In this document: piece after piece, positions 1 to 30,952 of the stretch
How positions within the stretch are numbered: the first letter of the stretch is position 1
Layout of the letters: every line of letters starts with the position of its first letter
Virus genome (UHGV): UHGV-0110025
Strand: one strand, 5' to 3'
Length of the DNA stretch: 30,952 nucleotides
Source: a virus
The notes under the pieces: model-generated
Told to the model about the DNA's origin: nothing
Databases searched by the model: none
The model's input: the letters and a program-made list of their open reading frames with translations, nothing else
Made by a program: the position numbers and the translations under genes

Positions 1-49
1 CATATAAAACAATTAGTTAATGCAATTTTTAATGCAGTGAATTGCAGCG

Positions 50-1099
50 TTACGCAACCTCTGCCGCCACGTTGTCGCCAATACACAGTGACAACGGATT
101 CAAGGTGACAGCTTGTTCAAGATGGTCAGGAGCAAAGTGCGCATACTTCATTGTTTCACGAATATTTGCGTGACCGAGTATCTTCTGGAGTACAAGGATA
201 TTGCCGCCATTCATCATAAAATGCGCGCCAAAGGTGTGACGTAAAACGTGCGTTTTCTGCCCTTCAGTCAATTCAATGTTTGTGAGTTTGAGCATCTTCT
301 TAAAGTCCTGATAGCAGGGCTTGAACATTCTTCCCTGACGTTCGGACAACTCGTCATACAGCCATTTAGGAATCGGAACCGTGCGATTCTTCTTACCTTT
401 GGTTTTGGTGAAAGTCAGCTTGCAGGGGGAAAGTTGGGGACGTGTAAGTCTCTCAGCTTCTCCCCATCGTGCGCCAGTAGCCAGGCACACCTTAACAATC
501 ATAGTAAGATTTTCTTTGCCATATTGTTCACAGGCTCGGAACAGCTCCGGGAGCTGAGACAAAGTTAGCCAGGACATTTCTTTCTCAGCTTCTTTGAATA
601 CACGAATCCCGTCCAGTGGATTGGGTAAACTCCATTCACCTAATCGCCGCAGTTCATTGAACACAGCTTCGAGGTATTGCTGTTCGCGATTGACAGTTAT
701 AGGTTTGGCGATCCATTTCGCCGGGTCTTTGTGATAGCCGTTGTCTATTTCGCCACGTAATCGACGGTCACGGTAATGAGCCCAATCTTTAGCGGTAAGA
801 CGAGATGCAATAGGGTCGCCCAACCCGTTACATACAATTTGAAGCTTAGCTAACCGCGACTTACTGGCGACCAACGCCTGTCCATGTAAATTATGCCAAA
901 GCTGGATAATCTCACTTAAGCGTCGGCGGTCTTCTTTCTTGCCGAGCCACGGCTTATCTTCACTCTCGCTTTTCGTAAATGCTTCGAATGCCTCGGCCTC
1001 ACCTTTGGTATTGAATTGCCGACGTATTCGCCGCCCTTCTCGCCCATTAGGATAAAGCTCACATAACCATTTGCCATTTTTTTGCTTACTTATAGTCAT
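50..1099 (-). CDS. int: Tyrosine-recombinase integrase (P2/186 Int family)
   Basis: ORF 50..1147 trimmed to the ATG at 1099. This gives the conserved Int N-terminus MTISKQKNGKWLCELYPNGREGRRIRR. Catalytic signature present: ATGARWGE, HVLRHTF, LGHANIRETMKYAH. Lies last in the leftward lysogenic operon. Confidence 0.93.
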   Translation of the reverse strand: MTISKQKNGKWLCELYPNGREGRRIRRQFNTKGEAEAFEAFTKSESEDKPWLGKKEDRRRLSEIIQLWHNLHGQALVASKSRLAKLQIVCNGLGDPIASRLTAKDWAHYRDRRLRGEIDNGYHKDPAKWIAKPITVNREQQYLEAVFNELRRLGEWSLPNPLDGIRVFKEAEKEMSWLTLSQLPELFRACEQYGKENLTMIVKVCLATGARWGEAERLTRPQLSPCKLTFTKTKGKKNRTVPIPKWLYDELSERQGRMFKPCYQDFKKMLKLTNIELTEGQKTHVLRHTFGAHFMMNGGNILVLQKILGHANIRETMKYAHFAPDHLEQAVTLNPLSLCIGDNVAAEVA

Positions 1100-1121
1100 A
1101 ATGTCACCGAGGCAACTCTTA

Positions 1122-1460
1122 TCATTCGCAAAGTGCTGTCGCAGCATCCATTACGGGATCCAAAGGAATTTTTACTCCTTCATAATCCGGGCTATCTTTC
1201 CAAACAGTATCAATATCGCTCCCCTCAAGCTTTCCAGACTTTACACCATCAATAGCAAACCCATTTAATGGGTATCGGTCATCTGTTGCTTTGTCGTACA
1301 CAAAGGCATATCTACCATTAACACAAGACACCGTAGCTTTTTCAAAAGTTAACGGCCAATCATCACCAAACTTAGCACCGTCTAAATCCTGTGTTTTTTC
1401 AGCGGCTGATGCACCGAAAGAAAGTGAAAGAAATAAAGCTAAAAAAAGCTTACGTTTCAT
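1122..1460 (-). CDS. Secreted/periplasmic DUF2511 (YebY-like) protein, cargo gene between repressor and int
   Basis: ORF 1122..1532 trimmed to the ATG at 1460. N-terminus MKRKLFLALFLSLSFGASAAE is a classic Sec signal peptide. The mature part (two Cys, YPLNG motif) resembles E. coli YebY/DUF2511 from memory. More AT-rich than its neighbours. Starts 9 nt after the repressor stop. Confidence 0.7.
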   Translation of the reverse strand: MKRKLFLALFLSLSFGASAAEKTQDLDGAKFGDDWPLTFEKATVSCVNGRYAFVYDKATDDRYPLNGFAIDGVKSGKLEGSDIDTVWKDSPDYEGVKIPLDPVMDAATALCE

Positions 1461-1468
1461 AATGTCCC

Positions 1469-2305
1469 TTATACGTGTTTTTCCAATGTGAAAATTACAG
1501 CACCTACTGGTGTGATATCTGTAATGCTGCATTCAAACTCGGCAGACTTATTTGACAACCTGACTTTTCCGCCGGGAAGACGAATTACATCAAAAACATC
1601 AAGAGCGCCGTCAATATCAATTAACCAACGCCCATTACTTATGTTCGAAGCAGAACGGTTGACAAGCCAAGAGGCTCCAACACCTTCAACAAAAATCAAC
1701 TCCTCTGAGTCAGAGGGTATCATCGAGGGGTCTGGATGCCATTCGCCAGCGTCCTTAAGCTCACCCGCTTCAAGGCGAAATTTTTTAATTGAAAAACTTG
1801 ATGTGACCATTTCTCTGTTAGTTCGCATTTGCCCCTTGCCGGTTGCTAACCATTCCAGCGAAACACCAGTATCAAGGGCACAAGTAACAACTACATCGCC
1901 TGGGAAAAAATCACGCCGAACCCATGTGCTAATTGTTCCAGATGATATACCGAGTAAATCACCCAGCTCCTTTTGCATAGAAAAACCGTAAGCATCAAGG
2001 ATGCGTCTCAGAACAGGTTTACCACCTGAAGCCATGACCTTTTCATAAAGCTCTTTGCCCTTCAGGGTCGCACGTGAAGAGTTTGCTTTTGCAAGCTCCC
2101 CTGTCACTAACCATCCGATATCTGCGCCCGTTTCAATAGCACATTCAACAAATACATTGCCCGGAACGCTATCTCTGGCAAGCCAACTGCTTATGTTGTT
2201 GGCATAAATACCAAGTTTTTCGCCAAGTTCTTTTTGCGAGCTAAGTCCATAAGCCGAAAGGATTCTTTCGATAGCCGGAGCCGCACCATCTCCAAATTTA
2301 GCCAT
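1469..2305 (-). CDS. cI: Immunity repressor, 186 CI-like, with tandemly duplicated N-terminal HTH domain
   Basis: aa ~10-72 and ~97-157 are two copies of one motif: RIL.AYG.S.QKELG..LGI....IS.W..RD..PG.V.V.CA..TG....WL.TG, matching the 186 CI HTH type. A ~115-aa C-terminal domain follows (WLIDIDG...LPGGK). Divergent from the apl/cII operon. SD GGTGG upstream of the ATG. Confidence 0.85.
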   Translation of the reverse strand: MAKFGDGAAPAIERILSAYGLSSQKELGEKLGIYANNISSWLARDSVPGNVFVECAIETGADIGWLVTGELAKANSSRATLKGKELYEKVMASGGKPVLRRILDAYGFSMQKELGDLLGISSGTISTWVRRDFFPGDVVVTCALDTGVSLEWLATGKGQMRTNREMVTSSFSIKKFRLEAGELKDAGEWHPDPSMIPSDSEELIFVEGVGASWLVNRSASNISNGRWLIDIDGALDVFDVIRLPGGKVRLSNKSAEFECSITDITPVGAVIFTLEKHV

Positions 2306-2315
2306 GTATCGCCAC

Positions 2316-2363
2316 CAAAATTAATTTTCGCCATTGCAAAATTAAATTTCGCGAACTAAAGTG
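2316..2363. promoter_or_regulatory. Early switch region: two AT-rich operator-like repeats plus a candidate rightward early promoter
   Basis: CAAAATTAATTTTCGC (2316-2331, containing the perfect 12-bp palindrome AAAATTAATTTT) is repeated as CAAAATTAAATTTCGC (2337-2352), offset 21 bp. TTGCAA (2335-2340), 17-nt spacer, TAAAGT (2358-2363) is a plausible sigma70 promoter towards apl. The leftward repressor promoter could not be placed confidently. Confidence 0.45.
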
Positions 2364-2425
2364 ATGATTATCAACCACGATGCACATCAATGCAGTTCAC
2401 TACAAACAACAGGAGATAATGCGAT

Positions 2426-2797
2426 ATGTCAGATGCAAAATCAATCTCGACGCATGATTCGCAAAACTCACAAAATCAAACTGTGCTGTTAGATCCGGCT
2501 CAGTTTGATGCCATCGTTACCGCTATGCTGCCAGCTCTGCAGACAATGATCCGCTCCGCTATGTCAGACACAATGACAGTGAAAGACTTTGCCGCCACTC
2601 GCGGTGTAAGCGAGCGTCTGGTCTGGCAATGGCTTGATGAGGGAATCCTCCTCAAAGCTCCAACTAAAGACTTTTCCAACAAGGAAGAGGCTGGAAAACG
2701 AAGCCGCACCCTCGTAAACGTGAAAGCATGGCGCGACAAACTAACCCAGCAAGCGATTGATTGTCGCTACATCGACCACCGCATCGCTCTTAACTGA
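2426..2797 (+). CDS. Apl/Cox-like excisionase and switch regulator (HTH), with a long N-terminal extension
   Basis: First gene of the rightward early operon, the position of 186 apl and P2 cox. AGGAG SD lies 11 nt upstream. C-terminal two-thirds (MTVKDFAATRGVSERLVWQWLDEGILLKAP...VNVKAW) looks like a Cox/Apl-type HTH. At 123 aa it is longer than Apl/Cox (~90 aa). Confidence 0.6.
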   Translation: MSDAKSISTHDSQNSQNQTVLLDPAQFDAIVTAMLPALQTMIRSAMSDTMTVKDFAATRGVSERLVWQWLDEGILLKAPTKDFSNKEEAGKRSRTLVNVKAWRDKLTQQAIDCRYIDHRIALN

Positions 2798-2829
2798 ATT
2801 TGATTATGCAAGTTAGAGGGAATTTAACC

Positions 2830-3339
2830 ATGTTTGATTTTCAGATTTCTAAACATCCTCACTATGACGAAGCGTGCCGGGCTTTTGCGCAGCGTCACAA
2901 CATGGCGAAGCTGGCCGAGCGTGCGGGTATGAACGTTCAAACGTTACGTAACAAGCTCAACCCAGAACAGCCTCACCAATTCACACCGCCTGAATTGTGG
3001 CTGCTGACTGACCTGACCGAAGACTCAACCCTCGTTGATGGCTTTCTGGCGCAAATACATTGTCTGCCATGCGTGCCGGTTAATGAGCTGGCTAAAGAGA
3101 AATTGCAGTCTTATGTGATGCGCGCAATGAGTGAACTCGGCGAACTGGCGAGCGGTGCGGTATCAAATGAACGTATGACCTCTGACCGCAAACACAGCAT
3201 GGTTGAGAGTGTTAATGCAGGCATCCGCATGTTGTCTCTGTCGGCGCTGGCGTTACAGGCGCGTCTACAGGCTAACCCGGCAATGTCGAGCGTGGTTGAT
3301 ACCATGACCGGCATCGGCGCAACATTTGGTTTGGTATGA
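2830..3339 (+). CDS. cII: Phage 186 CII-type lysogeny establishment regulator
   Basis: ORF 2800..3339 trimmed to the ATG at 2830 (SD AGAGGG). MFDFQISKHPHYDEACRAFAQRHNMAKLAERAGMNVQTLRNKLNPEQPHQFTPPELWLLTDL is, from memory, close to 186 CII. Confidence 0.9.
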   Translation: MFDFQISKHPHYDEACRAFAQRHNMAKLAERAGMNVQTLRNKLNPEQPHQFTPPELWLLTDLTEDSTLVDGFLAQIHCLPCVPVNELAKEKLQSYVMRAMSELGELASGAVSNERMTSDRKHSMVESVNAGIRMLSLSALALQARLQANPAMSSVVDTMTGIGATFGLV

Positions 3340-3346
3340 GGTGTTT

Positions 3347-3547
3347 ATGCTGAAAAATGAACCCTCATTCGCATCTCTGCTCGTTAAACAAAATCCAGGT
3401 ATGCATTACGGTCACGGCTGGATCGCGGGTAAAGATGGTAAGCGCTGGCACCCGTGCCGCTCTCAGTCTGATTTACTGGCTGGCCTCTCTACTCAAAAGC
3501 TGGGGGAATCATGGCTATCGAAGCTGTTTCCGCGACTATTCCGCTAA
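3347..3547 (+). CDS. fil: 186 Fil-like small early protein
   Basis: ATG at 3347 preceded by GAGGTG. MLKNEPSFASLLVKQNPGMHYGHGWIAGKDGKRWHPC resembles 186 Fil. Position immediately after cII. Confidence 0.65.
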   Translation: MLKNEPSFASLLVKQNPGMHYGHGWIAGKDGKRWHPCRSQSDLLAGLSTQKLGESWLSKLFPRLFR

Positions 3548-3849
3548 AAGCGGGTGAACGTCTGGCCGGTCTCAATCATGTAGCTGAATTGCGCGCGAGA
3601 TATTGGGGCGATAGTTGGAAAGAGGTTGAGCGCTTTGTCGATGATATGCGCGATAAACGTGACTCTCAATTTGAAGAAAATAATCGGGCGCTGGCCGCTA
3701 TTTTCTTTCTGGCAAAAATACCGGCGGCTCGTCATGAGCTCGAATTAAGTGAGCTGACTACTGACGAGAAAAAAGCGCTTATTACAGCGATGAATCATTT
3801 TCGTGCAGTAGTGAGCTTATTTCCCAAACGGCTAACCATGCCGAATTAA
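3511..3849 (+). CDS. Hypothetical early-operon protein (position of 186 dhr/CP79-type genes)
   Basis: 112-aa ORF with a GGGGGA SD. Same strand and context as the early operon. No motif recognised. Confidence 0.55.
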   Translation: MAIEAVSATIPLKAGERLAGLNHVAELRARYWGDSWKEVERFVDDMRDKRDSQFEENNRALAAIFFLAKIPAARHELELSELTTDEKKALITAMNHFRAVVSLFPKRLTMPN

Positions 3850-3915
3850 CCAAAACAGAAATTAATGGCGTAAACCCGCCGGGCATTTTATTGCCCAAAA
3901 TCAGGAGAGTTAGTT

Positions 3916-4143
3916 ATGCGTAATACCGAACCCCGTAGTTTTAATACTGATAGTGACACGCTGGCCGTGCTGCTGACAGATGCAAAAAAAGAAGAACGCA
4001 AAGACCGCGCACTCGCCGTTTCAATCCGTCTTGAGGCGCTGGCTATCCATATCACTAAAGAGGGCATGAACGGCACCGAAGCCGCTGAACTGCTGCGCCG
4101 TGAGGCCACCCGCTACGAAAACGAATCACAGGAGCTGCACTAA
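3916..4143 (+). CDS. Small early protein, DUF2732-like
   Basis: 75-aa ORF with AGGAG SD. The stop overlaps the next start (TAATG). Conserved position upstream of the TraR-like gene in P2-like phages. Confidence 0.6.
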   Translation: MRNTEPRSFNTDSDTLAVLLTDAKKEERKDRALAVSIRLEALAIHITKEGMNGTEAAELLRREATRYENESQELH

Positions 4144-4364
4144 TGGCCGACGCAATGGATTTAGCACAACTGCGCGAGCAGGAAGACCGCGAGCGCCACA
4201 TCAGCAACGCGCGCAGCCGTATAGCAGCGTCCTCTCCTTTCCTCTGCGAAGAATGTGACTCACCAATCCCGGAAGCTCGCCGTGCTGCAATTCAGGGGGT
4301 GGCATTTTGCGTGACTTGTCAGCAAATCGCAGAGCTAAAAAACAAACACTATCGGGGGGTATAA
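4143..4364 (+). CDS. TraR/DksA-family C4 zinc-finger protein
   Basis: CEECDSPIPEARRAAIQGVAFCVTC is a CxxC-N17-CxxC finger typical of phage TraR-like proteins located just upstream of gene A. Confidence 0.85.
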   Translation: MADAMDLAQLREQEDRERHISNARSRIAASSPFLCEECDSPIPEARRAAIQGVAFCVTCQQIAELKNKHYRGV

Positions 4365-4365
4365 A

Positions 4366-6588
4366 TTGGCTGTTCAATTCGCTTATCCGTGGAATGCTCC
4401 ACGATCGGCTATAGCCAGCCCATACCTTACTTATAAGCAACAGCATCGCCGCGACCGTATGTTCGCGGCGATGCTGCATGCTAAAAAGGTGCTTTCTCTC
4501 CAGCCCGACTGCGTGCGGTTAGATGTTTATCGCACTGCGGCAGTGCTGGAGCAAAATCAGGGCATTCAACGAGCCAATGCCTTTTTGATCAGCTTCTGCA
4601 AAAAGGCATTGCCGCGTCTTGAATTGGTCGCAAAAAAATACGAATGCGCGGGTATCAACAGCAAGGTATCAACCTCTGTTTTTGGAAGTCATTTTGATAC
4701 CCAGCTTATGCAATATCTGGCGTCACGCATGGTTAATATGGTCGCCCGATATAACCGCCTCCCGGATATGTCGCGCGCTGATGTTGACCTGTTGGCCGCC
4801 GATATTGCTAATTTCATTCGTGGTGAACTTGCCAACATTAATGACCACGGATTCGGCGAGCTTAAAACGCTGTACACCTGGTATAATCGTGCTGGCTTTA
4901 TTTCCCTCCAGTTCAACGTTATCCCCCCCCATTGGGATCGGGTTGCAAAAAAATATGTTGGCGCGGATGAAATCGCACCGGCTATCGCCAAGATGTTTAA
5001 CGATGGGTGGTGGCGTGGTCGTTTGCGCCGGGTTGCAGCTACGTGGCGCGAACACCTGCAAATTGCAGTCGGCAACGTCAGCAAGAAAAAAAACACCTAT
5101 GCGAGTAAAAACTGCGTGACTGACTGGCGTGAACAAAAGCGCCGAACTCGTGAATTTCTCAAAGGTCTGGATCTCGAAGACGAAGACGGCAACCGTATCA
5201 GCCTGATTGAAAAATATGATGGCTCAGTTGCTAACCCTGCGATTCGCCGCTGTGAGCTCATGACTCGCATTCGTGGGTTTGAAAACATCTGTAATGAGCT
5301 CGGTTATGTCGGTGAGTTTTACACTCTGACCGCGCCGTCGAAATATCACGCCACGACTAAAGCCGGTTACCGTAACAGCAAATGGAGCGGTGCCTGCCCG
5401 GCTGACACGCAAAACTATCTAACTGATATCTGGGCGCGTATCCGTGCCAAACTGCATCGGGAAGATGTCCGTATTTTCGGTATTCGTGTCGCCGAGCCCC
5501 ATCACGACGGTACTCCACACTGGCACATGCTGATGTTCATGCTGCCGGAAGATGTTGAATATGTTCGCTCCATCGTCCGTAAATACGCGTGGAAAGAAGA
5601 CCGCCGCGAACTGAAAAGCGATAAGGCAAAAAAAGCACGTTTCCACGCCGAGTCCATTGACCCGGAGAAAGGCAGCGCAACCGGCTATGTTGCTAAATAC
5701 ATATCAAAAAATATCGACGGTTATGCTCTCGATGGTGAAACCGATAATGAAAGCGGTGAACTGCTGAAAGAGACAGCCCCCGCCGTTTCAGCATGGGCTT
5801 CGCGCTGGCACATCCGTCAGTTTCAGTTTATCGGTGGTGCGCCGGTGACGGTTTACCGTGAGTTGCGTCGCCTCGCTGATACCGAAACCGCGCACGGACT
5901 GAGCGTTGAGTTTGCCGCCGTCCATGATGCCGCCGACGCTGGTGACTGGGCTGGTTATGTTAATGCGCAGGGTGGACCGTTTGTCCGTCGCGATGATTTA
6001 CAGGTGCGCACACTGTATGAACCACGTACCGAGCTTAATCAGTACGGTGAGGAAACGGTATGTATTAAGGGGGTCTACGATTCCTCCATAGGTGCAGGTA
6101 GCCCGATTTTAACCCGGCTCACTCAGTGGAAGATTGTTCCGAAGCATGCTGTTGATTTGGCCGTTGACCTTCAGGACGGCAAAGCCGTCCCTCGGAGTTC
6201 TGTCAATAACTGTACGGGAAGTGAAAGCGATCCACCGATACTGGATTTAACAAAACCACAGAGTCGGCGCGAAAGACGAGAGCTGACCAACCGACTCAGG
6301 AAGCAAAAACCAGCAATACGGCGAAAATTCGTCCACGGAATGGATGAGCAAAACGCAGCTATAGCGAAAACTATCGACGAGATACATCTGACAACCAGCA
6401 TCACAATCAGCCGGGGCGAAGCCCTGCACCTGATGGCAGGTGGGAAAAGCTGTTTTGATGGCAAATGGCTAAGGGGAACATCCAAAGGGGAGATATTTTC
6501 CACTGTCCCATCGAACCAAGCTAAAGCTAGTAAAATCCTCAATCGTGTTGCAGCGTTGGTAGAAGCATCAAAGTTAATAGATGATTAA
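4366..6588 (+). CDS. A: Replication initiation endonuclease gpA (rolling-circle HUH nickase)
   Basis: 740-aa ORF. HUH motif EPHHDGTPHWHMLMF and active-site Tyr region GYVAKYISKNIDG. Start as given is a TTG at 4366, immediately after the upstream stop; a downstream ATG start is possible. Confidence 0.92.
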   Translation: MAVQFAYPWNAPRSAIASPYLTYKQQHRRDRMFAAMLHAKKVLSLQPDCVRLDVYRTAAVLEQNQGIQRANAFLISFCKKALPRLELVAKKYECAGINSKVSTSVFGSHFDTQLMQYLASRMVNMVARYNRLPDMSRADVDLLAADIANFIRGELANINDHGFGELKTLYTWYNRAGFISLQFNVIPPHWDRVAKKYVGADEIAPAIAKMFNDGWWRGRLRRVAATWREHLQIAVGNVSKKKNTYASKNCVTDWREQKRRTREFLKGLDLEDEDGNRISLIEKYDGSVANPAIRRCELMTRIRGFENICNELGYVGEFYTLTAPSKYHATTKAGYRNSKWSGACPADTQNYLTDIWARIRAKLHREDVRIFGIRVAEPHHDGTPHWHMLMFMLPEDVEYVRSIVRKYAWKEDRRELKSDKAKKARFHAESIDPEKGSATGYVAKYISKNIDGYALDGETDNESGELLKETAPAVSAWASRWHIRQFQFIGGAPVTVYRELRRLADTETAHGLSVEFAAVHDAADAGDWAGYVNAQGGPFVRRDDLQVRTLYEPRTELNQYGEETVCIKGVYDSSIGAGSPILTRLTQWKIVPKHAVDLAVDLQDGKAVPRSSVNNCTGSESDPPILDLTKPQSRRERRELTNRLRKQKPAIRRKFVHGMDEQNAAIAKTIDEIHLTTSITISRGEALHLMAGGKSCFDGKWLRGTSKGEIFSTVPSNQAKASKILNRVAALVEASKLIDD

Positions 6589-6648
6589 TTTACATCCATA
6601 TCATGCACATACAATACCTGCATGATTCACTTTTTCTCTTCCCATCAT

Positions 6649-6682
6649 TTGCTAATACGTGATACTGTACAAATATACAGTT
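6649..6682 (+). promoter_or_regulatory. LexA-repressed promoter (SOS box), equivalent to 186 p95
   Basis: TACTGTACAAATATACAGTT at 6663-6682 matches the LexA consensus TACTGTATATATATACAGTA at 17/20, with a perfect CTGT-N8-ACAG core. TTGCTA (6649-6654) is a good -35 and the box overlaps the AT-rich -10 area. GGGAGGG SD and an ATG follow at 6703. Confidence 0.75.
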
Positions 6683-6702
6683 ATCATATTGGGAGGGATT
6701 TC

Positions 6703-6888
6703 ATGGTTGGGGAACATTTCAGCCGAACGCAGCAAAAGTGGGCTTGTGTGCAATTCATTGCCGAGATATCTCTGGTTGCAAACTGCAAGCCAGCAGACTT
6801 AAAGCTTGCGCTTACTCTCATTGCTGATCTGGCAAACAGCGAAAACAACGAAGAACCAGAAAATGAAGTCTTTTATAAGGCTGAATAG
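6703..6888 (+). CDS. Small acidic-tailed protein, first ORF of the SOS operon
   Basis: ORF 6622..6888 trimmed to the ATG at 6703, because the LexA box and promoter lie inside the longer version and GGGAGGG sits 6 nt upstream of 6703. It is in the same reading frame as the next ORF, separated only by TAG-GTT. Confidence 0.5.
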   Translation: MVGEHFSRTQQKWACVQFIAEISLVANCKPADLKLALTLIADLANSENNEEPENEVFYKAE

Positions 6889-6891
6889 GTT

Positions 6892-7148
6892 ATGAAAATT
6901 AATCTCACATTGGATAAGAAACAAAAACTAGGCCGACCGGTTATTGATGCCTTTCAATGCGAATTGACCAAGAGGACACTGTCTATTTTTCCGTCAACAT
7001 GTGGTGCCGTCAAGAGAGCACTATGAGTGGTGCTGAGTTGATGGAGTTTGATATAGATTCAGATCGCGAGGCGCTTGATGGTATTCTCCAAGAAATCTGG
7101 GAAGACGAGCAGTTGGCGGTAGTTAATGACAGAATGTGCAGACCATAA
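6892..7148 (+). pseudogene. DinI/Tum-like (antirepressor-type) gene split by a -1 frameshift
   Basis: 6892..7026 encodes MKINLTLDKKQKLGRPVIDAFQCELTKRTLSIF..., like the DinI N-terminus MRIEVTIAKTSPLPAGAIDALAGELSRRIQYAF. The -1 frame from ~6990 to 7148 encodes SVNMWCRQESTMSGAELMEFDIDSDREALDGILQEIWEDEQL, like the DinI C-terminus (...ISEILQETWESADDW). The frames switch at the T5 run 6986-6990. Confidence 0.6.
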
Positions 7149-7194
7149 CCCTATGTCTAGTTGCACGGAGGTTAGAAAAAATGCTGTCCGAATT

Positions 7195-7213
7195 AGCCCT
7201 CTCTCAGAGGGCT
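7195..7213 (+). terminator. Stem-loop after the SOS operon, possible terminator
   Basis: AGCCCTCT-ctc-AGAGGGCT is a perfect 8-bp stem. No immediate U-tract; a T5 run starts 17 nt downstream. Flanked by the direct repeat AAAAATGCTGT (7176-7186 and 7220-7230). Confidence 0.35.
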
Positions 7214-7346
7214 ATGAATTAAAAATGCTGTTTTTGATATGTTAACCTCTTAACAGTTTCATCTTTAAATCTTGTAAAGTAAAACTTTGCGTTTATGATT
7301 GATAAAAATTAAAAAAGTATGAAGAGGCTGTAAAGGAGTTTTATCA

Positions 7347-7862
7347 ATGCCTGGATTCCAAAATGCACAGCAAAATCAATTTGATGATCATGCTCCAGAA
7401 ATGGAGATAAACTTAATCGTAGATGTTGCTGAGCAGCCCGTAGCCTTTACCTATCAATATAGTGAGCAAATTAGCCACCTTGCACCGCAATGTCCGCCAG
7501 CAGAAGCGATTGAATGTGACAAAGAATGCTGGCGCTTCACTCTCAATCCGATAACGGACAGTTGCTTTTGGCCTCCAAAAAGAAGGGTTCCTGAGAGGGT
7601 TGCCTCAGACAGTCAGCAGGAGTGCTCTATGTGGGCGTTGTCTATGTATGAATCAGAGCGACAAGCTGTAGTCGCTTATTCTGGGCTTTCTAAGTCAGTG
7701 AGAAATATTAAGAAAACAATTGGAGATCACCTTGCAAGAGGCACGGTAGCTTGTGGTGATGGTAGATGTATGCCTCCAAATAGAAAAGGCCATTTTGACT
7801 TTCATCCATATTTAGATACTGAGTTCCCTGATGGCTTTCAGGTAATAAGAGCATTACCATGA
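7347..7862 (+). CDS. Hypothetical protein (171 aa), first gene of an accessory pair
   Basis: Strong SD AAAGGAG 8 nt upstream of the ATG. AT-rich upstream region. Its stop overlaps the next start (ATGA at 7859-7862). No domain recognised. Confidence 0.75.
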   Translation: MPGFQNAQQNQFDDHAPEMEINLIVDVAEQPVAFTYQYSEQISHLAPQCPPAEAIECDKECWRFTLNPITDSCFWPPKRRVPERVASDSQQECSMWALSMYESERQAVVAYSGLSKSVRNIKKTIGDHLARGTVACGDGRCMPPNRKGHFDFHPYLDTEFPDGFQVIRALP

Positions 7863-8947
7863 TAAAATTAGATGCTAAAAGAATCACTGCACCGGAGGTC
7901 GGAGATTACTCGTGGTATTCTGACTTGGTGTATTTTGATGGACCACTGATTTGTTTATTTCGAGGAAGTGGCTATAAGGATGCTCTTTATGTTTGGCTTG
8001 ATAATTCAACCAGAGCCAACCGCTGGTGTTTAATACCTGTATCAAGGTCAACTTTAGATTCCTATCTTAATCAAAGAATGAGTCTAAGAGAAATCATACA
8101 ATCAAACGAATATGTTTATATTTGCAATCACTTTGCAGAAACAGGACGAAAAAATTATAGCCGTCTGAGCGTAGATGATTTCCCTGAGGAATATATGCCT
8201 GATGCTGACTCATATTTATATGAAGAAATATGCACCGATGACGCACTATTGTTAAAGCAAGAACGCACATCTAGCTATATGCTAGGACTGGACAACCAGT
8301 TGTTTATAAATGATTTATCAGAAATTCCAAAAATTTTCGAACAATTGTATTCTTTCCACTATGGACTTGCCCACTTGGGCAGAATTTCCATTAGAAATAC
8401 CATGCTGCGATTGATGGGTAGTTGGACTGGTGGATTCTCAGCAGTAAATATTTTCACTGGTTTAAAGAATGTCATTCCTGTCCTGCACCGCCCAGAAGTT
8501 AGCTCACTTCAATATAACTCCCCCGGACATATTGAATTGAACTTGCTTCCTGACTTGGCGCAGAGCGTTCAGGATGTATCTGTTCGTGTTGAAAATGAAT
8601 TTATTTATGACCGTTTAGAGAAAATCTATAAAAACAATTACACATACTTTAAAGATAAAGATCTATCAGGTTTTGATGAGGGTGGAGGAATTGAGTTAAG
8701 GAACATCGACTCTGAAACCACAGAAAATCTTCGTAAGCGTGTTAGAATTTTCTTTAGGTGTTTAGGTTGGAAAACCTATCAAGCGCAGTTTGATATGATC
8801 GGTGCCCATCCCTTGCAGCAGTTACGCGCAGTTATGGCGTATTACAGACGCCTGAAAACATTACGAGAATATATTGTGGCAGATAAATTATTCATTGGTC
8901 ATTCGCGAGTGCCGGTAGAGCAAATTACTGTGAATACTGAAAATTAG
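7859..8947 (+). CDS. Hypothetical protein (362 aa), second gene of an accessory pair
   Basis: Long uninterrupted ORF in AT-rich DNA. Translationally coupled to the upstream gene. No catalytic motif or TM segment recognised. Confidence 0.8.
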   Translation: MIKLDAKRITAPEVGDYSWYSDLVYFDGPLICLFRGSGYKDALYVWLDNSTRANRWCLIPVSRSTLDSYLNQRMSLREIIQSNEYVYICNHFAETGRKNYSRLSVDDFPEEYMPDADSYLYEEICTDDALLLKQERTSSYMLGLDNQLFINDLSEIPKIFEQLYSFHYGLAHLGRISIRNTMLRLMGSWTGGFSAVNIFTGLKNVIPVLHRPEVSSLQYNSPGHIELNLLPDLAQSVQDVSVRVENEFIYDRLEKIYKNNYTYFKDKDLSGFDEGGGIELRNIDSETTENLRKRVRIFFRCLGWKTYQAQFDMIGAHPLQQLRAVMAYYRRLKTLREYIVADKLFIGHSRVPVEQITVNTEN

Positions 8948-9073
8948 CTTTCTGCATGAGGATGCGTGAATCTGCATTATTTATTAATTCAACCCATAGA
9001 TACTGTAGGACGCAATAGGCATGGGCTTGAGACCAAAATGCAACTGCATTAAAACCGCCCCATTAAGCGGGTA

Positions 9074-9092
9074 GGCGTGGCGGGGAAAGCAT
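9074..9092 (+). other. cos: cos cohesive-end sequence (19 nt)
   Basis: GGCGTGGCGGGGAAAGCAT matches the P2 cohesive end GGCGAGGCGGGGAAAGCAC at 17/19. From memory it is the 186 version. It sits in a GC-rich non-coding block upstream of the portal gene's 3' end, as in P2/186. Confidence 0.8.
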
Positions 9093-9311
9093 TGCGCGCC
9101 AGCAGTGATGCGTAATAATAAAAATTATCCTCTGAGCGCGTCGTGATGGCGCTGTCGTGGTCGCTGCTGGTTCGTTGGTGGTCGGGTGTGTTCGTGCGCG
9201 TGAGACGCATCTGATGCGTGATGGTGGTGTGCATGGAAAAGCCACCAGGAGCAGCGGCTTTACAGGAGTGGCAGGATTCAAACTGCTAATTATGTTTCTA
9301 CTATGATTAAA

Positions 9312-10316
9312 CTAATTTACATGTATGTAGAGTTCACCGTCGCCAGACCAATCGGGACACTCTAAAACAAGCCCAAACTGCTTGAATATTTCATCAATGA
9401 TTATTGTTATCTCCCGAAAATCACCAAAACCTGTAATGTGCTGGTCATTAAACTTCCCATAAAGATTCTGAAAAGCAATGCCTAATTCTGATAATTGATA
9501 TCTTATCTTTGAGTTGGATAGTGTAAGGGATAGCTTTGGATCGTATTCTTTAATATTGATGTTTAGAGAATGGACATAACCCATCGCATAAGCATAAGAG
9601 TTGATGATTAGCCTGATACGTTTTTTTACTTCGAGATACATGTCATTCAGAGAAATATTACCGTACTTATAACCCCAGATGAGTTTTTCAATCTCGTCAG
9701 ATACTTCATTTACAACAGTGTCAAGATTCTCTAAAAATAAATCAATAGTTTCTTGAGGGGCAGACCCCGAAGACATGTAATTAGCGAGATATTCAGACCA
9801 TGCACGCGTGGCTGAGATAAGAAGCGCGCTACCATACTCGTTGACTGTAAAATTTTGGGCTAAGCATGTTAGTAAGTTTTTTTCATGTACGTGCACTAAT
9901 TCATGGTGAATGCGATGGATGACTGCGAGGTATCCTTCTTCTTTCAGTTTTAAGAAGCTACCATCATTGAAAAGCTCAACAAAAAAATCAATCGATAGCA
10001 CAAGGGTATATTCTTCACATAGCCCATCATTGCCAATTTTTGTTACTAACTGCCCGACGGCTGCGCCCTGTTTGCTATTGGTAAATGAACTAGGGGATTT
10101 GTGTTGGTAAGAGGATGTTACCTTTTGAAGAGCTTCACTGAAGTTATAGGAAACAATCACGCATTTTAATTTGGAGATATCAAGATTGAGATTTTTTGTT
10201 AAAGCTCGGATAGCTTCTAGTGTGAAATTACCGATATTATTTGCTTCTTGCTCAGTAGCGAAACCTTCGAGGGTTATTTTAAAATCAGTTTCCAAAATAT
10301 TAATCTCCGCGCCCAT
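9312..10316 (-). CDS. Hypothetical protein (334 aa) with HExxH zinc-metallopeptidase-like motif
   Basis: Long ORF in very AT-rich DNA. HELVH is encoded at 9891-9905 (context AVIHRIHHELVHVHEK). No signal peptide or TM segment. No obvious SD. Confidence 0.78.
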   Translation of the reverse strand: MGAEINILETDFKITLEGFATEQEANNIGNFTLEAIRALTKNLNLDISKLKCVIVSYNFSEALQKVTSSYQHKSPSSFTNSKQGAAVGQLVTKIGNDGLCEEYTLVLSIDFFVELFNDGSFLKLKEEGYLAVIHRIHHELVHVHEKNLLTCLAQNFTVNEYGSALLISATRAWSEYLANYMSSGSAPQETIDLFLENLDTVVNEVSDEIEKLIWGYKYGNISLNDMYLEVKKRIRLIINSYAYAMGYVHSLNINIKEYDPKLSLTLSNSKIRYQLSELGIAFQNLYGKFNDQHITGFGDFREITIIIDEIFKQFGLVLECPDWSGDGELYIHVN

Positions 10317-10334
10317 TGTTTTGATATTCGATGC

Positions 10335-10363
10335 ACTATAGCTTTCGCAGATTGCATCTTCAA
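10335..10363 (-). promoter_or_regulatory. Candidate sigma70 promoter for the HExxH gene
   Basis: On the minus strand: TTGAAG (10363-10358), 17-nt spacer, TATAGT (10340-10335). Located between the portal stop (10394) and the ATG at 10316. Predicts a short leader. Confidence 0.5.
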
Positions 10364-10393
10364 TAATGAGCGCAGAGATTGTGGCGGCCTAAG

Positions 10394-11440
10394 TTATTCT
10401 GGGTTGTCGAGGGTGTACTCTTTGAACCTGATGACCTCCATACCGAGCCAGTCGTTTACCTCCCTGAACCTATCCTGCAGGGGTGACAGCTCATTACGCA
10501 CAAATACCTTTGCCACCTTCTCAACGTCACCGAGTGAACCGATATTCTCGGGCTTGCCGCCCATGAGCTGGAACGGTACGCGGTGCGCGTCCATCAGATC
10601 GGCGGCACTGGCCTTCTTGATGTTGAAAAAGTCATCCTTTGTGGCGACCTCGCTCAGTGGCACGATTTTGATGCCGTCCGGTTTTCCGCCGGGAGCGTAG
10701 AAAAACAGGTTCTTAAAGTTGCCGAGCCCTTTTGAGTTGCGCATCGCCTCGCGCAGCGATTCGACGTCGGTCGCGCTCTGCGCCGGGTCAGTCACATACA
10801 TGATGTAACCCGCGTGCGCGCCGTTCTGATAATACTTGCGGCGGAACAGCGTCGCGGATTCATTCAGCCAGGCGGAATTTAGCGCGCTGAGATATTCGGG
10901 CAGGCCGTAAATCTCCTGATTAATGTCGGGCTCCAGCAGGTGAAACACGGTATCAGGCGCGAACTCGTGCGGCTGGGTGAAGTTTTCCACAAACCAGAAA
11001 ATCGAATCGTCGACTCCGCGTCGGGTGTATTTGGCTGGCGAGGCCAGCAGTTTGATTAACTGGCCGGTGACGCTGTGGCGCTGCTCAAGAAAGGCGTTAC
11101 CGAACACCAGATAATCGAGCGCAAAGCGGCTGAAATCCTGACGGGATAACAACGGGTGCGGAATGTAGGTGCTCGCGAGCACGTTACGCTTAACATAAAT
11201 TGGCGAGCTGTGATGCACGGCAGAGCGCAGGCTCTTTGCCAGCCCTGAGAAGCTGACCGGCGGCTCGTACCATTTGCCGTTACTGATGCACTCGACGTAA
11301 TCCAGAATGTCGCGCTTATCGAGTACCGGCACCGGCTCGCCGAAGGTGAACGCTGTCGTTTTTGGCGGTGCGCTGGCGGTCAGTTGTTGTGGTTTGCTGG
11401 CCTTTTGTGCGTTGGCTTTACGGGATTTTTGTTTACCCAT
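10394..11440 (-). CDS. Q: Portal protein gpQ
   Basis: 348 aa, size and position of P2 Q. Adjacent to and co-oriented with terminase P. Conserved P2-like sequence. Confidence 0.95.
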   Translation of the reverse strand: MGKQKSRKANAQKASKPQQLTASAPPKTTAFTFGEPVPVLDKRDILDYVECISNGKWYEPPVSFSGLAKSLRSAVHHSSPIYVKRNVLASTYIPHPLLSRQDFSRFALDYLVFGNAFLEQRHSVTGQLIKLLASPAKYTRRGVDDSIFWFVENFTQPHEFAPDTVFHLLEPDINQEIYGLPEYLSALNSAWLNESATLFRRKYYQNGAHAGYIMYVTDPAQSATDVESLREAMRNSKGLGNFKNLFFYAPGGKPDGIKIVPLSEVATKDDFFNIKKASAADLMDAHRVPFQLMGGKPENIGSLGDVEKVAKVFVRNELSPLQDRFREVNDWLGMEVIRFKEYTLDNPE

Positions 11441-11441
11441 T

Positions 11442-13211
11442 TTAGTTGAACTCCAGAATAGATTTAGGCTGCATGCCGCTACCGGCAGAAAGCGGTTCGT
11501 TTAACAGGGCGTGCATGGTCGCCCATGCGATATCGGCGTGGCTGGCTTCCTCGGTGCGGCTGGCCTCATAGGTGGCGCTGCGCCCGCTGCTGGTCATGGT
11601 TTTGCGGATGGACATAAACGACTGCGTGACGTCGGTTGCTCCGGCGTCGTACTCCAGACAGCCACGGCGAATGGTGTCTTTCGCCTTGAGTACCATTGCG
11701 GTTTTCATTTCAGGTGTGTAACGGATGCCGCGTGCCGCCGGGTAAAATGAGCGCACCAGCTGGAACACGCCGAGACCGAGGCCGGTTGCGTCAATGCCGA
11801 TGTATTCGACGTTGTATTTCTCGGTCAGCTTGCGGATGCCCTCTGCCTGTGCTGCAAAATCCATGCCCTTCCACTGGTGGCGCTCCAGCATGCGGAACTT
11901 GCCACCAGAGACCACCGGCGGCGCGAGCACGACGCACCCGGCACTGTCGCCGGTGTGTGACGGGTCGTAGCCAATCCAGACAGGACGAGAGCCGAACGGA
12001 TGGTCGGCGAACGGGGCAAAGTCCTCCCATTCCTCCATCACATCGACCATGCAGCGCTGCAGCTCCTCGAACGGGAATACCGACGCTTTATCGTCGACAA
12101 ACTCGCACATAAACAGGTTCTTAAAGTCCTCATCACTGTTTTCGCGTTTGAGCTGGTCGAGGTCGAACAGGGTGCAGCCACCCGCAAGGGCGTCCTCAAT
12201 GGTGACAATCTGCCGCCACTGGCCATCGTCGCAGAGCTGGCCACCGGCGAGCGCGCTGTGACTGATGTCGATTTCGATGCGGTCGGCAATCCGGCTGCGC
12301 CCCTTGTTGAACAGCTCGCCAGACCAGAAGGGGTAAGCGCCGTGCGCCAGCGTGGAAGGTGTCGAAAAATAGGTCGAGCGCAGGTGCTTTTGCGAGGCCA
12401 TGCCCGAGGCGACTTTGCGCAGTTTCTGAAAATTCGGGATCCAGAATATTTCATCGACATACAGATCGCCGTTATGGCTCTGCGCGGTGTTGGAATTGGT
12501 ACCGAGAAAAATCAGTTTTGCGCCGTTGTTACCGATGACAATCGGGTCGCCAGTCAGGTCAACGTCGACCAGTCGCGCAAACTGGATGATGTATTCGCGG
12601 AACACGTAAGCCTGCGTTTTACTGGCTGATAAAAATATCTGGTTATGGCCGGTTTTGAGTGCGCGCAGCAGTGCCTCGCGGGAGAAATAGAATGTCGCGC
12701 CAATCTGGCGGGATTTGAGAATGTCACGAATACGGTGCTCCAGTCCTGCGCGGTACCACTGCAACTGGTACTCGAAAGACTGGTCGAAAAATAATTCCTC
12801 TAGTTTATCGATAGCCTCGTCGCTGAAAAAATTCTTTTTCGGCTTTTTGCGCTCCCCTTTGTTGCGGTTGGCGACGTTGGGGTTAAGGTCGGCTTCGTTG
12901 CCGGTCTGGCTGTAGCGGTTGACTCGCGCCAACCGTTCAATCTGCCGTCCGAGCAGGTCAATCTCTTTGAAATCACCCCCTGTCTTTTGCGGCTTGGCGA
13001 TGAGCTGAATCAGCCTAGCCTCAAGGCTGCTTTCAACGCGGGAAATCGGCGCGATGCCGTCCCAGCCGTCGCGCTGCTTCCAGCTCTGCACGGTCGGGCG
13101 CTTGACCTGCAGCATTTCGGCAATCTGTGGCACGGAAAAACCCTGCCAGTAAAGCAGCGATGCCTGCCGTCGCGGGTCATGCAACAAGGTTGTATCGGTG
13201 GAAATGGTCAT
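11442..13211 (-). CDS. P: Terminase large (ATPase) subunit gpP
   Basis: 589 aa (P2 P is ~590). Its stop lies 1 nt before the Q start. Divergent from O. Confidence 0.95.
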   Translation of the reverse strand: MTISTDTTLLHDPRRQASLLYWQGFSVPQIAEMLQVKRPTVQSWKQRDGWDGIAPISRVESSLEARLIQLIAKPQKTGGDFKEIDLLGRQIERLARVNRYSQTGNEADLNPNVANRNKGERKKPKKNFFSDEAIDKLEELFFDQSFEYQLQWYRAGLEHRIRDILKSRQIGATFYFSREALLRALKTGHNQIFLSASKTQAYVFREYIIQFARLVDVDLTGDPIVIGNNGAKLIFLGTNSNTAQSHNGDLYVDEIFWIPNFQKLRKVASGMASQKHLRSTYFSTPSTLAHGAYPFWSGELFNKGRSRIADRIEIDISHSALAGGQLCDDGQWRQIVTIEDALAGGCTLFDLDQLKRENSDEDFKNLFMCEFVDDKASVFPFEELQRCMVDVMEEWEDFAPFADHPFGSRPVWIGYDPSHTGDSAGCVVLAPPVVSGGKFRMLERHQWKGMDFAAQAEGIRKLTEKYNVEYIGIDATGLGLGVFQLVRSFYPAARGIRYTPEMKTAMVLKAKDTIRRGCLEYDAGATDVTQSFMSIRKTMTSSGRSATYEASRTEEASHADIAWATMHALLNEPLSAGSGMQPKSILEFN

Positions 13212-13376
13212 TGATGCCTCGCCGTAGTGGATTCAGGGCAAGGCTACTTAATGGCCGTCAGTGATTCGCTAAGGTGCTGTTGTGTGGGCGGTTGTCCAGT
13301 CGTCATTGGTGGTCTGGCGTGTCCTGAGTCTGGAAACTGGCGGTGACCAGTAACCTCAACCTCAGGACTCCTGACA
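13212..13376. promoter_or_regulatory. Divergent late-promoter region (P2 PP/PO equivalent)
   Basis: Called by synteny only: a 165-bp gap between divergent P and O. I could not find a clean TGT-N12-ACA activator dyad here. Confidence 0.4.
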
Positions 13377-14231
13377 ATGGCAAAAAAAGTCTCAAAATTC
13401 TTTCGCATCGGCGTCGAGGGTGACACCTGCGACGGCCGCATTATCAGCGGCAACGATATTCAGGAAATGGCCGAATCGTTTGACCCTCGCGTCTACGGTT
13501 GCCGCATTAACCTTGAGCATATTCGCGGTCTCTTTCCTGATGGCGACTTCAAACGCTTAGGCGATGTGGTTGAACTGAAAGCTGAAATAATTGACGACGA
13601 TTCTGCGCTTAACGGCAAATGGGCGTTGTTCGCCAGAATCACCCCAACCGACGACCTGATTGCGATGAATAAAAAATTGCAGAAGGTCTACACCTCAATG
13701 GAAATTCAGCCGAATTTTGCCAATACCGGCAAATGCTACCTCGTCGGCCTTGCTGTCACCGATGACCCGGCGAGCCTCGGCACTGAATACCTCGAATTCT
13801 GCCGCAACGCGAAGCACAACCCTCTGCAGCGCTTTAAGGCCAACCCTGAAAACGTTTTTTCCGCTGCCACGCTGGCCGAACTGGAATTTGAAGACGTTCC
13901 CGATACGGTGCTAAACAGCCTGGCAGATAAGGTGAAAGCCATTTTCAGCCGTAAGCAGGTCAGCGACGATGCGCGCCTGAATGATGTGCATGAAGCGGTG
14001 AGCACCGTCAGCGAGCATGTGCAGACCAACCTCACTGCGCAGGATAAGCGTCTTTCCGCTATGGAAGCCGCGCTTACCACCTTTAAACAGGAACTGACCG
14101 GCAAGATTGAAGAAACCAGCCAGGCATTTTCCGCCCTGAAAGCCACCCTCGACAAAACCGAAAGTTTCAGCCAGCCGCGACGCACGAAAGCCAGCGGCGG
14201 TGGTGGCGATGAGCTGCTGACCGACTGCTGA
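13377..14231 (+). CDS. O: Capsid scaffold protein gpO
   Basis: 284 aa, same size and position as P2 O. Conserved N-terminus MAKKVSKFFRIGVEGDTCDGR. Confidence 0.92.
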   Translation: MAKKVSKFFRIGVEGDTCDGRIISGNDIQEMAESFDPRVYGCRINLEHIRGLFPDGDFKRLGDVVELKAEIIDDDSALNGKWALFARITPTDDLIAMNKKLQKVYTSMEIQPNFANTGKCYLVGLAVTDDPASLGTEYLEFCRNAKHNPLQRFKANPENVFSAATLAELEFEDVPDTVLNSLADKVKAIFSRKQVSDDARLNDVHEAVSTVSEHVQTNLTAQDKRLSAMEAALTTFKQELTGKIEETSQAFSALKATLDKTESFSQPRRTKASGGGGDELLTDC

Positions 14232-14250
14232 TAAACCGCAGACCAGAAAC

Positions 14251-14269
14251 CGGGCGGTAACTCCGCCCG
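14251..14269 (+). other. GC-rich stem-loop between O and N
   Basis: CGGGCGG-taact-CCGCCCG is a perfect 7-bp stem. No U-tract follows. Confidence 0.4.
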
Positions 14270-14307
14270 ATGCAGTGACTAACCGATAAATTCAAACAGG
14301 AAATACT

Positions 14308-15375
14308 ATGCGCCCGGAAACCCGTTTTAAGTTCAATGCCTATCTGACCCGCGTCGCTGAGCTGAACGGCATCAGCACTGATGACGTCAGTAAAAAATTC
14401 ACCGTCGAGCCGTCCGTCACGCAAACGCTGATGAACAAAGTGCAGGAGTCATCCGCGTTTCTGCAGACGATTAACATTCTGCCGGTTGCAGAAATGAAGG
14501 GTGAGAAAATCGGCGTCGGTGTGACCGGTACTATCGCCAGCACGACCGACACCTCGGGCGATGATGAGCGTAAGACCGCAGACTTCACCGCGCTTGAGTC
14601 CAACAAGTACGAGTGCGACCAGATTAACTTTGACTTCCATCTGAAATATAAAACCCTCGACCTGTGGGCGCGTTTTCAGGACTTTCAGCGCCGCATCCGT
14701 GACGCCATTGTTAAGCGTCAGGCGCTCGATTTCATCATGGCCGGTTTTAACGGTACCACCCGCGCCGCCACCTCTGACCGCACCAAAAATCCGATGCTGC
14801 AGGATGTAGCCGTCGGCTGGCTGCAGAAATACCGCAACGAAGCCCCGACGCGTGTGATGAGCAATATCACCGATGCTGACGGTAAGGTCGTTTCGGCAGT
14901 GATTCGCGTCGGTAAAAACGGCGACTATGAGAACCTCGACGCGCTGGTGATGGATGCTACCAACAACCTGATTGACGAGGTTTATCAGGATGACCCGAAA
15001 CTCGTTGCCATCGTTGGCCGTAAGCTGCTGGCCGACAAATATTTCCCGCTGGTGAACAAGCCGCAAGAAAACAGCGAAGCGCTCGCGGCAGATATCATCA
15101 TCAGCCAGAAGCGAATCGGCAACCTGCCTGCTGTGCGTGTGCCGTACTTCCCGGCGAATGCCGTGTTAGTGACAACGCTGGAAAACCTCTCTATCTATTT
15201 CATGGATGAGAGCCACCGCCGCAGCATTGATGAAAACCCGAAAAAAGACCGCGTGGAAAACTACGAGTCAATGAATATCGACTATGTGGTCGAGGCGTAT
15301 GCCGCCGGGTGTCTGCTGGAAAACATCACCCTGGGCGATTTCACCGCACCTGCAGCACCGGAAAGCGGAGAGTAA
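14308..15375 (+). CDS. N: Major capsid protein gpN
   Basis: 355 aa, position and size of P2 N. SD AGGAAA upstream. Confidence 0.95.
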   Translation: MRPETRFKFNAYLTRVAELNGISTDDVSKKFTVEPSVTQTLMNKVQESSAFLQTINILPVAEMKGEKIGVGVTGTIASTTDTSGDDERKTADFTALESNKYECDQINFDFHLKYKTLDLWARFQDFQRRIRDAIVKRQALDFIMAGFNGTTRAATSDRTKNPMLQDVAVGWLQKYRNEAPTRVMSNITDADGKVVSAVIRVGKNGDYENLDALVMDATNNLIDEVYQDDPKLVAIVGRKLLADKYFPLVNKPQENSEALAADIIISQKRIGNLPAVRVPYFPANAVLVTTLENLSIYFMDESHRRSIDENPKKDRVENYESMNIDYVVEAYAAGCLLENITLGDFTAPAAPESGE

Positions 15376-15379
15376 GCCC

Positions 15380-16129
15380 ATGACGAGCCCCGCACAGCGT
15401 CACATGATGCGGGTCTCGGCCTCTCAAGCCGCGCAGCGGGAACAAGCCCCGCTGCGCCATGCAACCGCCTACGAGCAGATGCTGGTAAAGCTGGCCGATG
15501 ACCGCCGCACGTTGAAAACCATCCGTTCAAACGAACTGAAAGCCGCGAAAAAGCGTGAGCTGCTGCCGTTCTATGCGCCGTGGGTCGCCGGTGTGCTGGC
15601 TGATGGCCGTGGTGCGCAGGATGACATTCTGATGACAGTCATGCTGTGGCGTCTCGATGCCGGTGATATCGCTGGCGCGCTGGAAATTGCGCCATACGCG
15701 CTGAAGTACGGCCTCACCTCTGACTATCGCCGCACGACACCTTACATGCTGGTTGAGGAGGTGGCGCTTGCCGCGCTGCGCCTGCGCGATGCCGGTGAGC
15801 CTGTCGACCTCGCATTACTGCTGACCACCCTTAGCCTGACCGACGGCGCTGACGTTCCCGATATGGTGCGCGCTCGACTGCATAAGGTGACCGGTCTAAC
15901 CCTGCGCGATGCCGGTCAGAGCGCCGAAGCACTGGCACAGTTTCAGCGCGCGATGCAGCTCGACCGCAATGCCGGTGTGCGCAAAGAGATTGAGCGACTG
16001 GAGCGGGCATTGAAGCCTAAGCCCGATGCCGCGCCCCGTAAAACGACTAAACCGCGCACGCGCAAACCTGCCACCAAACCGGCGGCAAAGCGCGGGCGTC
16101 CACCAAAGGCGGTAAAAACCGCCGGTTAA
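15380..16129 (+). CDS. M: Terminase small/endonuclease subunit gpM
   Basis: ORF 15284..16129 trimmed to the ATG at 15380 (MTSPAQRHMMRV), just after the N stop. 249 aa, like P2 M. Basic Lys/Pro/Arg-rich C-terminal tail. Confidence 0.9.
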   Translation: MTSPAQRHMMRVSASQAAQREQAPLRHATAYEQMLVKLADDRRTLKTIRSNELKAAKKRELLPFYAPWVAGVLADGRGAQDDILMTVMLWRLDAGDIAGALEIAPYALKYGLTSDYRRTTPYMLVEEVALAALRLRDAGEPVDLALLLTTLSLTDGADVPDMVRARLHKVTGLTLRDAGQSAEALAQFQRAMQLDRNAGVRKEIERLERALKPKPDAAPRKTTKPRTRKPATKPAAKRGRPPKAVKTAG

Positions 16130-16222
16130 CTGAACGCTCCCCGAGCCGGGCGGCACGCCGGTCAAAGCGGGTTTTGACCCTGACGGCGACCGGCGTCCAC
16201 CGCCCAACCTAATGAGGTTGTC

Positions 16223-16732
16223 ATGACGACAGTAATACTGAATCAGCCCGACGAACCGCAGGACGTACCGGGCGTGGTGATTCCCGCACCGGAGACGGGC
16301 GACGCAGTGATTAAAAACACGTTCTTTTTCCCTGATGTGGATCCGAAGCGGGTGCGCGAGCTGATGCGCCTTGAGCAGACGGTTTCCGATGCGCGCCTGC
16401 GCAACGCCATCAAGACCGGCATGGCGGAAACCAATGCGGAGCTTTACGACTACCGGCTGCGCCAGATTGCCGCAGGGTTTAAGACACTGGCCGACGTGCC
16501 TGACGCCGAGGAAATCGACGGCGAGAATGTGCGCGTTTTCCACTACCTCAGCGCCGTGACGGCGATGGCGACCGCCACCCTGTATGAGCGTTATCGCGGG
16601 GTTGAGGCCACCGGCAAGGGTGACAAAAAAGCCGACAGCGTCGAAACCACCATTGATGACCTGTGGCGGGATATGCGCTGGTCGGTCTCGCGCCTGCAGG
16701 ATAAGCCGCGCTGCATCGTGGGTCAGCTCTGA
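16223..16732 (+). CDS. L: Head completion/stabilisation protein gpL
   Basis: 169 aa, same size and position as P2 L. Confidence 0.9.
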   Translation: MTTVILNQPDEPQDVPGVVIPAPETGDAVIKNTFFFPDVDPKRVRELMRLEQTVSDARLRNAIKTGMAETNAELYDYRLRQIAAGFKTLADVPDAEEIDGENVRVFHYLSAVTAMATATLYERYRGVEATGKGDKKADSVETTIDDLWRDMRWSVSRLQDKPRCIVGQL

Positions 16733-16935
16733 TGAAAGTCTACGCGATGCAGGGCGACACCATCGACGCGCTTTGCGCCCGGTATTACGGGCGCACTGAG
16801 GGCGTGGTCGAGGCTGTGCTGCAGGCTAATCCCGGTCTGTCTGAGCTGGGCGTCATTCTGCCGCATGGCACGGCAATTGACCTGCCCGACGTGGCATCGT
16901 CACCCGTAACAGAAACTATCAACCTTTGGGAGTAA
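16732..16935 (+). CDS. X: Tail protein X (LysM-like)
   Basis: 67 aa. MKVYAMQGDTIDALCARYYGRT..., typical gpX. ATGA overlap with L. Confidence 0.88.
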   Translation: MKVYAMQGDTIDALCARYYGRTEGVVEAVLQANPGLSELGVILPHGTAIDLPDVASSPVTETINLWE

Positions 16936-16938
16936 ACC

Positions 16939-17235
16939 ATGACAGAAGGGGAAAAAGGCGTCCTGTCACTGTTTGTGATTGGCGTGATGATTGTTGTCGG
17001 AAAAGTGCTGGCGGGTGGTGAGCCCATTACCCCGCGCCTGTTTATCGGCCGCATGCTGCTCGGCGGTTTTGTTTCAATGGTCGCCGGTGTTGTTCTGGTG
17101 CAGTTTCCAGATATGTCACTGCCTGCCGTTTGTGGGATTGGATCCATGCTCGGCATTGCAGGTTATCAGGTGGTGGAAATCGCCATTCAGCGCCGCTTTA
17201 AGTCACAACAGGGGGATAGCGATGCCGGTCATTAA
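16939..17235 (+). CDS. Y: Holin
   Basis: 98 aa with hydrophobic helices and a charged C-terminus. Sits immediately upstream of the endolysin, the position of P2 Y. Confidence 0.8.
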   Translation: MTEGEKGVLSLFVIGVMIVVGKVLAGGEPITPRLFIGRMLLGGFVSMVAGVVLVQFPDMSLPAVCGIGSMLGIAGYQVVEIAIQRRFKSQQGDSDAGH

Positions 17236-17719
17236 TACTCACCAGAATATCGCCGCGTTTCTGGACATGCTGGCCTATTCCGAAGGGACGGCGATGCATC
17301 CGCTGACGAAAAATCGTGGTTACGACGTCATTGTCACTGGCATTGATGGCAAGCCGGAAATTTTCACCGACTACACCGACCACCCTTTCGCACATGGCAG
17401 ACCAGCGAAAGTGTTTAATCGACGCGGCGAAAAATCCACGGCATCAGGGCGTTACCAGCAGCTTTATCTCTACTGGCCGCACTATCAGAAACAGCTCGCA
17501 TTGCCTGATTTCAGCCCGTTGTCGCAGGACAAACTTGCGATTCAGTTAATCCGGGAGCGCGGTGCCATTGAGGATATTAAAGCGGGGCGTATTGAGCGAG
17601 CAATTTCACGTTGCCGCAATATATGGGCGTCGCTGCCGGGTGCAGGTTACGGCCAGCGTGAGCACAGCCTCGACAAACTGGTCACTGTGTGGCGCACGGC
17701 TGGCGGGGTGATGGCATGA
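17222..17719 (+). CDS. K: Endolysin gpK (lambda R-like lysozyme/transglycosylase family)
   Basis: ORF 16991..17719 trimmed to the ATG at 17222. MPVINTHQNIAAFLDMLAYSEGT is the conserved gpK N-terminus with the catalytic E in YSEGT. Confidence 0.92.
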   Translation: MPVINTHQNIAAFLDMLAYSEGTAMHPLTKNRGYDVIVTGIDGKPEIFTDYTDHPFAHGRPAKVFNRRGEKSTASGRYQQLYLYWPHYQKQLALPDFSPLSQDKLAIQLIRERGAIEDIKAGRIERAISRCRNIWASLPGAGYGQREHSLDKLVTVWRTAGGVMA

Positions 17720-18129
17720 AAATCCTGATAACGCTGCTGGTGCTGGCCGTGCTCGGGCTGCTGTGGTTGCGCCATGAGAACGGCAATTTATCCCGCTCCT
17801 TTGAGACGGCAAACCGCGTCGCAAGCGAACAAAAGACGACGATTGGCATGCTGAAAAATCAGCTCAGTGTTGCCGGTCAGCTTGCCCGACGTAATGAATC
17901 CGCGCAGGTGGAACTGCGCGAACAGCTCGCAAAGGCCAGCGCAGAGGCCAGCCGCCGTGAGCAGACGATAACGAGGTTACTTAATGAAAATGAAGCCTTT
18001 CGCCGCTGGTATAACGCTGCTTTGCCTGATGTTGTGCGTCGGCTGCACACCCGCACCGCCTGCGCCAGTGCCGGTGATTGTGGTCAGCGGATGCCCGAGG
18101 GTGAGCCTTTGTCCGATGCCGGGAAGTGA
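17716..18129 (+). CDS. lysB: i-spanin (LysB/Rz-like)
   Basis: ATG at 17716 overlaps the K stop (ATGA). N-terminal TM helix MKILITLLVLAVLGLLWL followed by a coiled-coil-like Q/E/R-rich region. Confidence 0.8.
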   Translation: MKILITLLVLAVLGLLWLRHENGNLSRSFETANRVASEQKTTIGMLKNQLSVAGQLARRNESAQVELREQLAKASAEASRREQTITRLLNENEAFRRWYNAALPDVVRRLHTRTACASAGDCGQRMPEGEPLSDAGK

Positions 18130-18274
18130 CCCGAAAACCAATGGTGACCTGAGCGCAGATATCCGCCGTCTTGAGGGCGCGCTGACCGCCTGCGCGCTGC
18201 AGGTTAAAACCGTCAAACACTGTCAGGATGAACTCGATGCAGAAGCACAAAAGCCTGCGCAAAGCGCTGATTAA
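17984..18274 (+). CDS. lysC: o-spanin lipoprotein (LysC/Rz1-like), overlapping lysB out of frame
   Basis: Signal sequence ending LMLCVGC, followed by a Pro-rich mature part (TPAPPAPVPV). The start is embedded in the +1 frame of lysB, the usual Rz/Rz1 architecture. Confidence 0.8.
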   Translation: MKMKPFAAGITLLCLMLCVGCTPAPPAPVPVIVVSGCPRVSLCPMPGSDPKTNGDLSADIRRLEGALTACALQVKTVKHCQDELDAEAQKPAQSAD

Positions 18275-18704
18275 CGCCGTGCCGCAGCTCCGAAATAATC
18301 CCGATATGCTGCGCCTTTTTGCCGACAACGGCCATACCGATTCCCGACTGGCGAGCTCGCTGTCGTTTGAAAAGGTGTACGTGCTTAACGTGGTGGTTAC
18401 CGACTTCACCGGTGACCTTGATTTGATATTCGTGCCGGTGCAGGCGTGGCTGCGTGAACATCAGCCGGACATTATGACCACCGACGACGGGCGGGAAAAA
18501 AGATTCACCTGGATTATTGATATCAATAACGACGATTCGCTCGATATCAGTATCAGCCTGAGGCTCACCGAGCGCACGCTCGTCAAAGAGGTCGACGGCG
18601 CGCTGCACGTCAGCTATGCCCCTGAGCCGCCACTGCCTGAGCCGGTGACGCGCCCGGTCGAGCTGTACGTTAACGGCGAACTGGTGAGTAAGTGGGATGA
18701 GTGA
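18228..18704 (+). CDS. R: Tail completion protein gpR
   Basis: ~155 aa. Conserved gpR features (LSFEK.Y.LNVVVTDFTGD, ELYVNGELVSKWDE). The start may be the ATG at 18237. Confidence 0.87.
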   Translation: MNSMQKHKSLRKALINAVPQLRNNPDMLRLFADNGHTDSRLASSLSFEKVYVLNVVVTDFTGDLDLIFVPVQAWLREHQPDIMTTDDGREKRFTWIIDINNDDSLDISISLRLTERTLVKEVDGALHVSYAPEPPLPEPVTRPVELYVNGELVSKWDE

Positions 18705-19143
18705 ATTAACCGCGCTGCAGGAACGCCTTGCCGGTCTGATTGCCAGCCTGTCACCGGCGGCACGTCGGCAAATGGCGGCTGAGATTGCGAAAAAGCTGCG
18801 TACCAGTCAGCAACAGCGTATCAAGCGCCAGCAGGCACCCGACGGCACCCCGTATGCGGCACGAAAGCGCCAGCCGGTGCGGAGCAAGAAAGGTCGGATT
18901 AAACGTGAAATGTTCGCCAAACTGCGCACCAGTCGCTTTATGAAAGCCAAAGGCAGCGACAGTGCGGCGGTGGTGGAGTTTACCGGCAAGGTGCAGCGCA
19001 TGGCGCGGGTTCATCAGTACGGCCTCAAAGACCGGCCAAACCGTAACAGCCGGGATGTGCAGTACGAGGCGCGCCCGTTGCTCGGTTTCAATAGTATAGA
19101 TATGAGAATTATTGAGCGGTTAATAATTGGGGCTTTGGATTAA
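18697..19143 (+). CDS. S: Tail completion protein gpS
   Basis: 148 aa, position and size of P2 S. The last ~18 codons (from ~19090) are encoded in AT-rich DNA. Confidence 0.87.
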   Translation: MSELTALQERLAGLIASLSPAARRQMAAEIAKKLRTSQQQRIKRQQAPDGTPYAARKRQPVRSKKGRIKREMFAKLRTSRFMKAKGSDSAAVVEFTGKVQRMARVHQYGLKDRPNRNSRDVQYEARPLLGFNSIDMRIIERLIIGALD

Positions 19144-19171
19144 TTATGATCTAATATATTATTTTGTGATG

Positions 19172-19192
19172 AGGCTGGATAAACACCAGCCT
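19172..19192. terminator. Stem-loop between convergent S and the HIT gene
   Basis: AGGCTGG-ataaaca-CCAGCCT is a perfect 7-bp stem, followed on the plus strand by TGATTTTAT. Lies between two convergent stop codons (19143 and 19198). Confidence 0.5.
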
Positions 19193-19197
19193 TGATT

Positions 19198-19842
19198 TTA
19201 TAGTTTGAAATCTGCGTAATTATCAATAACCTCTAGAACACCGCTGATATTGTTATCTCTGCGCCAATTCCAATTGCCATGTATCAAATTTGCATTAGAA
19301 TAAAGATATCTAAGGAACTGAGATGGTAAGAGTGGTTTGTTGCATAAAAATTCATCATAACTATTACTCATATACCACACATATCCATTTTTAATGTCAA
19401 AACTTAAATTCTCACCTTCAATTTTCTTAAAGTTAATTTCTTTATTTAGAGCATTTTCAAACTCTTGTGTATAATAAACACAGTGTATATGAGCGTGAGA
19501 AATGCACCCTCCTGAACGATCTATATTTTCACCTGCTCCGCTTTCAAAGAAAATTAGAGATCTACCAGATTGGTGGATTATAAATTCATTAAGTTCTCGC
19601 AGAATCTCCTTGCCATTACTCCGGGTATCTCGATCAAGAGCAGCAAAGGAGTTGATATGCCGCTTAGGAATCAGCATCACATGCGAATTATTTAGCGGGC
19701 CAATACTAGGTACAATTAGAAAATCATTTGTTTCTGCAATGATATTTTTCTTGTCATTTACGATTTCATCGTATCCTTTGATAAGGCTAATGCCATTTAT
19801 TTCATCGCATATTCCACAGAACGAATTACAAGAATTATTCAC
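19198..19842 (-). CDS. HIT-family (histidine triad) nucleotide hydrolase/transferase-like protein with C-terminal extension
   Basis: GTG start at 19842 with AGGAGA SD 8 nt upstream. N-terminal CGIC. FLIVPSIGPLNNSHVMLIPKRH core. His triad HAHIH is encoded at 19483-19497. A ~90-aa extra C-terminal region follows. DNA is very AT-rich. Confidence 0.85.
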   Translation of the reverse strand: MNNSCNSFCGICDEINGISLIKGYDEIVNDKKNIIAETNDFLIVPSIGPLNNSHVMLIPKRHINSFAALDRDTRSNGKEILRELNEFIIHQSGRSLIFFESGAGENIDRSGGCISHAHIHCVYYTQEFENALNKEINFKKIEGENLSFDIKNGYVWYMSNSYDEFLCNKPLLPSQFLRYLYSNANLIHGNWNWRRDNNISGVLEVIDNYADFKL

Positions 19843-20407
19843 GTTTATTGTCTCCTGGTTTTTTAGGGAGCAATTTTTCAGCCCAAGATGCGAGTCGGCT
19901 TAGAACTAAGTCTGAAAAATATCCTAATATAAAACAAATCGAGAATGCAATTTTGGTCTTACCATGCCCTTTAATGGAGGATACAAACGTATCCGGAGAT
20001 AATATCGTATAAGAACAAAAAGCCACTAAAGCAGCTAAGAACGGAATAAAAATCCTCCAGTAGAACTTATGGGATTCCCAAGGAAAATTATACTGATTGT
20101 TTTTCCCTCTAGCAGTTACTCTATAAAACCATTTTGCATTATACACCCACCCTCCAAAAAAACCGCCAAGAATAGAAAACAAAGATATTTTATTATTATA
20201 TGACAGCTCAAAAACAAATTGGAAAAGAAAGGCGAGAATGCAACCTATTACAAAAAGAACTATTAAATAAGCAAATTCGAATTTTATTTGTTCACAATCG
20301 TTATTAAAATAAGGCACAACCTCATCATCGCCTAAGGTTTTTTTTCTTTCAGTCATTTGCCAAACACCTTCATTTTTTACTGTGAGCCAGGGTAATTGCA
20401 TATTCAA
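19835..20407 (-). CDS. Integral membrane protein, about four predicted TM helices
   Basis: Hydrophobic segments FAYLIVLFVIGCILAFLFQFVF, ISLFSILGGFFGGWVY, FYWRIFIPFLAALVAFCSYTIL and IAFSICFILGYFSDLVL. The 3' end overlaps the HIT gene start by 8 nt. 20407 is a TTG; the real start may be the ATG at 20401, or the ATG at 20356 (MTERKK, preceded by GAAGG). Confidence 0.8.
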   Translation of the reverse strand: MNMQLPWLTVKNEGVWQMTERKKTLGDDEVVPYFNNDCEQIKFEFAYLIVLFVIGCILAFLFQFVFELSYNNKISLFSILGGFFGGWVYNAKWFYRVTARGKNNQYNFPWESHKFYWRIFIPFLAALVAFCSYTILSPDTFVSSIKGHGKTKIAFSICFILGYFSDLVLSRLASWAEKLLPKKPGDNKRE

Positions 20408-20414
20408 CTTGGCT

Positions 20415-20466
20415 ATTCTAATTAATTCTCACAAGATTTCATAGATGTTGAGTAGACCTCTCAGAA
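20415..20466 (-). promoter_or_regulatory. Candidate promoter region for the TM/HIT pair
   Basis: On the minus strand: a good -10 TAGAAT (20420-20415) without a clear -35, and an alternative TTCTGA-17 nt-TATGAA (20466-20438). Ambiguous in AT-rich DNA. Confidence 0.3.
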
Positions 20467-20532
20467 GTTGTTTCATTCCTCACAGAATCCATCTCGATTG
20501 CCACTAATCTTGCCGGGCGTCATCCTTCCCAT

Positions 20533-21168
20533 ATGAAAAATCTAAATTCTTTGCAAGAAATCGCACGCGCGATCCGAAATCTCATCCGTACCGGCATCGT
20601 TAGCGACGTAGACCTCAAGGAGGGGCTATGTCGTATCCAGACCGGGGGGATGCAAACCACTTGGCTGAACTGGCTGACCACCCGAGCCGGTCGTTCGCGG
20701 ACGTGGTGGGCTCCCTCGGTCGGTGAGCAGGTTCTGCTGCTGGCAATCGGTGGCGAGCTTGATACCGCTTTCGTGCTGCCGGGTATTTTCTCCGACGATA
20801 ACCCCGCCCCGTCTGCCTCGGCGGATGCGTGGCATGTGGCTTTCCCTGATGGTGCGGTCATTGAGTACGAGCCCGAAACCGGCGCGCTGACGGTCAGCGG
20901 CATAAAAACGGCCGACGTGACGGCATCGGAGTCCATCACCGCAACCGTACCGCTGGTACTGGTGAAAGCCTCGACCAGTATCACCCTCGACACCCCGGAG
21001 GTGATTTGCACCAATAAGCTAACGACGGCGACGCTTGAGGTGCAGAAAGGCGGCAAGATGAGCGGCAATATCGAACATACCGGCGGGTCACTGTCGTCTA
21101 ATGGCAAGGTACTCCACACCCATAAACACCCGGGCGACAGCGGCGGGCAAACGGGGGCACCGTTATGA
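20533..21168 (+). CDS. V: Baseplate spike/assembly protein gpV
   Basis: 211 aa. RAGRSRTWWAPSVGEQV and C-terminal GKVLHTHKHPGDSGG are hallmark gpV sequences. Confidence 0.94.
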   Translation: MKNLNSLQEIARAIRNLIRTGIVSDVDLKEGLCRIQTGGMQTTWLNWLTTRAGRSRTWWAPSVGEQVLLLAIGGELDTAFVLPGIFSDDNPAPSASADAWHVAFPDGAVIEYEPETGALTVSGIKTADVTASESITATVPLVLVKASTSITLDTPEVICTNKLTTATLEVQKGGKMSGNIEHTGGSLSSNGKVLHTHKHPGDSGGQTGAPL

Positions 21169-21512
21169 CGGCGCGCTATCAGGGGATGAACCGAAATACC
21201 GGCCTTGGCATCAGCGATACCGAGCATATCAGCCAGAGCATGCGCGATATTCTGCTGACGCCGGTCGGCTCGCGGGTGATGCGTCGTGAATATGGCTCGC
21301 TTCTGTCGGCGCTGATTGATATGCCGCAAAACCCGGCGCTCAGGCTGCAAATTATGGTGGCGTGCTATTCGGCTATCCAGAAGTGGGAGCCGCGCATCAG
21401 GCTTACATCCATCAGCTTTGAGGCCGGCGACGCTGGCGAGATGTATGTCGATATTACCGGGATGCGTACCGATACCGGTGCGTCAGTTTCAACCACTGTT
21501 TCACTGAGTTAA
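21165..21512 (+). CDS. W: Baseplate wedge protein gpW (gp25-like)
   Basis: 115 aa, ATGA overlap with V, conserved position. Confidence 0.9.
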   Translation: MTARYQGMNRNTGLGISDTEHISQSMRDILLTPVGSRVMRREYGSLLSALIDMPQNPALRLQIMVACYSAIQKWEPRIRLTSISFEAGDAGEMYVDITGMRTDTGASVSTTVSLS

Positions 21513-21518
21513 ATAACT

Positions 21519-22427
21519 ATGCCAACCGTTGACCTGAGTCAGTTACCCGTTCCCGATGTGGTTGAGGAACTGGACTATGAAACCATCCTTGCGGAACGCA
21601 AAGCGACGCTGATATCGCTCTATCCAGAAGACCAGCAGGAGGCCATTGCCCGGACGCTCACACTTGAGTCAGAGCCGGTTGTTAAGCTGCTGCAGGAAAA
21701 CGCCTACCGTGAAGTTATCTGGCGTCAGCGGGTGAACGAAGCCGCGCAGGCGGTGACGCTGGCCTACTCCGCCGGTAACGACCTCGACGTCGTAGCCGGG
21801 AACAATAATACCGAACGCCTGACCATCACCCCGGCGGATGATATCACCATCCCGCCGATACCTGCCGTTATGGAATCTGATACCGACCTGCGACTGCGCA
21901 CGCAACAGGCGTTTGAGGGATTGAGCGTGGCGGGTCCGGTCGGTGCATATGAGTATCACGGTCGCAGCGCCGACGGGCGGGTCGCTGACGTTTCGGTCGC
22001 CAGCCCGTCGCCAGCCTGCGTGACGATTACCGTGCTATCGCGTGAGGGTGACGGCACTGCCAGCCCTGAGCTACTGGCGATTGTTGATAAAGCGCTGAAC
22101 GCCGAAGATGTGCGCCCGGTGGCTGACCGGGTGACCGTCCAGTCAGCCGAGATTGTACCGTACCAGATTGACGCGACGATCTACGTTTACCCCGGCCCCG
22201 AATCTGAACCCATCAGGCAGGCGTCAGAGCAGAAGCTGCAGAGCTACATCAGCGCGCAGCACCGCCTCGGGCGTGATATCCGTCTGTCAGCCATTTATGC
22301 GGCGCTGCATGTTGAGGGGGTGCAGCGTGTCGAGCTGACATCACCGCAGGCCGACATAGTGCTGAGTAAGTCGCAGGCGTCGAACTGTACCGAGTACCAG
22401 ATAACTATCGGGGGCTCGGATGAATGA
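21519..22427 (+). CDS. J: Baseplate protein gpJ
   Basis: 302 aa, same size and position as P2 J. Confidence 0.93.
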   Translation: MPTVDLSQLPVPDVVEELDYETILAERKATLISLYPEDQQEAIARTLTLESEPVVKLLQENAYREVIWRQRVNEAAQAVTLAYSAGNDLDVVAGNNNTERLTITPADDITIPPIPAVMESDTDLRLRTQQAFEGLSVAGPVGAYEYHGRSADGRVADVSVASPSPACVTITVLSREGDGTASPELLAIVDKALNAEDVRPVADRVTVQSAEIVPYQIDATIYVYPGPESEPIRQASEQKLQSYISAQHRLGRDIRLSAIYAALHVEGVQRVELTSPQADIVLSKSQASNCTEYQITIGGSDE

Positions 22428-23028
22428 CCGGCTATTACCCGTTGGCTCGTCGCCGCTGGAGGTCGCCGCCGCCGCTGCGTTCTCTGAGATTCAGCGCGTG
22501 CCGGTACCGCTACGCACCCTGTGGAACTGGCGCACCTGCCCGGTAAAGCTGCTGCCGTATCTGGCGTGGGCGCTGTCGGTCGACAGGTGGGATGAGAAAT
22601 GGCCGGAGGCGACAAAGCGCAGCGTCTGCGCGTCCTCGTTTTTCGTCCATCAGCACAAAGGCACCATCAGCGCATTGCGTCGGGTCGTCGAGCCGCTCGG
22701 CTTTCTGATTGAGGTGCGCGAGTGGTGGCAACTCGACGAGGAGCCAGGCACATTCCGCCTCGTTGTTGGCGTCCTCGACAGCGGCATCACTGACGAAATG
22801 TATCAGGAGCTTGAGCGCCTGATTGAAGACGCCAAACCGGCAAGTCGCCACCTGACCGGGCTGGCTATCAGTCTGAGCTCGACCGGCGAACTGTATGTCG
22901 GCGCGGGATGCTATCACGGCGACGCACTGACTGTTTACCCCTACACCCCCGAGGAGATTGTCGTCGGCGGTGAATATTACCCGGCCTCGGCCATCCATTT
23001 GATTGATAACCTGAGAGTAAACGCATGA
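22420..23028 (+). CDS. I: Baseplate/tail protein gpI
   Basis: 202 aa, overlaps the J stop, conserved position. Confidence 0.9.
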   Translation: MNDRLLPVGSSPLEVAAAAAFSEIQRVPVPLRTLWNWRTCPVKLLPYLAWALSVDRWDEKWPEATKRSVCASSFFVHQHKGTISALRRVVEPLGFLIEVREWWQLDEEPGTFRLVVGVLDSGITDEMYQELERLIEDAKPASRHLTGLAISLSSTGELYVGAGCYHGDALTVYPYTPEEIVVGGEYYPASAIHLIDNLRVNA

Positions 23029-23990
23029 CCGCAAAATATTTTGCCATTCTGACCAATCAGGGCGCGGCGCGGCTGGCGAACGCGGCGGCACTCGGTACCA
23101 AACTCAACCTGACGCAGATGGCCGTCGGTGATGCGAATGGTACGTTGCCGACCCCTGACCCGGCGCAGACGAAGCTCATTAACCAGAAACGCATCGCGCC
23201 GCTGAACCTGCTGACCGTTGACCCGGCCAATACCAGTCAGATTATCGCGGAACAGATTATTCCCGAGAATGAAGGTGGTTTCTGGATCCGCGAGATTGGT
23301 CTCTATGACGATGATGGTATTCTGATTGCCGTGGCGAACTGTCCGGAGACCTACAAGCCACAACTGCAGGAGGGAAGCGGTCGCACGCAGACCATTCGCA
23401 TGATTCTGATTGTGTCGAGCACATCGGCAATCACCCTGAAAATCGACCCGGCAGTCGTGCTGGCAACGCGCCAGTATGTCGACGATAAGGTTATCGAGGT
23501 GAAAGCTTATGCTGATGACCTGATGAAAAAGCATGTTGAAGCCGTAAATCCGCATAAGCAGTACCCGCTGATTGCCAACGCGCTTAAAGAAATGGTTGAT
23601 GCCGGACTGGTTGATGAGATTTTTGCAAATTTAGGGTTGGGAACAGCCGCAAAAAAAGACATTGGTACGGGGGCTAATCAGATTCCAGATATGAATAGCT
23701 TCAATGGGAGTCTTGGTACAAATGGTTACTCGAAACTGCCAAATGGGCTAATTTTTCAATGGGGATGGTTTAGTATGAAATCCACATCAGGTGCGGTTGG
23801 GACAAGCACAGTTACGCTTCCAATTGCATTCCCTGTAGCATTTTTAACGCTTACAGCTTTGTTTAGTACACAGGATCCATCAACGCGTTCAGTTGGCTTT
23901 AATACAGCACTATCGGGGAAAACAGCAATTAACTTTACATATGTTTCACCAACTGACAATTCTATTTTTTGGTTTGCGGTGGGGTGCTGA
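23025..23990 (+). CDS. H: Tail fibre protein gpH (short, mosaic)
   Basis: Conserved gpH N-terminus MTAKYFAILTNQGAARLANAAALGTKLNLTQMAVGDANG. The C-terminal ~140 aa are encoded in AT-richer DNA (GYSKLPNGLIFQWGW...FWFAVGC). Only 321 aa; P2 H is about twice as long. Confidence 0.87.
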   Translation: MTAKYFAILTNQGAARLANAAALGTKLNLTQMAVGDANGTLPTPDPAQTKLINQKRIAPLNLLTVDPANTSQIIAEQIIPENEGGFWIREIGLYDDDGILIAVANCPETYKPQLQEGSGRTQTIRMILIVSSTSAITLKIDPAVVLATRQYVDDKVIEVKAYADDLMKKHVEAVNPHKQYPLIANALKEMVDAGLVDEIFANLGLGTAAKKDIGTGANQIPDMNSFNGSLGTNGYSKLPNGLIFQWGWFSMKSTSGAVGTSTVTLPIAFPVAFLTLTALFSTQDPSTRSVGFNTALSGKTAINFTYVSPTDNSIFWFAVGC

Positions 23991-23991
23991 G

Positions 23992-24405
23992 ATGGAAAAA
24001 ATATACTACTTTGACCCTGCAAGTCCTGGTTTCTACATCTCACCTGATAGCCCGTTAATTCCTGAAGGTTCTGTAGAAATTAGAGTCGAACAATATATGC
24101 AATATGCCGGGATTGCGTGGCCGGAAAATAAAGTATTGGGTGCTGATTCTTCGGGGCTACCTGCATGGCTGGATGCGCCACCGAAGACAAAACAAGAGAT
24201 GATTGACGAGGCAAAAGGTCGCCGGGTAAATCTGATTACCGAGGCTAAAGACGCCATTAGCCTGTGGCAGACCGAGCTGCAACTCGGCATCGTCAGCGAC
24301 GATGACAAGGCCAACCTGATTGCATGGATGAAATACATTCAGGCGCTGAACGCGGTCGACACCTCAACAGCACCGGATATCGAGTGGCCGGTAAAACCGG
24401 AATAA
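23992..24405 (+). CDS. G: Tail fibre assembly chaperone (gpG/Tfa-like)
   Basis: ORF 23893..24405 trimmed to the ATG at 23992, right after the H stop. C-terminal LWQTELQLGIVSDDDKANLIAWMKYIQALNAVD is typical of the Tfa family. Confidence 0.8.
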   Translation: MEKIYYFDPASPGFYISPDSPLIPEGSVEIRVEQYMQYAGIAWPENKVLGADSSGLPAWLDAPPKTKQEMIDEAKGRRVNLITEAKDAISLWQTELQLGIVSDDDKANLIAWMKYIQALNAVDTSTAPDIEWPVKPE

Positions 24406-24410
24406 CGCAA

Positions 24411-24434
24411 GGCGGGCTGATGCCCGTCTTTTTT
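24411..24434 (+). terminator. Rho-independent terminator after G
   Basis: GGCGGGC-tgat-GCCCGTC (one G-U pair) followed by TTTTTT. Confidence 0.8.
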
Positions 24435-24536
24435 ATGATTTGTTTATGTGCCATCCCCTACCCATCGCCGATAAATAGCCCCTCAACAGACCAGCCAGGA
24501 CAATAACACTTGCCCACTAACCACGGAGTTAACCGG

Positions 24537-25715
24537 ATGAGTGATTTTCACCACGGCGTGCAGGTGCTTGAGATTAACGACGGCACCCGCGTCATTTCCA
24601 CTGTTGCAACCGCAATCGTCGGCATGGTCTGTACAGCCAGCGATGCGGATGCGGCAACCTTTCCCCTCAACGAGCCGGTACTGATTACCAATGTGCAAAG
24701 CGCCATTGCGAAAGCCGGTAAAAAAGGCACTCTGGCCGCGTCCCTGCAGGCCATCGCCGACCAGTCAAAACCTGTCACAGTTGTCGTGCGTGTTGCCGAA
24801 GGTACCGGAGAAGACGCCGAAGCGCAGACCATTTCCAATATCATCGGCGGCACGGATGAGAACGGTAAATATACCGGCATCAAGGCGCTGTTGACTGCCG
24901 AAGCAGTCACCGGCGTTAAGCCGCGCATTCTCGGCGTGCCGGGTCTCGATACCAAAGAGGTCGCAGTCGCACTTGCTTCGGTCTGTATCAGCCTGCGCGC
25001 GTTTGGTTATGTCAGCGCATGGGGTTGTAAAACCATTTCCGAGGCGATGGTCTATCGCGAGAATTTCAGCCAGCGCGAGCTGATGGTCATCTGGCCTGAT
25101 TTCCTTGCATGGGATACCACCACAAACGCCACCGCACCGGCATACGCAACTGCGCGCGCACTCGGCCTGCGTGCCTATATCGACCAGACCGTCGGCTGGC
25201 ACAAAACCCTGTCTAACGTCGGCGTGCAGGGTGTCACCGGCATCAGTGCGTCAGTGTTTTGGGATTTGCAGGCATCCGGCACCGATGCTGATCTGCTCAA
25301 CGAGGCCGGGGTCACGACACTGGTGCGTAAGGATGGCTTCCGCTTTTGGGGTAACCGCACCTGCTCTGATGACCCGCTTTTCCTGTTTGAGAACTACACC
25401 CGCACCGCGCAGGTGCTGGCCGACACGATGGCCGAGGCGCACATGTGGGCGGTCGATAAGCCCATCACCGCATCACTTATCCGTGACATTGTCGACGGCA
25501 TTAACGCCAAATTCCGCGAGCTGAAATCAAACGGCTACATCGTGGACGGTGAATGCTGGTTCGACGAGGAATCGAACGATAAGGAAACCCTCAAGGCCGG
25601 GAAACTGTATATCGACTACGACTATACACCGGTTCCACCACTGGAAAGCCTAACCCTGCGCCAGCGTATCACCGATAAATATCTGGTGGATCTGGCCGAA
25701 TCGGTCAACAGCTAA
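24537..25715 (+). CDS. FI: Contractile tail sheath protein gpFI
   Basis: ORF 24510..25715 trimmed to the ATG at 24537 (GGAG SD). MSDFHHGVQVLEINDGTR is the conserved gpFI N-terminus. 392 aa. Confidence 0.95.
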   Translation: MSDFHHGVQVLEINDGTRVISTVATAIVGMVCTASDADAATFPLNEPVLITNVQSAIAKAGKKGTLAASLQAIADQSKPVTVVVRVAEGTGEDAEAQTISNIIGGTDENGKYTGIKALLTAEAVTGVKPRILGVPGLDTKEVAVALASVCISLRAFGYVSAWGCKTISEAMVYRENFSQRELMVIWPDFLAWDTTTNATAPAYATARALGLRAYIDQTVGWHKTLSNVGVQGVTGISASVFWDLQASGTDADLLNEAGVTTLVRKDGFRFWGNRTCSDDPLFLFENYTRTAQVLADTMAEAHMWAVDKPITASLIRDIVDGINAKFRELKSNGYIVDGECWFDEESNDKETLKAGKLYIDYDYTPVPPLESLTLRQRITDKYLVDLAESVNS

Positions 25716-25730
25716 GGAGCCTGAAACAAC

Positions 25731-26249
25731 ATGGCACTACCCCGCAAACTTAAATATCTGAACATGTTCAATGACGGCCTTAGCTACATGGGCGTTGTGG
25801 AATCCGTGACGCTGCCGAAGCTGACCCGCAAGCTCGAAAACTATCGCGGCGGCGGCATGAATGGCGCGGCGGCGATTGACCTTGGTCTCGACGATGATGC
25901 GCTCACCGTCGAATGGTCTGTCGGTGGCCTGCCTGATGTGGCGCTGTGGGCGCAGTACGCCGCGCCGGGTGCTGACGCAGTGCCGTTGCGTTTTGCTGGC
26001 TCTTACCAACGTGACGACACTGGCGAAATCGTGGCGGTCGAGGTGGTCATGCGTGGCCGTCATAAAGAAATCGACGGCGGCGAGAATAAGCAGGGTGAAA
26101 ACACCTCGACCAAACTGTCGACCGTATGCACCTATTACCGCCTCACGATTGATGGTAGCGACGTCATCGAAATCGACACCGTCAACATGGTTGAGAAGGT
26201 GAACGGCGTCGACCGTCTGGAACAGCACCGCCGCGCAATCGGGCTGTAA
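25731..26249 (+). CDS. FII: Tail tube protein gpFII
   Basis: 172 aa. MALPRKLKYLNMFNDG is the conserved gpFII N-terminus. Confidence 0.94.
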   Translation: MALPRKLKYLNMFNDGLSYMGVVESVTLPKLTRKLENYRGGGMNGAAAIDLGLDDDALTVEWSVGGLPDVALWAQYAAPGADAVPLRFAGSYQRDDTGEIVAVEVVMRGRHKEIDGGENKQGENTSTKLSTVCTYYRLTIDGSDVIEIDTVNMVEKVNGVDRLEQHRRAIGL

Positions 26250-26257
26250 TTCCCTGG

Positions 26258-26278
26258 CCGGTCAGCACTGCTGGCCGG
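26258..26278 (+). other. Stem-loop between FII and E, possible attenuator
   Basis: CCGGTCAGC-act-GCTGGCCGG is a 9-bp stem with one G-U pair, followed by TTATTAAT. Confidence 0.45.
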
Positions 26279-26312
26279 TTATTAATCCCCATTCAGAGCA
26301 GAGAAAAACATC

Positions 26313-26648
26313 ATGGCAAAAGCACCACGTAAAACCGCTGAATTTGTTGATATGGCTGGCAATGAAATTGACACCGTAAACCCGAACGTCGTGACCCTCG
26401 ACAAGCCGATTAAGCGCGCCGGTCAGACGATTGATAAAGTCACACTGATTGAGCCGAACGCCGGTACCCTGCGCGGTGTCAGTCTGGCAGCGGTGGCGCA
26501 GTCCGAAGTCGATGCGCTGATTAAGGTATTGCCACGCATGACCTACCCCGCGCTTACGGCGCAGGAGCTTACCGCAATGAACCTGCCCGATATGCTGTCG
26601 CTGGCCGCTAAGGTGATTAGTTTTTTGTCACCGGCTTCGGCGGAGTAG
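26313..26648 (+). CDS. E: Tail assembly chaperone gpE
   Basis: 111 aa, position upstream of the tape measure gene. Contains the slippery site near its 3' end. Confidence 0.9.
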   Translation: MAKAPRKTAEFVDMAGNEIDTVNPNVVTLDKPIKRAGQTIDKVTLIEPNAGTLRGVSLAAVAQSEVDALIKVLPRMTYPALTAQELTAMNLPDMLSLAAKVISFLSPASAE

Positions 26649-26800
26649 ATTTCCCGCCCGACCTGTCGACCGATGACCTGATGGCGGATATCGCGGTGAT
26701 ATTCCACTGGCCGCTATCAGATCTCTATTCCCTGAGCCTGACCGAGCTCATCACATGGCGCGAAAAGGCGCTGCAGCGTAGCGGACACCACAATGAGTAA
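26313..26800 (+). CDS. E': Frameshift-extended tail chaperone gpE+E'
   Basis: A -1 shift at T TTT TTG (26621-26627) opens a 57-codon frame: VTGFGGVDFPPDLSTDDLMADIAVIFHWPLSDLYSLSLTELITWREKALQRSGHHNE. It ends at TAA 26798-26800, overlapping the T start. This sequence resembles P2 E'. Confidence 0.8.
26621..26627 (+). promoter_or_regulatory. Programmed -1 ribosomal frameshift slippery heptamer
   Basis: T TTT TTG in the E zero frame (AGT TTT TTG). This is the conserved tail-chaperone frameshift arrangement. Confidence 0.8.
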
Positions 26801-29237
26801 TAACCTGAGACTTGAGGTTTTGCTGAAAGCGGTCGACCAGGCGACCCGACCGCTTAAATCCATCCAGACCGCGAGTAAAACCCTGTCGGGCGATATTCGC
26901 GACACACAAAAAGGGCTGCGTGACCTGAACGGGCAGGCCGCGAAAATCGACGGCTTTCGCAAAACCAGCGCTCAACTGGCCGTAACCGGCCAGTCGCTGG
27001 AGAAGGCAAAGCGCGAGGCTGAAGCGCTTGCCACGCAATTCAAAAATACTGAGCGCCCGACGCGAGCGCAGGCACAGGTGCTCGAATCCGCAAAACGTGC
27101 CGCCGAGGGGCTGCAGGTTAAATACAACAGCCTCACCGAGTCGGTTAAACGCCAGCAACGCGAGCTGGGTGCCGCCGGTATCAATACCCGCAATCTGGCA
27201 AACGATGAGCGGGGGCTTAAAACACGTATCAGCGAGACGACGGCGCAGCTCAACCGGCAGCGTGAAGCATTGGCGAAGGTCAGCGCACAGCAGGCGCACC
27301 TAAACCGAGTGAAAGAGCGATATAAATCGGGTAAGGAGCTTGCCGGTAACATGGCCGCTGCAGGTGCTGCCGGGGTCGGTATTGCGACAGCGGGAACGAT
27401 GGCCGGGGTTAAATTGCTGATGCCCGGTTATGACTTTGCGCAAAAAAACTCCGAGCTGCAGGCTGTGCTCGGGGTCGATAAGCAGTCGCCAGAAATGCAG
27501 GCGTTACGCAAACAGGCGCGCCAGCTCGGTGACAATACAGCCGCTTCTGCTGATGATGCAGCCAGTGCGCAGATTATCATTGCAAAAGGTGGTGGTGATG
27601 CGGCGGCTATAGCGGCCATGACACCTGTGACTCTCAACCTGTCGCTTGCAAACAAAAAAACAATGGAGGAAAACGCGCAACTGTTGATGGGGACAAAAGC
27701 CGCCTTTCAACTTTCTAATGACGCGGCTGCACATATCGGTGATGTTCTTTCAACCACGATGAACAAAACCACCGCTGATTTTCAGGGACTAAGTGACTCA
27801 TTAAGTTACCTTGCCCCTGTTGCGAAAAATGCTGGGGTGAGTCTTGAACAGGCGGCGGCGATTACCGGCACACTTCATGATAATAACATCAGGGGGTCAA
27901 TGGCTGGGACTGGCGGCGCTGCTGTTATAACGAGACTACAGGCACCCACAGGCAAAGCATACGATGCTCTCAAAGAGCTGGGAGTTAAAACCTCAGACAG
28001 CAAAGGCAATACGCGCCCGCTATTTACCATCCTGAAAGAAATGCAGGCCAGTTTTAAGCGCAACAATCTTGGTACCTCACAAAAGGCCGAGTACGTGAAA
28101 ACGATATTCGGCGAGGAGGCTATGAAGTCTGCAAGTGTCCTTATGGCGGCAGCGGCAAGCGGAAAACTCGATAAGCTAACTGCCACGATAAAGGATTCAG
28201 ACGGTAAAACAGAGGAGCTGGTCAAGGTTATGCAGGATAACCTCGGCGGCGACTTCAAGGAGTTCCAGTCAGCATATGAGGCGGTCGGCACTGACCTCTA
28301 TGACCAGCAAGATAGCTCATTGCGTCAGCTAACTCAGACAGCAACACGGTATGTGCTAAGGCTTGATGACTGGATCAAAGACAACAAGGAGTTAGCGGAA
28401 ACTATCGGCATCATCGCCGGTGGTGCGCTGGCGCTGATTGGTATCATCGGCGGCATTGGTCTCGTTGCGTGGCCGGTTGTCATGGGGATTAATGCAATTA
28501 TCGCCGCTGCTGGCGTGCTGGGTACGGTCTTTACTGTCGTCGGTAGTGCCATTGCGACAGCGCTCGGTGCGATTACCTGGCCGATAGTGGCCGTCGGTGC
28601 GGCGATTGTGGCGGGGGCGCTACTCATCCGTAAATATTGGGAGCCCATCAGCGCATTTTTCTCGGGAGTGATTGAAGGCATCATGAGTGCCTTTGCCCCA
28701 GTCGGGGAAATGTTAGCTCCACTGGCTCCCATTTTTGATGGTCTCGGCGAGAAACTGCGCGGCGTCTGGCAGTGGTTTAAAGACCTGATAGCACCGGTTA
28801 AGGCCACGCAGGAAACGCTTGATAGCTGCAAAAATGTCGGCGTCATATTTGGTCAGGCACTGGCCTCTGCCTTGATGGCTCCGCTCAATGTTTTTAACAA
28901 GCTGCGCAGCGGTGTCGACTGGCTTCTCGAAAAGCTCGGCATCATCAACAAAGAGTCGGACAGCCTCGACCAGACCGCCGCCAAAACCAATGCCGCCACA
29001 CAGGGTAATTCCTACATCCCGGCAACCAGCACATATGGCGGCTATCAGGCTTATCAGCCAGTTACCGCACCGGCGGGGCGCTCTTACATTGACCAGAGCA
29101 AAAGCGAATACAACATCAATCTGCCGGGAGGTGTTGCGCCGGGGCATCAGCTTGACAGACAACTACGCGACACGCTCGAACAGATTGAGCGCGATAAACG
29201 CGCCCGCCAGCGTGCCAACATGACCCACGACTATTGA
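26793..29237 (+). CDS. T: Tail tape measure protein gpT
   Basis: 814 aa. Ala/Gly-rich with a central hydrophobic glycine-zipper region. Position after E/E'. Confidence 0.94.
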   Translation: MSNNLRLEVLLKAVDQATRPLKSIQTASKTLSGDIRDTQKGLRDLNGQAAKIDGFRKTSAQLAVTGQSLEKAKREAEALATQFKNTERPTRAQAQVLESAKRAAEGLQVKYNSLTESVKRQQRELGAAGINTRNLANDERGLKTRISETTAQLNRQREALAKVSAQQAHLNRVKERYKSGKELAGNMAAAGAAGVGIATAGTMAGVKLLMPGYDFAQKNSELQAVLGVDKQSPEMQALRKQARQLGDNTAASADDAASAQIIIAKGGGDAAAIAAMTPVTLNLSLANKKTMEENAQLLMGTKAAFQLSNDAAAHIGDVLSTTMNKTTADFQGLSDSLSYLAPVAKNAGVSLEQAAAITGTLHDNNIRGSMAGTGGAAVITRLQAPTGKAYDALKELGVKTSDSKGNTRPLFTILKEMQASFKRNNLGTSQKAEYVKTIFGEEAMKSASVLMAAAASGKLDKLTATIKDSDGKTEELVKVMQDNLGGDFKEFQSAYEAVGTDLYDQQDSSLRQLTQTATRYVLRLDDWIKDNKELAETIGIIAGGALALIGIIGGIGLVAWPVVMGINAIIAAAGVLGTVFTVVGSAIATALGAITWPIVAVGAAIVAGALLIRKYWEPISAFFSGVIEGIMSAFAPVGEMLAPLAPIFDGLGEKLRGVWQWFKDLIAPVKATQETLDSCKNVGVIFGQALASALMAPLNVFNKLRSGVDWLLEKLGIINKESDSLDQTAAKTNAATQGNSYIPATSTYGGYQAYQPVTAPAGRSYIDQSKSEYNINLPGGVAPGHQLDRQLRDTLEQIERDKRARQRANMTHDY

Positions 29238-29250
29238 GGGGGATTAAACG

Positions 29251-29736
29251 ATGATGCTTGCTCTCGGAATGTTTGTGTTTGAACTTCGCACCCTGCCTTA
29301 CCAGTCGATGCAGCATTCGAAAGATTATCGCTGGATGTCCAATGACCGGGTGGGTAAACCACCTGCCTATCAGTTTCTTGGCGAGGGGGAAACCTCTATA
29401 CAGCTTGCTGGTACGCTATACCCCGCTATCACTGGCGGTTGGATCTCACTAAAGGCTGTAGAGGTGATGGCCAATGAAGGCAGAGCGTGGCCGTTGATAG
29501 AGGGAACCGGAAATATCCTCGGGATGTATATCGTCGATAAAGTATCGACTACACGCACCGAGTTTTTCAGTGATGGTGCGGCCAGAAAGATTGATTTCAC
29601 GCTTTCGCTAAAACGGGTTGATGAATCGCTGACAGAGATGTTTGGTGACCTGAATAAACAGGCCAGTGAGCTTCTCGGCTCTGCCGGTAATTTGACAGAT
29701 AAACTGCAGGGTATGCCCGGAGGTTTCACTGCATGA
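29251..29736 (+). CDS. U: Tail protein gpU
   Basis: 161 aa. MMLALGMFVFELRTLPYQ is the conserved gpU N-terminus. GAGGGGG SD. Confidence 0.9.
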   Translation: MMLALGMFVFELRTLPYQSMQHSKDYRWMSNDRVGKPPAYQFLGEGETSIQLAGTLYPAITGGWISLKAVEVMANEGRAWPLIEGTGNILGMYIVDKVSTTRTEFFSDGAARKIDFTLSLKRVDESLTEMFGDLNKQASELLGSAGNLTDKLQGMPGGFTA

Positions 29737-30902
29737 TAACGGGGATGGCAATTGACGCCGGTGCCAGCCTTGCACCGGCATTTATGTTGACGCTGAACAG
29801 CCAGGACATTACCAGCAATTTTAGTGACCGATTGATTTCTCTCACCATGACCGATAACCGGGGTTTTGAGGCTGACCAGCTCGATATTGAGCTTGATGAT
29901 ACCGACGGGAAAGTTGAGTTACCCCTGCGCGGGGCAGTGCTGACGCTGTGGCTTGGCTGGCAGGGCTCGGCGTTGCTGAATAAGGGGGATTTTACGGTCG
30001 ATGAGATTGAGCACCGGGGAGCGCCTGACACCCTGACCATCCGGGCGCGCAGCGCGGACTTTCGCGGCACGCTAAATTCCAGGCGTGAAGAGTCATGGCA
30101 TGACACCACCATCGGAGAACTGGTCAGCACCATCGCAAAACGCAATAAACTGACGGCCAGTGTCGCTGATTCACTGAAAAAAATCCCGGTACCGCATATC
30201 GACCAGTCGCAGGAGTCCGACGCGGTGTTTCTGACCCGGCTAGCTGACCGAAACGGAGCTGCGGTGTCAGTGAAAGCGGGGAAATTGCTGTTTCTGAAAG
30301 CCGGTAGTGCGATGACGGCCAGCGGCAGAGCCATCCCGCAAATGACGCTGACCCGTAGCAATGGTGACCGTCATCAATTTGCTATTGCCGACCGTGGGGC
30401 TTATACCGGCGTAACGGCAAAATGGTTGCACACTAAAGACCCGAAGCCGCAAAAGCAAAAAGTGACGCTGAAACGCCAGCCAAAAGAGAAACACCTACGC
30501 GCACTGGAGCACCCGAAAGCAAAGCCTGTCAGCAAAAAGACAAAGGCCAAAAAAGAGCAGGAGGCTCGCGAGGGTGAGTATATGGCCGGTGAAGCCGATA
30601 ACGTGCTGGCGCTGACAACGGTCTACGCATCAAAGGCGCAGGCGATGCGTGCCGCTCAGGCTAAGTGGGATAAACTGCAGCGAGGCGTTGCGGAGTTTTC
30701 AATCACACTGGCGCTAGGGCGAGCGGATTTATTTCCTGAGACGCCTGTACGTGTGTCGGGCTTTAAGCGCGTAATAGACGAACAGGTATGGTTAATCAGT
30801 AAAGTAACTCACATTCTGAATAATAGTGGCTTCACGACGGGGTTAGAGCTTGAGGTTAAGCTATCTGATATAGAGTACAGCTCAGAGGAAAGCGAAATAT
30901 AA
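29733..30902 (+). CDS. D: Late/tail protein gpD
   Basis: 389 aa, ATGA overlap with U. Last gene of the P2 FI operon. Confidence 0.93.
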   Translation: MITGMAIDAGASLAPAFMLTLNSQDITSNFSDRLISLTMTDNRGFEADQLDIELDDTDGKVELPLRGAVLTLWLGWQGSALLNKGDFTVDEIEHRGAPDTLTIRARSADFRGTLNSRREESWHDTTIGELVSTIAKRNKLTASVADSLKKIPVPHIDQSQESDAVFLTRLADRNGAAVSVKAGKLLFLKAGSAMTASGRAIPQMTLTRSNGDRHQFAIADRGAYTGVTAKWLHTKDPKPQKQKVTLKRQPKEKHLRALEHPKAKPVSKKTKAKKEQEAREGEYMAGEADNVLALTTVYASKAQAMRAAQAKWDKLQRGVAEFSITLALGRADLFPETPVRVSGFKRVIDEQVWLISKVTHILNNSGFTTGLELEVKLSDIEYSSEESEI

Positions 30903-30952
30903 AAAAGCAAATCATAACTTGCAAATGCAATTTTAGAGTTTATTATTCCCTC

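Follow-up and report, generated by a model that had tools for sequence, protein, structure and literature searches.

The stretch of DNA analysed here over its full length of 30,952 nt (hereafter the window) holds an E. coli prophage that is an Eganvirus (186/PSP3-type). The genes int, a DUF2511 gene and cI, facing an apl-like gene, cII and fil, are arranged in the same order as in phage 186 (Table 1), with cI as the first gene of the leftward lysogenic operon to which int belongs. The DNA of the cII-like gene is 90% identical to 186 cII, and its product starts with MFDFQ, as does 186 CII. For the apl-like gene only weak Cox-like matches were obtained; in Midge it is annotated as Cox.

Table 1. 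Genes, protein domains and predicted control sites in the window discussed in the text.
Feature	Position	Strand	Basis or context
int	50-1147		Leftward lysogenic operon with cI; DUF2511 gene between
cI, 278-aa 186-family immunity repressor	1469..2305	-	ORF; PF07022 x2 + PF16452; phrog_4 transcriptional repressor
CTD, oligomerisation domain with 186 CI wheel fold	aa 172-275, 1481..1792	-	PF16452 74.5 bits; Foldseek 2FKD
HTH2, conserved domain	aa 95-157, 1835..2023	-	PF07022 102.3 bits; recognition helix SSGTISTWVRR
HTH1-HTH2 linker codons	aa 71-94, 2024..2095	-	AF2 low pLDDT; least conserved stretch
HTH1, extra fast-evolving domain	aa 8-70, 2096..2284	-	PF07022 65.9 bits; recognition helix approximately YANNISSWLAR
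Divergent "immunity cassette" (HTH1 and linker codons, pR operators, -35)	2040..2360	.	60-nt sliding identity profile
FL-like palindrome GTTTGCTTTTGCAAGC, core TTGCTTTTGCAA with 1 mismatch	2081..2096	.	Within cI codons 70-75, ~245 bp left of pR
Promoter-distal pR operator CAAAATTAATTTTCGC (candidate)	2316..2331	.	Between cI ribosome-binding site and -35
pR, early lytic promoter (predicted)	2334..2362	+	-35 TTGCAA 2334-2339, 17-bp spacer, -10 TAAAGT 2357-2362
Promoter-proximal pR operator CAAAATTAAATTTCGC (candidate)	2337..2352	.	Overlaps -35 and spacer
apl/cox-analogous first lytic-operon gene, 123 aa, PSP3 gp30 type	2426..2797	+	phrog_3554 3.9e-74
FR-like palindrome ATTTGATTATGCAAGT	2798..2813	.	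Right after apl-like stop (2795-2797), 17 nt ahead of cII ATG (2830)
cII-like activator of lysogeny establishment	2830..3339 (ORF 2800-3339, probable ATG 2830)	+	PF06892 8.7e-48
pB-like operator ACTTGCAAATGCAATT, 1 mismatch to palindrome	30917..30932	.	After gene D stop (30902), over -35
Late-activator promoter	-35 TTGCAA 30920-30925; -10 TATTAT 30942-30947		pB-like site overlaps -35

From the N- to the C-terminus, the cI product consists of HTH1, a linker, HTH2, a second linker and the CTD. Two HTH copies of about half identity followed by one C-terminal domain had been noticed from the DNA letters alone, and this description was borne out by the domain search. With the cut-off of 22 bits for Phage_CI_repr (PF07022), this family was found in two stretches of the protein in addition to Phage_CI_C (PF16452) at aa 172-271. 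When the halves were scanned separately, aa 1-85 gave 65.9 bits (aa 11-70) and aa 86-170 gave 102.3 bits (aa 98-161 in the numbering of the whole protein), and both halves were 53% identical to each other by BLASTP (34/64 positions, E = 5e-26). All significant Pfam and PHROG matches were to 186-CI-type or generic HTH families, and the protein is 78% identical to PSP3 CI. The one-HTH, ~190-aa plan of 186 CI (192 aa) is not matched by this protein with its 278 aa and two HTH domains. Due to the fact that the 186 CI structure 2FJR covers only aa 97-271 (phmmer, 1.8e-25), the extra domain is the N-terminal HTH1, and HTH2, which aligns to 2FJR, is the counterpart of the single HTH of 186 CI. The identity to 186 CI is 41% for HTH2 and 26% for the CTD.

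In the AF2 monomer model three domains are folded, and the linkers between them have low confidence (pTM 0.39). HTH1 is modelled with five helices at a pLDDT of 75-87, aa 73-82 of the following linker are predicted to be disordered (pLDDT < 50), a helix at aa 83-93 precedes HTH2, and the relative packing of HTH1 and HTH2 is not fixed. The CTD of the model superimposes on 2FKD with a TM-score of 0.89 and an rmsd of 1.7 A; repressors of the 186 CI type assemble into a wheel of seven dimers (14-mer). In the Foldseek search of the model against the PDB only 186 CI and the C-terminal domains of LexA or lambda were retrieved, and no solved tandem-HTH homologue. HTH2 and the wheel-type CTD thus make up a complete 186-like repressor, to which HTH1 is added N-terminally by a flexible linker.

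The intergenic region between cI and the apl-like gene contains the two near-identical 16-bp elements that had been reported by the sequence-only reading and that were confirmed here. The AT-rich sequences CAAAATTAATTTTCGC and CAAAATTAAATTTCGC are identical at 15/16 positions, with a distance of 21 bp from start to start; AAAATTAATTTT forms a perfect palindrome of 12 bp. Allowing up to 3 mismatches, only these two repeats matched in the 31-kb window, besides the opposite-strand self-match of the first repeat; shuffled controls gave a mean of 0.47 matches, and 3 matches were reached in 2/100 shuffles. A strict consensus promoter and terminator scan of positions 2200-2500 returned nothing, and pR was assigned instead from conservation in relatives. 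Its layout, with a -35 of TTTACA or TTGCAA, a spacer of 17-18 bp (nearly all 17) and a -10 of TAnAnT, recurs in 17 of the 18 related loci scanned and in all eight operator types of that set. The predicted rightward promoter under both repeats, which had also been proposed earlier, is well supported by this conservation, and the two repeats are very probably the operators of the cI product at the lytic promoter.

In 186 the pR operators likewise lie two helical turns apart and are bound by adjacent CI dimers, with FL and FR located ~300 bp off (PMC3675496). In the 186 sequence the strongest palindrome of pR is within the -35/-10 spacer, which the promoter-proximal operator overlaps here. The facing promoters and the gene order are further likenesses, whereas every operator sequence is different and two evident pR operators are present here as compared to three in 186. 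When a third operator was sought at a distance of 21 bp on both sides, the outcome was no more than a half-match (CAAATTTA, 2293-2300), and none is claimed. The spacing between the operators varies by type, being ~18 bp in SW9 and, by eye, 22-23 bp in PSP3 and Dickeya; in the Brenneria and Pectobacterium types the two operators are replaced by a single large inverted repeat with the -35 at its centre. A comparison with the direct repeats of P2 C had been drawn previously. P2 belongs to the same wider phage group, and its early promoter is repressed via two repeats about two turns apart. However, P2 C is an unrelated protein of ~100 aa with one DNA-binding domain, described as a dimer on non-palindromic direct repeats (PMC2995052), whereas the elements in the window are (pseudo)palindromic in form and their presumed repressor is a member of the 186 CI family. 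The comparison is not supported, since two-turn pR operators are already used by the single-HTH 186 CI (PMC3675496).

The repressors of PSP3 (AAN08403, 286 aa), SEN1, Midge, SW9, vB_EcoM-613R3 and RCIP0057 have two HTH domains like the window CI. In comparison to the latter, HTH2 is 91-96% and the CTD 76-89% identical in this group, but HTH1 only 49-69%; the FL-, FR- and pB-like palindromes and the promoter layout are alike, whereas the pR operators differ. Because of these differences in HTH1 and in the operators, the six phages are presumably heteroimmune. Among relatives in general, HTH1 identity is only 48-69% and that of the HTH1-HTH2 linker 35-50%, the lowest in the protein. Eight operator types were found in the first set of loci, in addition to those of loci L119 and L059, and each is paired with its own HTH1. 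Across about ten relatives with different operators both repeats vary together with HTH1, while HTH2 is 79-100% identical. Members of the same type keep HTH1 and operators despite divergence of the CTD, as seen for Midge and Erwinia L016 (CTD identity to the window protein of 89% and 55%, respectively). Moreover, the similar helices PANNISSWIQR and PANNISGWTQR occur with the similar operators ATCGCATTTGCGAT and ATCGTATTTACGAT, which differ by a symmetric change.

At the DNA level, the divergence is confined to a cassette of ~320 bp (Table 1), which is 45-75% identical to PSP3, SEN1, Midge and SW9 (45-61% without SW9). In the flanks, identity is for the most part 76-98% with PSP3, SEN1 and Midge, and less with SW9; from position 2360 onward the identity is back to 78-81% in all four, and the megablast alignment is split in two at the cassette. 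Since the HTH1 codons adjoin the pR operators, co-segregation of both is expected from linkage alone. That immunity types differ in the N-terminal region of CI is supported by these comparisons.

A second class of palindrome, ACTTGCA-NN-TGCAAGT, is located at three places corresponding to the positions of FL, FR and pB in 186. Over the whole 31 kb, a single exact copy of its 12-bp core is present. Here the FL-like and FR-like sites show 4/14 and 3/14 mismatches, respectively, both within chance expectation, and three matches with up to 3 mismatches were observed in the window as compared to 1.65 expected. The FL-like and FR-like sites derive their weight only from their positional conservation in relatives, which extends down to a CI identity of 51%. 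Of 21 two-HTH loci of the PSP3 type that were examined, 15 have the FL-like core 63-74 nt upstream of the HTH2 GGK codons, and the motif is kept in the DNA where the encoded peptide differs (ELANAN vs NLNLQD). The FR-like site is at the FR position of 186 and has 2 mismatches in PSP3, SEN1, SW9, L119 and L059. The pB-like site occupies the position of the first CI site in 186 pB, and AACTTGCAAATGCAA is identical upstream of pag/ogr in PSP3, Midge, SW9 and E. coli TUM14697 despite their differing pR operator types. An exact motif scan of viral contigs returned at least 120 matches, mostly due to chance; among those listed, six were in a P2-like context (three FL-like and three in the D/ogr intergenic region), and only these six were used as evidence. 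In Lonsdalea two-HTH loci neither the palindrome nor a recognisable pR was found.

The conservation of HTH2 parallels that of these sites. HTH2 is 79-100% identical where the CTD drops to 34%, including single-HTH Rahnella proteins, and in 8 deeply diverged two-HTH clusters it is 54-85% identical as compared to only 30-57% for HTH1. In prophage remnants of Rahnella and Ewingella CI has only the HTH2-type domain, with an identical recognition helix, and the palindrome is located in the spacer of the divergent promoter. In 3 of the 4 remnants examined it lies 74 nt upstream of the GGK codons, i.e. at the distance where two-HTH genes have their FL-like site, and in the Rahnella remnants it is the sole operator-like element. 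Residual in-frame similarity upstream of the Rahnella CI start hints that the single-HTH form may have arisen by deletion from a two-HTH form. A short single-HTH isoform from an internal start at M91 of the window protein was considered and rejected, as relatives have M, L or V at this residue and the methionine is thus not conserved.

We consider it somewhat better than an even bet (probability about 0.55) that HTH1 recognises pR and determines the immunity type and that HTH2 recognises the FL-, FR- and pB-like sites. According to this model, each (pseudo)palindromic pR operator would be read by a pair of HTH1 domains from two subunits of one CI dimer, and the two operators would be filled by neighbouring dimers of a CI oligomer, as in 186, resulting in repression of pR and in the immunity type. 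The HTH2 domains would bind the conserved palindromes, so that the FL-like site within cI and the FR-like site at the apl/cII junction could loop to the pR-bound oligomer, and through the pB-like site, which covers the late-activator -35, late-gene expression would be shut off during lysogeny. The sites FL, FR and pB of the 186 record have ATTCAC-N5-GTGAAT in common and the centre of pR is ATCTCTCAATTGGGAGAT; as in the window, the pR operators there differ in sequence class from the distal and pB sites. In 186 both classes are served by one HTH, whereas here they would apparently be divided between two HTH domains. Candidate distal sites are present at FL-, FR- and pB-equivalent positions, those of FL and FR being weak matches here; a further difference is that the FL-like site lies in the HTH1-HTH2 linker, while 186 FL is in the HTH-CTD linker. 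Immunity could then be exchanged by a cassette swap alone, leaving looping and late-gene control untouched.

In the sequence-only reading, a single CI polypeptide had been proposed to contact both repeats, HTH1 binding one of them and HTH2 the second. Two HTH domains are indeed present for two repeats, and the disordered linker might just reach over ~70 A. This arrangement is nevertheless very unlikely: the repeats are almost the same but the recognition helices differ (YANNISSWLAR vs SSGTISTWVRR), each repeat is itself (pseudo)palindromic as for paired identical domains, the repeats track HTH1 only in relatives, and the two-turn spacing is already present with the single-HTH 186 CI. A related arrangement appears improbable as well, in which the two HTH domains of one chain would pair as a pseudo-dimer, HTH1 on a variable and HTH2 on a constant half-site of each pR operator. 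Tandem domains on a short linker could occupy adjacent major grooves, and engineered single-chain repressors, which bind as intramolecular pseudo-dimers on composite half-sites, provide a precedent. But outside the -35 and the cI ribosome-binding site the pR operator types have no half-site in common, most types lack a TTGCA half-site, and a fixed packing of HTH1 against HTH2 is not predicted by AF2. The recurring CACCA and TTACA, which were tried as a constant half-site for HTH2, were rejected as the cI ribosome-binding site and the -35.

The roles of the two domains might also be distributed differently. HTH2 could have lost DNA binding in the two-HTH proteins and serve as a spacer, oligomer contact or antirepressor target, with HTH1 binding all DNA and the palindromes being relics or sites of another factor; a different conserved protein could be the one that uses the TTGCA palindromes. 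Conservation by itself is no proof of DNA binding, and the FL-like and FR-like matches in the window are weak. We regard this explanation as unlikely in view of the recognition helix, which is identical in the Rahnella proteins where it belongs to the only HTH, of the palindromes at known 186 CI site positions and over the late-activator -35, and of the FL-like motif outlasting the change of the encoded peptide. That HTH2 is the sole reader of all operators including pR, HTH1 being a regulatory or sensing add-on, would reduce the co-variation to mere linkage, and HTH1 codons and operators are indeed inherited together. However, the pR operators are wholly different between types with unchanged HTH2, the TTGCA palindrome is absent from pR in most types, both domains score well as Phage_CI_repr, and related HTH1 helices pair with related operators, which makes this alternative very unlikely.

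Whether the split into a fast N-terminal head for pR immunity and a slow, clade-wide inner head for a common palindrome at FL/FR and the late-activator promoter holds for PSP3-type CI as a whole is, judging from the comparisons above, an even chance. If it does, one oligomer could hold pR and the distal sites by different heads, the ~320-bp cassette would be a swappable immunity module providing natural orthogonal repressor-operator pairs on one scaffold, and the FL-like site, located in linker codons and the sole operator in Rahnella remnants, would be a record of the assembly or the break-up of the architecture. Few switches other than that of lambda have been modelled as deeply as that of 186, which has the oddity that one HTH serves two unrelated operator classes. 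The two-HTH variant, which is widespread in nature and seems to divide these classes between two domains, offers a direct handle on how the CI wheel joins local repression, long-range looping and late-gene control, and it bears on the origin of new immunity types by cassette exchange and of new specificity from domain duplication without breaking the old circuitry. For synthetic circuits, it suggests a ready set of orthogonal repressor heads that have one oligomerisation scaffold in common. If the model is wrong, the finding shrinks to a common, undescribed domain architecture.

Two tethered HTH units reading one composite site are found in eukaryotic POU domains and engineered single-chain 434 repressors. 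These proteins likewise carry two HTH-type domains on one chain with a flexible linker, whereas here the two site classes appear to be separate and to lie at different loci.

The two-HTH architecture had been regarded as unusual, a view that did not hold. It is present in PSP3 (2003 record), SEN1, Midge and SW9, in hundreds of enterobacterial clusters, and in 9 of ~46 full-length 50%-identity clusters of the family (~20%). In the literature on tandem-HTH CI repressors and PF07022 no description of it was found, nor was a biochemical characterisation of CI from PSP3, SEN1, Midge, SW9, vB_EcoM-613R3 or RCIP0057; in a comparison from 2011, PsP3 CI was said to be longer in its C-terminal domain (PMC3448106). 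The possibility that the duplicated form is common and already characterised thus applies in its first part (PSP3, SEN1, Midge, SW9), whereas no paper was found for its second, and two-HTH 186-type CI is apparently a common yet undescribed design. P2-like prophages of Klebsiella encode further proteins with PF07022 x2 + PF16452 as in the window CI (Kp4871-2 and ST11-VIM1phi8.4). Their own HTH domains are 57-64% identical to each other and 26-51% identical to either HTH of the window, which suggests that the duplication there was a separate event, although the recognition helices are similar; the division of roles need therefore not hold there. The type of the window CI itself was also detected, at 87-99% identity, in Klebsiella, Enterobacter, Citrobacter and E. 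coli, so that the earlier suggestion of a new immunity specificity is not supported.

The window carries a 186/PSP3-type (Eganvirus) prophage. Over positions 1100-3400 it is 99.9% identical to the chromosomal prophages of E. coli TUM14697 and A38, and 82-88% identical to the phages SEN1, vB_EcoM-613R3, Midge and PSP3 except in one divergent stretch. The DUF2511 gene, whose product has a signal-peptide-like N-terminus and which is kept in PSP3-type phages (gp28 of PSP3), is likely a lysogen-expressed moron. The ORF list puts the start of cII at TTG 2800; the true start is probably the ATG at 2830 (MFDFQ..., as in 186 CII), so that the FR-like palindrome and the ribosome binding site fall in the intergenic gap. 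The apl-like product matched no Pfam family significantly and Cox-like proteins only weakly; it aligned with phrog_3554 (unknown function) end to end, and its PSP3 counterpart was called a singleton type of Cox/Apl in 2011 (PMC3448106).

Features of the prophage and of CI (mismatches relative to ACTTGCA-NN-TGCAAGT; identities to the window's CI across PSP3-type two-HTH relatives)
Feature	Position	Direction	Remarks
int	50-1147	leftward	
DUF2511 (YebY-like) gene	1122-1463	leftward	in the lysogenic operon, flanked by int and cI
cI	1469-2305	leftward	
HTH1 of CI	aa 8-70		48-69% identity; 100% within the same type
Linker of CI			35-50% identity
HTH2 of CI	aa 95-157		81-100% identity
C-terminal domain of CI	aa 172-271		identity down to 37%
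FL-like site	2081-2096		core with 1 mismatch; inside cI codons 70-75, ~245 bp left of pR
pR-region element	2316-2331		just upstream of the -35
pR-region element	2337-2352		over -35 and spacer
apl/cox-like gene	2426-2797	rightward	first lytic-operon gene, 123 aa
FR-like site	2798-2813		3 mismatches; abuts the apl-like stop codon, with 17 nt left before the cII ATG
cII	probable ATG 2830, end 3339	rightward	
fil, then DUF5347, DUF2732 and TraR-like genes, then replication gene A	after cII	rightward	
pB-like site ACTTGCAAATGCAATT	30917-30932		1 mismatch; directly after the gene D stop codon

The two HTH domains and one C-terminal domain that had been recognised in the 278-aa repressor by the sequence-only reading were recovered with Pfam, as two stretches matching Phage_CI_repr (PF07022) and one matching Phage_CI_C. 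Scanned separately with a cut-off of 22 bits, aa 1-85 scored 65.9 bits and aa 86-170 scored 102.3 bits for Phage_CI_repr, and aligning the two halves over 64 residues gives 53% identity (E = 5e-26). Since 186 CI (PDB 2FJR) aligns end to end to aa 97-271, the protein corresponds to a complete 186-like CI with an extra N-terminal HTH (HTH1) in front of the inner one (HTH2). An AlphaFold2 model comprises a pair of five-helix domains followed by a C-terminal domain rich in beta structure, the latter superposing on the 186 wheel domain 2FKD (TM 0.89, rmsd 1.7 A); the low-confidence linkers (aa 73-82 and 161-170) and a pTM of 0.39 leave the relative orientation of the domains undefined in the model.

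The same layout was found in PSP3 CI (286 aa, deposited 2003), SEN1, Midge, SW9, SI22, 613R3 and RCIP0057. The best 120 protein clusters, drawn from many Enterobacteriaceae, are all 267-287 aa long, and one cluster by itself is present on 737 contigs; the window's own CI type is itself widespread, as the matches listed include 28 clusters at 87-99% identity. When 50%-identity representatives were searched with the C-terminal domain alone, 9 of about 46 full-length clusters were long (285-313 aa), and all nine had two PF07022 matches. The design had been proposed to be unusual, which does not agree with this distribution. The literature search for tandem HTH domains in CI repressors found no paper describing such an architecture, and a 2011 comparison of P2-like regulatory regions noted for PsP3 CI only 'a longer C-terminal domain' (PMC3448106). 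The two-HTH switch is thus a common variant of the 186 CI switch that is, as far as found, undescribed. A second two-HTH lineage, in the Klebsiella phages Kp4871-2 (L008) and ST11-VIM1phi8.4 (L009), probably represents an independent duplication, judging by HTH domains that are 57-64% identical to each other and only 26-51% identical to either PSP3-type domain. Its recognition helices are 186-like, and GTGAA-containing repeats lie near the promoter.

The domains have evolved unequally. This extends to eight deeply diverged two-HTH clusters: HTH2 keeps 54-85% identity and an almost invariant recognition helix (SSGTISTWVRR-like), and HTH1 has 30-57% identity and many different recognition helices. 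At the DNA level the divergence is concentrated in a cassette at ~2040-2360, which spans the codons for HTH1 and the linker as well as the -35 and both operators, with 45-75% identity to PSP3, SEN1, Midge and SW9 (45-61% to the first three); the flanks are mostly 76-98% identical in PSP3, SEN1 and Midge and lower in SW9, and from 2360 identity is back to 78-81% in all four.

The two 16-bp elements of the switch region lie exactly where the sequence-only reading had put them. They differ at one of 16 positions and are spaced by 21 bp, the first containing the 12-bp palindrome AAAATTAATTTT. Their proposed overlap with a rightward promoter is likewise backed, although a strict sigma-70 scan detected no promoter in this region: a layout with -35 TTTACA or TTGCAA, a 17-18 bp spacer (nearly always 17) and -10 TAnAnT recurs in 17 of 18 related loci scanned, including all eight operator types of the set, and places pR of the window at 2334-2362. 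In most pR types GATC, a possible Dam methylation site, directly precedes the -10 (e.g. CGATC followed by TATAGT), where the window has CGCGAAC. Between the -10 and the apl-like start codon the window contains ATGCAC and ATGCAG 10 bp apart (2380-2395), and PSP3-type phages have TGCAC twice at the same distance. In 186, Apl binds directly repeated sites spaced by one helical turn, so this pair may be regarded as candidate sites for the Apl/Cox-like protein.

Apart from the eight operator types of the first locus set, two more were found in the viral contigs L119 and L059. In every type the spacer and the stretch immediately preceding the -35 contain either a pair of AT-rich (pseudo)palindromic elements or one large inverted repeat. 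Operators are shared where HTH1 is shared, even with diverged C-terminal domains (Midge and the Erwinia locus L016). Similar operators accompany similar HTH1 helices: the Kosakonia helix PANNISSWIQR goes with ATCGCATTTGCGAT and the L119 helix PANNISGWTQR with ATCGTATTTACGAT. The change is symmetric, in keeping with a dimer bound to a palindrome. The co-variation owes something to linkage, as the HTH1 codons adjoin the operators. HTH2 is unchanged across operator types and cannot account for their differences, which makes it very improbable that HTH2 is the only reader. The suggestion that one chain touches both repeats with HTH1 and HTH2 is about as improbable and was not supported: besides the constancy of HTH2, the 21-bp spacing needs no single-chain bridging, since in 186, with its single HTH, adjacent dimers of the 14-mer wheel occupy pR operators that are likewise separated by two helical turns (PMC3675496). 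Some observations do not agree with the division of labour proposed below: operator spacing differs between types, two types have one large inverted repeat with its centre at the -35, and neither a recognisable pR nor the ACTTGCA-NN-TGCAAGT palindrome was found in the Lonsdalea loci.

A scan of genome contigs with the HTH2 and C-terminal-domain sequence also recovered single-HTH CI proteins in Rahnella and Ewingella, whose sole HTH shares with HTH2 the recognition helix and 79-82% of residues over aa 93-160. The spacer of the divergent promoter at these loci contains the 16-bp palindrome ACTTGCA-NN-TGCAAGT, of which three matches were placed in the window. The pB-like site overlaps the -35 of the late-activator promoter, in the position of the first CI site at pB in 186 (186 record); its exact 12-bp core occurs once in 31 kb, and PSP3, Midge, SW9 and TUM14697, despite four pR operator types, all carry an unchanged AACTTGCAAATGCAA upstream of pag/ogr. 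The FR-like site, found with 2 mismatches in PSP3, SEN1, SW9, L119 and L059, lies exactly where 186 FR sits (186 record), and the FL-like site is comparable to 186 FL, which lies inside cI ~300 bp from pR. The FL-like core occurs 63-74 nt upstream of the HTH2 GGK codons in 15 of 21 PSP3-type two-HTH loci examined, and at -74 in three of four Rahnella-type genes, there as promoter operator; it is kept where the encoded peptide differs (ELANAN vs NLNLQD), suggesting that selection acts on the nucleotide sequence. Among 120 exact matches listed in viral contigs, six were in P2-like context, three FL-like and three in the D/ogr intergenic region. With three matches at up to 3 mismatches against 1.65 expected, only the pB-like site exceeds chance within the window alone, and the case for the FL-like and FR-like sites is their conserved position. 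The end of gene D and the late-activator promoter spacer (30890-30952) differ between the window and TUM14697 (L048) despite 99.9% identity of the cI region, indicating local mosaicism; the TTGCAAATGCAA core is unchanged between them.

The simplest reading, at a probability of roughly 0.55, is a division of labour in which HTH1 would read the type-specific pR operators and thereby set immunity, and HTH2 would read the clade-wide palindrome at the looping sites and the late-activator promoter. Shearwin et al. (2002) reported two distinct recognition sequences for the single HTH of 186, and in the 186 record FL, FR and pB share ATTCAC-N5-GTGAAT and the pR centre is a different palindrome; PSP3-type phages, which have two HTH domains instead of one, would keep the same topology. 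That HTH2 does not bind DNA is unlikely, and composite operators are a rather less likely alternative. Specialised tandem DNA-binding domains with a swappable immunity cassette thus form a fairly well-supported, testable hypothesis drawn from comparative sequence data.

Two copies of CAAAATCAA lie near the 5' end of the apl-like gene (2432-2447, 2471-2482), and its complement lies near the cII start (2832-2848). Each of them looks like one half of the FR-like palindrome. They may represent weak binding sites for CI across the pL region, a situation known from 186, or may equally be due to chance. In Rahnella and Ewingella (L022-L041, e.g. L029 2035-3070) the single-HTH cI of HTH2 type belongs to a small prophage remnant that adjoins the DAHP synthase gene and also contains a 91-aa ORF and a TraR-like gene. 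An intact cI ORF in many species suggests that the repressor has been domesticated, and in-frame similarity to the two-HTH linker upstream of the cI start codon hints at an origin by deletion of HTH1.

Follow-up and report, generated by a model that had tools for sequence, protein, structure and literature searches.

An intact tumA and a doubly frameshifted tumB in the probable SOS-induction module of a PSP3/186-type E. coli prophage

The region described here is probably the SOS-induction module of a PSP3/186-type (Eganvirus) E. coli prophage, in which the antirepressor gene tumA is intact and the DinI-like gene tumB is a pseudogene. It lies in a stretch of 30,952 nt, which was analysed as a whole (hereafter, the window), directly downstream of the replicase gene A, which ends at position 6588. 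The operon is of the known PSP3/186 SOS kind, and its two-gene tumA/tumB layout has been described before. The case is distinctive in that an E. coli phage lineage of wide distribution carries a doubly frameshifted tumB. The features considered in the analysis are as follows, with positions counted from the first letter of the window.

1469-2305, minus strand: cI, PSP3-type immunity repressor gene and presumed target of TumA (Pfam PF07022 in two stretches, and PF16452)
6639-6644, plus strand: TTCCCA, -35-like hexamer of a p95-type SOS promoter, assigned from homology only
6663-6682, plus strand: LexA box TACTGTACAAATATACAGTT, 17/20 to the consensus, aligned with the annotated 186 LexA site
6703-6888, plus strand: tumA, intact gene of a putative 61-aa antirepressor, 87% identical to PSP3 TumA
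6892-7122, plus strand: tumB remnant, 231 nt, the span of the DinI-like gene in the ancestor and the length of intact homologues
6892-7026, plus strand: ORF of the N-terminal tumB fragment, 44 aa, ending in ...VKRAL and a stop (PHROG profile; tblastn)
7017-7021, plus strand: site of the 1-nt deletion in tumB (MAFFT gap against 46 intact homologues)
7023-7148, plus strand: ORF of the C-terminal tumB fragment, 41 aa from ATG 7023, a gene in public assemblies
7110, plus strand: 1-nt insertion in tumB, a C absent from 46/46 homologues
7347-8947, plus strand: defence genes PD-T4-10 A and B, in the position of 186 orf97 (PADLOC, E = 6.5e-69 and 3.3e-169)

A tblastn search of all annotated proteins of Salmonella phage PSP3 (AY135486; tumA at 29134-29316, tumB at 29320-29553) against the window showed that it covers the greater part of a P2-like prophage, one of the 186/PSP3 group (Eganvirus). 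Single full-length matches were obtained for Int, gp28, CI, gp30, CII, Fil, orf79, orf80, A, Q, P, O, N, M, L, X, Y, K, LysB, LysC, R, S, V, W, J, I, FI, FII, E, T, U, and D. The identities were mostly 76-100%, with 67% for I. TumB was the sole conserved PSP3 gene without one full-length match in the window. In the same search, the tail-fibre genes H and G had diverged from PSP3 and some PSP3 cargo genes were missing from the window; the pag/ogr gene falls outside it, as the window ends just past D. The element adjoins yfiL-yfiR-dgcN-yfiB of E. coli in public assemblies, a flank shared at 100% identity with complete E. coli genomes.

Against the 20-nt consensus TACTG(TA)5CAGTA, the LexA box has three mismatches, and it is unique in the window (0 sites expected by chance, as estimated from 100 shuffles). 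It aligns, base for base, with the annotated LexA site and -10 of the p95 promoter of phage 186, its first six bases (TACTGT) being the homologue of the p95 -10. The hexamer TTCCCA aligns with the annotated p95 -35 (TTCACA), and the spacer is 18 nt in both phages. The alignment further showed that the LexA site is kept in PSP3 and 613R3, and that the block AATACGTG.TACTGTA....TATACAGT is invariant across 186, PSP3, 613R3, and the window. PSP3 has the same LexA box/promoter block, and its operon also directly follows the A replicase gene. LexA bound to this box, which overlaps the -10 of the p95-type promoter, is predicted to keep the operon off. Upon DNA damage, LexA would be cleaved and the operon transcribed.

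The tumA gene begins with ATG 6703, ends with TAG 6886-6888, and has a strong Shine-Dalgarno sequence, GGGAGGG (-10.7 kcal/mol). Its product matched phrog_1993 in a PHROG profile search (E = 5.7e-31), and 125 blocks of a public collection contain exactly this protein; a comparison with solved structures gave no match. Between TumA and 186 Tum, BLASTP produced no alignment, and the relationship was visible by profile-profile comparison only, in which TumA appeared distantly related to the N-terminal half of 186 Tum (residues 13-44; hhalign, E = 2.2e-5, probability 76%, 32 columns). The TAG of tumA is followed by GTT and then by the tumB ATG at 6892, all in the same frame. PSP3 has the same in-frame junction of TAG, one codon, and ATG. 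Among 43 IMG/VR relatives, 6 are split exactly as tumA-stop-tumB and the other 37 are fused as in 186. In their Discussion, Lemire et al. (2011, PMC3121763) describe tum of Fels-2 and PSP3 as split by a stop codon, and name the upstream gene product as the PSP3 antirepressor, from a personal communication cited via Bunny et al. 2002; on this account, antirepressor activity does not need the DinI-like part. Together, the published layout and the role of the upstream gene mark the stop at 6886 as normal, and not as a lesion. From these relationships, we infer that TumA is the antirepressor of the operon.

An earlier note, made from the letters of the window alone, had read the region as a Tum-type SOS operon under LexA control in a prophage resembling 186, and the comparisons above support this reading. 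Its two claims on the control region, a LexA box at 17/20 and the overlap of that box with a promoter, were confirmed by the single site with three mismatches and by the annotated -10 and LexA site of 186 p95, respectively. The 61-aa ORF, the TAG-GTT junction, and the DinI-like N-terminal half that follows in the same frame are all present as it had described them. Its suspicion of a nonsense codon at 6886 did not hold, as TAG, one codon, and ATG make up the conserved PSP3-type arrangement.

Phage 186 resembles the window in its LexA box over the promoter -10, in the order of an antirepressor part followed by a DinI-like part, and in its downstream cargo (orf97). The DinI-like part of 186 measures 231 nt from the internal GTG start of Tum95.5, the same length as 613R3 tumB. 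The two operons differ in that 186 Tum (146 aa) fuses both parts through a linker of about 11 codons, whereas the window has two genes, and in that the N-terminal part of Tum is only a distant relative of TumA. The repressors also differ. The 186 CI is shorter (192 aa), and 186-type CIs match the window CI at <40% identity and in two pieces, whereas the PSP3 CI is of the same long type and 78% identical.

The Pfam hits of the window CI included no peptidase S24 domain, which supports the view in the earlier note that the repressor, here of the 186/PSP3 type, has no LexA-like autocleavage domain. Seven phages carry a PSP3-type tumA (613R3, RCIP0057, Midge, SEN1, SI22, SW9, and PSP3), and the same seven provided the best CI matches. 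The TumA type and the CI type therefore co-vary across phages, which indicates a cognate pair. In the proposed mechanism, the 61-aa TumA would inactivate the PSP3-type CI, which would be unable to cleave itself, and the prophage would be induced. Since the LexA box, the promoter, the Shine-Dalgarno sequence, and tumA are all intact, SOS induction is presumably retained through TumA, and the DinI-like accessory alone appears to be lost.

The DinI-like gene is tumB, the counterpart of the C-terminal half of 186 Tum. When repaired in silico, it scored 41.2 bits against the Pfam DinI family (PF06183, cut-off 24.2) and matched PHROG 189 at E = 1.2e-25. The repaired protein aligned with the structure of E. 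coli DinI (1GHH; the RecA-DinI complex is 7YWA) over residues 1-73 (E = 6e-4), with the acidic C-terminal helix included. DinI is chromosomal, whereas the window gene is phage-borne and broken into sub-threshold fragments of 44 and 41 aa, and native tumB offers no intact single DinI-family ORF (~76-81 aa above threshold). PSP3 tumB, by contrast, is intact (77 aa) and has neither the 1-nt deletion nor the 1-nt insertion of the window gene. In amino acids, the body of the window tumB is 74% identical to the DinI-like domain of 186 Tum and more distant from PSP3-type TumB, with 57-59% for relatives of the 613R3 type. With a tumB nearer to 186 and a tumA of the PSP3 type, the operon is a mosaic.

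The MAFFT alignment placed a 1-nt gap in the window after 7020, where 0/46 intact homologues were gapped; the position of the deleted base is ambiguous within about 2 nt (7017-7021). The most parsimonious loss would be that of one G of the Gly-43 codon (GGC to GC) from an ancestral ...VKRGTMSG..., as all 27 distinct intact proteins have Gly at this position. On the PHROG 189 profile, residues 1-42 of the N-fragment correspond to positions 71-113 and residues 1-29 of the C-fragment to positions 116-144. The junction thus lies between positions 113 and 116, where the N-fragment ends and the 41-aa fragment starts, and in tblastn PSP3 TumB aligns from residue 1 to residue 43 and no further than 7020. 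Frame 1 remains homologous for ten codons past the T5 run (PSTCGAVKRA, versus PSTRVTVKKG in 186), and after the deletion it reaches the stop TGA 7024-7026. The C-terminal part is in the -1 frame, whose open stretch extends from 6957 to TAA 7146-7148. The inserted C7110 converts the conserved C-terminal SWR and stop into QLAVVNDRMCRP and a stop, and its removal in silico brought back ...WEDESWR with TAG 7120-7122 in the original frame. As three frame-1 stop codons lie between the two indels, the pair rescues no full-length product.

These alignments bear on what the earlier note had said of tumB. The DinI-like C-terminal half is indeed in the -1 frame, and the frame is indeed broken by an indel, although the second indel, C7110, had gone unnoticed. 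The junction, which had been set at the T5 run (6986-6990), was moved to 7017-7021 by MAFFT, PHROG, and tblastn alike. We also looked for homologues with the same two-frame arrangement, and all 46 aligned homologues were in a single frame. The broken tumB is probably a case of ordinary gene decay. In the proposed history, tumB would once have encoded a 76-aa DinI-like modulator of RecA filaments, and would have become a pseudogene through the loss of a base at 7017-7021, which leads to the stop at 7024, and the gain of a base at 7110. The lesion is genuine and inherited, and the phage would have stayed viable with it, the DinI-like module being accessory.

Eighteen independent assemblies share the T5 run and both tumB indels; they comprise NCBI genomes, one ENA metagenome, and Logan assemblies of SRA runs. 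All 18 loci were collinear with the window over 6590-7350, with 0-2 SNPs and no length differences. The 41-aa fragment is listed in 96 blocks of the public collection, and its cluster (P0035) comprises 47 contigs. In nine carriers, as many as 51 SNPs (1.7%) separated the host flanks over 2,960 nt, and these ran to about 100 nt from the prophage end, while the prophages differed by 2-29 SNPs in 17.1 kb. Such near-identical prophages in divergent host flanks indicate that the lesion predates the spread of the phage. Most simply, divergent E. coli strains were recently lysogenised by a phage whose tumB was already broken.

A near-identical intact ancestor of this tumB was not found in a collection of 5.8 billion proteins, in which the best intact relative was 74% identical. 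The related IMG/VR loci were uninterrupted in 44/44 cases and <=74% identical, an exact pattern spanning the deletion site had no match in the GTDB species representatives, and complete E. coli genomes yielded only the 186-type fused tum, at 75-78% nucleotide identity. Between the repaired tumB and 186, pS was 0.70 (synonymous sites are saturated) and pN was 0.116, which corresponds to a dN/dS of about 0.06. Pairs of intact genes gave 0.04-0.12. This likeness suggests that the divergence accumulated mostly under purifying selection and that the lesion is comparatively recent. A continued use of the tumB fragments would also agree with the low dN/dS and with the ATGA overlap between them. The window and nine loci had two segregating sites (6991 and 7064), and one further locus added a third (6976); these are too few for a test of selection, and the loci had been picked by exact protein match.

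Disruption of tumB is not confined to this lineage. E. coli A38 and TUM14697, which are identical here, have T4 in place of T5 at the homologous T run (codon 33) and A6 in place of A5 at codons 11-12. The two indels compensate each other, so that gene length is kept, and the T-run deletion occurs alone in one Logan contig. The 46-aa fragment of this type of allele stands for 51 contigs. The Gly-43 codon that is hit in the window has also lost 1 nt in a Raoultella ornithinolytica prophage and in a Logan contig; this allele is without the second indel and has GTA in place of ATG. Two further alleles also change frame, P0040 after about codon 59 and P0053 after about codon 49; as single-member clusters of one contig each, they could be sequencing errors. 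There are thus at least five independent frameshifted alleles (the window lineage, Raoultella, A38/TUM14697, P0040, and P0053), two of which hit the Gly-43 codon and two of which have paired, compensating, length-keeping indels. The two multi-sample frameshifted E. coli alleles account for 51 and 47 contigs, a similar number to the 61 and 44 of two clusters of intact PSP3-type TumB (E. coli-annotated clusters of the protein collection, counts uncorrected for clonal sampling). The recurrent frameshifts fit a dispensable gene under weak selection.

Two alternatives would spare the reading frame of tumB. One, put forward in the earlier note, blames an error in sequencing or assembly: homopolymers often gain or lose a base artefactually, and the T5 run falls where both frames are open. 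The agreement of the 18 independent assemblies on the T5 run and both indels excludes such an error as far as agreement of this kind shows, and the real indels, at 7017-7021 and 7110, lie outside homopolymers. We give this explanation next to no probability. The other is that ribosomes are programmed to shift by -1, either on the T5 run or close to the stop, and so make full-length TumB. The two frames overlap by about 70 nt, and on AUU UUU C a slip of one base would let tRNA-Phe move back from one UUU to another. However, the T5 run reads AUU UUU C, and no 0-frame X XXY YYZ heptamer occurs anywhere in 6957-7026. A shift at T5 would exchange 10 homologous residues for unrelated ones, and the conserved C-terminus would need a second, +1, shift. 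Moreover, the protein is in one frame in every one of the 46 homologues, and the other frameshifted alleles break at different positions. An Rfam scan of 6400-7500 returned chance-level hits only and no element. Programmed frameshifting is therefore very improbable.

Two further alternatives accept the break and differ over its consequences. The split tumB might still function, with the 44-aa piece and a 41-aa piece re-initiated at ATGA, together or as the acidic helix alone, acting on RecA. The overlap of ATG 7023 with TGA 7024-7026, which the earlier note had pointed out and which is present, permits termination-reinitiation, and the 41-aa ORF is called as a gene in many assemblies. The fragment retains the conserved ...DREALDGILQEIWEDE helix, the gene has no non-synonymous excess over intact relatives, and the same Gly-43 codon has lost 1 nt in the divergent Raoultella prophage. 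Against this, the ATG at 7023 was already an internal Met codon in the ancestral gene (...KKGSMTG...), it has only weak Shine-Dalgarno pairing (-3.9 kcal/mol), and in Raoultella its place is taken by GTA. The conserved SWR C-terminus is lost through the second indel, and both fragments fall below the Pfam DinI cut-off of 24.2 (16.9 bits for the C-fragment, no hit for the N-fragment). A variant within the lineage, C6991A, mutates the family-invariant Pro of the FP motif, and two of ~eight frameshifts falling in one codon is not improbable (about 0.3, a rough estimate). DinI sits deep in the groove of the RecA filament, and each molecule contacts five protomers (PMC9926225), which makes half-proteins unlikely substitutes. 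Function of the split gene is thus improbable. The suggestion that the split is tolerated stands insofar as the lineage is otherwise intact and has spread between divergent hosts; for functional fragments, we found no evidence. Alternatively, the Tum function may need the DinI-like part, so that SOS inducibility has been lost and the prophage is uninducible or decaying, a loss that the earlier note had also considered. In 186, the antirepressor and the DinI-like part form one 146-aa protein, shorter Tum products are annotated as modulating induction, and tumB in the window is clearly broken. However, the putative antirepressor is encoded by a separate, intact tumA, whose Shine-Dalgarno sequence is strong and whose LexA-controlled promoter is unbroken, antirepressor activity in PSP3 was reported for the upstream gene alone (PMC3121763), all other conserved genes are intact, and the near-identical copies in divergent E. 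coli imply a recent infectious spread after the lesion. We consider the loss of inducibility unlikely.

The dinI-gfoA/gftA operons of Gifsy-1/2/3 offer a parallel for the preferred reading, in which induction proceeds through TumA. As described by Lemire et al. (PMC3121763), they are likewise LexA-repressed and couple a DinI homologue to a small antirepressor, cleavage of the repressor does not occur, and the DinI homologue is dispensable for induction, which was unaffected by non-polar deletions of the dinI homologue in Gifsy-1 and Gifsy-3. They are unlike the window in that dinI comes first, in the reversed order, and in that Gifsy phages are lambdoid and have a different repressor family. 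The GenBank record of 186 states that the short DinI-like Tum products 'modulate SOS induction'. In view of this annotation, the loss of tumB could alter the kinetics of induction.

A more far-reaching idea is that tumB, instead of decaying neutrally, has been lost under recurrent selection in enterobacterial PSP3-type prophages, or that the fragments keep a RecA-directed activity; the independent frameshifted alleles and their contig counts would agree with it, but we regard it as improbable. Candidate reasons for a selected loss are that a prophage-borne modulator of RecA filaments might be costly or might mistime induction. A candidate for the retained activity is the 41-aa acidic-helix peptide, possibly re-initiated at ATGA. 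The window lineage and the other frameshifted alleles constitute natural knock-outs of the phage DinI-like module in phages that are otherwise intact. For annotation, tumA is best labelled as the putative antirepressor gene and tumB as a pseudogene with two indels, which give no ground for calling the prophage uninducible.

Downstream of tumB, a consensus scan detected no terminator-like site before the PD-T4-10 genes. A hairpin near 7194-7214, without a T tract, lies between tumB and this cargo. The PD-T4-10 defence genes may fall under SOS control through the operon.

In the window, the amber stop codon (TAG) of the antirepressor gene tumA, exactly one sense codon and the ATG of the DinI-like gene tumB share one reading frame (6886-6894; 1491-1499 in the locus L001), and the same in-frame arrangement was found in every PSP3-type relative examined. 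Because the tumA stop and tumB lie in one frame, amber read-through would yield a fused protein resembling that of phage 186. Judged by sequence similarity, the operon is a mosaic. Similarity to PSP3-type phage DNA (85-86%) stops at about 6927-6957, so that it takes in no more than the first 12-22 codons of tumB (within 6892-6957), and the remainder of the window tumB is best matched (75-78% at the nucleotide level) by the DinI-like part of tum genes of the fused 186 type.

Frameshifted tumB alleles were also detected in other lineages:

L068 and L069 (E. coli A38 and TUM14697), 1195-1425: frameshifted tumB
L072, 1273-1502: frameshifted tumB
L070 (Raoultella ornithinolytica AP021983.1), 3001-3230, and also L071: divergent tumB allele

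E. coli A38 and TUM14697 represent an independent PSP3-type prophage lineage, in which two mutually compensating indels in homopolymer runs (A5 to A6, T5 to T4) break tumB but leave the length of the gene unchanged. The affected T run is homologous to the run at 6986-6990 that the earlier note had suspected as the frameshift site in the window. The T-run deletion was present without a second indel in one contig. The Raoultella tumB is divergent, with N-terminal fragments about 59% identical to those of the window by direct count from the sequences. Its 1-nt deletion hits the same Gly-43 codon as that in the window, resulting in the same 44-aa truncation (...KKGL*). Additionally, in the Raoultella prophage a reverse-transcriptase gene (PF00078) separates the replicase gene A from tumA, and a gene for an IS transposase lies downstream.

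Gene A appears as two calls, of 170 and 531 aa, in GCA_052416695.1 (L009, 756-2886), one of the assemblies with a near-identical copy of the prophage. The split is confined to this assembly, the other carriers being without it, and stems from either a frameshift or faulty assembly.

Immediately 3' of tumB, PADLOC identified the two genes of a PD-T4-10 anti-phage defence system (A, E 6.5e-69; B, E 3.3e-169), at the position held by orf97 in 186; a further ORF follows:

7347-7862 and 7859-8947, plus strand: PD-T4-10 A and B genes
9312-10316, minus strand: 334-aa ORF between PD-T4-10 and the portal gene

No terminator-like site was found between the LexA-controlled operon and the PD-T4-10 genes, so the latter might be SOS-inducible. 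The first of them is preceded by a Shine-Dalgarno sequence of its own (-8.2 kcal/mol), with a promoter-like site upstream at 7272-7299. The 334-aa ORF gave no match in Pfam, PADLOC or NCBIfam; it matches phrog_11743 (unknown function).

Two genes lie next to each other beside int:

1122-1460, minus strand: DUF2511/YebY-like gene between int and cI, homologous to PSP3 gp28 (89%)
1469-2305, minus strand: cI, 278-aa CI repressor

The window CI comprises two tandem PF07022 HTH stretches followed by a PF16452 C-terminal domain. The best PF07022 match is at residues 98-161, while residues 12-51 match other HTH families. PSP3 CI has the same long form; 186 CI is 192 aa with one HTH domain only.

Compared with PSP3, the window carries 1.4 kb of extra DNA between the tail genes S and V (19143-20533), with both ORFs on the strand opposite to their surroundings:

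19198-19842, minus strand: 214-aa HIT-domain protein
19835-20407, minus strand: 190-aa protein, for which the family search gave no match

This insertion is probably cargo, and its position is that of orf30 in P2.

What the first reader, a model, noticed from the sequence alone, without database searches (positions are those of the whole stretch)
9295..10393. Lone HExxH-motif protein with its own sigma70 promoter, wedged between cos and the portal gene
Seen directly:
- About 1.1 kb of very AT-rich DNA separates the conserved GC-rich cos block from the Q stop codon (10394).
- It carries one 334-aa ORF on the Q/P strand.
- The ORF contains HHELVHVHE (HExxH at nt 9891-9905), with glutamates further downstream (e.g. 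WSEYLANY) that could supply a third ligand.
- It is preceded by TTGAAG-17 nt-TATAGT (10363-10335), a near-consensus promoter, and has a very short leader without an SD.

Established knowledge: from memory, in P2/186 the portal gene ends only a couple of hundred bp from the left cohesive end, so this gene is an insertion.

Inference:
- It is a prophage-expressed metallopeptidase-like cargo gene.
- It could be a single-gene defence protein, for example a protease activated by or cleaving a phage or host factor, or an anti-defence or exclusion factor.
- Its position means it enters the cell first or last during packaging and injection and is the very left end of the virion DNA.
Basis: partly seen in the sequence, partly recalled or inferred. 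Interest (0 to 1): 0.7.

Follow-up and report, generated by a model that had tools for sequence, protein, structure and literature searches.

The report
Uncharacterised zinc protease cargo in prophage
A 186/P2-like prophage carries, between its portal gene and its DNA-packaging site, a self-contained gene for a previously undescribed family of zinc proteases that keeps turning up among anti-phage defence genes, so it is a good untested candidate for a one-gene phage defence.

Summary
A 38% GC cassette of about 1.1 kb (window ~9267-10381) lies between the portal stop (10394) and cos (9074-9092). It carries one ORF (9312-10316, minus strand) with HExxH at 9891-9905.

Two corrections:
- The likely start is the TTG at 10295 (327 aa), with a GGAG Shine-Dalgarno 9 nt upstream.
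- The cassette sits between the portal stop and the portal terminator tW, so late read-through is possible in addition to its own promoter.

The locus is the known P2 gpA-gpQ defence hotspot. PD-T4-10 lies just across cos but assorts independently. Outside P2-like prophages, homologues are solitary genes beside restriction-modification, TIR, PD-T4-7, DRT-associated, NLR-like and HEPN genes.

Best reading: a stand-alone, conditionally acting zinc endopeptidase used for phage defence or exclusion. It would work like Lit but is unrelated to it. The fold and active site are well supported; the defence role is inferred and untested.

The parts
9312..10316 (-). ORF for the zincin-like protein. It is 334 aa from the ATG at 10316; the probable real start is the TTG at 10295-10293, giving 327 aa. 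The stop codon is 9312-9314.
   Evidence: start-codon conservation; RefSeq annotates 327 aa.
9891..9905 (-). HExxH motif (H138-E139-L-V-H142) on the predicted active-site helix (residues 126-148).
   Evidence: Invariant in 72 divergent members. Together with E175 it is kept in 135 of 138 distant cluster representatives.
9792..9794 (-). Codon of E175 (in WSEYLAN), the predicted third zinc ligand, on the next long helix (residues 160-185).
10335..10363 (-). Sigma-70-type promoter candidate, TTGAAG-17 nt-TATAGT.
   Evidence: The hexamers are conserved while the spacer has diverged in nine loci, including two outside prophages.
10305..10308 (-). GGAG Shine-Dalgarno, 9 nt upstream of the TTG start.
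9234..9261 (-). Terminator hairpin (9-bp stem plus UUUUCC tail), the counterpart of phage 186 tW. It now lies downstream of the cargo gene.
10382..10393 (-). Remnant of one arm of the tW stem (CTTAGGCCGCCA) directly after the portal stop. It marks the right junction of the insertion. No hairpin followed by a T-run was found here.
9074..9092 (.). Left cohesive end (cos), by alignment to phage 186 nt 1-19.
10394..11440 (-). Portal gene (P2 Q / 186 W). It is the upstream gene on the same strand and the source of possible late read-through.

Best explanation
The gene is a self-contained 'moron' cassette: its own sigma-70 promoter, a Shine-Dalgarno, a TTG start, one ORF, and a borrowed terminator. 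It was acquired from a low-GC donor and inserted between the portal stop codon and the portal terminator tW of a 186-like prophage. That places it on the left-arm side of the known gpA-gpQ (cos-proximal) defence hotspot.

The product is a cytoplasmic, single-domain zinc metallopeptidase of a new gluzincin family. The predicted zinc ligands are H138, H142 and E175, and E139 is the predicted general base.

Inferred function: it is made in the lysogen in a latent form. When another phage infects, it cleaves an essential host protein or a phage protein, which aborts or excludes that infection. This is the logic of the e14 Lit protease, carried out by an unrelated protein.

Shown here: the anatomy, the insertion, the family, the conserved site, the fold, and the defence-rich neighbourhoods.

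Inferred: catalytic activity, expression, the defence role, and the trigger and target.
For: - ORF, motif and low GC.
- Insertion relative to phage 186, with the terminator retained downstream and a half-stem at the other junction.
- Promoter, SD and TTG start conserved, including outside prophages.
- Family: 78 close clusters and about 355 clusters at 50% identity.
- Conserved site:
  - H138, E139, H142 and E175 are the only invariant columns in 72 members down to 16% identity.
  - The motif is kept in 135 of 138 distant representatives.
- Same slot in other genera: Salmonella (about 2,000 index blocks), Klebsiella, Pectobacterium and Citrobacter; Yersinia carries it in the same gpQ-gpA interval, downstream of an ogr-like gene.
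- The partner cargo across cos varies, so the gene is autonomous:
  - PD-T4-10 in the window.
  - A Lamassu LmuB homologue in Pectobacterium.
  - Unknown proteins, or nothing, elsewhere.
- Defence neighbours outside P2:
  - Type I restriction-modification.
  - A TIR-like gene and PD-T4-7 flanking it; a DRT-associated DUF1848 gene.
  - AbiO, Nhi, Shedu, DRT RT and DpdF within 7 kb.
  - NB-ARC-TPR plus HEPN.
  - Pycsar and CoiA on a Paenibacillus plasmid.
- Two distant members are fused to DUF2971, the domain of the Aristaios antiphage protein (PMC11381338).
- The hotspot itself is documented in PMC9122126 and PMC9519451.
Against: - No experimental phenotype was found. Rousset et al. list what appears to be this gene (WP_001622301, identified by its neighbours in the arrangement) only as 'hypothetical'.
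- No PADLOC, Pfam or NCBIfam hit.
- Zinc-site geometry in the model could not be inspected.
- Guilt by association also fits anti-defence genes or other conflict genes.
- Several distant homologues sit next to housekeeping genes: PutA-like genes in L024, OpuAC in L025 and GroEL in L004.
- One E. coli copy is frameshifted, so the gene is dispensable.
Confidence: 0.45

Rival explanations
1. It is a counter-defence or other phage-fitness protease. Made early from its sigma-70 promoter, or late by read-through from the portal operon, it would degrade a host immune protein or a competitor's protein. It would benefit the phage rather than protect the lysogen.
For: - It lies inside the late P-Q transcription unit, upstream of tW.
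- It is the first gene at the left virion end.
- Plasmid ArdC shows that zincin domains can serve anti-restriction (PMC7213743).
- Conflict islands mix offensive and defensive genes (bioRxiv 10.64898/2026.08.01.741415).
Against: - Most family members lie in chromosomal islands and plasmids, not in phages. Only 1 of 50,697 deposited phage genomes has it.
- The conserved stand-alone sigma-70 promoter is typical of lysogen-expressed morons.
Confidence: 0.17
2. It is an antibacterial toxin delivered to competitors, for example a T6SS cargo effector like Pantoea Pse7, which has an M1-like HExxH domain.
For: - Pse7 is a validated T6SS effector with an M1-like HExxH domain (bioRxiv 10.64898/2026.08.01.741415).
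- The Serratia fonticola homologue lies between Hcp-DUF4225 modules.
- The Kosakonia homologue lies near a Tlde1-domain gene.
Against: - No adjacent immunity gene or Hcp/VgrG/PAAR gene in the prophage slot.
- The family occurs in Paenibacillus, Brevibacillus and Bacillus, which lack T6SS (established knowledge).
- No Pantoea member was seen.
- The Pse7 sequence (WP_064703290.1) could not be obtained for comparison.
Confidence: 0.05
3. It is a zincin-fold enzyme whose substrate is not a protein (for example a nucleic acid, a nucleotide signal or cell-wall material), or a regulatory protease of the ImmA/IrrE type that cleaves a repressor.
For: - The zincin-like RNase YbeY appears among weaker fold hits.
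- A BFVD hit to an IrrE-like protein.
- An HTH gene lies next to the Paracoccus and Paenibacillus homologues.
Against: - No Peptidase_M78 or YbeY Pfam hit.
- In the prophage the gene is far from cI, and in most loci it has no adjacent HTH partner.
Confidence: 0.1
4. It is a host-directed virulence effector, like the prophage-borne T3SS zinc proteases NleC/NleD or GtgA/GogA/PipA.
For: - It is prophage-borne and common in Salmonella.
- Its size (about 330 aa) and HExxH motif resemble NleC (from memory).
Against: - No Pfam hit to the M85 or M91 families.
- It occurs in marine Psychromonas, Shewanella, Colwellia and Vibrio, in Bradyrhizobium and in Firmicutes, within defence or mobile-element islands.
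Confidence: 0.03

Closest known systems
Lit protease of the E. coli e14 prophage (peptidase U49; cleaves EF-Tu when triggered by the T4 Gol peptide)
   Same: - A prophage-encoded, single-gene, cytoplasmic HExxH zinc protease of about 300 aa.
- The local motif is similar: HHE(I/L)xHV.
- It is the model for how this protein is proposed to work.
   Different: - hhalign aligns only 18 columns around the motif, with probability 16%.
- No Pfam or PADLOC hit of any kind.
- The trigger and target here are unknown.
Gluzincin metallopeptidases of clan MA(E): M1 aminopeptidases, M30 lugdulysin, M9 collagenases, M4 thermolysin
   Same: - HExxH helix followed by a Glu-bearing helix.
- N-terminal mixed beta-sheet subdomain.
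   Different: - No sequence-level relation: the profile against E. coli PepN gives probability 0.6%, and there is no Pfam hit.
- The His-to-Glu spacing is 32 residues rather than 18-19.
- No GxMEN motif.
- It is a single domain with its own C-terminal helical bundle, and it has no signal peptide.
Cargo of the P2 gpA-gpQ hotspot (old, tin, PD-T4-10, Rst systems)
   Same: - Same cos-proximal variable interval.
- Low GC and its own promoter.
- It swaps independently of the phage backbone (PMC9122126, PMC9519451).
   Different: - It occupies the left-arm sub-slot, between the portal stop and tW, which is empty in 186 and in the 14 other phage records that matched both flanks.
- Its function has not been validated.
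Pse7, the Pantoea agglomerans T6SS1 effector with an M1-like HExxH domain
   Same: It is a small bacterial-conflict protein with a distant M1-like zincin domain, found in 'armoury' hotspots that also hold defence systems.
   Different: - Pse7 has a cognate immunity gene and is secreted by T6SS.
- Here there is no immunity gene and no T6SS context in the prophage.
Aristaios (DUF2971 single-protein antiphage system, Lactococcus)
   Same: Two distant family members carry an N-terminal DUF2971 domain. This links the zincin module to a validated antiphage domain.
   Different: - The window protein has no DUF2971 domain.
- One of the fused proteins (P0142) has lost H138 and E175.

Membership tests
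Gluzincin (clan MA(E)) zinc metallopeptidase | HExxH motif on a helix | tested here: met
   H138-E139-x-x-H142 lies in predicted helix 126-148. It is invariant in 72 divergent members. The motif plus E175 is kept in 135 of 138 distant representatives.
Gluzincin (clan MA(E)) zinc metallopeptidase | Third zinc ligand is a Glu on the following helix | tested here: inconclusive
   E175 is invariant and lies on helix 160-185. The model coordinates could not be inspected, so ligand geometry was not verified.
Gluzincin (clan MA(E)) zinc metallopeptidase | Thermolysin-like catalytic fold | tested here: met
Gluzincin (clan MA(E)) zinc metallopeptidase | Zinc-dependent peptide-bond hydrolysis | not testable with these tools
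   This needs biochemistry.
Peptidase family M1 | HExxH-x18-E spacing, GxMEN exopeptidase motif, and a match to Pfam Peptidase_M1 | tested here: not met
   The spacing is 32 residues and there is no GxMEN motif. No Pfam hit. hhalign against PepN gives probability 0.6%.
Lit / peptidase U49 | Sequence homology to Lit | tested here: not met
   hhalign aligns 18 columns at 16% probability. No Pfam or PADLOC hit.
ImmA/IrrE (M78) regulatory proteases | Peptidase_M78 domain next to a cognate HTH repressor | tested here: not met
   No Pfam hit. In the prophage, cI lies about 7 kb away and there is no adjacent HTH gene.
Any defence system in PADLOC-DB v2.0.0 | Match to a PADLOC model | tested here: not met
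   No family at E of 1 or less for the window protein. Only scattered chance-level hits among 72 relatives.
PD-T4-10 toxin-antitoxin defence system | Being one of its two components, or always co-occurring with them | tested here: not met
   PD-T4-10 A and B are the ORFs at 7347-7862 and 7859-8947. The zincin occurs in 26 complete E. coli genomes whose similarity to the window stops at 9038, just left of cos; the three loci inspected carry other or no cargo across cos.
P2 gpA-gpQ hotspot cargo (moron) | Lies between gpA and gpQ, is variably present, and has atypical composition | tested here: met
   hotspot defined in PMC9122126.
Juno (VPA1262 family) defence | Match to the VPA1262 family | tested here: inconclusive
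   No NCBIfam hit of any kind at E of 1 or less. I could not confirm that a VPA1262 model is in the library used.

The most novel reading that the evidence does not exclude
This is the founding example of a new, widespread family of stand-alone gluzincin proteases, found in Proteobacteria and Firmicutes. They would act as one-gene abortive-infection or exclusion systems. The mechanism would be analogous to Lit, but the family evolved independently and has its own phage trigger and cleavage target.
Probability: 0.35. Interest if true: 0.65.

Novelty: new member of a known kind. Interest (0 to 1): 0.45.

Why it matters
Protease-based single-gene phage defences are few; Lit is the classic example. 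This family is absent from Pfam, NCBIfam and PADLOC. It nevertheless has a clean catalytic signature, a confident model and a compact, clonable cassette with its native promoter, so a direct test is cheap. If it is a defence gene, it adds a new effector type to the P2 hotspot repertoire, with a target and a phage trigger to be found. It also shows that the stretch between the portal stop and its terminator is a usable cargo slot in 186-like phages. If it is not a defence gene, it is still an unannotated zincin family worth naming.

Tried and rejected
- Sequence searches gave nothing significant: Pfam, NCBIfam and PADLOC, and PDB by sequence or by profile. PHROGs gave only unknown-function families.
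- Foldseek against PDB and BFVD gave no significant match. The AFDB library was not available.
- Lit homology rejected. M1 homology at sequence level rejected.
- A Rousset 2022 supplement lists what appears to be this gene (WP_001622301) only as 'hypothetical'.
- Literature searches for a characterised HExxH or zincin antiphage protein of this type found none.
- Juno (VPA1262) was considered. There was no NCBIfam hit.
- Pse7 could not be compared because no sequence was available.
- A genome scan with the divergent alignment A2 failed for lack of a conserved stretch. The scan with A1 gave only 12 loci.
- Rfam found no RNA family in the window.
- Small ORFs antisense to the gene (9910-10110, 10171-10341) and ORFs overlapping cos (9049-9234, 9063-9281) were treated as spurious.
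- Being part of PD-T4-10 rejected.

Full report
**1. What is there**

The window is a 186/P2-like (Peduoviridae) prophage of E. coli. Its gene order matches Escherichia phage vB_EcoM-613R3 and prophages in complete E. coli genomes: cI, cII, fil, B, A, then cos, then the portal, terminase and capsid genes.

- ORF 9312..10316 (minus strand, 334 aa) exists. It contains HHELVHVHE, with HExxH at nt 9891-9905.
- GC is 0.38-0.39 over 9201-10400, against 0.55-0.60 in the adjacent portal and terminase genes.
- Alignment to phage 186 puts the 19-nt cohesive end at window 9074-9092.

**2. It is an insertion, and where exactly**

In phage 186 the portal gene W stops at nt 196 and its terminator tW is at 164-187. 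In the window:

- 186 nt 1-193 aligns to 9074-9266.
- 186 nt 179-272 aligns to 10382-10470.
- The stem sequence TGGCGGC is present at both junctions.
- A 9-bp hairpin followed by UUUUCC, the tW counterpart, lies at 9234-9261, downstream of the cargo stop.
- Only a half-stem remains between the portal stop and the cargo gene, and no hairpin followed by a T-run is found there.

So the cassette of about 1.1 kb (about 9267-10381) lies between the portal stop codon and the portal terminator. By inference, late P-Q transcription can read into it, and tW now ends its transcript.

In 14 other P2/186-like phage records the cos block and the portal end are 250-290 bp apart. Only 1 of 50,697 phage records encodes the protein.

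**3. Expression signals**

TTGAAG-17-TATAGT (10363-10335) is found, but such matches are not above chance in this AT-rich stretch: 5 were found against 4.4 expected. The support comes from comparison.

I aligned nine loci: E. coli, Escherichia sp., Citrobacter, Salmonella, Klebsiella and Pectobacterium, a P2-like Yersinia prophage, and non-prophage islands of Enterobacter and Serratia fonticola.

- The -35 TTGA and the -10 TATAGT are kept in eight of the nine. In the two island loci the spacer has diverged.
- The same alignment shows an invariant TTG (window 10295) preceded by GGAG 9 nt upstream.
- The ATG at 10316 is missing in Yersinia and Enterobacter.
- Many homologues start MExDL. RefSeq's 327-aa call has the length this start gives.

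The real product is therefore probably 327 aa, and it has a normal Shine-Dalgarno.

**4. The protein**

- No Pfam, NCBIfam or PADLOC family matches. PHROGs gives only phrog_11743, of unknown function.
- There are 78 close clusters, all 'hypothetical', in Escherichia, Salmonella, Klebsiella, Pectobacterium, Serratia, Yersinia, Enterobacter, Kosakonia, Shewanella and Psychromonas.
- A profile search finds about 355 clusters at 50% identity. Most are 305-340 aa, and the match covers nearly the whole protein in a single stretch.
- In 72 members down to 16% identity, the only invariant columns are H138, E139, H142 and E175.
- Among the distant representatives that cover the site, 135 of 138 keep all four, and position 145 is Asp or Glu in 133 of 142.
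- AlphaFold2 gives pLDDT 90.7 and pTM 0.89. The model has a mixed beta/alpha N-terminal part, the HExxH helix (126-148), a second long helix carrying E175 (160-185), and a C-terminal helical bundle.
- Foldseek finds nothing significant in PDB or BFVD. The weak hits are again zincins.
- By profile it is related neither to PepN nor to Lit.
- The N-terminus shows no hydrophobic signal-like segment (read directly from the sequence).

Conclusion: this is a new gluzincin-type family, very probably an active cytoplasmic zinc peptidase. Ligand geometry and activity were not tested.

**5. Context in P2-like prophages**

The gene lies in the gpA-gpQ interval, which Rousset et al. (PMC9122126) and Vassallo et al. 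(PMC9519451) describe as a defence hotspot. Rousset's Table S5 lists what appears to be this gene (WP_001622301, identified by its neighbours) only as 'hypothetical'.

Just across cos, the window carries PD-T4-10 A (7347-7862) and B (7859-8947). PD-T4-10 is a validated toxin-antitoxin abortive-infection system (PMC9519451).

The zincin is independent of it:

- 26 of 5,426 complete E. coli genomes have the cassette at 99% identity or more. Their similarity to the window stops at 9038, just left of cos, and the loci inspected carry different right-arm cargo or none.
- Pectobacterium pairs it with a Lamassu LmuB homologue. Salmonella, Klebsiella and Citrobacter pair it with unknown proteins.
- The slot and the 77-nt spacing from the portal stop are identical in these genera.
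- One E. coli copy is frameshifted.

**6. Context elsewhere**

Outside P2-like prophages the homologue is again a solitary gene in variable regions or mobile elements.

- Psychromonas marina: beside a type I restriction-modification system and toxin-antitoxin-like genes.
- Colwellia: flanked by a TIR-like gene (PDC-S35/PycTIR) and PD-T4-7.
- P. aquimarina: beside a DRT-associated DUF1848 gene.
- Shewanella: beside a NERD-domain gene.
- S. fonticola and a distant metagenomic member: beside HEPN_Swt1 and a resolvase, the latter also beside an NB-ARC-TPR protein.
- Paracoccus: on a mobilisable element.
- Paenibacillus: on a plasmid with Pycsar and a CoiA-family gene.
- Pooled: among 111 neighbouring ORFs from nine such loci, PADLOC finds AbiO, Nhi, Shedu SduA, DRT reverse transcriptases, DpdF and type IV RecD.
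- Two distant members are fused to DUF2971, the domain of the Aristaios antiphage protein (PMC11381338).
- Some distant homologues have housekeeping neighbours, so the association is strong but not universal.

**7. Mechanism**

Best-supported reading (confidence about 0.45 for the whole chain, about 0.8 for 'active zinc peptidase'): a latent protease made in the lysogen cleaves a host or phage protein when another phage infects. This is the way Lit works, carried out by an unrelated protein.

Rivals:

- A counter-defence or phage-fitness protease. Read-through from the late operon and the end-of-genome position fit this; the mostly non-phage distribution does not.
- A T6SS-type antibacterial effector like Pse7. 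Hcp and Tlde1 neighbours in two loci fit this; the absence of an immunity gene and the presence in Firmicutes do not.
- A zincin acting on a non-protein substrate, or an ImmA-like regulator.
- A T3SS virulence effector.

**8. Novelty and verdict**

The hotspot is known and holds many unknown genes, so finding a cargo gene there is not surprising. What is new:

- the family itself, which is unannotated, widespread and has a clean catalytic signature;
- its sub-slot between the portal stop and tW;
- the portable promoter-gene cassette.

I rate it a new member of a known kind, with interest 0.45. It is a well-defined candidate that is cheap to test.

Noticed in passing
window 7347-8947 (+): Two overlapping ORFs (171 and 362 aa) match PD-T4-10_A (E 6.5e-69) and PD-T4-10_B (E 3.3e-169). 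PD-T4-10 is a validated toxin-antitoxin abortive-infection system. They sit on the right-arm side of cos, convergent with the zincin gene.
   Followed up: yes
window 9038 (boundary) and 8900-9037: No complete E. coli genome (of 5,426) has the window's PD-T4-10 side joined to the zincin side. All 26 full matches begin at window 9038, 36 nt left of cos. The two arms of the hotspot therefore appear to recombine at or near cos.
   Followed up: partly
window 19198-20407 (-): A second low-GC block (0.32-0.38) lies between tail genes. It has two ORFs: 214 aa with a HIT-like HAHIH motif, and 190 aa that looks membrane-spanning. It may correspond to the second, tail-gene (Z/fun-type) P2 hotspot. Neither ORF hits PADLOC.
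   Followed up: partly
L007 9290-10627 and 7042-7614; L034 12636-13934 and 14341-14922: A HEPN_Swt1-like protein of about 430-445 aa and a serine resolvase recur near zincin homologues that share only 59% and 24% identity with the window protein. Enterobacter (L030) also has the resolvase divergently upstream. This may be a shared island type or a functional link.
   Followed up: no
proteins P0142 and P0204 (about 595 aa): These distant family members have an N-terminal DUF2971 (Aristaios-type) domain fused to the zincin module. P0142 has R and A in place of H138 and E175, so it may be a pseudo-protease.
   Followed up: partly
L003 6275-7278 (E. coli TW10598): The zincin gene is split into two ORFs, apparently by a frameshift, in this ETEC strain. 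Its right-arm hotspot is nearly empty.
   Followed up: no
window 9049-9281 (-): ORFs of 61 and 72 aa overlap the conserved GC-rich cos block. Some records annotate them as hypothetical proteins (for example L001 6012-6197). They are probably not genes.
   Followed up: no
L029 7378-10362 (Pectobacterium polaris prophage): The right-arm cargo opposite the zincin consists of a Lamassu LmuB-like ATPase (E 7.9e-45) and MC5- and CTD9-domain proteins.
   Followed up: partly

What the first reader, a model, noticed from the sequence alone, without database searches (positions are those of the whole stretch)
19090..20532. AT-rich antisense cassette between tail genes S and V: 4-TM membrane protein plus HIT-family enzyme, a candidate undescribed defence or abortive-infection pair
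Seen directly:
- About 1.4 kb of very AT-rich DNA (by eye ~30% G+C, against well over 50% in S and V) interrupts the late tail operon and is transcribed against it.
- It holds two tightly coupled genes. The membrane protein (19835-20407) ends 8 nt inside the next gene, and the AGGAGA SD for the downstream GTG (19842) lies within its last codons.
- The downstream protein carries an unambiguous histidine triad (HAHIH, nt 19483-19497), an N-terminal CGIC, and a ~90-aa C-terminal extension of unknown function.

Established knowledge:
- The S-V junction is the orf30 variable locus of P2.
- AT-rich morons at P2 variable loci (old, tin, fun/Z and many more) are typically anti-phage systems expressed from the prophage.

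Inference:
- A nucleotide-binding or -cleaving HIT enzyme paired with a multi-pass membrane protein resembles the sensor or signal-processing enzyme plus membrane-disrupting effector designs of CBASS, Pycsar and Hailong-type systems.
- I do not know of a characterised defence system built on a HIT fold.
- I cannot exclude that it corresponds to a hydrolase-plus-TM pair already catalogued from P2-like hotspots.
Basis: partly seen in the sequence, partly recalled or inferred. Interest (0 to 1): 0.85.

Follow-up and report, generated by a model that had tools for sequence, protein, structure and literature searches.

The report
Prophage cargo: HIT enzyme plus membrane partner
A swappable slot of a P2-like prophage holds a mobile two-gene unit, a histidine-triad nucleotide enzyme built like the eukaryotic CWF19/Drn1 splicing factor and its obligate four-helix membrane partner, which looks like an undescribed anti-phage module but has never been tested.

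Summary
Window 19090-20532 is an AT-rich (30-39% G+C), antisense, two-gene insert between P2 tail genes S and V.

Three details need correcting:
- The membrane gene most likely starts at ATG 20356, giving 173 aa.
- The insert lies between two late operons, and the swapped segment takes in the last ~55 nt of S.

The two genes form an obligate unit:
- In every locus that had the DNA to judge, they are adjacent: 42 loci with both genes overall, and 36 of 36 in the later search that started from the membrane gene.
- They co-diverge (Mantel r 0.91).
- A distant branch has the opposite gene order, and one natural fusion protein exists.

The pair is always AT-rich cargo. It occupies two P2 hotspots, sits beside a Pseudomonas prophage repressor, rides on a Vibrio filamentous phage, and lies next to Wadjet. 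It also occurs as solitary chromosomal insertions.

Neither protein matches PADLOC 2.0, and the searched literature describes no such system.

Best reading (about 0.45): an undescribed defence or abortive-infection module with a nucleotide-handling HIT enzyme coupled to a membrane effector. Function is inferred, not shown.

The parts
19086..20560 (.). Swapped cargo segment at the S-V junction of a P2/186-like prophage. It includes the last ~55 nt of S and the whole S-V spacer.
   Evidence: blastn to sister prophages L047-L050 loses homology at 19085-19090 and regains it at 20533-20561. G+C is 0.30-0.39 inside and 0.53-0.64 outside. The same slot is empty or holds other antisense genes in relatives.
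19198..19842 (-). HIT/CwfJ-type enzyme gene (214 aa, GTG start, stop at 19200-19198).
19483..19497 (-). Histidine triad H116-A-H118-I-H120. By analogy with Hint and Fhit, H118 would be the nucleophile.
   Evidence: Sequence. H116, A117, H118 and H120 are invariant in 23 homologues. The motif aligns to the HxHxH of solved HIT proteins.
19807..19818 (-). C9-G-I-C12 motif, a putative metal site together with conserved His/Cys residues.
   Evidence: C9 and C12 are invariant. The spacing equals Drn1 C269/C272, which are needed for Drn1 function.
19201..19470 (-). C-terminal half (residues ~125-214), the structural counterpart of CwfJ_C_2. It carries invariant GYVWY, N-x-PLLPSQFLRYLY (R178) and WNWRR (W193).
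19835..20356 (-). Four-helix membrane protein gene (173 aa from ATG 20356). The open frame runs on up to TTG 20407.
   Evidence: ORF. RefSeq start. The closest homologues are mostly 166-176 aa and align from this Met. AF2 pLDDT 80 with helices 20-48, 53-81, 95-119 and 133-162. phrog_22917.
20054..20137 (-). Predicted cytosolic loop between TM2 and TM3 (residues 74-101, AKWFYRVTARGK..HKFYWR). It is the most conserved stretch of the membrane protein and a candidate docking or ligand site.
   Evidence: Mean top-residue frequency 0.84, the highest of all regions; 6 K/R against 1 D/E. Invariant columns K75-G84 and H96-R101.
20147..20167 (-). Gly-rich GGFFGGW motif in TM2.
   Evidence: G64, G65, F66, G68, G69 and W70 are invariant in 37 homologues. 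A role in helix packing or oligomerisation is inference.
19851..19856 (-). AGGAGA ribosome-binding site for the HIT gene, inside the last codons of the membrane gene. The genes overlap by 8 nt.
   Evidence: Sequence. Overlap or a short gap (-4 to +98 nt) is kept in all homologous loci.
20415..20442 (-). Promoter-like site (ATGAAA, 16 nt, TAGAAT) upstream of the membrane gene.
   Evidence: Consensus scan. The region does not hold more such sites than shuffles do (4 found, 5.7 expected), so this is only a candidate.
19170..19194 (+). G+C-rich hairpin between the converging ends of S and the HIT gene. It is terminator-like on the + strand and has no T-run on the minus strand.
   Evidence: Scan result: 9-bp stem followed by ATTTTATAGT.
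18697..19143 (+). Tail completion gene S (left flank).
   Evidence: ORF. Annotated 'phage virion morphogenesis protein' in the identical E. coli prophage.
20533..21168 (+). Baseplate gene V (right flank).
   Evidence: ORF. Annotated 'phage baseplate assembly protein V'.

Best explanation
The segment is a self-contained, horizontally mobile two-gene module carried as accessory cargo in the S-V slot of a P2/186-like prophage.

Shown:
- Gene 1 encodes a 173-aa inner-membrane protein with four helices. Both ends and a highly conserved basic/aromatic loop are predicted to face the cytoplasm.
- Gene 2, translationally coupled to gene 1, encodes a cytosolic histidine-triad enzyme with an intact HxHxH centre and a CxxC motif.
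- The whole 214-aa chain of gene 2 adopts the two-domain CwfJ fold of eukaryotic CWF19/Drn1.
- The two proteins are an obligate functional pair.

Inferred:
- The pair is an anti-phage (abortive-infection type) module expressed from the lysogen.
- The HIT/CwfJ subunit docks on the cytosolic loop of the membrane protein and acts as the nucleotide-handling sensor or regulator. It would bind or hydrolyse an NMP-linked compound or a nucleotide-tagged nucleic-acid end that appears or disappears during infection.
- This step switches the membrane subunit, probably an oligomer packed through its GGFxGGW helix, into a state that collapses membrane integrity or energy. The infected cell then stops before the phage completes its cycle.
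For: The pair is one unit:
- The membrane gene lies immediately upstream of the HIT gene in every locus found through the HIT protein that had upstream DNA.
- 36 of 36 loci found through the membrane protein that had downstream DNA carry the HIT gene, and none lacks it.
- 42 fetched loci carry both genes, giving 23 non-identical pairs.
- The two proteins co-diverge: Mantel r 0.907, with 0 of 5000 permutations as high.
- A distant branch of more than 900 clusters keeps the pairing in the opposite gene order.
- Protein P0337 is a natural HIT-membrane fusion.

Enzyme identity:
- Pfam hits above cut-off.
- Invariant HxHxH, CxxC and C-terminal R and W residues.

Cargo and defence context:
- The slot is empty or holds other antisense genes in 95-99%-identical prophages.
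- The same pair sits in the gpA-gpQ slot of other P2-like phages. Rousset 2022 validated that slot as a defence hotspot.
- It lies next to the S24 repressor of Pseudomonas prophages.
- It is cargo on a Vibrio filamentous phage beside a PDC-M02B candidate gene.
- It lies directly after a Wadjet-like JetABCD cluster in Halomonas.
- It lies about 4 kb from Septu PtuAB in an Enterobacter prophage remnant that lacks the head and replication genes yet keeps the pair.
- It is 34-48% G+C against higher-G+C flanks (mostly 50-65%) in every host.
- It is patchy: 8 of 5426 complete E. coli genomes.

Prior: 6 of 8 randomly chosen unknown P4 hotspot loci gave phage protection (PMC13586616).
Against: - There is no functional data of any kind.
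- Neither protein hits any of the 5027 PADLOC models, which include candidate families.
- Several chromosomal occurrences lie among ordinary metabolic genes with no defence or mobile-element gene within 10 kb: Pseudomonas 9AZ, Burkholderia, Rhodoferax, Thalassospira and L044.
- No trigger, substrate or toxicity is known.
- The membrane protein has no significant structural relative. PDB hits are generic helix bundles and BFVD has no hit with E <= 0.001, so an effector role is a guess from architecture.
- The promoter call is not above chance.
Confidence: 0.45

Rival explanations
1. It is a toxin-antitoxin-like addiction module or a superinfection-exclusion device. Either the membrane protein is a toxin held in check by the HIT protein and serves mainly to stabilise the element, or the pair sits at the membrane and blocks DNA entry by related phages without killing the cell.
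For: - It is a compact, translationally coupled two-gene unit that moves as a block.
- It survives in decayed prophages.
- It occurs as a solitary insertion among housekeeping genes, once splitting a TetR gene.
- The membrane location fits known exclusion proteins (established knowledge).
Against: - A catalytic centre that stays invariant across very deep divergence is unusual for a mere antitoxin.
- The distant branch adds a methyltransferase and a large protein, which looks like a multi-part system rather than an addiction pair.
- In practice this rival overlaps strongly with the abortive-infection reading.
Confidence: 0.17
2. It gives resistance or detoxification against nucleotide-type toxins, such as microcin-C-like peptide-nucleotides that HIT phosphoramidases can cleave. 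Alternatively it modifies a membrane-linked nucleotide compound, so it would be lysogenic conversion rather than phage defence.
For: - The HIT fold with an intact triad.
- Location on mobile elements would also suit a resistance gene.
- HIT-mediated immunity to peptide-nucleotide antibiotics is from my own knowledge and was not checked here.
Against: - The protein is of the CwfJ two-domain type, not a small Hint-like phosphoramidase.
- The 173-aa partner has no transporter or flippase signature in Pfam or NCBIfam.
- No toxin-biosynthesis or envelope-modification genes lie nearby in any context examined.
Confidence: 0.13
3. It is a counter-defence gene set of the phage. The HIT enzyme would destroy a host immune nucleotide signal, as Acb1 and Apyc1 do, to help the prophage or its progeny.
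For: - HIT enzymes hydrolyse nucleotide conjugates (established knowledge).
- PADLOC's authors proposed that the HIT protein ThsC might degrade a Thoeris signal.
- The pair is phage-borne in many cases.
Against: - It is transcribed against the late genes from its own region, as lysogen-expressed morons are.
- It has an obligate membrane partner, which known signal-degrading anti-defence enzymes lack.
- It also lives in chromosomes outside any phage and beside Wadjet.
Confidence: 0.08
4. It is ordinary nucleotide housekeeping genes that happen to sit in a prophage.
For: RefSeq names the enzyme simply 'HIT family protein'. Some sources call homologues Ap4A hydrolase or ATP adenylyltransferase.
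Against: - It is present in only 8 of 5426 E. coli genomes.
- It always has foreign base composition.
- It always travels with a dedicated membrane protein.
- It sits in cargo slots of four kinds of mobile element.
Confidence: 0.04

Closest known systems
CwfJ C-terminal module of eukaryotic CWF19L1/CWF19L2/Drn1/Cwf19 (spliceosome disassembly and lariat-debranching cofactors)
   Same: - Pfam CwfJ_C_1 is hit above cut-off.
- The pattern and spacing of conserved residues are the same: CxxC, H-8-H, HxH, R-15-W. These residues are needed for Drn1 function.
   Different: - The window protein has no Dbr1-like, zinc-finger or RRM N-terminal region.
- It is a 214-aa stand-alone protein.
- It keeps a full HxHxH triad.
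- It has a membrane partner instead of spliceosome partners.
- CwfJ_C_2 is not detectable by sequence.
- Sequence identity is only 11-20%.
Canonical HIT hydrolases (Hint, Fhit, bacterial HinT)
   Same: - The NSH-VMLIPK-x-H and HxHxH motifs align.
- CxxC near the N-terminus.
   Different: - An extra 90-residue conserved domain.
- Only weak sequence scores (best PDB E 4.6e-05).
- Obligate pairing with a membrane protein.
Rst_hydrolase-3TM (HAD-like hydrolase plus membrane protein from the P4 hotspot, active against T7; Rousset 2022)
   Same: A small hydrolase-type enzyme plus a multi-pass membrane protein, carried in a P2/P4-family hotspot. The authors proposed that it acts by abortive infection.
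   Different: - The enzyme fold differs (HAD versus HIT/CwfJ).
- There is no HMM similarity to any PADLOC model.
- The membrane protein is different.
- The slot is different.
Signal-plus-membrane-effector systems (CBASS with TM effectors, Pycsar, Hailong, type III CRISPR CorA)
   Same: A nucleotide-handling enzyme encoded next to a small membrane protein that could be a pore-forming effector.
   Different: - No cyclase or nucleotidyltransferase gene, and no SAVED, CARF or SLATT domain.
- A HIT enzyme normally cleaves or transfers NMP groups and is not known to make second messengers.
Thoeris type II accessory protein ThsC (HIT domain; PADLOC candidate)
   Same: It is the only HIT-domain protein linked to a defence system in the searched literature.
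   Different: - The window protein matches no PADLOC model, including any for ThsC.
- No ThsA or ThsB lies nearby.
- ThsC is an add-on, not the core of a system.

Membership tests
HIT superfamily | Histidine-triad motif H-phi-H-phi-H-phi-phi | tested here: met
   HAHIHCV at residues 116-122. H116, H118 and H120 are invariant in 23 homologues and are kept as DHAHLH in the distant branch.
HIT superfamily | Profile match above the curated threshold | tested here: met
   PF01230 23.4 bits (cut-off 21.5), PF11969 28.5 (24), PF04677 28.4 (21).
HIT superfamily | Alpha/beta HIT fold | tested here: met
   [not shown]
HIT superfamily | Nucleotide hydrolase or transferase activity through a His-NMP intermediate | not testable with these tools
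   This needs purified protein and substrates.
CwfJ (CWF19/Drn1) C-terminal module | CwfJ_C_1 domain | tested here: met
   PF04677 E 1.6e-06, residues 30-130. Precomputed on most homologues.
CwfJ (CWF19/Drn1) C-terminal module | CwfJ_C_2 domain detectable by sequence | tested here: not met
   PF04676 is not among the Pfam hits even at E <= 1.
CwfJ (CWF19/Drn1) C-terminal module | Two-domain fold spanning both CwfJ halves | tested here: met
   [not shown]
CwfJ (CWF19/Drn1) C-terminal module | Conserved Cys/His/Arg/Trp residues needed for Drn1 function | tested here: inconclusive
   The order and spacing are the same: C9/C12, H54/H62, H116/H118, R178/W193 against C269/C272, H311/H319, H366/H368, R459/W474. 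No residue-level alignment to Drn1 was made.
CwfJ (CWF19/Drn1) C-terminal module | Association with spliceosome/Dbr1 and branched RNA | not testable with these tools
   Bacteria lack a spliceosome. Whether the protein binds nucleic acid is unknown.
Any catalogued defence system (PADLOC-DB 2.0.0, including Rst_hydrolase-3TM, Thoeris II and PDC candidates) | HMM match of at least one component | tested here: not met
   No family matches either protein at E <= 1. The same holds for distant-branch homologues.
CBASS / Pycsar / Hailong-type signalling systems | A signal-producing cyclase or nucleotidyltransferase in the operon | tested here: not met
   The cassette holds only two genes. Neither matches such a family in Pfam, NCBIfam or PADLOC.
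CBASS / Pycsar / Hailong-type signalling systems | Membrane effector with a known ligand-sensing or pore domain | tested here: not met
   No Pfam hit above cut-off. Structural hits are generic only.
P2-family hotspot cargo (moron) | Variable content at a fixed slot in otherwise near-identical prophages | tested here: met
   In flanks 89-99% identical to the window, the slot is empty or holds a pentapeptide-repeat protein, two hypothetical proteins, or a UPF0489 protein. All are antisense.
P2-family hotspot cargo (moron) | Foreign base composition and own transcription signals | tested here: met
   G+C 0.34 against 0.58-0.60. The promoter-like site is only a candidate.
Anti-phage defence system (functional class) | Reduces phage propagation when expressed | not testable with these tools
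   This needs plaque and liquid-infection assays.

The most novel reading that the evidence does not exclude
A previously unrecognised class of bacterial immune module built on a CwfJ-type HIT enzyme hard-wired to a dedicated four-helix membrane effector. It would be widespread: two deep branches, more than 1000 protein clusters, and in the larger branch extra genes for a Dam-like methyltransferase and a large MazG-like protein. The enzyme would sense or process a nucleotide-tagged molecule made during infection. The module shares ancestry with the eukaryotic CWF19/Drn1 factor that acts at the 2'-5' branch of intron lariats. That would be another link between bacterial conflict systems and eukaryotic RNA machinery.
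Probability: 0.3. Interest if true: 0.85.

Novelty: new variant of a known kind. Interest (0 to 1): 0.62.

Why it matters
If the pair protects against phage, three things follow.
- It would add the HIT fold, one of the oldest nucleotide-hydrolase folds, to the enzymology of bacterial immunity.
- It would give a first function to prokaryotic CwfJ-type proteins, whose eukaryotic relatives (CWF19L1, an ataxia gene, and Drn1) are still mechanistically unclear.
- It would mark the P2 S-V junction as a second or third defence slot to mine.

The obligate enzyme-membrane pairing, the natural fusion and the larger multi-gene branch make the system directly testable with simple mutants (H118A, loop mutants, single-gene deletions).

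If it does not protect, it is still a clean example of a very mobile two-gene unit of unknown benefit.

Tried and rejected
Searches that found nothing:
- blastn of the cassette against 50,697 GenBank phage records gave no match, so the pair is known only from prophages and metagenomes.
- PADLOC, NCBIfam and Pfam gave nothing above cut-off for the membrane protein.
- PHROGs gave only 'unknown function' families.
- The afdb50 library was not available.
- Literature searches for HIT or CwfJ together with phage defence returned nothing relevant beyond PADLOC's ThsC remark.
- The Rousset 2022 supplements, the DefensePredictor paper, a domain-centric screen and a metagenomic selection paper do not mention a HIT system or these accessions.
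- No supplementary files of the 2026 P2/P4 paper were held as text.

Ideas considered and rejected:
- A GtrA-like flippase or a transporter role for the membrane protein: no profile support.
- SLATT-type effector: no hit.
- A CBASS-like cascade: no synthase gene.

Analyses left incomplete:
- The sigma-70 promoter scan is not above chance.
- I did not pursue the P2 late-promoter motif upstream of V, because the pattern is too short to be informative.
Full report
THE OBSERVATION

G+C drops from 0.53-0.64 to 0.30-0.39 across window 19150-20500. Two minus-strand ORFs fill the gap.
- ORF 19198-19842 is 214 aa with a GTG start.

- an 8-nt overlap between the two genes;
- AGGAGA at 19856-19851, eight nt before the GTG;
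- HAHIH at 19497-19483;
- CGIC at 19818-19807.

The cassette is >=99.5% identical in 8 of 5426 complete E. coli genomes, and always in a P2/186-like prophage. There RefSeq annotates a 'HIT family protein' and a 173-aa 'hypothetical protein'. That start (ATG 20356) is the likelier one. The closest homologues are mostly 166-176 aa and align from this Met, and the only promoter-like -10 ends at 20415.

THE SLOT

Sister E. coli prophages have flanks 89-99% identical to the window. They lose homology at window 19085-19090, which is inside the last ~55 nt of S, and regain it at 20533-20561. Between those points they carry one of four things:
- nothing, leaving a 68-nt spacer;
- a 278-aa pentapeptide-repeat protein;
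- two hypothetical proteins (140 and 170 aa);
- a 261-aa UPF0489 protein.

All of these genes are antisense. None matches PADLOC convincingly. The S-V junction is therefore a real cargo-swapping slot, and the finding's coordinates match the swapped segment.

By established knowledge of P2, S ends the O operon and V starts its own. The insert thus lies between operons, not within one. A terminator-like hairpin follows S at 19170-19194.

THE ENZYME

- Pfam HIT, DcpS_C and CwfJ_C_1 all pass their gathering scores.
- Across 23 homologues of 39-81% identity, these positions are invariant: C9, C12, H54, H62, FFESG, C113, H116, A117, H118 and H120. In the C-terminal half, GY, N-x-P-x-LPSQFLR-xx-Y and WNWRR are invariant too.
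- The AF2 model is confident (pLDDT 88.9).

The '90-aa extension' is therefore the structural counterpart of the second CwfJ domain.

The Drn1 paper reports conserved C269/C272, H311/H319 and H366/H368, and functionally required R459/W474. The window protein has the same order and spacing: C9/C12, H54/H62, H116/H118, R178/W193. I made this comparison by spacing, not by a residue alignment.

At the sequence level the HxHxH aligns with that of solved HIT hydrolases.

THE MEMBRANE PROTEIN

- AF2 (pLDDT 80) gives helices 20-48, 53-81, 95-119 and 133-162.
- Hydropathy and K/R counts fit four membrane helices with both ends and loop 74-101 in the cytoplasm.
- That loop (AKWFYRVTARGK..HKFYWR) is the most conserved region (0.84). 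Next come TM4 and the Gly-rich TM2, which carries GGFxGGW.
- No family library and no structure library gives a meaningful match.

THE PAIR IS ONE UNIT

- Starting from the HIT protein, every locus with upstream DNA has the membrane gene directly upstream. So did every context look-up.
- Starting from the membrane protein, in IMG/VR and JGI metagenomes, 36 of 36 loci with downstream DNA have the HIT gene at -4 to +98 nt. None lacks it.
- 42 fetched loci carry both genes, giving 23 non-identical pairs. Over those pairs the pairwise identities of the two proteins correlate (Mantel r 0.907, 0 of 5000 permutations as high).
- An exhaustive profile search finds 350 representative relatives of the membrane protein (E <= 0.001). 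Only 21 reach E <= 1e-30 (the close family), and the rest form a large distant branch.
- One distant-branch member, P0337, is a HIT-membrane fusion..FEHG..HAHLHVVP..PPSQFFRQ.. followed by the membrane domain.
- In three distant-branch genomes the gene just upstream of the membrane gene is a 217-224-aa HIT/CwfJ homologue (E about 1e-18 to my profile). There the order is reversed.
- Downstream in that branch come a Dam-like methyltransferase, which matches PD-Lambda-5_B, and an 850-900-aa protein with a weak MazG/PRA-PH hit.
- Still more distant HIT/CwfJ proteins in archaea and CPR bacteria have no membrane partner.

WHERE IT LIVES

- P2-like S-V slot: E. coli; Enterobacter, in a prophage remnant that lacks the head and replication genes and has Septu PtuAB about 4 kb away; Pantoea; and L015.
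- P2-like gpA-gpQ slot: L016 and L034-36. This is the hotspot validated by Rousset et al..
- Pseudomonas prophages, next to the S24 repressor and CII.
- A Vibrio filamentous phage (Rep_trans, Zot), as cargo beside a PDC-M02B candidate gene.
- Halomonas, directly after a Wadjet-like cluster.
- Solitary insertions among metabolic genes in Pseudomonas, Burkholderia, Rhodoferax and Thalassospira (where it splits a TetR gene), and in L044.

In every host the pair is 34-48% G+C, and the flanks are higher (mostly 50-65%).

WHAT IT MOST LIKELY DOES

Shown:
- It is a mobile, obligate pair of a CwfJ-type HIT enzyme and a four-helix membrane protein.
- It is carried as accessory cargo by several kinds of mobile element.

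Inferred:
- It is an anti-phage, abortive-infection-type module.
- The enzyme docks on the conserved cytosolic loop and couples a nucleotide-linked cue to a change in the membrane subunit that damages the membrane.
- I put this at about 0.45.

Support for the inference:
- the hotspot positions;
- the defence neighbours in three or four independent contexts;
- the patchiness and the foreign base composition;
- the general rule that enzyme-plus-membrane pairs in such slots act this way;
- the high hit rate of untested hotspot genes, 6 of 8.

Against the inference:
- there are no functional data;
- no catalogue matches;
- several contexts have no defence genes;
- the membrane protein has no known effector fold.

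Rivals are an addiction or exclusion module (0.17), detoxification of nucleotide toxins or envelope-related conversion (0.13), counter-defence (0.08) and housekeeping (0.04).

COMPARISON AND NOVELTY

- The protein is a member of the HIT superfamily. Motif, profile and fold tests were all met.
- Structurally it belongs with the CwfJ module, although CwfJ_C_2 is not detectable by sequence.
- It is not a member of any PADLOC family.
- It fails the defining feature of CBASS, Pycsar and Hailong, because it has no signal synthase.
- The nearest analogue in design is Rst_hydrolase-3TM, which uses a different enzyme fold.
- In the searched literature, the only HIT protein tied to defence is PADLOC's untested ThsC.

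I rate it a new variant of a known kind: hotspot-borne enzyme-plus-membrane modules. There is about a 0.3 chance that it represents a new immune family with an evolutionary link to CWF19/Drn1.

Noticed in passing
window 6600-10400 (gpA-gpQ slot); ORFs 7347-7862 (+), 7859-8947 (+), 9312-10316 (-): The window's other P2 hotspot also holds unknown cargo. Only 45% of this stretch is found in any of 5426 complete E. coli genomes. The 171-aa and 362-aa plus-strand ORFs have no PDB sequence match. The 334-aa minus-strand protein has no Pfam or PADLOC hit. This prophage may therefore carry a second untested candidate system.
   Followed up: partly
window 19086-19143: The swapped segment starts inside gene S, so each cargo variant brings its own last ~18 codons of S. 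Recombination that exchanges cargo therefore also changes the C-terminus of a tail-completion protein.
   Followed up: partly
L051 5352-9224; L053 5351-9990; L054/L055: A much larger distant branch (Actinobacteria, Acidobacteria and others; more than 900 clusters) has the order HIT/CwfJ gene, membrane gene, often a Dam-like methyltransferase (matching PD-Lambda-5_B, E 6e-107), then an 850-900-aa protein with a weak MazG/PRA-PH hit. In L053 it lies among integrases, ArdC and AbiEii genes. It looks like a three- or four-gene system in its own right.
   Followed up: partly
protein P0337 (412 aa): A natural fusion of a HIT/CwfJ domain (N-terminally truncated as predicted) to the four-helix membrane domain, followed by a long low-complexity tail.
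   Followed up: partly
L006 3802-4901; L008 2364-3426: In a Woesearchaeota MAG and in an uncultured gammaproteobacterium MAG, a distant HIT/CwfJ homologue (24-26% identity) has no membrane partner. Instead it directly follows a second, plain ~150-aa HIT gene.
   Followed up: no
L041-L043 8632-10845: In Thalassospira the pair sits between a full TetR gene and a 49-aa TetR_C_3 fragment. This looks as if the insertion duplicated or split the 3' end of the TetR gene. No integrase is nearby.
   Followed up: no
L037 7132-10642: In a Vibrio filamentous prophage, the cargo region after Zot holds an ADP-ribosyltransferase-like gene, a PDC-M02B-like gene (E 4e-41), a 95-aa ORF and then the pair. This points to a defence-type cargo cluster on an inovirus.
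   Followed up: partly
L033 4023-11247: An Enterobacter P2-like remnant has lost its head, lysis and replication genes. It keeps ogr, part of the baseplate genes, a Cox-S fusion, the pair and a Septu PtuAB pair. This is consistent with selection for the cargo after prophage decay.
   Followed up: partly
L048 1144-1980; L049 1076-2010; L050 1122-1907: Alternative S-V cargos in sister E. coli prophages are a pentapeptide-repeat protein, a pair of unknown proteins (140 and 170 aa) and a UPF0489-domain protein. None is in PADLOC. They are further untested candidates from the same slot.
   Followed up: partly
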